Origin: Octopus sinensis
Lineage: Eukaryota
Length of the DNA: 64,000 nucleotides
Reading direction: 5' to 3'
Assembly (NCBI RefSeq): GCF_006345805.1
Contig: NC_043004.1
Coordinates: forward strand, 7,440,001 to 7,504,000
In this document: positions 1-64,000 of the stretch, in pieces
Position numbering within the stretch: position 1 is the first letter of the stretch
How the letters are laid out: every line of letters begins with the position of its first letter
Notes under the pieces: model-generated
What the model was told of the DNA's origin: nothing
What the model saw: only the letters and a program-made list of their open reading frames with translations
Database searches by the model: none
Translations under genes and position numbers: made by a program

Positions 1-642
1 TTGTGAAATATAAGAGCTATGAAATAATTGTATTTTTTTTTTCTTATATGACAAATCCTCAATTAACCAATTTTGGGTGTGGGTCAGTTAACAATGTATA
101 TTTCCTTCTTTTTTATGTTAACAGTAGAGTAAATAGATGATAATTAACAAAATTAAAGAACTCAACAGCTTTATACTTGTTTGAGAATTGTGTTTTGTTC
201 ATTCTAATTCTGTATCTCTTCTCTCTCTCTCTCCCCCTCTCCCCTCCTCTCTCTACTAAGTATTTAATAGGTACTGAAAATGTCCTGTAGTCCTTAATAT
301 TTTATTCTGCCACTCCCAAACACTTTAGCTTTGAGCCAGATCAAGTCAGCTCCTGGCTTTGGTTCCTCAAATGCCAAGTTTATTGGCTGTAATCATAAAT
401 CACAACCATAAAAGATAAGTGGAATGGTTCAACTGCAAAACAATTTTCGCTATTTGCTTGTCTCACCAGAAGCTGACCACCATTCCATGGTGCTTAAACT
501 TAAGTAGTCTCAGAGCTATGAGTCATAAATGGCATCACTTAAAACTGCTTTCATGTGGTATATCTAGAGTAAGTCAGTTTAGTGGAACACTCCTGTCCCT
601 ACAAAATTATACACAAAGCAGGAGTCAAATTCATCATTACAA

Positions 643-858
643 GGCGGCAGGCTGGCAGAAACGTTAGCACGCCGGGTGAAATGCGTAGCCGTATTTCATC
701 TGCCGTTACGCTCCGAGTTCAAATTCTGCTGAGGTCAACTTTGCCTTTCATCCTTTCGGGGTCGATAAATTAAGTATCAGTTGCAGACTGGGGGCGATGT
801 AATCGACTTAATCCGTTTGTCTCCTGTGTGTAGCCTCTTGTGGGTAGTAAAGAAATAG
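643..858 (+). mobile_element. tRNA-derived SINE family A (Nin/Deu-domain type, octopus OR1-like)
   Basis: Head ggcggcaggctggcagaaacgttagc, B-box gagttcaaattc, Nin/Deu-like motif gcctttcatcctttcggggtcgataaattaagta. Flanked by a ~22-bp TSD ggagtcaaattcatcattacaa / ggagtcgaattcatcattgcaa. Many copies in the window. Confidence 0.85.
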
Positions 859-3332
859 GAGTCGAATTCATCATTGCAAGCTACCGAAAAACTACTAAAT
901 TTTGCAGTGTTGTCACTATGGACATTGGAGAGTCATTCCTACTGGGTAGTAACTGTTTGACAGTTTAGTTTCATGGCCACATATACACTGCAGACCAAAT
1001 ACAAAATTATGGCCTCCTATATTAGTAAGAAGTAATGGGAGGGTGGGGTGGCAACGTTAGATCAGAGCTCATGGGTGTAAAAGAAAATGAAGAGATTGGC
1101 CCAACAAATTTAGTGTTTTTTTTTTCTTGTCTGAAACATTCAAGAAAGTGACCAACAACCACCAGTAATATTCTATTATTTCATCTAGTTTCAGCTCACG
1201 AGCTGTGGCCATTGAGTGAAATTTAGATGGGCATTCTTTCGATATGAGTCCCATTTACCTCACGTGTATTTGTTTACATTTGATGAAGAAGATCGTCACT
1301 TTCTGTAAAATTTCTATTTTTTTATATTTGTGGGGTTAGGGGTGGGGGGAAGGGTATCTTTTTTTCTTCAGAAATGTAAATAAACCCACGTGGGTTTATA
1401 AGTGACAGTTATGTTACTAGTAACGAACGATCGCCTTTAGATGTGTTAGAAACCCCTTACAAAAATTTAAATAATATTTCACTTATCATTTATTATTTAT
1501 AAATTAAGATTTCTTAGATGGTGTATGGAAAGTTGAGTCAATAAGTGTGTTAGGACCCACTTTGCTATTATTAAGTTTTCATGCAGCAACCAACGTCCGA
1601 AGGTGTTTCCCCCCAACAATCCTTCTAAGCTTACATACTGTGGTAAGGTTTCAACTCATTGGAGGCAGAGATTAAATGAAGTTCCAGAAAAAACTAGTTC
1701 AGATCCCGTTTCTTTCTGCTCACTGCACTAAATCTGAACATTTTAAATGTTTCCATTCCCGACAAGCCAAGCGCCAACCAACATTGTCTTCCACTATTCA
1801 CTCGGTCTCAAGCTAATTTTAGCTCAATTAAGTTGTTTTTTGTGGGGTTTGTTTTGGTTGTTTTTGTTGCTTTTTTCCACTTTCCTCGCAAGAGAATTCT
1901 TTTCAAGGTTTCTCTTGGGAACTCTGTTCCTTTTTCCAGATGTTTCCATACATCCAGCATTATTTGCTTCTCTTTTTTTATTTCTTTTCAAAACCTGAAC
2001 TACATATTTCCATAATTTCTCCCCAATGGTATGAAACACTGCTTTTTATCACAAACATACTATTAATTTTACTCTTTAAATTCTAAGCTATTAACCTTTT
2101 TTCTATTTTCTTTCTTTCCAATTTATAAAAAATATTTTCTATTGTTTTAATTAGCTCAGTCTCTGGTCATCTTTCGTTATTTCATTTCTTAAATATATGA
2201 CATTTTAGTAGATAGAGAGTTTGAAGACAGAATCTTGACCTCTAAGCCACTCTGTGAGTATAGCTTGCAGTCAGTTTTGGTGTGTGTATATAAATTCATT
2301 TCAAGAATGGGTTTAACAAAGGCAAACTGAAATCAGACTGAATGGAAAGAAGAGTCAATCTGAAAGATATGGTTGACTGCCTATAGAAAATTTAAATAAA
2401 TTTTTCTATAATTCATCTTTGAAAATTTTAACATCCAATCTTTTCAATTTCTGCCATAGTTTTTAATTGTTCCCCCCTCTTTATACATAAAGTACTTTTT
2501 GAGTCAATTTGCTTTTAAATGTTACCAGTTCCAAATTTGGTTGAAATGCAAGAAAAGGGTGATGTAAAAGGATAGCACCCTTCTCACAGAGAACACCACC
2601 ATTCCAGCAAATAACTATTAAGCTGAGAGTTTAGATGTTTGCTATGCACTCAATGCTGTTGTGACTAATGTTGACCAAAACCCTGCTGCAACCTGATACT
2701 CTGAATAAAATTTTTTGGTTATGAAATAGTTTAGTTTCTTCCCTGAACACCATCTACTGAAGAATACAAGCTGTTTCCCATTTCTAAGCACTGAGGCACT
2801 ATTTTTAGTAGTGGTTATCGTTACCAATGCTAATCTCCTGTCTGATCTCCTATTTTCTGTTGAGTAGAGAGAACAGGCAGAATAATGCTCAATTGTCTAA
2901 GGAAATGAAATGGTGATTCTATCGTTGGTCTGTGAGAATATGTATATGAAGGAAGCATACTTGACTGATCCACAAGATTACAGAAGTTAAGAGTCAAAAA
3001 CATTTCAGACTTACTGCAATTCTTTAATTGTAGACATTACATTTAGTAATTTGGTATTTTGATTCTACAATGTATATCATGAATGATGCTAGATTTTACC
3101 TTATTTTATTGTAATAAGTTGTCTGCTGTCCAAATTCTAAAAAATCTGAAGGTTCATGCCATTGCAGCTCACCAGGTAACTCTAATTTCGAGGCCTTACT
3201 GTTTGCAAAAGTTATATTGCAGCCCCAACACTGCCAGAGTTCCCACATTTTTTCTTTTACTGGATGCAGCATAACATTATTTTACCCATTATTCATTTTA
3301 TAGAGCAAAAAAAACTGTTTGGTTTGTTTTAT

Positions 3333-3710
3333 TCTTTTAATTGTTTTAGTCATTTGACTGTGGCCATGCTGGAGCACCTCCTTTAGTCAAGCAAATTGAC
3401 TCCAGGACTTATTCTTTGTAAGCCTAGTATTTATTCTGTTGGCCTCTTTTACCGGACTGCTAAGTTACGGTTGTCAAGCGATGTTGGGGGGACAAACACA
3501 CACACATATGCACACACACACATACATACATATATATACATATATACGACGGGATTCTTTCAGTTTCCGTCTACTAAATCCACTCACAAGGCTTTGGTGA
3601 GCCTGAGGCTATAGTAGAAGACACTTGGCCAAGGTGCCACGCAGTGGGACTGAACCTGGAACCATGTGGTTGGTAAGCAAGCTACTTACCACACAGCCAC
3701 TCCTACGCCT
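3333..3710 (-). mobile_element. tRNA-derived CORE-type SINE family B (octopus OK/OR2-like)
   Basis: Minus strand has A box tggctgtgtggt, B box ggttcagtccc, CORE-like accttggccaagtgtcttctac, an internal (TG/TA)n tract and a conserved 3' part gctccagcatggccacagtcaaatgact. More than 10 copies in the window. Confidence 0.85.
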
Positions 3711-3829
3711 GTGAAAGTTTACAAGTTGATTGTTGTATTTATTGAGAATGGTTGGTCCTCGTTACTCTGTAAGGCGCATAGTGTCGGTTTCTCTGGCATA
3801 TATATTTATTGACAATATTTTACATAGAT

Positions 3830-4030
3830 TTACAATTCAAAATAACCACCCTTTGCTTTCACCTTAGCTCTTAGTCTTTTCTCCACTGAAGTGCATGACA
3901 TTTTTTTGCCATGTCTTTGTTCAAATTGCATCATGACATCTTGTGAGTGTCCCTTAGGTCTGAAACACTCGAGTATTGATATGCATGGTTTGCGCCCCTT
4001 GGAACTTTTACCACACATTAAGAGGAGTTT
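3830..4030 (-). pseudogene. Degenerate Tc1/mariner-superfamily transposase C-terminus
   Basis: With frameshifts it reads TPLNVW...YSSVSDLRDTHKMS*CNLNKDMAKK/SCTSVEKRLRAKVKAKGGYFEL*, resembling the NPLD..VW ... RL.A.IKAKGG.FE terminus of Tc1/maT transposases. Confidence 0.5.
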
Positions 4031-5916
4031 TTTTCTGAAAACATTCAACTATTTTATCATCTCACAATTCTTTATGCATAGCCCATTATTCGTTCATGTT
4101 CACATTTCGTTTCACACCACTTAATTATAAGGATAAATAAACGGAAAACGGAATGTTGGAAGCTTTGTACAGTATTTGCAACTATTTTTGCATATAAGAA
4201 TGTTTCAGTTTATGTTTTAAAAATTGGAAAATATATTTGTGCCACACTTGATAATGTTACATCTGCTGCTGTCAAGTGTAGGGGAACCAATATGTCTGCC
4301 CACTGGAAGTACCATTTCATTAGACATTTCATTGCAATCATTTTTGCCTTTAAACTTGAGCATCTGGTAATGAACGAAGGTCTATAGTTATTGGTTCCAG
4401 GTTAGAAATTTTAGTATATATTTTGGCACTACCATAAATATGTTTAAAACATTTTAGCTTTTGCTGTTTTGTTACTAAATTTCAGCCTACCATTGTTCTT
4501 GAGAGGCTTTGAGGTTTTCCTTCAGCTTCTGAAGCTAAAAGAAAGAATAAGGACTATGTTTACATGATTCTTCAACCTTGGATAATTTAAAATTTATTAC
4601 TGCATCTCATGTAAATACAAAGAGCTTGGGTTTCTGTAGTCTTGTTATACTCTGAGTCTCACCTGTTTTATTTATTCTGTTGTCAGAGGATTGGATCCAT
4701 TATTTACATATCAATTATTGATCACCAAGTGATTGGTTCTGCTTCCAGATGAGACCCAGTGGGAGGCAACTTGGATTCTAGCTACACTTATTGGAGGAGT
4801 CAAACTCATGACTTGCAAACTAATTAAATAATTACTAATTTTATGATGTTACTCGTTGTTCCTATTTACAACTGGATCGGTTCGGTTATTTGAGAGCTAA
4901 GCACCTTCTGCAACAACAAAATGTACTGCTACTGGCGACTGAATATGAACCACTGATCTTTCATCTAGTTGTCCATTGCACTATCAATGGGGCAATCTAC
5001 AATAATCTCAATTCGGGATTAAATAACCAAAGCATTCTGCTCCCTATTTACTTATAAAGTTATTGAGGTACAGCTCTCCGATTCCTTCACTAAGTACATC
5101 CCTGTCTTCTCATACTGAAGAACATATGCAGCCCTTCTGATAGTAAATTACTTTCTTTTGATCTCCTTATTTGTCTGTTCACGTTTTCCGTTCTGTGTAT
5201 CCTGTAGTTCTTGAGAAGTAATATTTACCAGATCACCATCGCTTCTCAGTCCAAATAGGTTCTACCAAAAAATAGATTTGCTTTTTTGCACAAAACCACA
5301 TCAATCTAATCACCAAACTAAACAACACCCTCTGGCATTTCGACCAATAATCTGCTACATTTCATTTGAATACAAATGTAAACAATTAGAAATTAAAAAC
5401 CTGATATCTCACTTGAGGTTTCTGTTGCGAAAAGTTTATACGTGTTGTTTACGTAGAGGTGTGATTGAAGAGAATGGAATATAGAGACAGAAGAATATTG
5501 TGATGTGTGTAGAATTTCAACAATTGAGTAGGTTTTTGAAGTTATGACAAGGTGAAGTTAGCAGTCAGCAAGAATAAATAATGGCACCACATTCTGGAAA
5601 TATGAGATGCCATACCGAAGCTGTTTGTTCTCTTGAGGAAGATTCAGATATCTAAGGAAAGAAGAAACGCTTTGCTGCCTGCGAGCTATAATTTCAGCTA
5701 CAGGAATCTTTCGCTCAAACAAACCTACCATTTCAAAGAAATTGCTGTGATGAAAGCACCCCCCCCCCCACCATTTTATTCAAATTTATTCATTCGCCAA
5801 ATTTGCTTTTCTGAAGAATTTTTTTCTAATGCGTTTTGTTTTTTCCAATTGTTTGTGTATCCCCCCCCTCTCTCTCTATATATATATATATGTACATATA
5901 CTCTTGCTTTCTTTGC

Positions 5917-6103
5917 TCTTTTACTTGTTTCTTTCATTTGACTGCAGCCATGCTGGAGCACTGCCTTTGGTCGAGCAAATCGACCCCAGGACTTATTCTT
6001 TGTAAGCCTAGTACTTATTCTATCGGTCTCTTTTGCCGAACCGCTAAGTTACGGGGATGTAAACACACCAGCATCGGTTGTCAAGCAATGTTGGGGGGGA
6101 TAA

Positions 6104-6136
<33 letters not shown>

Positions 6137-6300
6137 CGACAGACTTCTTTCAGTTTCCATCTACCAAATCCACTCACAAGGCTTTGGTCGGCCTGAGGCT
6201 ATAGTAGAAGACACTTGCCCAAAGTGCCACACAGTGGGACTGAACCCGGAACCATGTGGTTGGGAAGCAGGCTACTTACCACACAGCCACTCCTGCACCT
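5917..6300 (-). mobile_element. SINE family B (CORE-type), near full length
   Basis: Colinear with 3333-3710. Confidence 0.85.
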
Positions 6301-6534
6301 TATATGTATATATATATATAAGGTTAGTAGAGTTAGAGGTTAAAATAATCGTCTACGGGATAGAAGTATCCATTATACTACTGGTATAAATTACCTATGT
6401 TTAACCATGGACATACATATACAACCATATTAATGGTCATAGATTACAGGTAATGACAAAGATAAACATGGGTTTTATCAAGAATCAAAATTTAAAGTAA
6501 ACAGAAAATGGAGAAATATTTATTTTATATGTCC

Positions 6535-6570
6535 CTTTCTGTAGAAGAGCGTAGGCTCGAAACATAAAAG
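6535..6570 (+). ncRNA. Degenerate minimal hammerhead-ribozyme-like motif (Penelope pLTR type)
   Basis: cttt CTGTAGA a gagc-gtag-gctc GAAA cata aaag: helix I cttt/aaag, helix II gagc/gctc. The core deviates from CUGANGA at A6, and ACGT appears as ACAT. Confidence 0.45.
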
Positions 6571-6720
6571 ACTTTTTCTATTCCTAAGCATTATACTATA
6601 CATCTGTTTGTTTTGTACACCACCTGTCTTCGTCTTTTGTTTTTTTTTCATGAACTTTCCCTATAATAATATATATATATATATATATATATTATAATAT
6701 ATATATAATATATATATAAT

Positions 6721-7280
6721 CATCATCATCATCATCGTTTAACGTCCGTTTTCCGCACTAGCACGGGTTGGACGGTTCGATCGGGGTCTGGGGAGCCAGG
6801 GGCTGCTCCAGTCTGATCTGGCAGTGTTTCTACAGCTGGATGCCCTTCCTAATGCCAACCACTCCGCGAGTGTAGTGGGTGCTTGTTACGTGCCACCTGC
6901 ACAGGTGCCAGAGGAGTCTGGCATCGGCCACGATCGGTTGGCGCTTTTTTATGTGCCACCGGCACAGAAGCCAGTCAAGGCGGTGCTGGCATCGGCCACA
7001 TTCGGATGGTGCTTTTTATGTGCCACCGGCACAGAAGCCAGTCGGGCGGTGGCTGGCATCGGCCACGTTCGGATGGTGCTTTATATGTGCCACCGCACAG
7101 AAAGCCATTCGAGGCAGGGTTTGGCATCGGTCACGTTCGGATGGTGCTTTTTATGTGCCACCGGCACAGAAGCCAGTGGAGGCTGCACTGGCAACGGCCA
7201 CGTTCGGATGGTGCTTTTTATGTGTCACCGACACAGGTATCACAACTACTGTTTCCATTGATATTTGGTTCGATGTTCAT
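6721..7280 (-). mobile_element. RTE-derived SINE family C with internal ~67-bp tandem units and (GAT)n tail
   Basis: Minus strand has ggttggcattaggaagggcatccagctgtagaaac (RTE 5'UTR-like motif) and 3' end ggacgttaaacgatgatgatg. Units recur at about 6941, 7009, 7076, 7144 and 7211. Confidence 0.8.
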
Positions 7281-8519
7281 ATACTTAAACGATGGTGATG
7301 ATATATATATATAATTTATGATGCCTATATTTATTTTCTCTTTCCAGAGTTCTTTGCTGAAGTTAGAGTAAGGGTTCAAACTATTCTTCAGAAATTAAAA
7401 AATATATTTTTGGGATGGAAATATTCCTTTATTTTTTTATTGGTTTCTGTCATCATATTAGGGCATCTCCTTCAAGAGTTTATCATATTGATTCTAGTAC
7501 TATTTTAGTCTATTATTATTTTGTTGATCTCTATTTGGCAAACTGCTAAATTATGGGGCATTACAAACTCACACATATTACTACAGCTACACACACGCGC
7601 ACACACAACTGGGTTCTGTACAGTTTGTGTGTTCCAAATTCTACTAACAAGATTTTAAACAGTCAACAGCTATAGTTAAAGACAGATACACAAGTCTTCT
7701 CAGCTGGGTCCAAGTCCTGACCACCACCAAGTGGCTGCAAAATAAAACTACAGAACCTTGCTTGTGTCCAGAGTTGAATTATTTATTGTTTTTTTTAGAT
7801 TTATTTACTTTTAACCAAACTTAAAATGACAACCATCTTTCTTGCAAATTGTTATCCCTGCAAATACATTCCAATCAGATGTAACGCAAACCATTTAACC
7901 GTGACTCTTCAAGATTCAGTTTTAGAATAGGAGAGAGAGAGAGAGAGAAAGTGGGGGTGGATGAAAGGAACGGAAAAGGGCGTTGGCGGTAATGATTGCT
8001 GCAAGTCAAAAGTATGACGGCGCTACTTATGCTTCATCCTCCTTTTACTGCTAATAGGTACTTCAGTTCTTCTAACACAGTATTCTTTATCCTCTGCTGA
8101 TATGACTAGAATAAACAGTGCTCGCTTTAGTTCCTTTTCTTCTTCTTCTACTACTACCACCACTACTACTACTATTACTACTTTGAGGGATATTTATACA
8201 CACCTTCGTATTGCATTCGTCGGTCAGTTGGAGTTAGAACTTTGCACCTAACGAACACATTCGTTTGCATCCCTGGAGGGACAGTTCTAACTTCAGTTAG
8301 TTTTCTCCTAGAATAAATTTCCTGAGATACATCTATAATTGACTGTTTATTTGTGTGTATATATTCCAAGTGTTTTTGGTGAATTTACATGCGTCTGTGA
8401 TATTCTTGTTCCCCTTAATGCTAACAGCAAATAATCAAAACAACAGACTTCTTCAGACAAATTATTTCTACCCTAAATTCCAAGACTAAACACACAGTCT
8501 TCAGCATCTCTTTACAGCT

Positions 8520-8535
8520 ATGAAGTTATTAGTTG
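8520..8535 (+). CDS. Candidate tiny first coding exon (MKLLV+G), or 18-nt microexon 8518-8535, of the WW-domain gene
   Basis: ATG AAG TTA TTA GTT G|gtatga is a phase-1 donor compatible with the phase-1 acceptor at 58710. It is preceded by tctctttacag and by CpG-containing non-repeat sequence at about 7960-8300. No transcript evidence. Confidence 0.3.
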
Positions 8536-8614
8536 GTATGATTACTTTTTCTTATTTGTTTCCTCTTTCTTTTTTTTCTTTTTTGTTGCTAATTTTTTAG
8601 TTTGTCACTGTTTT

Positions 8615-8970
8615 TCTTTCTTCTCGTTTACCCCACTTGACGCGGCTTCAAAACCACCGATTCTGATTGAAACTTGACACACATAGCCCAATGTCATAAT
8701 TCAAAACGCAGCAGCGAAAACGTTTGAAAAGTTTTCCCAGTTCTGAAAAAAATCGTAAATTCGACACGAGATTGGTGGTCGAGATATCAGAAAACCCAAA
8801 CCCACAGACCCCCCCCCCGTTATGGGGAACGCCGCAACTACACCTTTTTAACTCTCAAAAAAAATTTACCATTTTTTCCCCATTTTTTTTGCTATTTTTT
8901 GCTATAACTCTATAAAAATATTTATAGTTATTGCCCTTACAAACCTGAGCACGCCGGGCGATACTGCTAG

Positions 8971-8972
<2 letters not shown>
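8615..8972 (-). mobile_element. Non-autonomous Helitron-like element in (TA)n
   Basis: Minus strand starts tactagcagtatcgcccggcgtgctc, shares this terminus with 9037-9412 and abuts (TA)n. The left boundary is approximate. Confidence 0.5.
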
Positions 8973-9032
<60 letters not shown>

Positions 9033-9036
9033 TATT

Positions 9037-9412
9037 ACTAGCAGTATCGCCCAGCGTTGCTCGGGTTTGTTTCGACCCTTTAGAATTGGAATTTTGAAAA
9101 GTAAAATTTTGCATTATGTAGCTTGTTATTCTCTTTAAGGGAACATTTTCTGGTTGAAATACACCGAAAAATGGCGACACAGCAGTAAAAAAATCGTAAA
9201 AAATAGGGATTTCATAGAAAAGAAAGCACCTTTTTGATGTAAATAATTTTTGTGTGTTATCATGGTCCGATTTGAATTTTTTTTCTACGGAATGAAGAGG
9301 CAAGCCTTCTTCTATCATACTCTCCATTTTGGTCAACTCGGCTGCAGGGTCTCGGAGAGAGATAGTGTTAGCTGAAGGCTACCAACCTGCCATACACAGA
9401 CAACTTCAGCTT
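9037..9412 (+). mobile_element. Non-autonomous Helitron-like element in (TA)n
   Basis: Starts actagcagtatcgcccagcgttgctcggg, has a subterminal inverted repeat agctgaag...cttcagct and ends in (TA)n. No TIRs or long TSD. Confidence 0.55.
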
Positions 9413-9450
<38 letters not shown>

Positions 9451-9456
9451 TGTATG

Positions 9457-9490
<34 letters not shown>

Positions 9491-9619
9491 ATGCTTGTTT
9501 GTGAACTTGAATATAATATCTACCAGAAATTCTTAAGAATGGTGAAAACTGGAAACAGAGAGATGGAGAGTAGTAAATTCTGTTGTGAAGAAAATTTGGA
9601 AAGCTTTACTCATAAGGAC

Positions 9620-9790
9620 CCAGACATGGTTGTGTGGTTAAGAAGTCCACTTCTTGGCCACATGGTTCCTGGTTCAATCTCACTACACACCACTTTGAAC
9701 AAGGGTCTTCCGCTATAGCCTTGAATTCATAAACACAGAGTGAAATTTGGTGGATGGACTTCAGAAGCCTGCCGTGTGTGTGTGTGTGTG
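9620..9790 (+). mobile_element. SINE family B, 5' part, diverged
   Basis: tggttgtgtggttaagaag...ggttcctggttcaatctcact...aagggtcttccgctatagcc. Confidence 0.65.
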
Positions 9791-9929
9791 TGTTCATACT
9801 GTGTATGGTATGTGAAAACTGGTGCATTCACACTGAAATTCTTTGTAGTGTTAATGCCTGACAGTTATTTCACCTTGTATCTTACAAGAATAAATACCCA
9901 AAGTACTTCATTTTTTTTTAAAAACTGAC

Positions 9930-10145
9930 TTACACTCTCGATGGAAATGTCCACCTTGGTTGCAGTCAACTGAGTGAAACTGGTGAAAAGAAGAAAAGGG
10001 TAAAAGCAAAGACTACTGTTTGGTGTTTGAGAAAATCTCTTCATATGACTTTGTGTGATGTTTGGAGCGATAGAGACGAGAGGTGAGAGTCTGACAAGGT
10101 GTAGTGTCACAGTGCGGTTTTTTGAAGTTGAGGGCACAACCAACT
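9930..10145 (-). mobile_element. Degraded CR1/Jockey-like LINE 3' fragment
   Basis: Resembles the minus-strand LINE 3' region near 47150-47400. No intact ORF. Confidence 0.35.
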
Positions 10146-10356
10146 TTTTGTAGTTTATATGTTAGCACTGAAGAGGAATCCATAGCTAAATAATATTCCT
10201 TTTTTCAATGTATCACTGGTATTAGTTTTAAATCTATAACAATGTCAGCTGAATCAATCCTCGTAGCATTTAGCTCTCAGATAACTTTTTGGTACCAAAA
10301 ACATGTTTGGTGTTGCTAAAGGCACAAATGTTAATGTTTATGCTTTTGGTGCTTAA

Positions 10357-10579
10357 CCCTTCTGATACCAACCCGCCTGAAACTGCCTCTGGCTCTGCAG
10401 TACAAATGTCTTATTTTCAAAAGTTCTGAATTAAAATCGTCCACCAAACGTTAGTCACAATTTATGTTCCTAACACTAGCTTAATGATAATACTAAAATT
10501 ATTTACTAATTCTTTGTTATATTTAAAATTAATTGAAAGAAACACAGAGCATCTCAACAGAAATATGGTAACAAAAGGG
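10357..10579. mobile_element. TTAA-targeting (piggyBac-type) MITE, family P1
   Basis: TTAA|CCCTT...AAGGG|TTAA, ~222 bp. Homologous to 36667-36888, 47667-47887 and 61026-61246. Confidence 0.85.
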
Positions 10580-10972
10580 TTAATCGCAAATATAGTAAAT
10601 CTATTTCAAGAAAAATAAATTAAATTACTATTATTTACATACTTTTTACGTACATTTTACCATTTTGCCCCCCCCCCCAACTTTAGTTTCTTCTTTTCCC
10701 ATCTGCTTCTTTTATTTCTGTGTTTCTTCCATCTATTTGCTGCTTTTCCTGGTAAATCCCTGATGGCATGTTAAGATTGATAATGGTATAGGAACTCTAT
10801 CAAGGGGGCAATTCTAAGTGTTTTAGTAGAGTTCATCTTTTTATATTGATGCAAAAAAAAATGTTAAATTCCCATATATTGCCACAGACATTTTATTCTA
10901 CTTAGGAGGAGCAGATTATTGTTTCTTGCCTTACTCTAACCAGAGCACCCTCCCCCCCAGTCATCATCATTC

Positions 10973-11185
10973 CTTGGCAGAATTGTTGGCAAGTTGAGCG
11001 AAATGCTTAGCAGCATTTCATCCGTCTTTACGTGATGTGTTCAAATTCCACTGAGGTTGACCTTGTCTGTCTTTCTTTTAGGGTCAACCAAATAAGTACC
11101 AGTTGCACACTGGGGTCAAAGTAATCGATGAGCCTCCCACCCCCACCCCAAATTCCAGGCCGTGTTGCTTATAAGTGGAAGAGAT
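10973..11185 (+). mobile_element. SINE family A, diverged
   Basis: ttggcagaattgttggc...gaaatgcttagc...ttcaaattccactgaggttgac...aataagtaccagttgcacactgggg. Confidence 0.7.
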
Positions 11186-11436
11186 TATTATGGAGATGAA
11201 ACTCCAGATGATAAAACACAAAGTCAATGCTGGTAGGATTTAAGCTCAGGACAGTTGGATTAAACGAAATCCTGGGTCAGCCAATCCAGCAATCTACCAC
11301 TTCTTCCGCAAATTCTAACAGGTCTCTACTCTCTAAAGGTACCCCCCCCCAAAAAAAAACAAATCTACTGAAAGAGCTGTAACTTGTGGAGCAATCACAG
11401 CACTCTTAATGAGTTGCTTGGAGAGCAAGCACTGAC

Positions 11437-11735
11437 TGTGGTCTGCTCAGCTGGAACTGAGTGTGGCCTGCTCAGCTGGAACTGAGTGTGGCCTGCTCAG
11501 CTGGAACTGAGTGTGGCCTGCTCAGCTGGAACTGAGTGTGGCCTGCTCAGCTGGAACTGAGTGTGGTCTGCTCAGCTGGAACTGAGTGTGGCCTGCTCAG
11601 CTGGAGCTGAGCATGGCCTGCTCAGCTGGCGGTGAGCGTGGATTGCTTGGCTGGCACTGAGCGTGGATTGCTCTGCTGGTGCTGAGTGTGGCCTGCCCAG
11701 CGCCAAATGTGACCTGCTCAGCTGGCACTCAGCTT
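11437..11735. repeat. 25-bp GC-rich minisatellite (tgtggcctgctcagctggaactgag)n
   Basis: Six to seven near-perfect units from 11437, then degenerate units to about 11735. No spacers. Confidence 0.9.
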
Positions 11736-12129
11736 TGGAGTGCAAGCAGCTTGCCATTATTTTATTCAAATCAATCACAGTGGTCATGAGGTGGAGATTA
11801 TTAGTAATATCTGCCTCTGCTTTAATACGGGATCAGTGTGTGTGTGTATAAGATTAACCTAATTCTACACTCTTCCACTCTTAAGCATTGTGTACACACA
11901 CACACACACACTCGCTTTCAGGCTGACATAAATAAGCTCTGTAAAATTATAATTAAGTGCAGGCAACTGTACTTGAGATGGTAAACCAAAAATGTATTTT
12001 AATTAATTGAAATTATAACCTTAATGAAAGAAAACAAAATCATACTAGTTTTGACAAGAATTTATTCTTAAGCAAGAGACAGAATTCTTAATCACCCAAA
12101 AATCAAATCAATATAAGCAAGGAGTAATG

Positions 12130-12487
12130 CAGTTAGCTGGCAGAAACATTAGCATGCTGGGCGAAATGCTAAGTGGTATTTCGTTTGTCTTTGTTTTGAG
12201 TTAAAATTCTGCCGAGGTCGACTTTGCCTTTCATCCTTTCGGGGTCAATAAATTAAGTACCAGTTGCGTGCTGGGGTCGATCTGATCGACTGGCCCCCTC
12301 CCAAAAAATTTCAGGCCTTGTGCTTAGAGTAGAAAAGAATATTTCTGCTCAGCTGAAGGTGGCGAACTGGCAGAAACGTTAGCATGCCGGGCAAAATGCT
12401 TTGTAGTATTTCGCCCGCCACTGCGTTCTGAGTTCAAATTCTGCCGAGGTTGACTTTGCCTTTCATCCTTTCGGAGTTGATAAATAA
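12130..12487 (+). mobile_element. Two adjacent SINE family A copies (12130-12341 and 12358-12487)
   Basis: Both carry the ctggcagaaac(a/g)ttagcatg head and gcctttcatcctttcgg. Confidence 0.8.
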
Positions 12488-13064
12488 AGGAGTGGGGATG
12501 GGGGGATAGCGAGTTTGGTCTTTGGCAGCCATGGTGACAACTGAGGACCTCTTTTAATCTTAATGTGAACCTCCTCAACAAAGAATTGTCTATTTGATGG
12601 ATGCCAACATCTCAGAATCTGTAATAGAATTTTTTTATTTATTTTTGTATGTGTGTGTGTTAAAAACGCTGAATGCTTAAGCTAACTAAAATAATGACAG
12701 TGAAGAACTTCCTAAGGCTGCTGTCTGCAAAAAGAGGAGCCGGTTACCATTCTGAAAGTTATAAATTGAAAATAAAATAGGAGCGAAATTTAAAACCTAA
12801 CAAGAAAAGAAACAGAACTCAATAAAATTGATGCAGATTTCTTCTCAGAAAACTCGTTTCAAACAGTGTTTCCATTTGTTTTCTAATTTGCTTTCTGAAA
12901 TGTTTCTCTACACTTCCGAACACTGTCGAACAAGTCAGTCAGAAACCATACAAAAAAATGGAATTTATGGTGAAACCTATTTTCTCTCATATACAGTTGT
13001 ATAGCTGTATCTATTTATATTTATCAGCTTGCCTGTCTGTTTGCCTTTCTCTCCTTCTCTCTCT

Positions 13065-13141
<77 letters not shown>

Positions 13142-13589
13142 TATATATATATATGTGCTCTACATGATATCTCACTGGGACATATTAGTAATTATGGAAT
13201 TAGGCTAAGTGTTTATTTTAGATGTATTTCTCTTTTCTTCAGTACAGGTTTCGGATAGTAACATTTTTTTTCTTTCTTATTTCCATTTTATTACATTCTT
13301 TATGTGCACATTTTTTATAAATATTTCTTTTTTATTTACACCTCTACAAACTCCCACCTACAATAATGAATTTCAAATAAGCTCAATGAATTAATTTGTG
13401 TATTTTACAGATGAGTGCACTTCGTAACATTGACTAGTCGTCTGTAAAATGCAATTTGTATAAATGTTCTTCAGCCAAATTAACTTACCTAAGTTCAAAG
13501 ACGTGTGTTCTTTCTACACCCTAAAGGCAATGTGCTACCACAATGTTGAGACTTTCAACGTGAAATTTTTAGAATATATTCGTGTTTAC

Positions 13590-13953
13590 CCTTTTATTTG
13601 TTTCAGTCATTTGACTGTGGCCATGCTAGAGCACTACCTTTAGTCAAGCTAATTAACCCCAGAATTTATTCTTTGTAAGCTTAGTACTTATTCTATCGGT
13701 TTCTTTTTCCTGAACCGTTAAGTTACAGGGATGTAAACACACCAGCATCGGTTGTCAAGCAATGTTGGGGGGACAAACACAGATACACAAACATATACAC
13801 ACACATACACACACACACACACACATATCACTGGCTTCTTTCAGTTTTTGTCTACCAAATCCACTCAAAAGGCTTTGGTCAGCCTGAGGCTATAGTAGAT
13901 AGAAGACACTTGCCCAAGGCGGCATGCAGTGGGACTGAACCTGGAACCATGTG
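13590..13953 (-). mobile_element. SINE family B
   Basis: Colinear with 3333-3710. Confidence 0.8.
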
Positions 13954-14329
13954 TGTTTAGGAATAATTTTGTTATTTATTTATTTGCTTTACTTTCAAGT
14001 TAGTCTTTGGTATTTTGACCTATTTTCATCTTATTCTTTCAATTAAGTCTCATGATTTCAAAATCTGTTTTACCATTCTTGTGTCTCTGGAGTAACTAAC
14101 TCATAGGTCTTGCTGACATTTTATTGTGTATTTCTATAATAGTACGCTTAATTTTGAATTTCGTCAGTACATTTAGCTGTCTTGAATTGGTACAAGCTAT
14201 CCTAGAAAACTTACACGAGACTGGCATCTAGAGAAGATTTACTTATCATTGTGCCATGAAACTGGAGCTAAGGCACCAGCTTTTAAAAATTTGTAGAGGA
14301 TGTTTACCATTTCATAACTGTGCATCTAC

Positions 14330-14401
14330 TTTGATTCTCAGAATTGGTTCTTTAAGAATAATCTTTGATTCTCAGAATTGATTCTTTAAGAATAATCTTT
14401 T
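14330..14401. repeat. 34-bp tandem duplication
   Basis: ctttgattctcagaattg(g/a)ttctttaagaataat occurs twice. Confidence 0.85.
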
Positions 14402-14677
14402 GATGTATTTACATTTTTTTCAGTTATAGTTTCTAGTATTTTTTTTTGTTTCTTTGTTTGGTTTCAATTCTTTTTTTGATTTCTTATTTTATTTATTTCT
14501 TTGATGATACTGTTATACAAGCATTGTCATTCCTTTCCAATATTCCTCAGGAACATGTCTAACCATAGCAGAAGTTTGAAGTTTTCATGTCTTAATTCAC
14601 TGTTTGTAATCATACAATGAATTGTATAACTCATTTTCACATTTATAAATTAGAATCTCTCTCTCTCCTTCTCTCTC

Positions 14678-14720
<43 letters not shown>

Positions 14721-14855
14721 GCTATTTTCATATGAGTTAGAACTTTTGAAACTACAAGAACATTCGTGAATGTTTCCAGTTCTATATTTAACAGATGAGG
14801 AATTATGTACATTATTTACATTTGAAGGATATTTGTCCTCATCTTGTTTGTTGTT

Positions 14856-14901
14856 AACACAACGTTTTGGCTGATATACCCTCCAGCCATCATCAGGTGC
14901 C
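14856..14901 (-). ncRNA. Minimal type-I hammerhead motif, GAAA changed to AAAA
   Basis: Minus strand: ggcac CTGATGA t ggctg-gagggtatat-cagcc AAAA cgtt gtgtt. Confidence 0.55.
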
Positions 14902-14956
14902 TTGGGGTAATTTCGAACCTGGGTTCTCAGTATTTGTTCTCGATGTTGTTATTATT

Positions 14957-15200
14957 GATAGTATGTTGACAACTTAATGTGACAGTCCCATGAAAGGGAA
15001 GAATGCTACTGTTATTTAGCCCCAGGAAACACCGTTTCCTGTTGGACTTGACACATTTCCTGTGTCTTTATGTTTTCAAAGTGGAGACAAGCACCTCCAC
15101 CCAGCAAAGCTAGCATCCAGAGACTGTCACATTAAGTTGACAACATACTATCACTTTATCGTGCTGCTACTGCATAAATCTCTCTAAGAGATTTAGAAAT
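14957..15200. mobile_element. Nested insertion with a 31-bp inverted repeat, a 3' hairpin and a 14-bp TSD
   Basis: IR gatagtatgttgacaacttaatgtgacagtc (14957-14987) / 15122-15152 with one mismatch. Hairpin taaatctct-cta-agagattta. atgttgttattatt is duplicated at 14943-14956 and 15201-15214. Confidence 0.65.
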
Positions 15201-15355
15201 ATGTTGTTATTATTCAGGTCACTGCTTAGAATCGAACTCGGAATCTTGGGGTAAGTAGCCTGCACTCTTACTCACTATGGTATATGCCTGTTGGCATCGT
15301 GGTTAAGAGCGTGGGCTAATAACCCCAAGATTCCGAGTTCGATTCCAGGCAGTAA

Positions 15356-15391
<36 letters not shown>

Positions 15392-15443
15392 CAACATTGA
15401 AAAATACCTTAGGAATGAGAACCCAGGTTCGAAATTTCCCCAA

Positions 15444-15489
15444 GACACCTGATGAAGGCTGGATAGTATATCAGCCGAAATGTTGTGTT
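15444..15489 (+). ncRNA. Minimal type-I hammerhead ribozyme motif (best-preserved copy)
   Basis: gacac CTGATGA a ggctg-gatagtatat-cagcc GAAA tgtt gtgtt. Helix I gacac/gtgtt, helix II ggctg/cagcc, intact CUGAUGA and GAAA, predicted GUU triplet. Sister arms show ACGT at helix III, here ATGT. Confidence 0.65.
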
Positions 15490-17061
15490 AACAACAAACA
15501 AAATGAGGACAAATATCCGTCCAATGTAAATAAGTTCCCAGTGTTGTCTACAGTTGGAAACTGTTCCTGCCTTGTAGTACCTGTTTATAATTATTAGGAT
15601 CACGTTAGTTAAAATGGCTTGGTAATTAACCCAACCTTGTGTTGTTAACAAGAGGCAAATTGCTCATCTCATCACTTGATGTCTGCTTCCCAGTTAAGCT
15701 GAGCATTGGACATTGCTTTGAAATGCAACAAGGACGCTGCAAGAAATGCTGCCTTTTTTTTTTTCTCATTTGAAGTTTATTTCAGTTCCATAGACTAATA
15801 TGTTGTCCTCTAGTTGAGCTAATTCAAGATATTCCTCCTGTGAGTTTTGCCAGAAAGGATTTGGGTCTCGCAGATCTTAAATAGACAGTGAATGTCAATG
15901 AGAGAGCCTCTAAATAGCTGGGTGATTTGCTAGAAACAGCAGACAAATCCGATACCTATCATTTTAAAGGAAAACGTTGGATAATGTATGGTTGTGGCTG
16001 AAATGGCTTTGGCCACAAGTCTGCTCAATCAAGAATGATTTGACACTAAACAACAACAGTAACAACAATGAAAAGCAAAACCAAGGTTTTTGATTTTTCC
16101 TTTTAAAGATTGTAAATAAAATAAAAAGTTATATATATTAATCGTCATCATCTTCATCATCATAGGGTTGTTTTACATACTGGCATGTGCTGGACAGTTT
16201 GACAGGATCTGGTAAGGGTGGGGCTGCAACAGGCCCCATTGTCTTCTCTGGTTTGGTTTCTACAGCTAGATCTGTGTGTGTGGGGGGCTTCTGCTTGAAA
16301 TTATAATAATTATGGTGGTGGTGTTGGTGTGGGAACTATGAATGGATTCTCTTTACTACTTTGGAGAAATGTATCAATAGATACTTTTTTTTTTTACTTG
16401 GAATATTTAATACTTTCATTTCCTGTTGCTGTGGAAAAGACCTAAACTTTATTGTTTCGTGACAAGTGTAGGGAGTGGTGTCTATTTATGATATTGTATC
16501 AAATTTGTTGATCTTGTTTGTCAGGAAGGAACATTAATGTCAACCTGCATTAAATTATCTTCAGATACTGCCATCCTGTCTGAGAAAGAAAAAAACAAAA
16601 ATTCAGTGAGGATGTAGCCCAAAGTGCTCTTTATCCACCAACAAAAGAAAACAGCCTGAAGAATGATCTGTTGTTATAATTTAATAATAAACCATTACTA
16701 TTTTAGCTGTTGTACTTACAATATTGCAATGATTCTGTGTCTACAGTGATAGTCACTTTTTCCTCCATCCCCTATGATAGCAGGTGCTATCAAAAATATT
16801 AATCCCTAATCCATCTCATCAACATACACCACTTTAAGTCAACGAGGGAGCTTCCATATATTTACTCAGCCTGCTAGAAATAGCTGCCAATCGTCTTACT
16901 TATTGTGTTCTAACATCTTCTCTAAGGACAAGTTGCATTAAATACATGTAAATCGGGTTGTAGGAATATATATGATGATCATGTGTGGTTGATCAGGGTT
17001 GACCTATGGCTAAACAGCGACATACAAGGCTTCAGTCAAGTCACTGAGAGACCTTCTATGC

Positions 17062-17277
17062 CAGGGGTGGGCAAACTTTTTTGATCGCGGGCCGCACAGT
17101 GCGTCTTTGGAATCTTGGCGGGCCTCATTTATAAAAATCAAGTGAAAATATTGTGAATTACCATACAGTTACGAAGTATCTGCATAGAAGTTGGGATTCA
17201 TAAAAGCTCTCGGCGGGCCGCATGAAAACCTATGGCGGGCCGCATGCGGCCCACGGGCCGTAGTTTGCCCACCCCTG
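17062..17277. mobile_element. hAT (Charlie-like) MITE
   Basis: TIR caggggtgggcaaact / agtttgcccacccctg, perfect 8-bp TSD ttctatgc (17054-17061, 17278-17285), subterminal gcgggcc repeats. Confidence 0.92.
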
Positions 17278-17285
17278 TTCTATGC

Positions 17286-17470
17286 AGTCACTCAGCCTGC
17301 TAGAAATAGCAGCCAAACATTCCTCAATTTACACCTTACTGTCTTTAAAAAAGGATTCACTGAATAATGTGATACCTGAAAGAGAGAAAAGGGGGTGGGT
17401 GGTCGCAGCTGCACCAGTTTTCATTATAAGTCTGTTAAATCAGGTTTGCCTCGGGCTAAAAACAACATCA
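17286..17470 (+). mobile_element. Old short interspersed repeat family E (host of the hAT MITE)
   Basis: tcactcagcctgctagaaatagcagccaaa...gggctaaaaacaac. Related copies at about 15900-16060, 16845-17020 and 42060-42870. Confidence 0.55.
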
Positions 17471-17563
17471 CTGATTCAAATCATCATTAACCCAACAATG
17501 ATTGTAACCATTCTTTTAGGGATCATGAGTTCCTGCCCCATTTCAATTATGTTCTTAAGCAAG

Positions 17564-17838
17564 ATCATCATCATCATTGTTTCATGTCCGTTTTCCATGC
17601 TGGCATGGGTTGGACGGTTTGACTGAAGTCTGGAAAGCCAGCGGCTGCACCAGGCTCCAATCTGATCTGGCAAGGTTTCTACAGCTGGACGCCCATCCTA
17701 ATGCCAACCACTCCGAGAGTGCAGTGGGTGCTTTTTATGTGCCACTGGCACGGGAGTTAGTCAGGCGGACCTGGCATCGATCACATTCGGATAGCGCTTT
17801 TTACATGCCACCGGCACGGGAGCCAGTCAGGTGGCCCT
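17564..17838 (-). mobile_element. SINE family C
   Basis: Colinear with 6721-7280, two internal units. Confidence 0.8.
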
Positions 17839-18384
17839 ATTAGTCGCAGCCCTTAAACTTGAAATTGGGTTTTAAATACTTTTCCTGCCATAATGCTGCC
17901 TCAGAAGTAATTTTTTAAAAATACTAACAATTCCATGATAATAATCTCATGGCTTCTTTCATCAAAATTGCTCACCAATCGTTGTTCATCTTCCTATTCC
18001 TCCCCAATATCATCATCATCATCTTCATAATCTATTTTTATTTTCTGCTGGGACAAGTTTAACCTGTATTCCATAAGACATTCTTACTTGTGTTCACATT
18101 TTGTCATTTTTGGAAGAATGCTCTCGAAATAGAGGAACAGAAAGGTTTCTGGAAAGCTGGGAATTAAAAAGTTATGTCATGAGACTGCATATACTGGATA
18201 TTTTCTATTGAGTAGAAATCAAATTTATATGAAGAATTTTTTGCATTTGACAGTTCTAGAAATTTGGGAATAGTTCTTGTATGGAATTGTTACCTTTGTC
18301 CTGTCTCTCTGTCCTATTTCACTATTGTGAGATTTCAAGATTTCTAGGGTGTTCTTCACCTAATTTTTGTACTAATTTTCTTTT

Positions 18385-18747
18385 ATTCTTTTACTTGTTT
18401 CAATCATTTGACTGCAGCCATGCTGGAGCACCGCCTTTAGTCAAGCAAATCAACCCCAGGACTTATTCTTTGTAAGCTTAGTACTTATTCTATCAGTCTC
18501 TTTTGCCGAACTGCTATCAGTTGTCAAGCGATGTTGGAGGCACAAGCACAGACACACAAACACACACACATACACACACATATATATGACAGGTGTCTTT
18601 CAGTTTCCGTCTACCAAATCCACTCACAAGGCTTTGGTCGGCCCGACACTGAGGCTATAGTAGAAGACACTTGCCCAAGGTGCCATGCAGTGGGACTGAA
18701 CCAGGAACCATGTGGTTGGTAAGCAAGCTACTTACTACACAGCCACT
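18385..18747 (-). mobile_element. SINE family B
   Basis: Colinear with 3333-3710. Confidence 0.8.
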
Positions 18748-19467
18748 TTTTAAAGTTTTTTCACTGTGTAATGAGTTCAAACTCCTGCTGAGCTAATAAA
18801 ATATCAGCAAAGTTCTGGGACCAATGACAGAATTGTTAAGGCGGCAAATAAAATTGCAAAGTAGCATTTCTTTCAGCTCTTTACATTCTGAATTCAAAAA
18901 TTTGTCAGGTTCCATCAGTGAGAACATAACCATCATTTAAAGAACATCATTTCTGTACGAATTGGTCTCTCATTTCATAATTGGATCTTTGGAACCAGTT
19001 GAGCCTTTGAGTTTCCCTTGTATTCTAGAACTGTCTTCACTGATCCTTTGATTCTAATACTGTGGTATGATGCAATTTGTTCTGTTATTTTTCTTCACTC
19101 CCCATTTTTTATTAAAAAAAATCTTTTTCTGTTATTCTAATTAACAAATTTCTTACATATGTAACTTAACCAACATCCATTTCGTATCCATTTTCACTCA
19201 CATTTATGGTTTGATCTTCGCCACTCCAACTTCTGACCTCCTTTTTGTCCTTTATTTCTAATTTATTTTTAATCTATGACATGTGTATAGTTCACTTTGA
19301 TAAATCTTATCAATAATTAATTAATTAAAGGATATCTAATTGCATTGTTTTAGGATCAATCAATGAAATGAATAGAAGAATCATTTAAGGCATGCGAGAT
19401 TTTTATATCAATTTTTTTGTTTTGCTGCTGGAAAAATGTTTCAATATTTTTTGTGTTTGAATGAAAG

Positions 19468-19795
19468 AATGGGCTGTGTGATAAGAAGCTTGCATCGCAA
19501 CCACATTGTTCTGGGTTCAATTCCACTGCATGGTACTATGGGCAAGTGTCTTCTACTACAGCCTCGGACCAACCAAAGCTTTGTGAGTGGAGTTGGTAGG
19601 CAGAAACTAAAAGAAGCCTTTCGTGTATGCCTGTTTATTCCCCCCACCCTGTTTCCATCCCCATAGATTAGCAGTTCAGCTAAAACCCATAGAATAAGTA
19701 CCAGGCTTAAAAAAAGTCCTGGAGTCAATTCATTCAATTAAAAATTCCTCAGAGCGGTGCCCCAGCATGGCCACAGTCTACTGACCAAAACAAAA
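19468..19795 (+). mobile_element. SINE family B, diverged
   Basis: ggctgtgtgataagaagc...gggcaagtgtcttctacta...ccccagcatggccacagtc. Confidence 0.7.
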
Positions 19796-20436
19796 CCTAC
19801 AAGATAATGATAGAAATATTAAAAGTAGTAATCATATTACTTAGTAAATATGTGGTGTTTCTCAGATGACCTAATTTCTTTCTGTTTATCCCATTTAACG
19901 AGCATTGTGGGTTTCTTTCATTTAGGTTTCTATTATAACCTGATCATCGTACCTGTTGTAACTTCTGCAACATCCTATCCTAGTCTTAGAATTGGATTTA
20001 TTAAGTCGTTTATTTATAGACTTGGAGCTGAAGAGTTGTTGGTTGCTGTGATATCAGTCACAGTTGTCTCTCGTAAAAACTCTTCAACTCCCAATGGCCT
20101 ACAGGCCACCTTGCTGTACCACTGAATGGTACACAGCTATGCTGCTTGTCAGCTGCAAAGTAAAATGAACCACCATATCTGCTGGTTGTGCTCAGCTCAT
20201 CGCTTGCTGCAAACGAGTGTGCATGCATACAGACACACACTCTTTCTCTCTCTTTCTCACACACACACGCACACATAAATAGAACAACAGAAATGGTATC
20301 AATGTGAAAAGGGGAAATATTCACCCCTAACGCAACATCCCTTTTTTAAGTGCTAAACATTTTACCCTATGGTATTGATACTGCTTCTGGCCCTCAATCT
20401 ATTTTTTTAATAAACCCGCTGGCTTTTAGTGACATA

Positions 20437-20651
20437 TACGAGGGTAAATGTCTGGCTTTAAGGTTATCATGAAAGGCCTGGTTGGAGGCCCAACCTTCTG
20501 AGTTCTTTTACAGGGCTTTGAAAAACTAAAAGGACTGCTACAATAAGTGTGTGAATCTGAGAGGAGGAATATGTTGAATAAAAACATGATTAACTGATTC
20601 TGCTGTATTTTCTTTTACCCAAAGCCGGGAACTCTTCAGCACCCTCTCATA
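20437..20651 (+). mobile_element. Internally deleted mariner derivative (MITE-like)
   Basis: TA-cgaggg...ccctctca-TA ends. The interior resembles the mariner C-terminus (FF..ALKKL..CYNKCVNLRG..YVE). Confidence 0.55.
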
Positions 20652-20667
20652 TACATAGCCATCTTTA

Positions 20668-20986
20668 TCTTTTACTTGTTTCAATCATTGGACAGCAGCC
20701 ATGCTGGAGCACTAAGCGTGGTACTTATTCTATTGGTCTCGTATTTGATGAACTACTAAGTTATGGGGACGTAAACAAACTAACACTGGCTTTTTGAGTG
20801 GACACACACACACGTGTGTGTGTGTGATGAGCTTCTTTCAGTTTCCATCTATTAAATTCACTCGTAAGGTTTTGGCCAACCTAGGGCTATAGTAGAAGAC
20901 ATTTGTCCAAGTGCCACAGAGTGAGATTGAACCTGGGACCATGTGCTCGAGAAGTAAACTTCTTGCCACACAGCCACCCCTATACC
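20668..20986 (-). mobile_element. SINE family B, diverged
   Basis: Colinear with 3333-3710. Confidence 0.75.
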
Positions 20987-22946
20987 TGACCATGCCAGTG
21001 CCTCCATCTGGGTATTATGCTTAAAGCAAACACATTGCGAAATAGTTTTGTGTATTTAAACACAAATATATTCCATAAAGGTATTATTTCTGGATGAATA
21101 CCCCCATTAATTTGCCTTTTTGCCAGATCTTTGCACCACCACCACCACCACCATCATTATTGTGGTTGATATTGCAGTCATATAACTAAAAGTTATATTT
21201 GTTTTGACCAAATATTTATTCCAGTAAGAAACTATTATTATTATTATTAAGCTTTATTCACCAAACAAAGATTTCAATAGAATTATTTATGCACTCAAAT
21301 CAACTTCCACTGCACCCAAAATACAACACTTGTGTCTTTATTGACTGACAATTATATATTCTCTGCAGAAACCATTCAATGGGAACTTAATGAAGCTTTC
21401 TGTATTTCACAACAATCAGAAATGTTGATTTGAACATTATTGGAAGCACTGCATAATATTGGTTTTGGAATATTTATTTGAATGGGTGTTTGGGGTCTAA
21501 TGAGCCATACATCTTTTGTATGGCTAAAGCTTGGTTTTGTTTTTAAGTTGATCTATTCCAAATTTGTAAAGATTTTTTTTTTCTATAGGAGCCAAACATG
21601 GTTGTAGATGTAGAGTTAAGGATGCAATTCTTAGAATGGGAAACTGCATGTTTTTTTTATTGCTGTTTTGGTAGGTTAACTCTGTGTTGAGAGGTTGGAA
21701 GCTTTAGGATGTCGGCAGCTGTCAGCTTCTAAATGTTGACAGTGGGAAGGACTTGGTGAATGTTTTAGGGGCCATATTTTACAGTAGAAAAAAAAGGATA
21801 CAATTTGATGATTGGTCAGCGGGTATATGGGATGTGGATGAGCATGAAGTTTCATAAGAGAAATCAGATTGTTTTTGAGTGAAGGCTAAGAGGTTAACAA
21901 TGATGGACATACGGAATTTAATAGGCTCTATTATTCTCTTTTAAGTCTGAAAGAAATAAAGATTTCTCACATGGACACAAGACCACTAATTTCTGGGAAA
22001 GGATATAATCAGCCTCAGTCACTTAACTGTTATTTATTTTATTTTCGGGGGGGGGGGATAAAAAGATAAAGACTACCCTACTGAGATTTGAACTTGGTAA
22101 TTATTTGTGACTACATTCTATCTTGTTTCAGGCTTGACCTTTAGAATTGTTTCATTCCCTTCTCCTCTATAGTTAATGTATATTTAGACCAGCATAGTAA
22201 GGATTGAGCAAATATTTCTGCAGGATACACTGACACACAGGTAAATGAATACACAACACAGACATTAAGCATGTGTGTATTCCTTATTCCCTTGTGATAA
22301 GCTAGAAGACAGGAAATAAGGGGCTGAGGTTTCTTAGCAACAATTATTGAAGCTTAATATCAAATAACTAGATTCATAAGGGTTTCTCATAGGATCACTT
22401 TTCTTTTCTGTTGCATTCAGTTGATGGGTTAGGGTTAGTGGTGGTGGTGGAGGAAGAAAAGAGTAGGGGTTCAATCCTCCAAGCATGAGATTTATGTATA
22501 TGTTATTTATACATACTTTCTGTGTATATATATATATCTATGTTGTCAGTAAGCATTTTCTCTCTTTAGAATCGTGAGCTGTTGTCTTGTTTACCATTTT
22601 TAATGTTCTTCTCATGACTAATATACTCCCGTTGGTAAACCTTTAAAGTAAGAATACTGCTTGGGATATGAAAATTCATCTAAAAAACAAAAAAAAAAAA
22701 AAAAAGAGGGAGAGCTAAGTTGAGGTTTATGTGGGATGGGGGCGAAGTGATGTTGCACCTTAACAAGGTATGTATTGAAAATCTTTGGTATAACACTTAG
22801 AATATCATCATAAGTTAAGTACATCTGTGTGTGCGATGGTAGAGGGCAAACCAAATGCATGATGCCGGTTCAAACCCGTTATGACTCCTTGAGTTGTGTT
22901 CCTCGTGTTTTGGAAATTTATGAACTTTCTAATCCCTTTAAATATT

Positions 22947-23163
22947 TTTTTCTACTTTAGGCATAAGGACTGAAATTTTGGGGGAGGTGGGGGGGGACTT
23001 GATTATAGTGACTTCAGTGCGTAACTGGTACTTAATTTATCAACCCCAAAAGGATGAAAGGCAAAGTCGACCTCGGCGGAATTTGAACTCAGAAAATAAA
23101 GACAGATGAAATACCGCTAAGCATTTCACCCGGCGTGCTAACGTGTCTGCCAGCTCGCTGCCT
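22947..23163 (-). mobile_element. SINE family A
   Basis: Full head on the minus strand. 17-bp TSD taatccctttaaatatt / taatccctttagatatt. Confidence 0.85.
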
Positions 23164-23612
23164 TAATCCCTTTAGATATTGAAGCCTTATTACTTGCACT
23201 AAAAATAAGTACAAACCTCTGTGTGTGTGTTTCACTCTCTCTTTCCATTCTCTCCTATATGACATAAAAATTTGTATGGAAATAAGATGTATTCTAGACT
23301 TACCTTTGTCAGCACAGCAAAGTGTGTGTGTGTGTGTGTGTGAAAGATTTCTGGCATGTTTTGTCTGGGTTGTAATTTTCCTTTATTCTTTCATTTACCC
23401 TTCACATTATTTCACCATTGATATTCTTCAACTGCACAAAACCTACATTCTTTGACATGTTTCCCAGGAATTAATGATCCACCCGTCCCATTCATAGCTG
23501 TCTGTCATAGTTAATGTACCCCCACCCATGCTACCATTTATGCCTCCTCTAATACATGCATACAACAGCTTCACTGTTATTACACACACTCGTATATTCT
23601 CATTTTCGGTTT

Positions 23613-23688
<76 letters not shown>

Positions 23689-23843
23689 GCATAAAGCTGT
23701 ATCTTGTTATTGTGGTGTACACTGACTTAGATTCTCTAAAATGCTCTTCAGTCATCATACATTAGTCATAGTGACAGATGTAAAAGAGAAAACCTGATGG
23801 GAGTCACTGTTTGGCTGCTTAACCTGTTAGACATAGAAATAAT

Positions 23844-24436
23844 GGTGGTAGAGCTGGCAGAATCGTTAGCATGCCGGGCGAGATGCTTAGCGGTATTTCA
23901 TCTGCCGCTATGTTCTGAGTTCAATTTCCGTCGAGGTCGACTTTGCCTTTCATCCTTTCGGGGTCGATTAAATAAGTGCCAGTTACGCACTGGGGTCAAT
24001 ATAATCGACTTAATCCATTTGTTTGTCCTCTCTGTATTTAGCCCCTTGTGGGTAGTAAAGAAATAGGTATTTCGTCTGTCGTTACGTTCTGAGTTCAAAT
24101 TCCGCCGAGGTCAACTTTGCCTTTCATCCTTTCGGGGTTGATTAAATAAGTACCAGTTATGCACTGGGGTTGATATAATCAACCTAATCCGTTTGTCTCT
24201 CCTTGTTTGTCCTCTCTGTGTTTAGCCCCTTGTGGGTAGTAAAGAAATAAGTATTTCGTCTGTCGTTACATTCTGAGTTCAAATTCTGCCACGGTCGACT
24301 TTGCCTTTCATGCTTTTGGAGTCGATTAAATAAGTACCAGATACACACTGGGGTCGATATAATCGACTTAATCCGTTTGTCTGTCCTTGTTTGTCCCTTC
24401 TGTGTTTAGCCCCTTGTGGGTAGTAAAGAAATAGGT
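23844..24436 (+). mobile_element. SINE family A tandem trimer
   Basis: One full head, then two further ~185-bp units re-entering at gtatttcgtctgtcgttac (about 24067 and 24251). Confidence 0.85.
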
Positions 24437-24782
24437 AGTTGTTGAAGTTTTGTGATAATTTAGTCTAACCTCAAATTTCTGTCCCTTTTCTTTCCCATGT
24501 CTCCCTATCCAGCATACACATGACATCATTGTTTTAATGTTCTTTTTTCATGCTAGCCTGGGTTGGACGGGTCTACAGCGCATAGCATGTCATTGCTATC
24601 CGTTGCAGGTCATCTTGTATGAGAGACTCAACATCCTCAACTCTCCACCTGACCGTCTCTTTTCATGGCTTTCTCACCTGTCGGCAGGTGTCCTCTACTG
24701 TTTGGCTTACACCAAACAGTCGTTGTTCATTCATGTTTATACTTTTTAACATCCAGCTTGCTTACTCAGCCTAGTCTTTCGT

Positions 24783-25323
<541 letters not shown>

Positions 25324-25489
25324 AGCATAGTAAATTCCATTGTCTCGACCACAGTCGAACGATGATGATGACATTTTCCAACACTTTGAATCTCTCTCTC
25401 TTTCCTTAATGACTACTGGCTGTACATCTTTTGTAAAGCTAAATCTACTTGAAACCTAGTCTCATGTCATTCAGTAGAAGAGAGAAAGT

Positions 25490-25690
25490 TGGTGGAAGCA
25501 ATGACATTGCCCTCAACATCAACAAGACTCTACCTGGCATGTACCTATTCCATTAAAACTATCTGCCAGTTCTCTTCATCTATATCTCATCTCTTCGATT
25601 GGTAGATTCCTATCAGATTACTGGAGCTCTCTCTGGCCCACATTCTTTCAACTCTGGTGTTCCCTAGGATTTGGTACTGGCCTCCAATAT
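25490..25690 (+). pseudogene. Degraded CR1/Jockey-like reverse transcriptase fragment
   Basis: Remnants IALNINKT (cf. IALDISKAFD) and FNSGVP*DLVLAS (cf. NSGVPQGSVLGP). Confidence 0.5.
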
Positions 25691-27569
25691 CAAACTTTTG
25701 TTTTTGAGGGGTTAGGGTTTGCTCATGGTTTCTGCAGGCCCTCTAAGACCAACTGATGCCATTAACATAACTGAGATACAGGAAAAATACACAAATGATT
25801 CCAGATGACCAACACCTGAGATATTGAACCAGGCATACTGTTTAGGATGGGGCTTGGTTAAGTGGACACAATATGGATGATTAGAAAATGAGAAACGTGT
25901 GGGCTTGGAGTGCCTGACTGGCAATGGTTTAAGACTGGCCAACTGCAGGGAACTGAGACCGTTTTAGTAGCCATAGGAAAAGTAGAAGGGTGACAGCAGG
26001 TCTTGTAGGATAGAGGCCGGAATATATTTGGTGGGAGTGAGTTTATGCCAATCAGTTGCCTGACTTTTCTTTGGGTACGGTCTAGGGGTCGGTGGGTTTG
26101 GTAACTGCACCATTCCAGATGATGTGGGGGAAACAGTACTCCTTTTGTGGATCCCTTTTTGAAATATTTCTTTATTCTTTATTGAATTAGTCTTTTGTAA
26201 CAGAATAAATTAAAGATGTTCCAATTTCTAGCACTTGCAATCTCTCCTTCGATTGTATAGCATAGTTTGTGGAACTGCTAATGTAATTAAATGTTCAAGA
26301 TTAATTGTTGTTATGATTATAATTAACTAGACTATTTACCACATCTTTACAGTTCATTTATGTCTACATTGTGTAAACTTTAGCGTTGGTCAGTTTAATT
26401 CCCTGTCATAATCTTTTCTTTTTCTTGGATGGATTTGGTTTATTGTTTCATCCTGAGTTAATTAAGGTAGTAATGTCCGTCTACCTACAGAAACGGCTGT
26501 GAATAAGAATATTCTGCAGTAAGACGCCTTACACTGTTGTGTAAATATGAACACTGTAACCATTCTTTCTAAAGATATGGTAAATACTGCAGAGTCTCTC
26601 CCTCGTTTTCATTCTCTGGTGTCACACTTCCCAGCTTTGTTTGCTTTTTATCTGTTTTAGTTGTATGATCGGTTAATCTACTTCCACCATCAGCTTTGCT
26701 AAGTTAATCAGAAGGAACATGAATTTGATTGAAAAAGAACAACAGGAAACCTATATTTCTTCATCCTCTACTGCATTATCCACAACACTAACATGGTGCT
26801 TTGTTTATATTTTCTCTTGTATATTATTTTGAAGCTTCCACAGATGTACACCTCTCCTATTTATCAACAAATAACAGTTGTGCAGTCAGATCTTATCTAC
26901 ACTTAGTGCCTATGTATTTTTTCTCTTGTCAGCAAATTCTTGATACGTACATCTTTAATTCCCAGGCAATGAATTATATTTTATTTCAATCTGTTTAATT
27001 CACATATATTATATAAACTACTTCCATTTAACTCTTAACTTCGACATTGCTGGTTATCACTTTCTAGAAATTGTTGCCATTCTTGACATGACCCAGCCCA
27101 CCAGCCAACCTGCTTGTATCATATAACCTCCACTTTTTATCTGTGCAAATATTAAGATATTCTATACATTATCACTCTTACCAGTAATTCTTGGCATTGA
27201 ATTATATTTCAGCTCACAAACTAGCATGCACTTTCCTCTCATGTGTCTAGTATTCAACCAATAGTTTGTACTGATATTCCTAGTTAACCATAGTGAGTAG
27301 AAGAAATGGTTAAAAGAAGGGTGTGACATTGTACTAGCTTAAAGGCTTTTTGCTCTCAAAACTTAGCCTGAAATTCTAGAATTCTTTTCACCTTGCTGCA
27401 GACAAACATTTGTTGTATATTTGGGTAGCACACTTAATTCAATGTATTTCACTTCATGTAGCAGTTTGCTAACAAATCTTAATTGAGTTTGTGTTCTCTT
27501 CAGGTTTGAACTTCTCTCCTTAGTGAACACTATAAAAACTCATCAAAGCATCGGTTTTTAAAAGACTTA

Positions 27570-27826
27570 AGGCATCAAGCTGGTAGAATCAGTTAGCACG
27601 GTGGGTGAAATGCTTAGCAGTATTTTATCTGTCGTTACATTCTGAGTGGTACGTAAAAGCACCCACTACAGTCTTGGAGTGGTTGGTGTTAGGAAGGGCA
27701 TCCAGCTGTAGAAACTCTGCCCCTGCCAGATCAGATTGGAGCCTGGTGCAGCCATCTGGCTCACCAGTCCTCAGTCAAACCATCCAGCCCATGCTAGCAT
27801 GGAAAGCAGACGTTAAACGATGATGA
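27570..27826 (+). mobile_element. Chimera: SINE A head (27570-27647) joined to SINE C body (27648-27826)
   Basis: gctggtagaatcagttagcacg...acattctgag|tggtacgtaaaagcacccactac...gacgttaaacgatgatgat. Confidence 0.7.
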
Positions 27827-27829
27827 TTA

Positions 27830-27876
<47 letters not shown>

Positions 27877-30588
27877 GTGCATTATCTAAAAACTGATTTA
27901 ACTTACTACTCGCTAAAGAGAGATTATTTTTATGCTTACTTAAGTTTTTTGTTCATTTCGTTACCTAAATTGTTTTGTACTCAACTCTCTTTGCGGTATT
28001 AGAAATGTAACTGTTTGTAATCACCGTGAATTTCATACTGATAGTATTGTATCCTTATAAATTACCAACCAAAATTACAGTTTGTACCAAACTACAGCAC
28101 AATTGACTACATTTAGTGATCTTCGGTGTTAGTCAGTTGATTGTCTCTTGTTGCCAATTTTCAGCTAATCTACCATTTCTGGCTGTTGCTTTTATCTGAT
28201 TCTGTCTTAAGGCAGTTCCTTAGTTAAATGTTATTCTTTCTCAGCACATCATGTTACGATTTCTTTCTTTGGTTTTGGATTCTCAGATTTTCTTTTTCCT
28301 TTCTGAACACATCCAACTGTGCTGTGATAACATCTTAATTAGTAATTATACTTTTGTTTCTTTTGTAACTAAATTATGTGTGTGTGAATAATTTTTAATG
28401 TGTGCTACACCTGGATTAGAGTAAATTAGTGATGGAGGTGGGGGAATTCTTTGAAAACAAATAAATTTGAACTGCAGTTTTCATTTTATTTCCATATTGT
28501 GAACATAGGTGTGTTACCAACTAAAGAATTTCTTCTTGTTTCATTCTTCCATTTTAACTTTGATTATTTTAATGAGTACCCATCATCATCATCATCTACA
28601 CCAAACTCTACGCCATTGTCACCGTGGCTTTTCCTCTAAGAGTTGTGAATCTCTTTGCAGTCACTAACCAAGTTCTATACTTATCTTGCAGCTTCCAAAC
28701 CTGTGGTAAAAGAGACAAAAACCATGATGATACATACAGTATCTTTACAAGAAAGATTTGCCGACTATATTTCACAAGGTGATATTGCTACTTCTTGTCC
28801 CACCCATGGTTAAAAACAGTTATCTCTTGTTATTAGTCCGAAGCTGCTTTCTGCCACCCTACCCCATGCTATTTCACCTTAGTTAATTATCTCTTTCAAA
28901 CCTGTAAGGTCACCAAGCAGATAAAATTCCTCATGTCAACCAAGACAGAGCAACCTACATATTTAAGAAAAGCATTTCTCTGGTAGATTGGATCTGACAT
29001 TTTTATGGCTGGCACTTGCTCCTCTGAAGAAGGTGTAAGTGAAAAGAAGCACTTTTACAGAGCATTTTTATTGCAGTTGGATATAAAATGGTTACTAAAG
29101 TATTTAAATCTAGAATTATAAATATTTATCTATTTCTATTTTATAAGTATCTGGACTCTTTTGAAAATAAAACCTACTTTTAGTCATCCCTTCTATACAC
29201 AAGTTATGTTTTGAAGAGGGTTTTAACAGTGCACTGTTTTTCGATGGGCCAAAAGAAAATCTTGTTTTATGATATGAAATGAATTGCCAAATTAGTCAGG
29301 ACGCTCAACAAGTGTTTAGTCAAGTGGCAGCTGTTGACTAGCTCCAGTGAATTAAACCAGTATGCTTTGATCTTTAAAAAGGACAGTTGTTGTTACTGTT
29401 GCTTTAATCACTTTAGCTGTGTATGTTGGTCCTTTTGGTACAAGTTATTTTACTTAAATAACTCCTGTTAGTCTTAATCTGTTGTAAGGCCACCAAATCA
29501 GCAGAGCATATAATAACATTAGTATATTTAACAGAAACTGTCAGTGTTTCTGTTCACGAGACTAGCCTTATAATTAATAGGCTTTGAGAACTGACCAAAG
29601 CTTGAGTCATTGACTGCTTGAAATAAACATAAAATGTCAGCTATCAAAACCTGTTTCACCCTTCACTCCATGCTAATAATGCTTTCATTGAGTTCAATGA
29701 TAATGGAGAAATACCTTACAGTGTAAATCTTGCCAGGGTCGGCTCTGCTTTTTCTTCCATCTGGATCCATAAACACCAGTTCTCTATCAGAATCGGTTTA
29801 GTTTACTATATTTTTATCTTGTTTCAGTTTGAGAAATCGTTATTTCATTGGTGAGTCCCCAAGAAATTAATTAATTAATTAGTGAGGTCCTCTAGTGTAG
29901 CTCAATTTACATTGATTTCTTATGTCGATACTTTAGTTAATCAATAGGTGTTCTGTTGCCCTGTTAATTGGTTGACATCTAATCAGCCAGGAAGACTCGT
30001 TCTTGTTCATCTTAATGCTTGGATAACGAAGAATAACTATTTTGTTATTCAAATGTTCTTTGTTATTCTTTGAATAGCAAGGAAGAAGAAGTACTGTGTT
30101 TGAAAGAGAAATTACTCTTTGAAGTAGGCATCCCCCAAACGCTTAACAATTCTCTTTAAATTTGGAAGGGACTATGTCTGTAGAGGTAAGTGAAATAAGC
30201 GATATAGTTTACCAACGGGGCTTATATTTTCCACTTGAAAACTCATCCATTTTCTAGGTTTTATTATTGCTTTACAACTTGGTTAAAACATAACTAATAA
30301 TATTAGTTTGTTTAGAATGTTCTAGATTTAACTTTTAACAAGCTAGTATATATAGCTGCTCTTAACAAATTTGAAACATAACATCTCTTAGTACTAATAA
30401 AGTCTAGTGACAAGTCCATTGGTGCTAACAGTCATAAACCACGAGGGCATTGCTAACAAAGATCAGTTGTACTGGTGCTAACAAATCTTGATTTATTCTA
30501 ACCTGAACTGTTTATTTTTAAAATATTTTGTTTTTCTCCAGCTTCAAACATAAAGCTTTTCAACCATTTTTTGCTTTGGTTTTAAATT

Positions 30589-30740
30589 TACAAGGTTGGT
30601 TCAACTGGAAATGATTGAGAAAAAATGGCTCATATTTTGAAATATGATGCATTATTAATGAAATTATTGTAAGAGGAGAAATATGTAAATGTTATAGTTT
30701 TTCATATGAAAAATTGTTTGCATTTGAACCATCCTGTGTA
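30589..30740. mobile_element. Possible Tc1/mariner MITE
   Basis: Imperfect TIR tacaaggttggttcaa / ttgaaccatcctgtgta. Confidence 0.4.
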
Positions 30741-33024
30741 ATTTTTTTTTCTCGTTTTTTTAAATTCTGTTACTTTGGTGGTATTAGTATTAGAGGAATG
30801 GTTATCAACTCTGTTTCACTAAAGACTAGGTTTTTGGATTCACTGGTACTGCAACTTTGGCATCTGCAGTTATGCTAAACTTTTACTATGAGTTCCATGT
30901 CAAAAGATATTATGAAGGATGGGCCAACTGTCTCAACCAAACATAGTGAAAGTGTATTAAAGCAAGAATTTCAGAGAAATGCAAGAAATTAAGAATAAAT
31001 TCTATTCCTATTAGCAGACTAGATTAAGTATGATAACTCATGGCGTTGTATTAGCGAGTATTTGTGAATGGTGGAGATCTGCATCGATATGAGAGGAACC
31101 TGTTAATTAACGCGTATTGACTGCAATGTTAAGATATACAGAAGTTTGGGAACAAAGTCCTAAGTTAATGTAATTGGAAGAAATGCCCAGACACAAGTGA
31201 ATGGATGGTACACGAGTGTTTGCTGTAACAGATGAGCTGCGATTGTGTGGGAGGTAAATAGTGAACCACATACTTGAAATGACACAAATCCAAAGAGGCT
31301 TATCTCACTTACTACAAACTTACCAATGCCATTACTTGCATGAGAAACCAGACAGTAACATAAAGTGAAAGTTTTCTCTCTTTAGTATCGTGTCTAGTCA
31401 GAATATTTTATGCTTGACATGGCCAAATCCAGCCTCTCACGCCAACCCTACAATGATGTTATTCTGAAAATATACAATCACATTATTGAAATTTGAGGCA
31501 ACAAGATAATGAATGATTAATTCAAAACAATTTGAATAAATTAGCAATAGATTTGACAGAATAATTAGATTGTTAACGAGCAAAAGACAAATGATTGATT
31601 CCCCACTGGAATAAATTGAGAATTAATTTAGCTGCGGACATGAAATGATTGATGATTAGGCCTTTTGTGGCATTTGATTAAATGATTAATGTTGCTGGTG
31701 TTTGGGATTATGTCTAGTTTGAGACTAAATATGATCTACTGGTACCGACATTTTGGAGAACAAAGCTTGTCTTGATACTAATGCTGTAAAATTACTTCAG
31801 CACTTAACCGATCTTTGTAGAAAAGAATTACATCTGATTGGATAATCCTCAATATATAATAATCTTGGTATTTGTTTTACAAATTTTGCAATGAAAAGTA
31901 AAATTAATCTCAGAAGATAAGATTAAAGACTGCACTTTATTTAAATCAAAGCCTTTCCATTTCTGCCAACTCACATGTTTACGACATTACTGTAAATAGT
32001 TAAATATGAAGCGTAGATTTCTGATTTTAATGATTTCCATTTGTCACCCATCAATTCTTTGGCACCAGTCGTAAACAGGGATTTACAGAGTTCATTTCTA
32101 TTTGGTGATGGTTCCATTTTGTGCTTTTCCTATTTATATAATTCCTTGGTTCTACCTATTTACGAATACTCTATGCCTCGCCTATTTATAATACTCTCTG
32201 CTTCACCTATTTATAATATACTCTTCACCAATTTCTCCAACATCTGTCAAATGAAGTTTGTCTTATAAATTTTCGTTTGTTTTTTTTTTTGTTTTTTTGC
32301 ACACAGGTAAAAATGTTTGTTTCTTCATATTCCTTTTTTATATTTCAAATAAATCTTGCTTTCTCTGTGAAATAATTCTCAATGTCTAAAATTGTTATTG
32401 TTAAATGTTTTGAAGTTATTCTTATTAAAATATTGCAAATTCCACCTTAACCAATTTTTTAGTACCTTATGCCTTTCTTTTAAACCAATTTATGACAAAA
32501 AAAATTTTTTTAATAAATAAAAATGGAAATTTACTAAAAATTAAGATTTATATATTTTAAATTTAAAAAGTTTTTGATTTTTAAAAGATTTCCATTTTGA
32601 TCCATTTTAGTTGTAAATTAGTCCTTCAAAGAAGGATTAGGGTTATTTAGGCCCAAGAGATAAAGACGAATGGTTGTTGGCTGGATTGGCTGTTAAACAT
32701 TTTATTGACTTTAAAAGATGAAAATCAATGTCGACCCCCAACTGAATCTGAATTCAAAATATAGAGACGTGTCTTGCCAAGCATTTTGTTCACTCTACTG
32801 ATTCTGTTAAATATTATCTTTAATGATGAAGATTCAATTAACAGCGAAGAGATAATCGAATTGTTGAGGTTTGCTGTTTTATTGTTGAAATTTCATGAAG
32901 TCAACTTCTTTATTCTAATCAAATGAAACCTGATACCAGAACAGCAAATATGCTGGTGTTTGGTGAATTCTACTCCATCAGCATCACATTTTCCTTTATT
33001 TGGATCGGCTAGTAGTGACTTTTT

Positions 33025-33380
33025 TGTCTTTTACTGGTTTTATGCTGGGGCATTGTATTGAAGAATTTTAATTAAATGAATTGACTCCAGTACTTTTTTT
33101 TAAAAGCTTGGCATTTATTCCCTTGGTCCTTTTGCTGAAGCACTAAATTATGGGGACGTAAACACACCAACACTGGTTACCAAGCGGTTGTGGGGAACAA
33201 ACACACATACATATATAAACCAGCTTCTTTCAGTTTCTGTCTACCAAATCCATTCACAAGGCTTTGGTTGGTCTGAGGCTATAGTAGAAGACTCCTGCCC
33301 CAATGTGCCACAAAGTGGGTCTGAACCAGGAACCATGTGATTGGAAAGCAAACTTTTTGCCAGGGCCACTCCTCAGCCAT
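33025..33380 (-). mobile_element. SINE family B, diverged
   Basis: Colinear with family B. Confidence 0.75.
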
Positions 33381-34233
33381 TATCTCCAGTATTAAAAACC
33401 TTAGACATATTTGTTTCCACAGCTATGTTCAGCCCCAACTCTGTAAAAGGAAGACCATTAAAATATTAATAATTGTGTTATTAAGGAACAAAAAACTTTC
33501 TATTTAATACTGAAGAAGAAAAAGACTTTTCTTTTTTCTTATTAAAAGAATGGTTGTAGGGACAGATTAAACAAGAACTATTTCATACACTTTTATTACA
33601 TGGAAGGGGAGAACGTTTTTGGCATTTCAAGTATACTGATATTTATGAGACAGATTATTTAGTTTTTAAAGTTCAGCAAGATAAATTTAAAACTTTTTTT
33701 TTCCCCTTACCAATCAAAATAGATAATTCTTGAAGTATTTCAGTTTTAGGTTTCCATAGTGACTACATTTACAGTTATTGATAGACAAATAATGTTTTAT
33801 TTTTGAATAATTCTATTTTATTCACAATATTTTGGTTGTTGTCAATCTGGTTACTTACTGTATCTCTAATTTCAACTCCACCCAAGAGTTGTTGAGAATG
33901 GTCATACCATCCAGATTACTACAGAGATAAAAAGTTGTTCTATCAGATGATAGAGTTGAGTGAGTGTGTGTGTGTGGTTGGGGTGAATAAAGAAAGAGAG
34001 AAGTGCAGAGCTATGGGACACTGATATTTATAAAGATAAATGATAAAGAAGGTACAGATGTTACCGTTCACAGACACAGCTTTCTTCTTGTTTACATTAG
34101 TTGTGTGATACACATGTGTCAGCTTCACATGGAGCTCATAACTTCTTCTTTCTTAACAACACATAAATGTTGAAGATTTGATAATTTAGCATGTTATTCT
34201 TGCATTTGGATTACGTCAATTTCTTTTATTTAA

Positions 34234-34434
34234 CCTTTTAGTATTTAAACTGGTCGTATGTGGCCCAAATATGCTTCCTGCTCTGTTCTAACCAGCCAGA
34301 TCCAGCCTATCACACTTGCCTTTCAAGGCCACTATAAAATATACAATTTCATCATCAAAATTCTGAAGCAACAAAATAATCCATGATTAATGAAAAAGCG
34401 GAACATTTCACAGAATAATCTCAATGCTAAATGG
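34234..34434. mobile_element. TTAA MITE family P2
   Basis: ttaa-ccttttag...ctaaatgg-ttaa. Homologous to about 31380-31577 and 62033-62251. Confidence 0.65.
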
Positions 34435-34950
34435 TTAATTGTAATTAACCATTGATTTGGTCTTCAATTTGGCCTTCAGCATCTTTAGTGAAGAAATGTC
34501 ATTCCTGTCTCTGCTGGACTCGGATGTTGACAGATTGTCAAATGGATTATAGAAATTTCAGGCAAAGGAATCACCTTGTTTGTTATGTTTTGTGTTATTC
34601 GGAACAAAAAACAGCAATTCTATGTGGCACTCAGTTTGGTTGTTGAGTCAAGAATTTTCCTTTGTTACATTATCAAGCATTAGAAATATTAAATAGCTTC
34701 TCTAAACATCGATGCGTTCAAGTAGAATTTGAATTCATTTCTCCTAATTCAAGAATCCATTATTATCATCATTTTAGCATTGCTTTTTATTTTTTTTTTT
34801 TACCCTACCTATAAGTATTGTTGCATGGTAAGAAGCTTCCTCCCTAACCATATTGTTCTGATTTCAGTTCCACTGCAAGACACCTTGGAAAAGTGTCTTG
34901 TGAGTGGATGGAAACTGAAAGAAGCTCTGTGTATATTTATGTACATATCT

Positions 34951-35969
34951 TACAAGGGAGAGTCAAAGATTATACGCACTCATTTTTCCAGTGTCATCAT
35001 CATCATCATCATCATCATTATTTAACGTCTGCTTTCCATGCTAGTATGGGTTGGACGATTTGACTAAGGTCTGGCGAACCAGACTCCAATCTGATCTGGC
35101 AGAGTTTCTACAGCTTGATGCCCTTCCTAATGCCAACCACTCCGAGTGTGTAGTGGGTGATTTTCCGTGCCACCGGCACGAGGGCCAGTTTGGTGGTACT
35201 GGCAACGGCCACGCCCAAATGGTGCTTTTTATGTGCCACCTGCACAGGAGCCAGTCCAGCGGCACTGGTGACGACCTCGCTTGAATGTTTTTGTGTATTT
35301 ACATAAAAGCAGAGGATAAACACGTGCATAACTTTTCTGTATAGGCTCCTTCCTTTTTGATGCCTTTGGTCTGACAGTTCACAAGCTTGCATATTCCCTC
35401 CAAGAAGAAGGTTTTCGGTTGGGTGTGTAACCATTTAGGCACTGCTTCCTTCATGTCTTCATCTGTAGGAAATCAACAACCTCATAAACCATCTTTGAGC
35501 AGTCCAAAGATATGATAGTTGGAAGGGGTGAGATCTGGGCTGTAAGCCAGGGTGTTCCAGCACCTCAAAACCCAATCGGTTAATGGTTTCAACAGTCTGG
35601 TTGGCCGTGTGGGGGCGTGCATTGTCATGTAACAACAAAATTTTCTTCAACAATAGGCTTCGGTGCTTGGTGTGAATTCCTGGCATCATTTTGTTGGCCA
35701 GCAAAGCACTGTATCTTGCACTGTTGATTGTACAGTCCTTTCCCAGAGGAATCAGATCACTGCTCTTTGTTCTTCTTTGGTGCACATTGCTAGTGGAACG
35801 GCCATGCTTACACAGTATAGCCAGAAAAAAAAAATGGCATGATCAGGCTTGAACTTCGATCACGTGATCACAATAGTACCAACTATAAGCATGCAAGTGC
35901 AGAAGCAGTGTGACAATAATAACGATATGTTATGGTGAAAGCGCGGATAATGTTTGACTTCCCCTTGTA
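34951..35969 (-). mobile_element. Internally deleted mariner (DD34D) element, inserted in a SINE B and interrupted by a SINE C (34995-35290)
   Basis: ~30-bp TIRs tacaagggagagtcaaagattatacgcact / agcgcggataatgtttgacttccccttgta. Translation includes LLLHDNARPHTA..T.ETINRLGFEVLEHP then, after a frameshift, YSPDLTPSNYHIFGLLK. Confidence 0.9.
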
Positions 35970-36666
35970 TGTGTGTGCACCTTTGTGCCTGTGTTTGTCC
36001 TCTCAGCACCACTTGACAACCAGTGTTGGTGTGTTTACATCCCTTGTAACTTAGCAGTGCAGCAAAGGAGACCAATAGAATAAGTACTAGGCTTTAAAAA
36101 AAAAAAAGAATTAAAAGTGCTGAGGTCGATTCATTCAACAAAAATTTCATCAAGGCGATGCCCCAGCATGGTCACAGTGTAATAACTAAAAGAAGTAAAA
36201 CATAAAAGGTAAATACCTGCATGGGTTGGACAGGTATGCTAACGAGCATATCACAGCTTGGGTTGATTCTTTGTTAACTCGTGTGTGTAGTCCAATATCT
36301 TTAGATATCATTTCACCATTTCTTTCTTCATCTTCTTTCTCTCCAAGTGTGTTCCACAATAAGCACACAGCTATCTTCTTGGTTGATATTTACTGTTTAC
36401 CAATATATTTTGTAATGTATTACAGGAAATTGCTTTTGAATATATATTTTCCTATTTCAGTAAAACTCCAAGAGTCTCACTCAAGCAGCCTTGTATAAAT
36501 ACTTGTTTCCCAATTTAATTTTATTCTGTTGTTTTCTTTAAGCTTTTTACTGAGATTATAAAGAAATAATGAAGCTACCTAAATCCATTCTACAGCTCTG
36601 TACTTTCTTTTCCAGCATATAAATATACTTTCATATAGTGAATTTTGGACTATTGGTGACAGTTAA

Positions 36667-36888
36667 CCCTTTCATTACCAACCTGGCTGAAACCGGCTCT
36701 GGCTCTGTAATATAAATGTCTTGTTTTCATAAGTTTTGAATTAAAATCTTCCATCAAACCTTAGTCACAATTTATGTTCTTAACACTAGCTTAATGATAA
36801 CTAAGTTGTTTTACTAAATTCTTTGTTATATTTAAAATTAATTGATTGAAACACAGAGCATCTCAAAATAAATACGGTAACGAAAGGG
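36667..36888. mobile_element. TTAA MITE family P1
   Basis: TTAA|ccctttcattacc...ggtaacgaaaggg|TTAA. Confidence 0.88.
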
Positions 36889-37217
36889 TTAAACTGTGAG
36901 TCAAGATTTTAGAATATCTAAAATTGACCGATCAGTCTGGTACTCTTGCTATGTTTATTAAGTTACTTGGTCAATATCCTCTGAGTATCGTTCTATAGTG
37001 AAACCAAGTTTTAATTATTAATACGCTTAAGTGAATGATTACAAATACGTTGGTTTAAAAAATAAACTCATTTCTCAAAACAACCACCAGCTGTTTTTGT
37101 AACGACTTTATATTCCCCAACAACTAAGCTGCTTTAGCTAATTAATGAGATATAGATTAACAAAAATAATAATTAAGAAAACTATTAATCTCATTGGTTG
37201 AAAGTGCTGACTCGTGT

Positions 37218-37515
37218 CGCTTGTTTGTTCCTTCTTGAGCCATGCCTGGTTCATAAGGGCCGGTTTCCTGGTTTCTTTGGCGTGTAGGTTCCCCACCTGG
37301 ACGGGATACTGGTCCGTCACAGGTGAGCTGCAAGATGCAGGAGGAAAGAGTGAGAGAAAGTTGTGGCGAAAGAGTCAGCAGAAGTCCGCCATTATCTTCT
37401 TCCGGAGCCGTGTGGAGCTTAGGTGTTTCGCTCATAAATACACACATCACCTGGTCTGAGATTCGAACCCGTGATCCCTCAACCGCGAGTCCGCTGCTCT
37501 AACCACTAGGCCATG
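37218..37515 (-). mobile_element. tRNA(Arg-like)-derived SINE family D with a Meta/V-like 3' module
   Basis: Minus strand tggcctagtggttagagcagcggactcgcggttgagggatcacgggttcgaatctc (A and B boxes), then cctgtgacggaccagtatcccgtccagg...gaaaccggccc and an (AAAC) tail. Confidence 0.75.
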
Positions 37516-38489
37516 TGTTTGTCTTCATATTCCTGCAAGACAACTAATTTCTCTTTTACTACATGAGCACCAACTACCACAAACAAAATGAATAAAATGA
37601 AACAATATTATTGTCTGGAATAATCCAAAGACCTAGTTTTAGGTGAGATGACAGTAATGATGATAATACTGAGGAAAGTAAAGAATTTCTCTTTACCAAA
37701 GAGGCCTTGATTTCCTTAGGGAATTGCTGTTTCAGTCAACCAAGACAATTCCCTAAGTCATCATGATTGCCGGGGCTCCCCACTCAGCAGTTTTGTTAAA
37801 TTACAGATATCAGTGGGACCCCTTAATCTTACAATATTGTAGAGAGAGATGGAGTGAACTATTAAGGTTTAAGGTTTAAGTACTTTGGCCAAGAACAATG
37901 TATTACTCATGTCACAACATGGTCTGTTGACCTTTTGGTTATCTTATCAATCATTTGTCTTCTGTCTCAACTAAATAAATTCTGAAGGTCTATAAATTTC
38001 CTTGTTTGTACAGACTCAATTTTATAAGGCTTCGAATATTTTTGCTTTGTATCTTCACAAAATTTATCATGAGAGTATATATATAATATTATTACAAATT
38101 TGGGATTTTACCAATAGAACAACTCCTCTTTTAGGATAACCTTATTGTATGGAATACACATAGAAAGTTACTTCCAATAAAATAATTTAAGCAATTAAAA
38201 TAATCTACTATAAAATACAATAAAATTAGTTGGAAAAAATATATAACTTAACTGTTATTAGTCTGTGGGGAAAGAATGTATTTCTTTTTTATATTTACAA
38301 GATGATTTTAATTTAATTTTTTTTTAATTGACATTTTTAGTTTGGAAAAATATATATATAAAAAATTAGGGGTTAGGGGCGACCCCCTCCATCCCCAGGG
38401 CTGTTTTCACAACTCTTTATAAATGGGGAATATACAAGATCTCCTTTTTATGTCTTCCTCCCTTTCAATTTTGAAGTTATCAATTAGTG

Positions 38490-38608
38490 CCGAAAGGACG
38501 AAAGGCAAAGTCGACCTCAGCGGAATTTGAACTCAAAACGTAAAGACAGATGAAATATCACTAAGCATATCACCCGGCATGCTAATGTTTCTGCCAGCTC
38601 GCTGCCTT
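38490..38608 (-). mobile_element. SINE family A, 5' part
   Basis: Reverse complement of the family A head. Confidence 0.75.
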
Positions 38609-39461
38609 ACTGTGATGGTATATCATCACAAATTCACAAGAGACAGGCGTGCAGTGATATGATGTCTATACATTCTTCAGGATCATTATTGGATGGCAAG
38701 TTCCTGCAGATATTAAAATGCTATTCCATATTTTCAAAACAATGGTAAAATGTGAAGTTATAACCTTCACACCTTTTAAAAGAGAATTAGTGATGCAAAT
38801 GTTAATGAAACGATGATTTAAAAAAGAACAAGATGGCAGCCGATCGTCTGTCTGTTTGATCTGAGCCTAAACAACAACCACAACCTCACTCAATAAAAGA
38901 CTCTTCTGATTCATTCTGGTGCACACCATTCGTTAACTTTTACTGGTTCTCATGACGACTTCTTTATCTATAATAATCAGCTTGACTATCAACCGTTTGT
39001 TTTGTCTCAATTCTCTTTTAATGGATGCGAAAAATAAATTTGGAAATATCTTCAAAAAAAAAACCAAAAAAAAAAAAAACCTGATGTTCTTTAAGCAAAC
39101 TAACCTCAATTGATGTAGCTTAAACAGATAATCTTTTGACAAATCTTTCATATCCTCTTTTTCACATTTGTGTGTGTTCTTGTGGCTGTCTGTATGTGTT
39201 AATATGAATGTGTCTGTTATCAAGACTCCATCTCACTGCATCAATGTTCATTCTAATCTCTGATTTAGTGTGTGTGTGTGTGTGTGTTTGATGGAGGAGG
39301 ATCAAGAGGGTGGGGGGCATTATTGAGATAGAAATAGATATCCTTTCAGATTGCCTTCTGTGAGATAAATGCTGTTAATATTAACACACACACCTTGAAA
39401 CTAGTGATGATACATTTCTCTCATTAGGACTATTTGTGAATTACATTTACGTACACACACA

Positions 39462-39524
<63 letters not shown>

Positions 39525-39630
39525 CTTTGCCAGATCAGATTGGAGCCTGGTGCAGCCTTCTGGCCTGCCAGTCCTCAGTTAAACTGTTCAACCCATGCCA
39601 GCATGGAAAGTGGATGTTTGATGATGATGA

Positions 39631-39673
<43 letters not shown>

Positions 39674-39823
39674 GTGTCTTGTTTTCCATTTGTGTCTTTT
39701 GTTGTTTGAAAAAATAGTTCATATTCCATGTACTTGTACTTTTTACTTTTTTGTTGTACACATTTCATGATGTCCTGTGCCCACATATGCATACATATAC
39801 ATATAGATGTAAGTATGTACATA

Positions 39824-39859
<36 letters not shown>

Positions 39860-39933
39860 TGTATAATATTATTTATATTATTAGATGACTGAACGCCATG
39901 CATCCTCTTCTAAGCAAGTTTTATCTACCTATC

Positions 39934-39987
<54 letters not shown>

Positions 39988-40865
39988 ACATATATGTATG
40001 TTGACATTTATTATTGGCATTCTAATAATAGTAATTTCTTTTGGGTTTAATAAGAGTAATAACCAGTAGCCTTGATTAAGCAACAAGAAAGCTGGGGTGG
40101 AAGTGGCAGCCGCGGCAGTGGTGATGGTGGTGTGTATAATAACCTTTTTTGTGGTGCTGGAACTGTTGGTAGTAGTAGTAGTAGTAGTAGTAGTAGTAAT
40201 AGTAGTGTTGGAAACACTGGATAGGTTAAGAACTAATAATAATAATAAGCTTCTCACATTGGTGCATAACCTCGATCCAGTGTACAATTTATACTTGTTT
40301 TATTGACCTGCAACTTACAAAAAAAATAAATAAAAAATTCTGATTTGAATTTAGTGGTGATGAGCACCAAGAAAGCTTCTTGGTGCTCTTACCATTTTTG
40401 ACAATCTAACCTTTGCATATAACGATGATGATGATGTCAGAAAATGATAATGATAACCGAATCGACTGGCACATGACTGACTTCACCTCTTCCTATACAA
40501 TCCTTGATATGGAAGCACTCCCAGATTAGAAAGTAGCCTCAGAGAGAAATGGGTCTCTACATAATCTCTCATATATAAATGAGGCAAAACAGAAGATTCT
40601 GTGATGGTTGTGTTTTTCCCAACAGATTTAGTGACATAATTCAAATGGAATCTTAAGAATTGAAAACTGAGTCCCATGTTTAACTTAAATGTCTCTTCTC
40701 CAATTAAATCCTTTCATTGGCACCAGTTGCATTTATAGAGGAAGGGTATGTTTTATTGACTTAATTTCCAGTGTATCACTGGTGATGGGGCAGATGATGG
40801 AATGGTTAGAGCTACAGACAATTAATGAAGGAATTGGTATTTTGTATCCTGCTGTCATCATATAT

Positions 40866-41243
40866 CATCATCATCGTTTAATGTCCGTTTTCCATGCTAG
40901 CACAGGTTGGACGGTTTGACAGGGGTCTGGGAAGCCAGGAGGCTGCACCAGGCACCAGTCTGATCTGGCAGTGTTTCTACAGCTGGATGCCCTTCCTAAC
41001 GCCAACCACTCCGTGAGTGTAGTGGGTGCTTTTTATGTGCCACCGGCACAGAAGCCAGTCAAGGCGGCGCTGGCATCGGCCATGATCAGTTGGTGCTTTT
41101 TACATGCCACCGGCACAGAAGCCAGTCAAGGCGGCGCTGGCATCGGCCATGTTCGGATGGTGCTTTTTATGTGCCACCGACACAGGTATCACAACTACAA
41201 TTCCATTTGATATTTATTTTGATGTTGATGTACTTGACTCAAT
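40866..41243 (-). mobile_element. SINE family C
   Basis: Colinear with 6721-7280. Confidence 0.85.
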
Positions 41244-41544
41244 GGACAGAGCTCTTAACTCTCAAGTGACCTGGTCCTCCTAATTACAAAATAGGAACAA
41301 CTCTCTGCTCTAAGCAGCCATAGTCCATTAGCTTGTAGTTCCAGGTTCAATTCTTTCTGTGCACTTGGAGAAGCAATGGAAAAAAGTCACTGCAGTGCAG
41401 AATCATTCCATGGAGACCAGTTCTTCAGTTTGTTACAGTGAAAAGTGTTATGAGACACTATAGTGACTATGGTACTGTTGGTGCCTATTTTATTGGCCAT
41501 TTAAGGAATGGCATCACTTTGTCTCCAACAATTCAGTGCAACAC

Positions 41545-41916
41545 CAGTGCAAAGTCACCTCCCTCCGACAAGTCATCCTAACGAGACATCTGCTTAGGCT
41601 GGGTCATGCCCTCTGTCGTCAACCAGGACAATTCATCTACGAATCAATTGCCCCAGCTCCCCTTCAGGGTTGGTGAAATCGATGTGGTGGACAACAAAAA
41701 ACCTGGCTGATGACAGTCAAGGCTGATCTGGAACCCAACCTAAGCCCCCATATCTATGGCGTTCGCCGCTGGAATAAGGAGTGGTTGGGGATCACATGGT
41801 CGTTAGCCTCAAATCGCCAGGTCCGGTCGGCGTTTGTGAGAGATGCAGCATTGAGGATGAATGAAGCCAGCTCAACTCACCCCGGGTGAATGCTGTCTCA
41901 AGTCAAGTGAAGTCAA
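41545..41916 (+). pseudogene. RTE-clade LINE 3' end (ORF C-terminus plus (CAAGT)n tail)
   Basis: Reads RHLLRLGHALCRQ...GW*NRCGGQQKTWLMTVKADLEP...YGVRRWNKEW...LASNRQVRSAFVRDA...ASSTHPG* followed by caagtcaagtgaagtcaa. This is a typical RTE C-terminus. Confidence 0.85.
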
Positions 41917-42127
41917 AGAATGAAAGACAAAGTCAAGGTCAGAAGAGTTTAAAACAAAGGAGTGACTAAATATCACAAGACCTTTTATCTGAAGCGCTTG
42001 ATTTTGCCATCCCCTTTTTTGCCCCCAAAATAAAGTTTGTTTCACAACCAGAAACTAATGGGAGAGCTCCTACATGGTCATTCAATCTGCTAGAAATAAC
42101 AACCAAATATTTCAAAATCAAACCTAG

Positions 42128-42515
42128 TGCAGGACTGACTGTGTGGTAAGTAACTTACTTACCAACCACATATGGTTTCGAGTTCAGTTCCACTGCATGG
42201 CACCTTGAGCAAGTGACTTCTATTATAACCTCAGGCTGACCAAAGCCTTGTGAGTGGATTTGGTAGACGGAAACTGAAAGAAGCCCATCCTATATATGTG
42301 TATGTGTGTGTATATGTTTGGGTGTCTGTGTTTGTCCCCCTAACATCGCTTGACATCCGATGCTAGTGTGTTTACGATCCCATAACTTAGCGGTTTGGCA
42401 AAAAGGGATTGATAGAATAAGTACTAGGCTTTCAATAAGTCCTGGGGTCAATTTGCTCAACTAAAAGGTAGTGCTCCAGCATGGCCGCAGTCAAATCACT
42501 GAAACAAATAAAAAC
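42128..42515 (+). mobile_element. SINE family B, full length
   Basis: gcaggactgactgtgtggtaag...gctccagcatggccgcagtcaaatcactgaaacaaa. Confidence 0.85.
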
Positions 42516-43222
42516 ATAAAATTTAATGCATTAGATAATTTACTTTAAAATGCAGTCTTCATCATTAACATCCTTTCTCTGCTGCTTTGGGTTTGAGAAG
42601 AACAAACAAGCCAGGGTGGGGGTTATCTGTGCCTGCTTTGGCATGGTTTCTACAGCTGGTTGCCCTTTCTAACACCAACCACTTAATTACTGGGTGCTCT
42701 TTATGTGGTATCAGCACCAGTAAAGCCACCAAGTACCCACAAGACCCCACCCCATCACCTCAACTGAGTTGGGTTATAGATCTAGAAAAAAACAGATGGA
42801 TGCTCACAGCTGGAGCACCCTGTTCATAGTGCTGCTCGGTGACAGCTGACCTGGGGTTAAACAACAAAATAGAAAAATCAGTATATTTTCTTTTCTTCTT
42901 TTTTTAAGTGGGTGGGTTTATGGATTCTGAAATCTGTCATTGTACAACATGGCATCTGCTTTGGTGGCCACCAACTTCTTGACATCTTGTTACTAAACCA
43001 TTTAGAGTTCTAAGTGTTTTATGGTATATTATTAGACCTGCAGGAAATGGACATAAATCTGAATTTGCTTTGACAACTTCCTGTGTAAAAAAATAAAATG
43101 CATGCCACAAGCTATTCGGTTTGGCAGTTTGAAGAAACCATATCTACTTCTGCTATTTGTCAAACCGTTTTTGCTTTCTGCTAACTGGCCATACCAGAAT
43201 ATTTTTAATATTCTTGCTTGGG

Positions 43223-43312
<90 letters not shown>

Positions 43313-43707
43313 CCCCTTCTCCCTCCTTGTCTCTCTTCCCCTCCCCCCTCCCTTATGAGATAAAAGTCGCAATACTTTATAGTTGGTTATGATTCACTTT
43401 CTGGAATTGAGCCATCTTCACAAGAACACTTCTTGATTGGAGTTATTTTGGAAGAACCACAAATGGCACCAACTTAAAGGTTGGTGTCTGTCAACAAGTT
43501 TGATTTAGTAATCACATCTGATGCCATACTGTGGAGCAACATTGGACACTATTTAATATCAACAAATAACATTAGTTATATTGGCATAAGATCGCAAATT
43601 AAGAGGTGACGAGCATAATTGGATTTACGCCTGCCTATTTATCATGGAGAAAATCAGTCAATTCTGATGTGATTTGAACTCAGTACAAAAGAGATGGAAT
43701 TAAATAT

Positions 43708-43914
43708 TCTTTTCTACTCTAGGCACAAGGCCCAAAATTTTGGGGGTGGGGGCCAGTTGATTAGATCATTTCCAGTATGCAACTGGTACTTATTTTATCA
43801 ACCCCATAAGGCAAAGTTGACCTTGGTAGAATTTGAACTCAGAATGTAAAAACGGACAAAATACCGCTAAGCATTTCGTCTGGCGTGCTAACGTTTCTGC
43901 CAGCTTGCCGCCTT
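43708..43914 (-). mobile_element. SINE family A
   Basis: Colinear with 22947-23163. Confidence 0.8.
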
Positions 43915-44756
43915 AAAGGCACCAGATATAACATCGCTTCACTTCTTCCCTAACTGCTATGGTAGAAATTATATAAAAGGTTTTCCTCAAATCAAGAATT
44001 TATAATTCATGGCAAATATTTTGCATATAAACAGAACATTAACGCAAATATAAAACGGATCAGGAAACACAAATTCACTCAAGCATCTTTTATATTTGCT
44101 TGGAGTCCACTCTTATACTTTCAATGCAGAGTATATTTAAGCAATTTTTAAAGAATATTTATCTAAAAATGTGCGATTTGGGTGTTGAAACAAGAAAGAA
44201 AAAAAAGGCATCTAATATGGGCAACAGAGTGTATTTCAAAGCTGAAGTTTCACTGTTTCTGCTCAGTTCCATCATTACAATCATTATGTAAGAGGAGGAG
44301 GAGGTGGTGGTGGTGTATTTTAGTATATTGAACTGTCTAGGTTTAAACAGTGAAACTAAATAAATATCCAAACCAGTTTCTGTAGAGGAGCAATTGTTAA
44401 TAAAATAGTTCTATTAGTATGTATATTTACCAGTCCAGGGATTGAGGGTATTTAAAATAGCAGGTTTGTTTGATTTAATCATAAAGGTTTTTTTTTCTGT
44501 TAACTGTAAAACAAGCAAAATGAAACTCACTAATTGGGTTGGAAACCTGTTATACCAATCAATAGTTTATTGTTTTGTATGGCTCTACAGAGTTGATTCC
44601 ATCAATGCTATCCTTCTCTACCACAAACATATGCTCTTTGCACTCATGTAGGTTTTCATGTTCCTCAACCGAGTGTTCATATCACATAGAAGCTGTTGTA
44701 TCGACTCAACGTTACTTGTTTGAGATTTCCTGTATGTTTTAGGAAGCCATTTTCTT

Positions 44757-45135
44757 CATCATCATCATCATCGTTTAATGTCCGCTTTCCATGCTAGCAT
44801 GGGTTGAACGACTTGACTGAGGACTAGCAAACCAGATGGCTGCACCAGGCTCCAATCTTGATCTGGCAGAGTTTCTACAGCTGGATGCCCTTCCTAACGC
44901 CAACCACTCCGAGAGTGTAGTGGGTGCTTTTACGTGCCACTGGCATGGGGGCCAGTCAGGCGGTACTGGTAACGACCTCGCTCGAATTTTTTTACACATG
45001 CCAACGGCACAGGTGCCAGTAAGGTGATGCTGGTAATGATCCCGCTCGAATGGTGCCTCCTACATGCCACCGGCACGGAAGCCAGATAGCCACTCTGGCA
45101 ACAATCACGCTCGGATGGTGCTTTTAGCACCCTAC
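44757..45135 (-). mobile_element. SINE family C
   Basis: (CAT)n, family C body and several internal units. Confidence 0.85.
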
Positions 45136-45204
45136 TACTTGCAAAATTATTATAGTTGGATATCTATGCTGGCAGAAAATATTTGAAAACTGTAGGTGAT
45201 ATTA

Positions 45205-45610
45205 ATCATCATCATCATCATCTTTTAACGTCCGTTGTCCAGGCTGGCATGAGTTGGATGGTTTGACCGAGGCTGGCATGCTGCACCAGATTCCAGTCTG
45301 ATTTGGTCTAGTTGTCTTCAGCCGGATGCCCTTCCTAATGCCAACCACTCCACAAGTGTAATGGGTGCTTTTACATCCCACTGGCATGGGTGCCAATTTG
45401 CATGACACTGGTATCTGCCACAACTGCAATTTTGCTCAGTTTGATGGGCCTTCTTCTCAGACACGACATAATGCCAAAGGTCTTGGTCATTGCCTCCGTG
45501 AGGCCCAACACTTGAAAGGTGTTCTTTACATGCTACTAGCATGGGAACACTTGGCTTGACAGGTCCTCTCAAGCACAGCACATCGCCAAAGGTCTTGGTC
45601 ACTAGTCATT
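45205..45610 (-). mobile_element. SINE family C variant
   Basis: ggatgcccttcctaatgccaaccactcc core with a different 5' region. Confidence 0.7.
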
Positions 45611-45619
45611 GTTTAGTTT

Positions 45620-45826
45620 CAAATTTTGACACAGGGCCAGCATTTTTGTGAGAGGTGGAGAAGTTGATTACAGTGACCCCGGTATTCATCTGGTCCTTAT
45701 TTTATCAACCCTGAAAGAATGAAAGGCAAAGTTGACCTGGGTGGAATTTGAACTCAGAACATAGACAGACAAAATGCTGCTAAGCATTGTGACCGGTATG
45801 CTAACAATTCTGCCATTTCCCTACCT
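45620..45826 (-). mobile_element. SINE family A, diverged
   Basis: gaaaggcaaagttgacctgggtggaatttgaactcagaac. Confidence 0.7.
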
Positions 45827-47149
45827 TAGAAATGATATTAGTATTCGCTGATATACACACCCTTTGCTTATGCAAAAAATGTGAACTGAAAATACTAAGT
45901 TGATATAGGATATCAACCAATTAACTTCTAAAGTTAGTGGTTCAGATTTTCTCACTGATACGGAACTGTGTCCATTGTCATTAAGTTTCTACAGAAAAAT
46001 GTGATATGAATCTAAACAGTAACAAATGTATAAATTATTTTCTGACATAGGCACACGGTACTACACATTGTTTCAGAAAGGTTGTAATTTATTTGACTAT
46101 TATTTTAAGGATATGAAAGGGACGAAAGGCAAAGTTAATCCCAAAGGAATTTGATCTCAGGATGTTGAGCATCGTATCTTGTCTTTAACTTCATTAAATT
46201 TGTGTATTATGAATGTCTGTTGGCTAATCTTTTGGTCTCTTTGATTCAGGTGTTTAACTTTATTTGTGATGTCTGATGTATCAATGACCCTCAACTGCTA
46301 CAAACATGTCACACAGAATAGGGGGGGGGGTGATACGTTGACCAGTGTGTATGAACTGGACATGTATGACAACATAGATTTGTCTTTGCATTTGAATAAC
46401 ATGAAAGTTTTATCATTGTTGTTTAAGTCAAACGATGCCTTTGTCAACAACCGTTTCCTAGTCTTTTGGTTGCCTTTGATTTTCGACTGGGGTTCCTTTA
46501 GTAATTAAATCTTTTAGTTTGTTATTTTGTCTGAAGATAGACAAATTTGATTTGACATTGCTGAAAATATTTTGCTGACCCGAATTGTGTGTAGTCAGTC
46601 GACTGTGCTTGTTTTATCTCACCTGAAATAGTGAAAGTCAATCCCAGTCGCAACTTGACCCAGAAGATAAAAAAGGATGTAACTAAATACTCGTACAATG
46701 TTTTGTTTAAGAATCTACCAATTCTGCTGCAATAATGAAAGTCAGCTATACCTATCCAATTTTAGATTTTATGGAAAGATGGAATAAATAAAGGGTGTGT
46801 AGGTGCAGGTTTAGCTGTGTGAAGAAGTTTGCTTTGCAACCATGTGGCTTCGTATTCAGTTGTACAGTTTGGCATCTTGGACAAATGGCTTCTACTATAG
46901 CCACAGACCAACCAAAATTGTGAGTGGATTTGTTAGCCTGAAACTAAAAGATGTCTGTCATATATATAACATGCATGTGTGTATGTATAGTCATCATTCC
47001 AACATCCACTTTTCCCTGCTTACTTAGGTTAGACTATATGTGTGTAAGTTAGCGTTTGCACGGGTGCATGTGGATTTTCCCTAGTTTTTATATGTGTTCA
47101 CTGGTTGTAAACAATGGCTTAACTGTTCATGCAGTTGGCGCCATTCACT

Positions 47150-48240
47150 TGCAGTGTGTCTTTCTGGAGATGCTGCACAATCTCTATACACAAAAAAGCT
47201 TAATATGCTGTCATTTGTTTGCAATTCTCCATTTAAACATGTCCTGGAAGATTATTACTTTGCTTGTAAAACAGTTAGGGGTTGGCACTGGGAAGGGCTT
47301 CCAACATTGAGAGAACAAAAGACTGTACACAGTGTGGGTCATGGTGGAGTTGGATGGGAATTCCTGATTGGAGGTGGCATGAGCAGAGGCAACACAAAGA
47401 AACAGCTAGAGGAGACTGTTCTACCAGAAGCTGGCTTGTGTCTGTGAGTGACTTTATGCCACTCAACCAGGTGGTCCTTTTCTGGATGCAGTCTAGAATG
47501 TGTATGTGCATCAGCACCCTTCCAGACATGGGAGCAATATTCCATTCTGGACCTCATCACTGCAGCTTTGGTGATGTTAGGGACTGAAATTGTTCTGTTA
47601 ATAAGGTGATTTCACCTGGAGAATTTCTTGGTAATAGTGGGACCTTAATATTGGAAGTGATTTTAACCCTTTCGTTACTGTATTTATTTTGAGATGCTCT
47701 GTGTTTCCTTCAATTACTTTAAATATAACAAAGAATTTAGTAAAACAACTTAGTTATCATTAAGTGAGTCTTAGGAACATAAATTGTGACTATGGTTTAG
47801 TGGAAGATTTTAATTCTGAACATTTGAAAACAAGACATTTGTACTACAGAGCCAGAGGTGGTTTCAGCTGGGTTGGTAACGAAAGGGTTAAGGGCTCTTG
47901 TAGAGTGTTGCTCACAATTAAGGAGTGGGTGTGATCTTTTCTTGTTGTTGAAAGAGACAAATTGACATATTCTCATTGGTGGGTGCTTTTCAGGTTTCTC
48001 TGTTTATGGAGTTGGGTGTGGATTTGGCATGTTGTGTCTTGGTTGGAAGGGAATGAGGGGGGGGGGTCATCTGTGTAAGAGTGGGTGCTGTTGGATGTGG
48101 CAGCAAATCATTGATGTCTGATATTAGGAGCTTCTTTTATTATTTTTTTTTTTTGGTTCCACATGTTCTGGTAGCAATGTAATGAGCATCTGTAAAGATG
48201 ATGTTGATACTGGGAAGTGAAGAGACCTGTTTTGAATAAC
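47150..48240 (-). pseudogene. Degraded CR1/Jockey-like LINE ORF2 C-terminal fragment, interrupted by a TTAA MITE
   Basis: Frames give RSRMEYCSHVWKGA and ILDCIQKRTTWL..IKSLTDTSQLL..AVSLC (cf. RP.MEYCSHIW...LDRIQ.RA.R). The right boundary is approximate. Confidence 0.65.
47667..47887. mobile_element. TTAA MITE family P1
   Basis: TTAA|ccctttcgttac...gtaacgaaaggg|TTAA. Confidence 0.88.
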
Positions 48241-48244
48241 TTGG

Positions 48245-48775
48245 TGCCCCATGCTAGTAGGGTGCTAAGAGCACCATCCGAGCGTGATCGTTGCCAGAGC
48301 GGCTAACTGGCTTCTGTGCTGGTGGCATGTAAAAGGCACCATTCAAGCGGGATCGTTACCAGCGTCGCCTTACTGGCACTCGAGCCCCATGCTAGTAGGG
48401 TATTAAGAGCACCATCCGAGTGTGATCATTGCCAGAATGCCTAACTGGCCTCCATGCCAGTGGCACGTAAAAGGCGCCATTCGAGCAGGATCGTTAACAG
48501 CATCGCCTTACTGGCACCTGTGCTGGTAGCATGTGTAAAAGATTCGAGCGAGGTCGTTGCCAGTACCTTCTGACTGGCCCCGTGCCAGTGGCATGTAAAA
48601 GCACCCACTACACTCTCGGAGTGGTTGGCATTAGGAAGGGCATCCAGCTGTAGAAACTCTGCCAGATCAAGATTGGAGCCTGGTGCAGCCATCTGGTTCA
48701 CCAGTCCTCAGTAAAATCGTCCAACCCATGCTAGCATGGAAAGCGGACGTTAAACGATGATGATGATAATGATGA
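48245..48775 (+). mobile_element. SINE family C with higher-order (~138-bp dimer) internal repeats
   Basis: ccccatgctagtagggt..taagagcaccatccgag recurs at about 48247 and 48385. Ends ggacgttaaacgatgatg. Confidence 0.85.
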
Positions 48776-50169
48776 TTACATTATGTAAAAAGGATGCTGA
48801 TAATGGGGAAAGTGAAGTAATTTTTTTTATAAAACTTGTTGGAGTTACACACACACACACACACATTGGCATCTGCTGGAAGAATATAATTTTTTAGTTT
48901 TAGAGCTTGTTAAAGATAGAGGTCTGCATGTTTCTCTTTAAATGGGATAAACAAAAAACTTGAGCCTTTCTATGCAGGCACCTGGTCAATTAACCGGCTA
49001 ATTGTAGACACTATTCATTATTTCTGTAAAGTCTACTGAAGAAAATGCTAAGAGATCAATTTATCTAAAAAACATCTGTTTAGTTTAACCAGCATTTTTA
49101 AGGGTCTTGTATTTATTTTTATTTTTAATTATCTGACATCTAGACAGCATATATTTTACATCAAAATAAGCTATTTTGATAAGCTAAAATAGAAATCTGA
49201 TTCATTAGAGTCAATAAAGCCACTGTTCCACATTTGGTATTGCTTAGAAACAAACTTGCCAGACAGATACTACCTTGTTTTTCTATATATTTATGAAATT
49301 CTGGAGAAAAAAAAAGTTATTCAACTCATCAGAAATGTTGAGAGAGACAGAAACTGTGTGTGTGTGTGATTTTGAGTAAACTAACAAATTAAGTTCAATA
49401 TTGCACAACCTAGTTAATCATTAATTAGATGTGTAGGAACACTCAAGGGTTCCTAGATCCTCCTTGAGACCAATAAATTACTTAGCTTACTGCCAACCTC
49501 CCATCATTTCTCCTCTAATGAATGACTTAACTTAAAAACAGTAACTTGTGTATTATGGTAAAAGAATTCTTATTCCATTTTGTGACTTTTAGGGAATTAA
49601 TTTTTATTACTAGAGAGTGATCACTATTTTCCTCAGATTTCTACTATTTAGAGCAATGATACATTTGGCATTAATGGAGTGAGGCTATAAATAGGGAAAA
49701 TTCCTGGAGGCAGGGTTGTCACAGAAAGTTATCATCATGGATGCATGTGTCCTCTGATTCTTTCCTAGCAGCTCCCCAGCTGGAAGATTACAAGATACTT
49801 TCTCCACAAGTATCATCATCATCATCATTGGCTGTTCTTAGTATCCACCAAGTTTGTCTTGGTTTTAGTTTCAAAATTTGTATGAAATTGTTAGCTCTTG
49901 AACTTTTCAGGTCTTGGAGTTGTGATACCATTCCATAGATTGACTCTGGGTAGATCATAAAGATCCACCCAGATGCCAGCCTGTCACCAGATTGGGGGGG
50001 GGGGGGAGTGCCTTTATTAGCTTCAAATGCTTCCAGTAGATAAGAACAGATTTCCACCCTTCTCTTCTTCAAATTGTGTGTCAACTGCCAAAAATACCCA
50101 TTTTGTAAGCACTTTCCACTTTCTGAAGTCTTCCACCGTCTTCTGTAATGCATTGTTGTTGTGTTGTGA

Positions 50170-50812
50170 CCCCCCTTCGGTCATGAATGACCATGGGATT
50201 GCACCTAGAAAGTTACCCTCCGAGGCACAAGTCTGGGCAAGGCTGTTTGTGGAAGAGCAGCAGTCACCCATGCATACCTGCCTCCCCTCTCCATGCCATT
50301 ATATGTACACAGAGTAATGGGTAAAAACCTCTTTCGGTCATGAATGACCATGGGATTGCACCTAGAAAGTTACCTTCTGAGGTACAAGCTTATGGAAGAT
50401 CAGCAGTCGCCCATGCATACCAGCCTCCTCTCTCCACACCACCGATGTTATCCAAGGGAAAGGCAAAGGGGCCGATACAGCTTGGCACCAGTGAAGTCGC
50501 AGCTCATTTATTAACATGCAAGTGGCTGAGCACTCCACAGACATGTGTATCCTTAACATAGTTCTGGGGGGAGATTCAGTGTGACATAGAGTGTGATAAG
50601 GCTGGCCCTTTGAAATACAGGTACAAGAGAAACAGGAAGAAAGAGTGAGAGAAAGTTGTGGTGAAAGAGTACAGCAGGGTTCACCGCCACCCCTTGCCGG
50701 AGCCTCGTTGAGCTTTAGGTTTATTTGCTCAATAAACACTCACAATGCCCGGTCTGGGAGTCGAAACCACAATCCTACGACTGCGAGTCCACTCCCCTAA
50801 CCACTGGGCCAT
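50170..50812 (-). mobile_element. Composite tRNA-SINE: family D head and body plus a duplicated RTE-5'UTR-like 3' module
   Basis: Head tggcccagtggttagggga..ggactcgcagtcg..ggtttcgactccc. Shares ctctttc(a/g)ccacaactttctctcactctt with 37218-37515. 3' module ...ggtaactttctaggtgcaatcccatggtcattcatgaccgaa is present twice. Confidence 0.75.
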
Positions 50813-50997
50813 TCAGTCATCTGTCTGTGTGAATCAATTCACCCACTTGCTGGTGATTCCTGTCAGTGGTCACAGTTGATGGTCCCCCACTGTGTGATTT
50901 GTCTTCAATGCTCGGTTCTCCTTCCTTGAACTTCTTCATCCATTTTATGTCTGTCTCTCTTGTCATTGGTGTCATCTCTTCAAACAACCTGTAACAC

Positions 50998-51260
50998 ATC
51001 ATCATCATCATCGTTTAATGTCCGTTTTCCATGCTGGCATGGGTTGGACAGTTTGACTGGGGACTGGCAAGCCGGGAGGCTGTACCAGGCTCCAATCTGA
51101 TCTGGCAGAGTTTCTACAGCTGGATGCCCTTCCTAACGCCAACCACTTCAAGAGTGTAGTGTGTGCTTTTTATGTGCCACCGGCACAGGAGCCAGTCAGG
51201 CAGCACTGGCATCGACCACATTCGGATGGTGGTTTTTACATGCCACTGGCACAGGGAGCC
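50998..51260 (-). mobile_element. SINE family C
   Basis: Colinear with 17564-17838. Confidence 0.85.
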
Positions 51261-51831
51261 ACGGACAGCCCACACTCATCCTTCGTTAACAACTCAATGA
51301 CAGCACAATGGTTCTGCTTTGAATCCATTATTTGGCAGCAAAAAAAAAAAGAGAACATGACAAAATGTTTCTCTAGGGGAATAAGTTTCCAACATGTGAA
51401 GAATGAATAACCTCTATCATTTAATAAGAAAAGTTATGCATATTTTTGCACTCTGTGAGTATTTGACTTGCATTCCATTCAATGGAATGCAAGTCAAATT
51501 GTTTAAAGCTTCTCTTAGAATATAATTTTCTTTTCTCTTATTTAGTTACATTTGCTTCTGTTTATTCCTTTTTACTTCACCCACCACCACCACCACTGTT
51601 TTTCCCACCTCTCTCATTCTGTATCCTTATTGTCTTTTTTTTTTCACTTCAAGCTGCTTCTTAACTCCTATTTACTTTGTTCTGCACTCTTAAACACTAA
51701 AAAAAAAAAAGAAGTCATCTGCTGCTGCACCTAAATGTACCCATTCCAGTGATGAGAATGAATAGCTAAGCACACCCTCTCTCCTCTCTCCCTCCCCTTC
51801 TCTCTCTCCCTCCCCTTCTCTCTCTCCCTCC

Positions 51832-51868
<37 letters not shown>

Positions 51869-53307
51869 ACACACACACACACACACCAGTATAAGATCTT
51901 AAGCACATATGTCAGTGTCCTTGTTTTCTTAGAAGGTTGGGTAAACTTTTTCTCTCTCCATCTCACCTTTAAAGATGTTTATTTGGTTTTCAGGTGGCAG
52001 GAACGAGGTGTTTGGGTGTAGATTCAGCCACACCTGAGCTGAAAACCTACTGTCTACTAAATTTGATTAATCTACCTCCTGCCCTGCTCCATTGTCTGCC
52101 TTCTCTGACACCCAAATCTGGGTTGTAATAATAGGGCGCTTGTCTTCTTTATTTATTTCTTTACTACTCTAAACCAATTTACCTTTTTTTATTTATATTT
52201 TTATCACAAAAATCTGTTGTTATTGATACAAGTTAGCTAAACAGAAAAAAGGTCAAAGTGTCCTGTTTCTAGAGAGTTCTGGTGTTTGGTGTTAGAGGCT
52301 TGTCTTTGTTTATTCCTTTCAATCTGAAACTGGTACAAATAAACAGAACTGTGTTTTCTTTCTTTCTGCCACACTTTTAGAAGAAGATTTGGAAAATAGT
52401 TCAGTGTTTCTGATTGTAATGAATATCAATGCTTTGTGTTGGACATAAACATAAGTGGGTCGCAGGGAAGGGTAAGGATCTCTTTTCCAGGTGTCATACA
52501 AAAGGATTTCTCAGAATTGTTGATAAAAGAGAAGATAAACAGACAGTTGGGCCCTTTCACTGATAACCCCAGCCCCCTCCTCATTTTCCCATCAAAGTTT
52601 GATGCTTATCCACCTACAGATTTTCTCTCTTTTTTTTTTTAGCAAGGGAGTGGGGGCGGGTATCCTTCAGCTTATATTAGACAAATATTTGGAGTTTTTT
52701 GGTGTGTTTTTTTAAAACCAGATTGTTTTTTCCATCTTCTCTTTGTTCTTCTGATTCTTCCCATTGTTCTTACCATTCTTCTTAGATCAACAATACTGAA
52801 TGCACATCTTTTGATTCCAATTTACCATCACCTGCCTTTCGCTATCAAATAAATGGGGGAATTGTCAGAGGAGGGAAAATATTGAGAAACATCCTTCAGT
52901 AGTTCCGTTACATCCTTCCAGAGTTGATAAAATAAGTTCCAGTCATACATGGATTCTTGATTGATTTCAATCAGTGAAACTTTCTCATTAAAATTTGTGC
53001 TTTTGTTTCTCAGGAATTATAATTGTAATCAACATTGTCATTAATCCTTCATTTACCCCCACCCATTCCCACAAGGGGTGGGCAGCTTCAGCCTCAGTTT
53101 TCATTGTCCTTCTTTGCACCTGGTTGCCTCATGCTATGTTCGGTGATCCTCCAGATAATGTTACTCTTAAGTATAGTGTCATGTTGCTGTTGTGCACAAT
53201 GCTATCATGTTGCTGTTGTATGCAGAACAAAACAGGTTTCAAACTGTCGTCTGCCACCTGTGTTGTATAACCTTCTACACATGTATAATAATAATAATAA
53301 TAATAAT

Positions 53308-53706
53308 TGCCCTGATGCAGTACCAGGCAGTGGCTCTCATGGCTTTTGATTTTAACTGATTGGAAGTGTTATCATGTACATTGTTTTGTCTTGGTATAAA
53401 AGATGGGCTACAGCAAATATTCTGCTCAATACCACAGATTTGCCTATCAGTTGTTTGACCTTAACCAGTTGAGCATGGCCCTTAGTGGCTGACGATATGG
53501 GCATCTCTGATCACGAGTAGAAGCAGTGGGGGAGCATCATAGCCATGTGTTGAAAGGAATTCTTTGGAGTTTGGATAATTCACCTCTGGAAACATTGGTG
53601 TTTAGTTCAACATCCTTAAACAACCTTTATTCAGGGACCTTTTGCGCAGGATGGGTTACTCGACCTGAAGAAAATTCTAACTGGGTCTCACCTGCAAAGT
53701 CATGTG
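53308..53706 (+). mobile_element. Truncated copy of the (TAA)n-associated non-coding element
   Basis: Begins right after (AAT)n and is the reverse complement of about 60000-60398. Followed by an orphan P1-MITE end (ttggtaacgaaagggttaa). Confidence 0.8.
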
Positions 53707-54516
53707 TTGTTGGTAACGAAAGGGTTAAAGCTTCTAGGCTACCAAGCTCATATCACTAATTCATGTAAAATTTACGAATGAATAACAAATGAATTTGCAC
53801 AATGTGTTTGTGTGTGAGCATCTAGTTTCATATTTATATTAAATCTGTTTGAAATATGAAATATGTACGATCCTTTTTCTTCTTTAATAAAAAAAAAAAA
53901 AGGGAAAGAAAAAATTGCCAGCAATTATTACTTTATTAGCTTCCTATTTGGCTAGTGTTTTCAAGACCTACTTATGCCCAGTAGTAACTATGTTACTAAC
54001 TGGTGGAATAAGTACTTACTAAAAGCTCATTATCAATTAAATGCTTGAGGCAACCAGTCGCTGCGGTTGTAACTAGTTTTGTAACTACACCTTTCCTGTC
54101 TTGTGACTTTCTGTGGGTGTGTCGTAATTAGTAAATCTGCTGCATTCACATGTTTCATAAAGAAACTCTTTTTCCATTCATAGACTTTATAAGAAACTAA
54201 CCGTTTGTAAATAATCAGTGAGCCGTAGAAAGAGAAAATGGGTTGATTTGTAGAAAGTTTCAAGTTGTGTAATAAAATACAACAGGTTAGAAAGTACAAT
54301 GAGAATTAAGAGTGGTTATGAAATGTTCCACTTTTATTTTATATATCATCATCATCATCATCATCGTCGGCCACTTTTCACTTACACAGAGGTTAAATAG
54401 AGTTTATTGAGGTTGATTTTTGACTACAGCCAGATGCTTTTCCTGTCAGATATATATATATATATTTATACATACATATAAATAAATAAATATATATATA
54501 TATATTTACATATATA

Positions 54517-54955
54517 TCATCATTGTTTAATGTCCGCTGGCACGGATTGGATGGTTTGACTGGGGTCTGGGAAGCCAGGAGGCTGCACCAGGCTCCAGTC
54601 TGATCTGGCAGTGTTTCTACAGCTGGATGCCCTTCCTAACGCCAACCATTCAGAGAATGTAGTGGGTGGTTTTTACATGCTACAGGCACAGGAGCCAGAG
54701 GGGGACTGGCAACGACCACGATCAGTTGGTGCTTTTTACGTGCCACCAGCTCGGGGATCACAATTACAATTTCCATTTGATTTTGGTTTTGATGTATTTC
54801 ACTCGATAGGTCTCCTCAAGCATGGCATGTAACCCTACGATCCAAGGTATTTTGAGTGAGCTGGGGCTGGTTATGTGACACTGGTGTAAGTTACAGCTGT
54901 GAACTCACTTTATTTGCTGGGTCCTCTCAGCCACAGCATATCTCCAGAGGTCTTG
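54517..54955 (-). mobile_element. SINE family C with extended 5' region
   Basis: Family C core at 54580-54760. Confidence 0.8.
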
Positions 54956-56039
54956 ATTATAACTATATATACATTAGACAAAATGAGATAACAAAACCAA
55001 GGCTAATATATATATATATATATGCCTGCTAATACAAGACCCACATTAGACTCCCCACTTGTCTCACTATCGAACCAAGAGTTTAACTAGGGTCTGTCCA
55101 TAGCATTTACCTCGCGTTACCTGCCATTCTTTGGGTCATCTAGATACCAATACCTCTCATACCCTTGCTACACACACACACACATACTGAGGAGTTTTTA
55201 TTCTTTTGATAAACATAAGAAACAGAAAAGGACGAGTGTCTAAGTTTCTCTCAATCAACATTTTTTTTGTTTTTAATGAACACCAATTTTATTAATTGTA
55301 GTAAATAGATTAAACTATATTGAACAGATGTTAGTTTACTGATAAACATTTCATTTCAAAGAGAAAATTCTGGTCTATTGAGAGTTTTTCATTTTAAAAT
55401 TTAATAAAAGCTATAAATCGGTGACTGTATAGAATCCCCCCAGTGAAGTAATTTTGCCATAACTTCATTGATTTATTCTTGGTTTATGAGATTTTGGCAA
55501 ACCATTGCCAGATCTCAAAAAAAAAAGCTTTTTTTTTTTTATCTAATATTACACTTTTTACATATACCTTGGCATTTAATTTAAGAAAATACTCGCTTAT
55601 TTAAGAAGATTAAAATGGTAAATGTTGTAGCATTTGTGCTTAATTTTCTCTCTCCCTCTCTCTTTTAACTTGAAGATTCTTTCTGGTGGAATGAGTCCAT
55701 TCTTCTTCACTAAATCATCCAAATGTTGGCTGCACCATTTCAACAGTTTGACATTTAGGTGTAATTGAATATGTCTGGGCTTGTACTTCCAGTGTAGACC
55801 TACCACTCACGCACACAAGCATGCACACATCTACGTGATTGTAGATCACAACTTTATGGAAGCATCAGTTCCTACCAGTTTAGTTGCTAATGTTATTCTA
55901 CATCGTAAGGTTGAATTGAGAATCCTTATAAAACTTCCAAAGCTAATTGACGTATGCTAATTACTTCATATTCTCTATCCCTTTCGTATTCATACAATAT
56001 ATTCAATGTATCATAGATACAAATACATATGCTTGTGCT

Positions 56040-56447
56040 TGAGGAGACCTATTGAGTCAAGTACATCAACATCAAAATAAATAGCAAATGGAAATTGCAG
56101 TTATGATCCCTGTGCCGGTGGCATGTAAAAAGCACCATCCGAATGTGGCCGATGCCAGCGCCGCCTTGACTGGCTTCTGTGCCGGTGGCATGTAAAAAGC
56201 ACCAAATGATCGTAGCCACTGCCAGCCTCGCCTGGCACCTGTGCTGGTGGCACTTAAAAAGCACCCACTACACTCACAGAGTGGTTGGCATTAGGAATGG
56301 CATCAAGCTGTAGAAACACTTCTAGACCAGACTGGTGCCTGGTGCAGCCTCCTGGCTTCCCAGACCCCGGTCGAACCATCCAACCCATGCCAGCATGGAA
56401 AATGGACGTTAAACGACGACGATGACGATGATGATGATGATGATGAT
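56040..56447 (+). mobile_element. SINE family C
   Basis: Reverse complement of 40866-41243. Confidence 0.85.
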
Positions 56448-57284
56448 GCGTAGTGTAATTACTAGTCTCCTAGTCACAAGTTCAATTCTAGGTGCATCTA
56501 GTTTGATTTAACTAACTTAAACTCATACAGAACAACTATGTAACAATGCTTTGAAATGTCTTTACAATGAAGCACATAACCTGTCTTCATTCAGTGTCTT
56601 ATTTTTATGTCGTCAGTTCTGTTGGCATAAAATGGCTCTGAAAAATTATTTGAGTAGTGGAATGTATTCTATCTTTTGTAAATTCATCAGTTTACCATTG
56701 AGTAGAGGATACCTGCTCTACATCAAATCTCTCTCTCCCTCCCTCTCTCTATGTATCTATCTAAATAGTATTGCACAATGCTCCTACTCACTTAACATGT
56801 TATTTGTTTAACCCTAAGTTAGTATCTAAGCTATGATTGACCATATGTCATTCCATTTTTTTCCTCTTTTCCTTTTTTTTTTTTCTTCTTGTAAACCATG
56901 CAGAGTGGGATATTTAAAGAACACTTTGCTGCCACTTGCATAGAAGCTCCGTTTTTTCTTCTCACAATTAATCTCTGTAAATTGTTTTTGGTGCTGCTGG
57001 AACAGCTTACTTCCATATATTGCCTTACTGAACTTTTCCATCTGTAAACCTATTTCTTAATGTCTGGCGTTTTAGCCTCCTCGATTATTATAAAATGTAT
57101 TGTTAGTGGAAGGTTTACCCCAACCTGTGTCACCATTCACACGGAAAACATATTTTAAATTTTAGACCAACATTGTCCTCTTTATATTTTATTATATTAT
57201 TTATCTTGTGTTCTTTATATTTTATTTTGACTTTCATTCAGACTCATTCAAACCAAAATATTTCATAGCTGGTGCTGGTGCCCT

Positions 57285-57510
57285 CTGACCGATGCCAGTA
57301 CCCCCTGACTGGATCATGTGCCCGTGGCACATAAAAAGCGCCCACTGCACTCTCAGAGTGGTTGGCATTAGGAAGGGCATCCAGCTGTAGAAACTCTGCC
57401 AGATCAGATTGGAGCCTGGTGCAGCTGCTGGCTCTCCAGTCCTCAGTCAAACCGTCCAACCCATGCCAGCATGGAAAACGAACATTAATTCATGATGATG
57501 ATGATGATGA
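57285..57510 (+). mobile_element. SINE family C
   Basis: Family C core and (GAT)n tail. Confidence 0.85.
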
Positions 57511-57820
57511 CATTATTGTTTTCCTCCTTTTATTCACAGATTAATAGTTTATCTGTTTGGGTTTTCTTTCAGAATCATTTGTAGTCTTTAAATTAAACTT
57601 ATCACTCCCCTGACTCCTTTCGATAATAAAGCACACAGTGCCATCTTTTTCTCCAATAACAATTATTGGATCTTGTTGAGACTCTTGGTGGTTGTGTCCT
57701 GAGGATGTTGAAGCAAGACTTGTGCCTCGGAGGGTAACTTTCTAGGTGCAATATATATATATAAAGTTTTTAATAAATGTAAACAAAGTTTGCTTTTAGA
57801 AGCGCTGAGATGTATTGAAA

Positions 57821-58129
57821 GATAAGAAAATAATTTATTCTCAAACGCAGGATAATGCTGACAGGACAGCAGGAACAGGATAAGATATCCATATTTTGCA
57901 GAAAAATTGGTCAAGGGCCAGCCATAAGACTCGAATTCACAAATTTTGGATTAATTTATCAGTGGACAGTTTAGCTTAATGGTAAAGCACTTGACTGGTA
58001 ATCACAGATGTGAGCTTGAGTCTCATGGATGACTGCTGACATATTTTCCCACAAAATATGGATATTTAATCCTGTTCTTGCTGTTCTGTCAGCATTATTC
58101 AGTGTCTGAGAATAAATTATTTCCTTATC
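57821..58129. mobile_element. Second type of palindromic element centred on a tRNA-like head
   Basis: ~130-bp imperfect inverted arms (gataagaaaataatttattctc... / ...gagaataaattatttccttatc) around tagcttaatggtaaagcacttgactggtaatcacag. Confidence 0.65.
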
Positions 58130-58239
58130 CATATAATTTTTCCTTTTTTTTTTAATGTTGGTGTCAGAGTGGATTTTCTATATAACACCATGTCATCATC
58201 ATCATAGGATAGATAGCCTTCCCAAAATTTAATAAATAT

Positions 58240-58415
58240 CAGCACCCACTACACTCTTGGTGTGGTTGGCGTTAAGAAGTGCATCCAGCTGTAGAAACCT
58301 TGCCAGATCAGATTGGAGCCTGGTGCAGCTGCTGGCTCTCCAGATCTCAGTCAAACTGTCCAACCTATGCCAGCATGGAAAATGGATGTTAAACAATGAT
58401 GATGATGATGCCGAT
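58240..58415 (+). mobile_element. SINE family C, 5'-truncated
   Basis: Family C core and (GAT)n tail. Confidence 0.8.
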
Positions 58416-58709
58416 GACAAGGAGGAGTACAAGAAAGGCTTCAGCTTGCAGTAACCAATTACTCTTTTGATAGAACTATAATTTACAGCCAAGTGACATG
58501 TGCTGAAAGCGTTCTCTTTCATTTCATTTCTTTCTTTCCAAAAAAAAAAGAATTGGAATTCTTTCATGTTTCAAGCTTTACCTCAATCAGAATATTACCT
58601 TCTTTCCCTGGTTTCCTTTGTAGAGAATTTTTTATAATTTAGGAAAGAATCTTTATTCTTCTGCTATTATATTTCAAACTATCCTTGTTTTTATTCTTTC
58701 CTGTTACAG

Positions 58710-58770
58710 AACGAATGACAAATGGCTGGGAAAAGATGGAAACTTCCAATCGCATCCCCTACTATCTCAG
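58710..58770 (+). CDS. Internal exon encoding the N-terminal half of a WW domain; dystrophin-family gene (equivalent of dystrophin exon 62)
   Basis: Polypyrimidine tract + ttacag| ... |gtaagt, 61 nt, phase 1/2. Reads xRMTNGWEKMETSNRIPYYLx versus human dystrophin exon 62 xSVQGPWERAISPNKVPYYIx (from memory also 61 nt, same phases; W-E, N and PYY in register). Confidence 0.8.
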
Positions 58771-58894
58771 GTAAGTTAATAAAATATTTATTTGGAATGT
58801 AGCTTTATATTGTATCAGGCATATATTGTCTTGTTGGTTCCAACTGCTTGTATGGTGTGGCACCTCATTTTTAAAATTACCAGGTGTTTTAAAA

Positions 58895-59276
58895 CAGTTC
58901 TATATTTAAGAGATGAGGAATTATGTACATTATTTACATTTGACGGATAGTTGTCCTCATCTTGTTTATTGTTAACACAACGTTTTGGCTGATATACCCT
59001 CCAGCTTCCATCAGGTGTCTTGGGGAAATATGCCCATGGGCATATAGCATAGTGGTTAAGAGCGTGGGCTACTAACCCCAAGATTCCAAGTTCAATTCCA
59101 GGCAGTGACCTGAATAATAATGATAATAATAATAACAATAACAACATCGAAAAATACCTTAGGAATGAGAACCGAGGTTCGAAATTTCCCCAAGACACCT
59201 GGAGGGTATATCAGCTGAAACGTGTTAACAACAAACAAGATGAGGACAAATATCCGTCAAATGTAAATAATGTAAA
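58895..59276. mobile_element. Palindromic tRNA-head/hammerhead element, copy 2
   Basis: Same left terminus as copy 1 (cagttctatatttaa). Central palindrome atatgcccatgggcatat, tRNA-like head 59038-59110, degenerate hammerheads at 58974-59019 (-) and 59194-59226 (+, core deleted). TSD-like taccaggtgtttt / taccaagtgtttt. Confidence 0.75.
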
Positions 59277-59839
59277 TACCAAGTGTTTTGTTGGTTCCAA
59301 CGAATATGGATAGCACTAAGAAGGAATGGAGTTCACAAAGTATGATACATGGAGACAGTCTTCAGTGGCCATTCCTTAAGACTTAATGACTTAATCATAG
59401 GTTAGGAGACTCTGGCTCTGACATACAATTACACAGGAACTAATTATTGACATTCTTTGTGTGTGTGTGTATTTTACTTATTCAAAATGTGTGAATATGC
59501 CCTCAACGAATACTCATTAATATATATATATAGATACACACATCACATATGCATTCATTCATCATACAAATATGCTTTGGTTAATGGCTTGGCTGATGTA
59601 ATTAAGTAAATAAGATTAATTTAGTACTTAGTTAAATTGACTAAACAATATATTGTTCTCCAGCTCCAGATAATTAGCATCGTCATCAGTTTAATAACCA
59701 TTTCAATCTATTTCCCTGTTCTGTCATGAATGCATTAACTCCTCTTATTACTACTACTACTATTACTATTATTGTTGTTATTGTTGTTGTTATCATCATC
59801 ATCATTATTATTATTATTACTATTATTATTATTATTATT

Positions 59840-60398
59840 GAGTGAGAGAGCAGTGCATACCATCAAAGTGACATGGGTGGGGTAAAATATACGAAGCCCA
59901 GTATACCCATCATGACTACCCGTCTGATAAGGGCACACTAGGCACATGCATCACAACCGTGTGTGCGCGGCATGGTGAACTCATAGCAAGATAAACAGCA
60001 TATGACCTTGCAGGTGGGACCCAGTTAGAATTTTCTTCTGGTCGAGTAACCCATCCCGCGCAAAAGGTCCCTGAATAAGGGTTGTTTGAGGATGTTGAAT
60101 GTAATACCTATGTTTCCAGAGGTGAATTATCCAAACCCCAAAGAATTCCTCTCAACACACGGCTATGATGCTCCCCCACAACTTCTGCTCATGATCAGAG
60201 ATGCACATATTGTCAGCCACTAAGGGCCATGCTCAACTGGTTACGGTCAAACAACTGACAAGCAAATCTGTGGTATTGAGCAGAATATTTGCTGTAGCCC
60301 ATCTTTTATACCAAGACAAAACAATGTGCATGATAACACTTCCAATCAGTTAAGATCAGAAGCCATGAGAGCCACTGCTTGGTACTGCATCAGAGCAT
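59840..60398 (-). mobile_element. Non-coding ~560-bp element bounded by (TAA)n on both sides
   Basis: Both ends abut (TTA)n. Second copy at 53308-53706. Strand is inferred from the adjacent Dong-like fragment. Confidence 0.75.
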
Positions 60399-60428
60399 TT
60401 ATTATTATTATTACTACTACTACTACTA

Positions 60429-60846
60429 CCTTTGCACAGCTTCTAATGCTGGAGATGTACCATGGTGTCAGCTGTTCACTACCAGTGAACTAAGGTAACA
60501 CCTCTTTTTTTTCAAGCACCTTCTGGAGTATTCAGGCCATTCCAAGCTGTGCTTTTTTCAGCAAGTGCTCCACTCTTATTGCAGCCCTTATTTGTTCAAC
60601 ATACTTCTCGAGATTTTTGCTCATTGTTCCCAGGGCTCCGACAATTATTGGTACTACTGCTACCTTTTTCATTGACCACAACTGCTTTACCTCCCAAGCT
60701 AACCTGTTTTACCTATCGACTTTTCTTTCTTCCTTATCGCATACCTTGTTGTTAGCTGGGCATGCTATATCTATGATCCAGCATAGTCTGTTTTCTTTCT
60801 CAATTAACACTAAATCTGATTTCCTATTTCCTATCTCATGGTCGCA
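60429..60846 (-). pseudogene. R4/Dong-clade non-LTR retrotransposon 3' fragment (restriction-like endonuclease domain)
   Basis: CDHEIGNRKSDLVLIEKENRLCWIIDIACPANNKVCDKEERKVDR*NRLAWEVKQLWSMKKVAVVPIIVGALG matches the RLE (R/K)PD...IIDIA.P...KE..K..Y..L...LW....V.VVPIVIGALG motif. Flanked by TAA/TAG microsatellite. Confidence 0.85.
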
Positions 60847-61025
60847 TTTTTATTATTGTTGTTATTATTATTATTATTAAATGCTAAAGAGGAATATGTA
60901 CTTTATTTAATCCTTTCCAATATGGTTTGTCACAATTAACTCTGAAACTGAAAATTTATCACCCCTGGGTTTTCCAGTTTTCCCAACGAGTTGAGAATAA
61001 TCATCATTTCTGAGGTCACTATTAA

Positions 61026-61246
61026 CCCTTTCGTTACTGTATTTCTTTTGAGATACTCTGTGTGTTCTTCCAATTACTTTAAATATAACAAAGAATTTAG
61101 TGAAATTAATTTGTTATCATTCAGCTTGTGGTAGGAACATAAATTGTGACTAAGGTTTGGTGGAAGATTTTAATTCAAAACTTATGAAAACAAGACATTT
61201 GTATTCAAAGCCAGAGCCGGTTTCAGTCGGGTTGGTAACGAAAGGG
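61026..61246. mobile_element. TTAA MITE family P1
   Basis: TTAA|ccctttcgttac...gtaacgaaaggg|TTAA. Confidence 0.88.
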
Positions 61247-61444
61247 TTAAGGTCATCGAGTTTCAAACTTCATTTCCAGCATATTTTTCCCAAATCCTGA
61301 TTTTGTGGAAAACAGATTTTGAAGACTTTTTTTTTTTTGTCTGATGAAAGCAAATTATTGATGATTTCTCCTGAAAATTTAGTCAACAGGGATTTTCTTG
61401 TTGATGACGGATTTTACTGTGGTTTCTACATTATTCAGATGGAG

Positions 61445-61740
61445 GGATGGCCATGGGGTTAGGGAGTCCACAGGGTAGCACTTTGGATGTGTGTTTTCCA
61501 CTTCAACCTCAGACTGACCAATGCCCTCTGAGTGAATTGTGTGTGTGTTTATATTTGTCTCTCCACTTGACAGTGGTGTTGCTTAGTTTTATATTCCTGC
61601 AACTTAGCAGTTCAACAAAAGGACCTGATAGAATAAGTACCAAACTTTTGAAAAAAAAAAGTACTTGTTTGACTAAAACCCTTCAAGGTGGTGCCCCAGC
61701 ATGGCCATATTCCAGTGACTAAAATTAGTAAAAGATAAAA
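61445..61740 (+). mobile_element. SINE family B, diverged
   Basis: aacttagcagttc..gatagaataagtacc..gtgccccagcatggcc. Confidence 0.6.
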
Positions 61741-62032
61741 CAATCTTATTATTAATAATTCATTCTATGAATTTCAACAATTCATTTATTCTTGTTTTGT
61801 TTTGAAAATTCTAAGTTTAATAAAAATTCCATTGTTATGTCTATGGAAACCAGGTGTGGATACAATCGTAGTATTATTCTTACAAGATTCTGAATATAAA
61901 GAAAGCTTTATAAACAAAATAAATGGATTTCCTCCCAAGATTTACAAAAACCGTATCACCTTTGTTAAAAGGCAGTTAACCTTATTTGCCATTTTTCTTT
62001 CTTTTTTATATTGCTTTTCAAGTATTCTTTAA

Positions 62033-62251
62033 CTCTGTATCATTTTAAGCCACCCATATCAGGCCCTAATATTCTACCTGTTTCGTGTTCATACTGGCTA
62101 GATCCAGCTTCTCATTTTTAGCCTACAATGTCATTCTAAACATAAACATTCACATCACCAAAATCTCAAAGCTATGGAATAATCCAGGATTAATTCAAAA
62201 CAAGGAATAAATAAGCATTACATTTGACAGAGTAATCTCAATTCTAAAGGG
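62033..62251. mobile_element. TTAA MITE family P2
   Basis: Homologous to 34234-34434 and ends ctaaaggg-ttaa. Confidence 0.65.
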
Positions 62252-63074
62252 TTAAACTGATGTTTACTTGTTTTTTTTTCTTATTTTACTTTAGTCTTCT
62301 TGTTGGCTGTTTCCTCTTCCAAGAAAGATATTTAGTTCTTTGTGTAAACTACCAAAATTGATGGCATAAAAGGCACAAGGCATATCAGAAGATGCACCCC
62401 AATTTCAACATCACATATTTAGGGGAGGGAAATGTTTTTAGTGCATTAAAGCAAGGAGAAAATTAGCTTATGGGAGACCCATCTGTGCATTTGAGACCTG
62501 GGATGATCATGGGGTTTTTTTGTTTTCTTTTTAAACATTTTTTTGAGAAGAGAAATGTTTTGTGGGGGCGAAAACTGCTTCTTGTAAACTTAAAGATCTA
62601 ACTGGATAGCTGTATATTTATTAGTTGCTGTTTCTTTTAACATTCAACATTAAACAACTTCTGTCCAACCACTCAAAGAATCTGTGTTCTGTTTACATTC
62701 ACCAACTGAAAAGATTCTTATCAAACGTAGGTGTTCTTAGTTGAAAATAAAATCACATGGAATACGTACAGGATGGACCACAGTAAAGCTTTGTTACCAG
62801 TGAACCAAATATTTGGTGACATATATAATGTTTTCAGAGCAATTCAGCGTGGTGGAGCCCATCCCTCTCATATAATTTCATAAAGCATGTGTAGATTGTC
62901 GAGGGAGGGTGTTCTGTTGTGTGTGTGTGTGTTTTCACAAAAGATAAAATATACACTTTCATGGGGCAAATATTGTGTTACTCAGTACCATATTTGATGG
63001 CATATAAAATGTACTCTTTTAAGGCCAAAGTCACCTCAGGTCATGTATGTGAAGTTAGGACTCCTGTAAGCTTT

Positions 63075-63405
63075 CATCATCATTATTTAATGTCCGTTTT
63101 CCATGCTGGCATGGGTTGGACGGTTCAACCAGGGTCTGGGAAGCCAGGAGGCTGCACCAGGGCTCCAATCTGATCTGGCAGTGTTTCTACAGCTGGATGC
63201 CCTTCCTAATGCCAACCACTCAGAGTGTAGTGGCTGCTTTTTACGTGCCAGGGGTGGCTGGTAGCGACCGCAATCGGTTGGTGCTTTTTACGTGCCACCG
63301 GCACAGAAGCCAGTCAAGGCGGCACTGGCCTTGGCCACGTTTGGATGGTGCTTTTTACATGCCACTGTCACAGGTATCACAACTACAATTTCCATTTGAT
63401 ATTTA
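63075..63405 (-). mobile_element. SINE family C
   Basis: Colinear with 40866-41243. Confidence 0.85.
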
Positions 63406-63744
63406 TTTTTCTTGCATTAAAAACTTCTTTTTTTTTTATCCCCTCCCCCTTAAATATGTTCTGCAGAAATCGTGGTACATCTAATAAGTACATACCTGTT
63501 TCATGCCATCAAATACAGAAATTCATATGTTGGTGTGTTATTTATTCAAAAGAGAGTCTTATGATTTATCAAGACAACCTCTAAAGATTTTAGCTTGTCA
63601 GAGTCCACCTGCAAGCTAATGGAACGCTTGTCAATTGGACTATGTTCCCACTACTTCCAGTGGTAAGGTGTTCCTACTCTGTGGCATCTACTGACGACTA
63701 GAGAGAGATTGTGGACTATTTGAGAATAGGTTCTCTTAACCATA

Positions 63745-63950
63745 ATACCAGTGTCACACAAATGGCACTCATGCTGTGGCACATAAAAGCACCCATTAAA
63801 GTAGTTGGCGTTAGGAAGGGCATCCAGCTGTAGAAACCATGCCAAATCAGACTGAGTTCTGGTGCAGCCTTCCAGCTTGCCAGCCCATGTCAAACTGTCC
63901 AGCTCATGTCAGCATGGACAACAAGCACTAAATGATGATGATGATGATGA
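63745..63950 (+). mobile_element. SINE family C variant
   Basis: gtggcacataaaagcaccc...gttggcgttaggaagggcatccagctgtagaaac...(GAT)n. Confidence 0.75.
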
Positions 63951-64000
63951 ACCTAATATATGTGATGGGATACGAACTAGTGACCTCTTGGTTGACAAAC

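Follow-up and report, generated by a model that had tools for sequence, protein, structure and literature searches.

The stretch of the Octopus sinensis genome analysed here (64,000 nucleotides of contig NC_043004.1, hereafter the window) contains a palindrome in which two inverted arms, each with a tRNA-like head, are joined head-to-head at 15291/15292, and this raises the question of whether such a structure is a mobile unit in its own right or a fragment of a larger element. A sequence-only reading had taken it for a separate non-autonomous SINE carrying a hammerhead ribozyme and a 3' end borrowed from a Penelope-like element (PLE). We find that the palindrome consists of two short, back-to-back end pieces of a coding Penelope-type retrotransposon and is not a separate parasite; the head, which by alignment appears to derive from a tRNA, likely serves as the putative promoter of that retrotransposon, an uncommon arrangement, if so, where an element codes for its own enzymes.

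The palindrome and its family

The two arms are complementary at 92% over 118 nt (14812-14929/15416-15533) and at 84% over a second stretch of 76 nt (15204-15279/15295-15370). Both carry the head, the (AAT)n tract, helix I, the CUGAUGA core and helix II, as had been described, and a full ribozyme is found in neither: ATGT replaces the palindromic ACGT at 15480-15483 of the right arm, and AAAA replaces GAAA at 14865-14868 of the left arm, where G12 is mutated. The left arm is interrupted at about 14956-15200 by an unrelated element with terminal inverted repeats (TIRs). The features of the locus, with the pseudo-LTR abbreviated as pLTR, are the following:

14772..14779, + strand: candidate target-site duplication (TSD), left copy; matches 15534-15541 at 7 of 8 positions, overlaps the element end and is weak alone
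14777..14811, - strand: one-sided tail of about 34 nt at the left-arm 3' end, made up of the coding sequence that directly follows the pLTR; in long copies it leads into the 5' end of the ORF
14812..14955, - strand: left arm, 3' part of the pLTR (post-AAT segment, hammerhead, AC-rich segment)
14856..14901, - strand: minimal hammerhead of the left arm, predicted to be inactive since G12 is mutated and GAAA reads AAAA
14956..15200, no strand assigned: nested unrelated TIR element in the left (AAT)n tract, with a 32-nt TIR pair
15204..15291, - strand: left head, putatively tRNA-derived, starting with AC at -2, the sharpest start of the family
15292..15359, + strand: right head, putatively tRNA-derived, 5'-truncated at the A box; B box near 15335-15345
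15360..15395, + strand: (AAT)n/(AAC)n tract of the right arm
15415..15417, + strand: first in-frame ATG of the element ORF, the inferred start codon, upstream of the hammerhead
15444..15489, + strand: right minimal type-I hammerhead with mutated helix-III palindrome; helix I 15444-48/15485-89, core 15449-55, helix II, GAAA 15477-80, predicted cut after 15484
15490..15533, + strand: right-arm 3' end, without tail
15534..15541, + strand: candidate TSD, right copy, read directly
58895..59278, no strand assigned: second insertion of the family, a tailed left arm truncated before the head and a tailless right arm with a full head

A loose CUGAUGA..GAAA pattern occurs in the window at chance level (2 found against 0.82 expected), so the case for the ribozyme rests on the family and not on this motif. 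The arm is a genome-wide repeat, for which a first look gave 3447 candidates, 40 of them scored, and exact matches to the core, helix II and helix III number 2065 in the genome versus 0 for a reversed control; the figure of about 18,000 arms used below is a rough estimate, obtained by dividing 2065 by 4/35. Among the sequencing runs listed as containing the sequence, none is recorded as RNA, and the DNA runs bear six organism labels. The hammerhead motif is intact in the family majority and corresponds by sequence and predicted fold to the minimal type-I class, as had been supposed, with dimer pairing predicted through ACGU. Neither the tRNA nor the hammerhead family of Rfam matched this element, and ARAGORN called no tRNA in the window or in five loci of the family. 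The apparent tRNA origin of the head, likewise proposed earlier, rests on its alignment with a host tRNA-Ile(AAT) gene, which matches in 45 of 74 columns and scores 58.5 against 21 +/- 5.5 for shuffled sequences, the best of 2000 shuffles reaching 42.5, with tRNA-Ile as the one isotype compared. Both the A and the B box of the head are intact in the majority sequence.

Several other repeats were noticed in passing. A second copy of the nested TIR element (L279, 700-925; 88% identity over 147 nt) has TIRs of about 80 nt, so part of the left end is missing from the window copy. The window also holds a short, MITE-like inverted repeat with a (TA)n centre (8939-9070), and at 57965-58034 a match to the Rfam tRNA model (30 bits) that ARAGORN does not call and that is probably the head of another SINE family. 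Eight of nine tRNA-Ile(AAT) pattern matches lie on small unplaced contigs (L255-L260). A second repeat family with a minimal hammerhead, characterized by a CUGACGA core, an ACGU mini-helix and a T-rich context, was seen at about 1330-1490 of L019 and, downstream of the element, in L097.

The coding element behind the arms

A genome search with the Pfam GIY-YIG model recovered other PLE families, and none of its 30 loci matched the arm beyond (AAT)n; the partner ORF was found instead through the flanks of unselected copies, some of which share DNA 5' of the head that translates as a GIY-YIG C-terminus. A search with this C-terminal sequence gave 2933 candidates, of which 30 loci were fetched, and in 28 of these 30 (a set that includes the query itself once and one duplicated locus counted as three) the stop codon is followed by 27 nt and then by the head, the head being deleted in the other two. 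With about 30 independent loci, an assembly artefact at the junction of ORF and pLTR is excluded. For the 5' end of the ORF there were 388 candidates; in the 30 fetched, the tail and a varying length of the pLTR stand ahead of it. In two near-full-length copies (L121 and L122), a tailless pLTR in inverted orientation is followed by a disrupted RT/endonuclease ORF, a pLTR and a tail, and partial-tandem pLTRs with an inverted 5' copy were seen in L121, L122, L199, L206 and L281.

The majority of the aligned copies defines a unit of 2652 nt with one open frame of 848 codons, or 835 residues from the first ATG, in the order head, (AAT)n, ATG, hammerhead, tail, RT/GIY-YIG ORF, stop codon, 27 nt and next head. 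The first ATG precedes the ribozyme core by 34 nt, and the hammerhead is located some 70 nt into the frame. An RT piece of the ORF matches RVT_1 (E=1.3e-7), and homologues at 50-61% identity carry PF00078 (RT) and PF26215. One of these proteins (P0003, 847 residues) aligns from the ribozyme-encoded TPD..PKRCV stretch onward and likewise reads through a hammerhead-like stretch in the same frame, which implies that the frame through the ribozyme is conserved. The C-terminal part of the translation reads YSIPCSC..YKGET.R..EEH..ADH, which we take to be a GIY-YIG endonuclease at the C-terminus, with a CCHH motif; the Pfam GIY-YIG model had no match on the family copies tested, and no CxxC linker, a point relevant to placement in Poseidon as opposed to Neptune, was seen before the nuclease in the majority frame. 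Copies diverge from the majority by 4-5% at non-CpG positions, and no intact copy was present among those fetched. The junctions of stop codon and head, the anatomy of the two near-full-length copies and the majority ORF together indicate that the whole arm, with its head, corresponds to the pLTR and the initial codons of an autonomous element of Penelope/Poseidon type, to judge from sequence.

The link to Penelope made by the sequence-only reading is thus borne out, and the match it had expected between the 3' part of the arm and an autonomous pLTR in the same genome extends to the whole arm. Its notion of a separate SINE with a borrowed PLE 3' end is not supported, because the head, too, belongs to the autonomous element's pLTR. 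Consistent with this, arms starting at the head (n=105) and ORF-linked heads (n=55) are similarly divergent and differ at 2 of 252 sites, neither of which marks a lineage of short copies, one variant lying in the ORF-linked set and the other in a variable end repeat. The lack of a marker in this comparison argues against a separate SINE lineage, of which none was detected, with the proviso that a sample of this size could miss a minor subfamily.

Headless sister families of Poseidon type, which would have given a fair control for the TTTT counts below, were not found; all 30 best loci for P0004 belonged to this tRNA-headed family, and a metagenome scan yielded no relative. Some peripheral observations concern the ORF and its neighbours. 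A 9-nt repeat before the tail keeps the frame in 38 of 39 copies, and we give it no weight since it may reflect slippage. In L208 (about 2100-2250), a pLTR is interrupted by some 130 nt of foreign sequence that is rich in GC. A young and abundant PLE family with intact 781-residue open frames (L228, L037, L038, L050, L057) has a 3' hammerhead-like motif with the degenerate core UUGAUAA, and its subfamilies differ in their 3' UTR repeats. Two further GIY-YIG matches (L040 and L041) seem not to be PLEs and presumably represent an exon of a cellular SLX1-type nuclease.

Insertion anatomy and the 5' ends of copies

Exactly one tail is present in 63 of 67 two-armed loci (none in three, two in one), in agreement with the one-sided tail postulated from the window, and in 41 of the 43 two-armed loci of an unselected set of 89, the other 46 not being scored as two-armed. 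The 3' ends of copies fall into two clusters (236-243 and 265-270) about 30-34 nt apart, both inside the ORF start. After removal of seven loci with microsatellites on both flanks, exact TSDs of 7-15 nt, most often 12, were found in 37 of 60 loci compared with 19 of 708 mismatched flank pairs. Shared non-CpG variants number 42 for arms of the same locus, compared with 12.9 +/- 3.3 for arms of different loci, most variants being private; this sharing could stem from gene conversion. No site was found that distinguishes tailed from tailless arms, and either kind can be the longer, their lengths varying independently. In the available text of the respective papers, PLEs are described with an inverted truncated copy and a 30-40-bp tail (PMC8557442), with minimal hammerheads on opposite strands 100-700 bp apart (PMC4209133), and with two internal RT start sites and nicking and extension of both target strands (PMC11167929). 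Inverted arms, a one-sided tail and a variable TSD are therefore known Penelope features; the palindrome itself is not the transposing unit and reflects ordinary Penelope behaviour.

That the palindrome moves as one unit, in the manner of a MITE or other DNA transposon, might be thought from its long inverted arms and from the tailed end, which reads CAG beside TA in many copies, and has in our estimate next to no chance of being correct: the ends are asymmetric in 63 of 67 loci, the TSD varies from 7 to 15 nt, the arm lengths vary independently and the sequence is contiguous with the RT ORF. Symmetric TIR ends with a fixed TSD were not found, and a TIR transposon, which had also been set aside on the sequence alone, is excluded. 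Two other candidates were rejected. The 89 unselected loci contain dispersed single or inverted arms, with direct second copies only occasional, and not the head-to-tail tandem of hammerhead monomers of a non-LTR retrozyme; and the element is a coding PLE with pLTRs and not a non-coding LTR element with PBS and PPT of the TRIMp3 kind. Some headless copies (L087, L099, L028, L197, L208) are joined via (AAT)n to the 3' ends of other repeats, namely a LINE-like coding end and another abundant repeat. These joins suggest that (AAT)n tracts are preferred targets or annealing sites.

The 5' ends of copies cluster at -2 to about -12 of the head. The head is reached by 27 anchored arms, and 22 of them end at -20..+10, or about 0.026 per nt versus 0.006 inside the head; the (AAT)n tract is a second hot spot of 5' stops (26 of 69 arms). 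Genome-wide, 200 intact heads lack C at -3 versus 654 that have it (the pattern for the 654 excludes A at -13), and of 14 inspected among the 200, eight were clean starts at A(-2) joined to other DNA, three were mutated ORF-side junctions and three were of the mirror type. The tailed arm of the window starts at -2 of the head, as does L298, which has a TSD. Five copies extend to the head from the 5' side of the ORF, and three of them start there (L190, L195, L281); L281 begins at -2 and continues across the entire ORF as far as the next head. Junctions genome-wide are exactly mirrored in 233 cases versus 305 on the ORF side, and about a third of intact heads continue on the ORF side (35 of 100 among the matches listed, judged by eye), a pattern that a second pLTR predicts but that a Pol II precursor would explain as well.

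Pol III typically starts at a purine a few bases ahead of a tRNA-like sequence. The sense strand of the 2.65-kb unit has no TTTT against 31 on the other strand; the expectation is 2.9 by synonymous shuffling (P=0.024) and 2.5 by dinucleotide shuffling (P=0.06), so that the lack of TTTT reaches no more than modest significance. Three other PLE ORFs of this genome, which belong to other families and have about twice the Phe of the headed element, contain 9, 10 and 13 TTTT at equal T content. Together, the starts at -2 and the TTTT-free sense strand suggest transcription of the element by Pol III, with internal priming of RT yielding SINE-sized inserts. RNA-seq, which had been put forward as a source of defined ends, showed no pile-up of ends: in three raw RNA runs, whose species label is shared by some of the runs containing the family, the strands were equal and 87-89% of the reads ran into the flanks. 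This signal is passenger transcription only, and as such libraries are unsuited to short Pol III RNA the result speaks neither for nor against it. No well-supported splice joint occurred among the RNA-seq matches listed, and a short intron considered for the tail region, where a pyrimidine tract and AG occur, had no RNA-seq support.

The clustering of 5' ends could also arise from a hairpin or fold-back at the junction and not from Pol III initiation. The master junction folds at -11.6 kcal/mol, palindromes at junctions are described for rotifer Penelope pLTRs in the available text of PMC3846280, the TTTT depletion is weak, and the Pol III interpretation of the head is drawn from sequence. Nonetheless, we judge this account unlikely, given that the clean starts at -2 joined to unrelated flanks require no fold-back, that these starts lie in the loop of the hairpin and not at its base, that the A and B boxes persist in the majority sequence and that one copy of the whole ORF (L281) starts at the same nucleotide.

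A putative Pol III route, its relatives and its implications

The explanation we favor, with a probability of roughly two in three, is that of a coding Penelope element transcribed by Pol III from the tRNA-derived head of its pLTR, with internal RT priming and with inverted pairs arising from paired cDNAs. Under this proposal Pol III would start at A(-2), meet no TTTT and be able to read through the ORF into the next pLTR. By analogy with the biochemistry of Anolis Poseidon, both strands of the target would be nicked by the element protein, which would start RT at two internal positions; cDNAs primed in the first pLTR would be SINE-sized, at 240-270 nt, and those primed in the second would carry the ORF. 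One cDNA per nick, joined at their 3' ends, would then produce an inverted pair with a single tail and a variable TSD, and the head-to-head joining might be helped by the GCCC-AC-GGGC mini-palindrome at the RNA 5' end or by microhomology. The hammerhead is predicted to be quiet as a monomer and to cut only as a dimer or with help from a protein. The AC/GT centre was oriented by the tailed arm in all five loci at first, but only by 15 to 8 in the larger set of 35 loci (a further five uninformative and seven symmetric). A strict snap-back of a single cDNA was dropped because the centre orientation is thus not tied to the tail, a result that suits the joining of two cDNAs. Two further points count against the Pol III model, namely the unexplained translation of an uncapped Pol III RNA and, from the available text of PMC3846280, the presence of junction palindromes in PLEs without a tRNA head.

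The more far-reaching form of the proposal, in which a captured tRNA promoter would direct Pol III synthesis of full-length genomic RNA across an ORF purged of TTTT, one RNA giving rise via internal RT start both to full-length elements and to some ten thousand or more SINE-like inserts, we hold tentatively, at somewhat below even odds. A different division of labour, close to what the sequence-only reading had in mind, would have the ORF mRNA made by Pol II while the head, in pLTRs or dispersed short copies, makes short Pol III RNAs that the element protein copies in trans, the SINE thus being embedded in its own partner. Short copies starting at the head do greatly outnumber full-length ones, and single arms that extend from -2 to the RT start sites resemble SINEs, some of them having TSDs. 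We nevertheless consider this improbable: short copies bear no subfamily markers, the unit offers no TTTT terminator at which a short RNA could stop, some copies starting at the head extend into or across the ORF (L190, L195, L281), and the template of Anolis Poseidon, in the available text of PMC11167929, needs ORF beyond the RT start sites, which the short copies lack.

Returning to the favored coding Penelope element, comparisons with known systems are drawn here from the available parts of the cited papers. Poseidon_Ac (PAc) of Anolis, from the Penelope/Poseidon clade, shares the single ORF of RT and C-terminal GIY-YIG, a hammerhead overlapping the ORF start, AT-rich targets and a pair of 3' ends within the 5' region of the ORF, by which the tail is defined, and is likewise reported to show no pile-up of ends in RNA-seq; it differs in that its text describes no tRNA-derived head and in that the start codon of the octopus element lies further upstream of the ribozyme core (PMC11167929). 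Penelope families of Adineta vaga share an inverted pLTR that includes the first codons, an optional 31-bp tail, an 8-10-bp TSD and palindromes at inverted junctions; they are assigned a putative TATA/Inr Pol II promoter, and the available text nowhere mentions tRNA (PMC3846280). Cassandra, Helenus and Ajax (TRIMp3) share a small-RNA-derived Pol III promoter in the terminal repeat, which is putative in our element, and differ as non-autonomous LTR elements of <1.3 kb with PBS and PPT; Kojima argues in the same text that autonomous partners must use Pol II (PMC10886601). Schistosoma Sm-alpha and Sj-alpha share a tRNA-derived, SINE-like repeat with a hammerhead (PMC2770079); their hammerheads are of the canonical type (PMC4209133), and they are non-coding, with no link to a PLE ORF described in the available text (PMC2770079). 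TRIMp3 elements and Sm-alpha are the closest analogies. Metazoan non-LTR retrozymes share a type-I hammerhead and are related to PLE pLTRs, and unlike the present dispersed, head-to-head family of a coding element they are head-to-tail tandems of non-coding monomers (PMC7761336; bioRxiv 10.64898/2026.07.22.740005).

The apparently new part is that the pLTR of a coding element contains a promoter derived from a tRNA and probably used by Pol III. No PLE with a tRNA-derived pLTR was found in the literature covered, namely the listings and main texts of openly available papers. Ohshima and Okada reportedly described octopus tRNA retroposons in 1994, and the head or the family may already carry a name. 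The available texts on cephalopod repeats (PMC13282606, PMC8967140) and the giant squid genome (PMC6962438) contain no tRNA-headed PLE, nor do those of SINEBase (PMC3531059) and the 2026 retrozyme preprint, in the latter of which the word 'tRNA' does not occur.

Automated annotation would assign the roughly 18,000 arms to tRNA SINEs or to MITEs. SINEs and non-autonomous TRIMs are known to have Pol III promoters, and a coding Pol III element of 2.65 kb would, if true, break the expectation of Pol II and lead one to ask how translation proceeds without a cap across a ribozyme that lies in frame. With a fixed RNA 5' end, the family would also provide a clean natural test of how the inverted repeats and one-sided tails of Penelope elements form.
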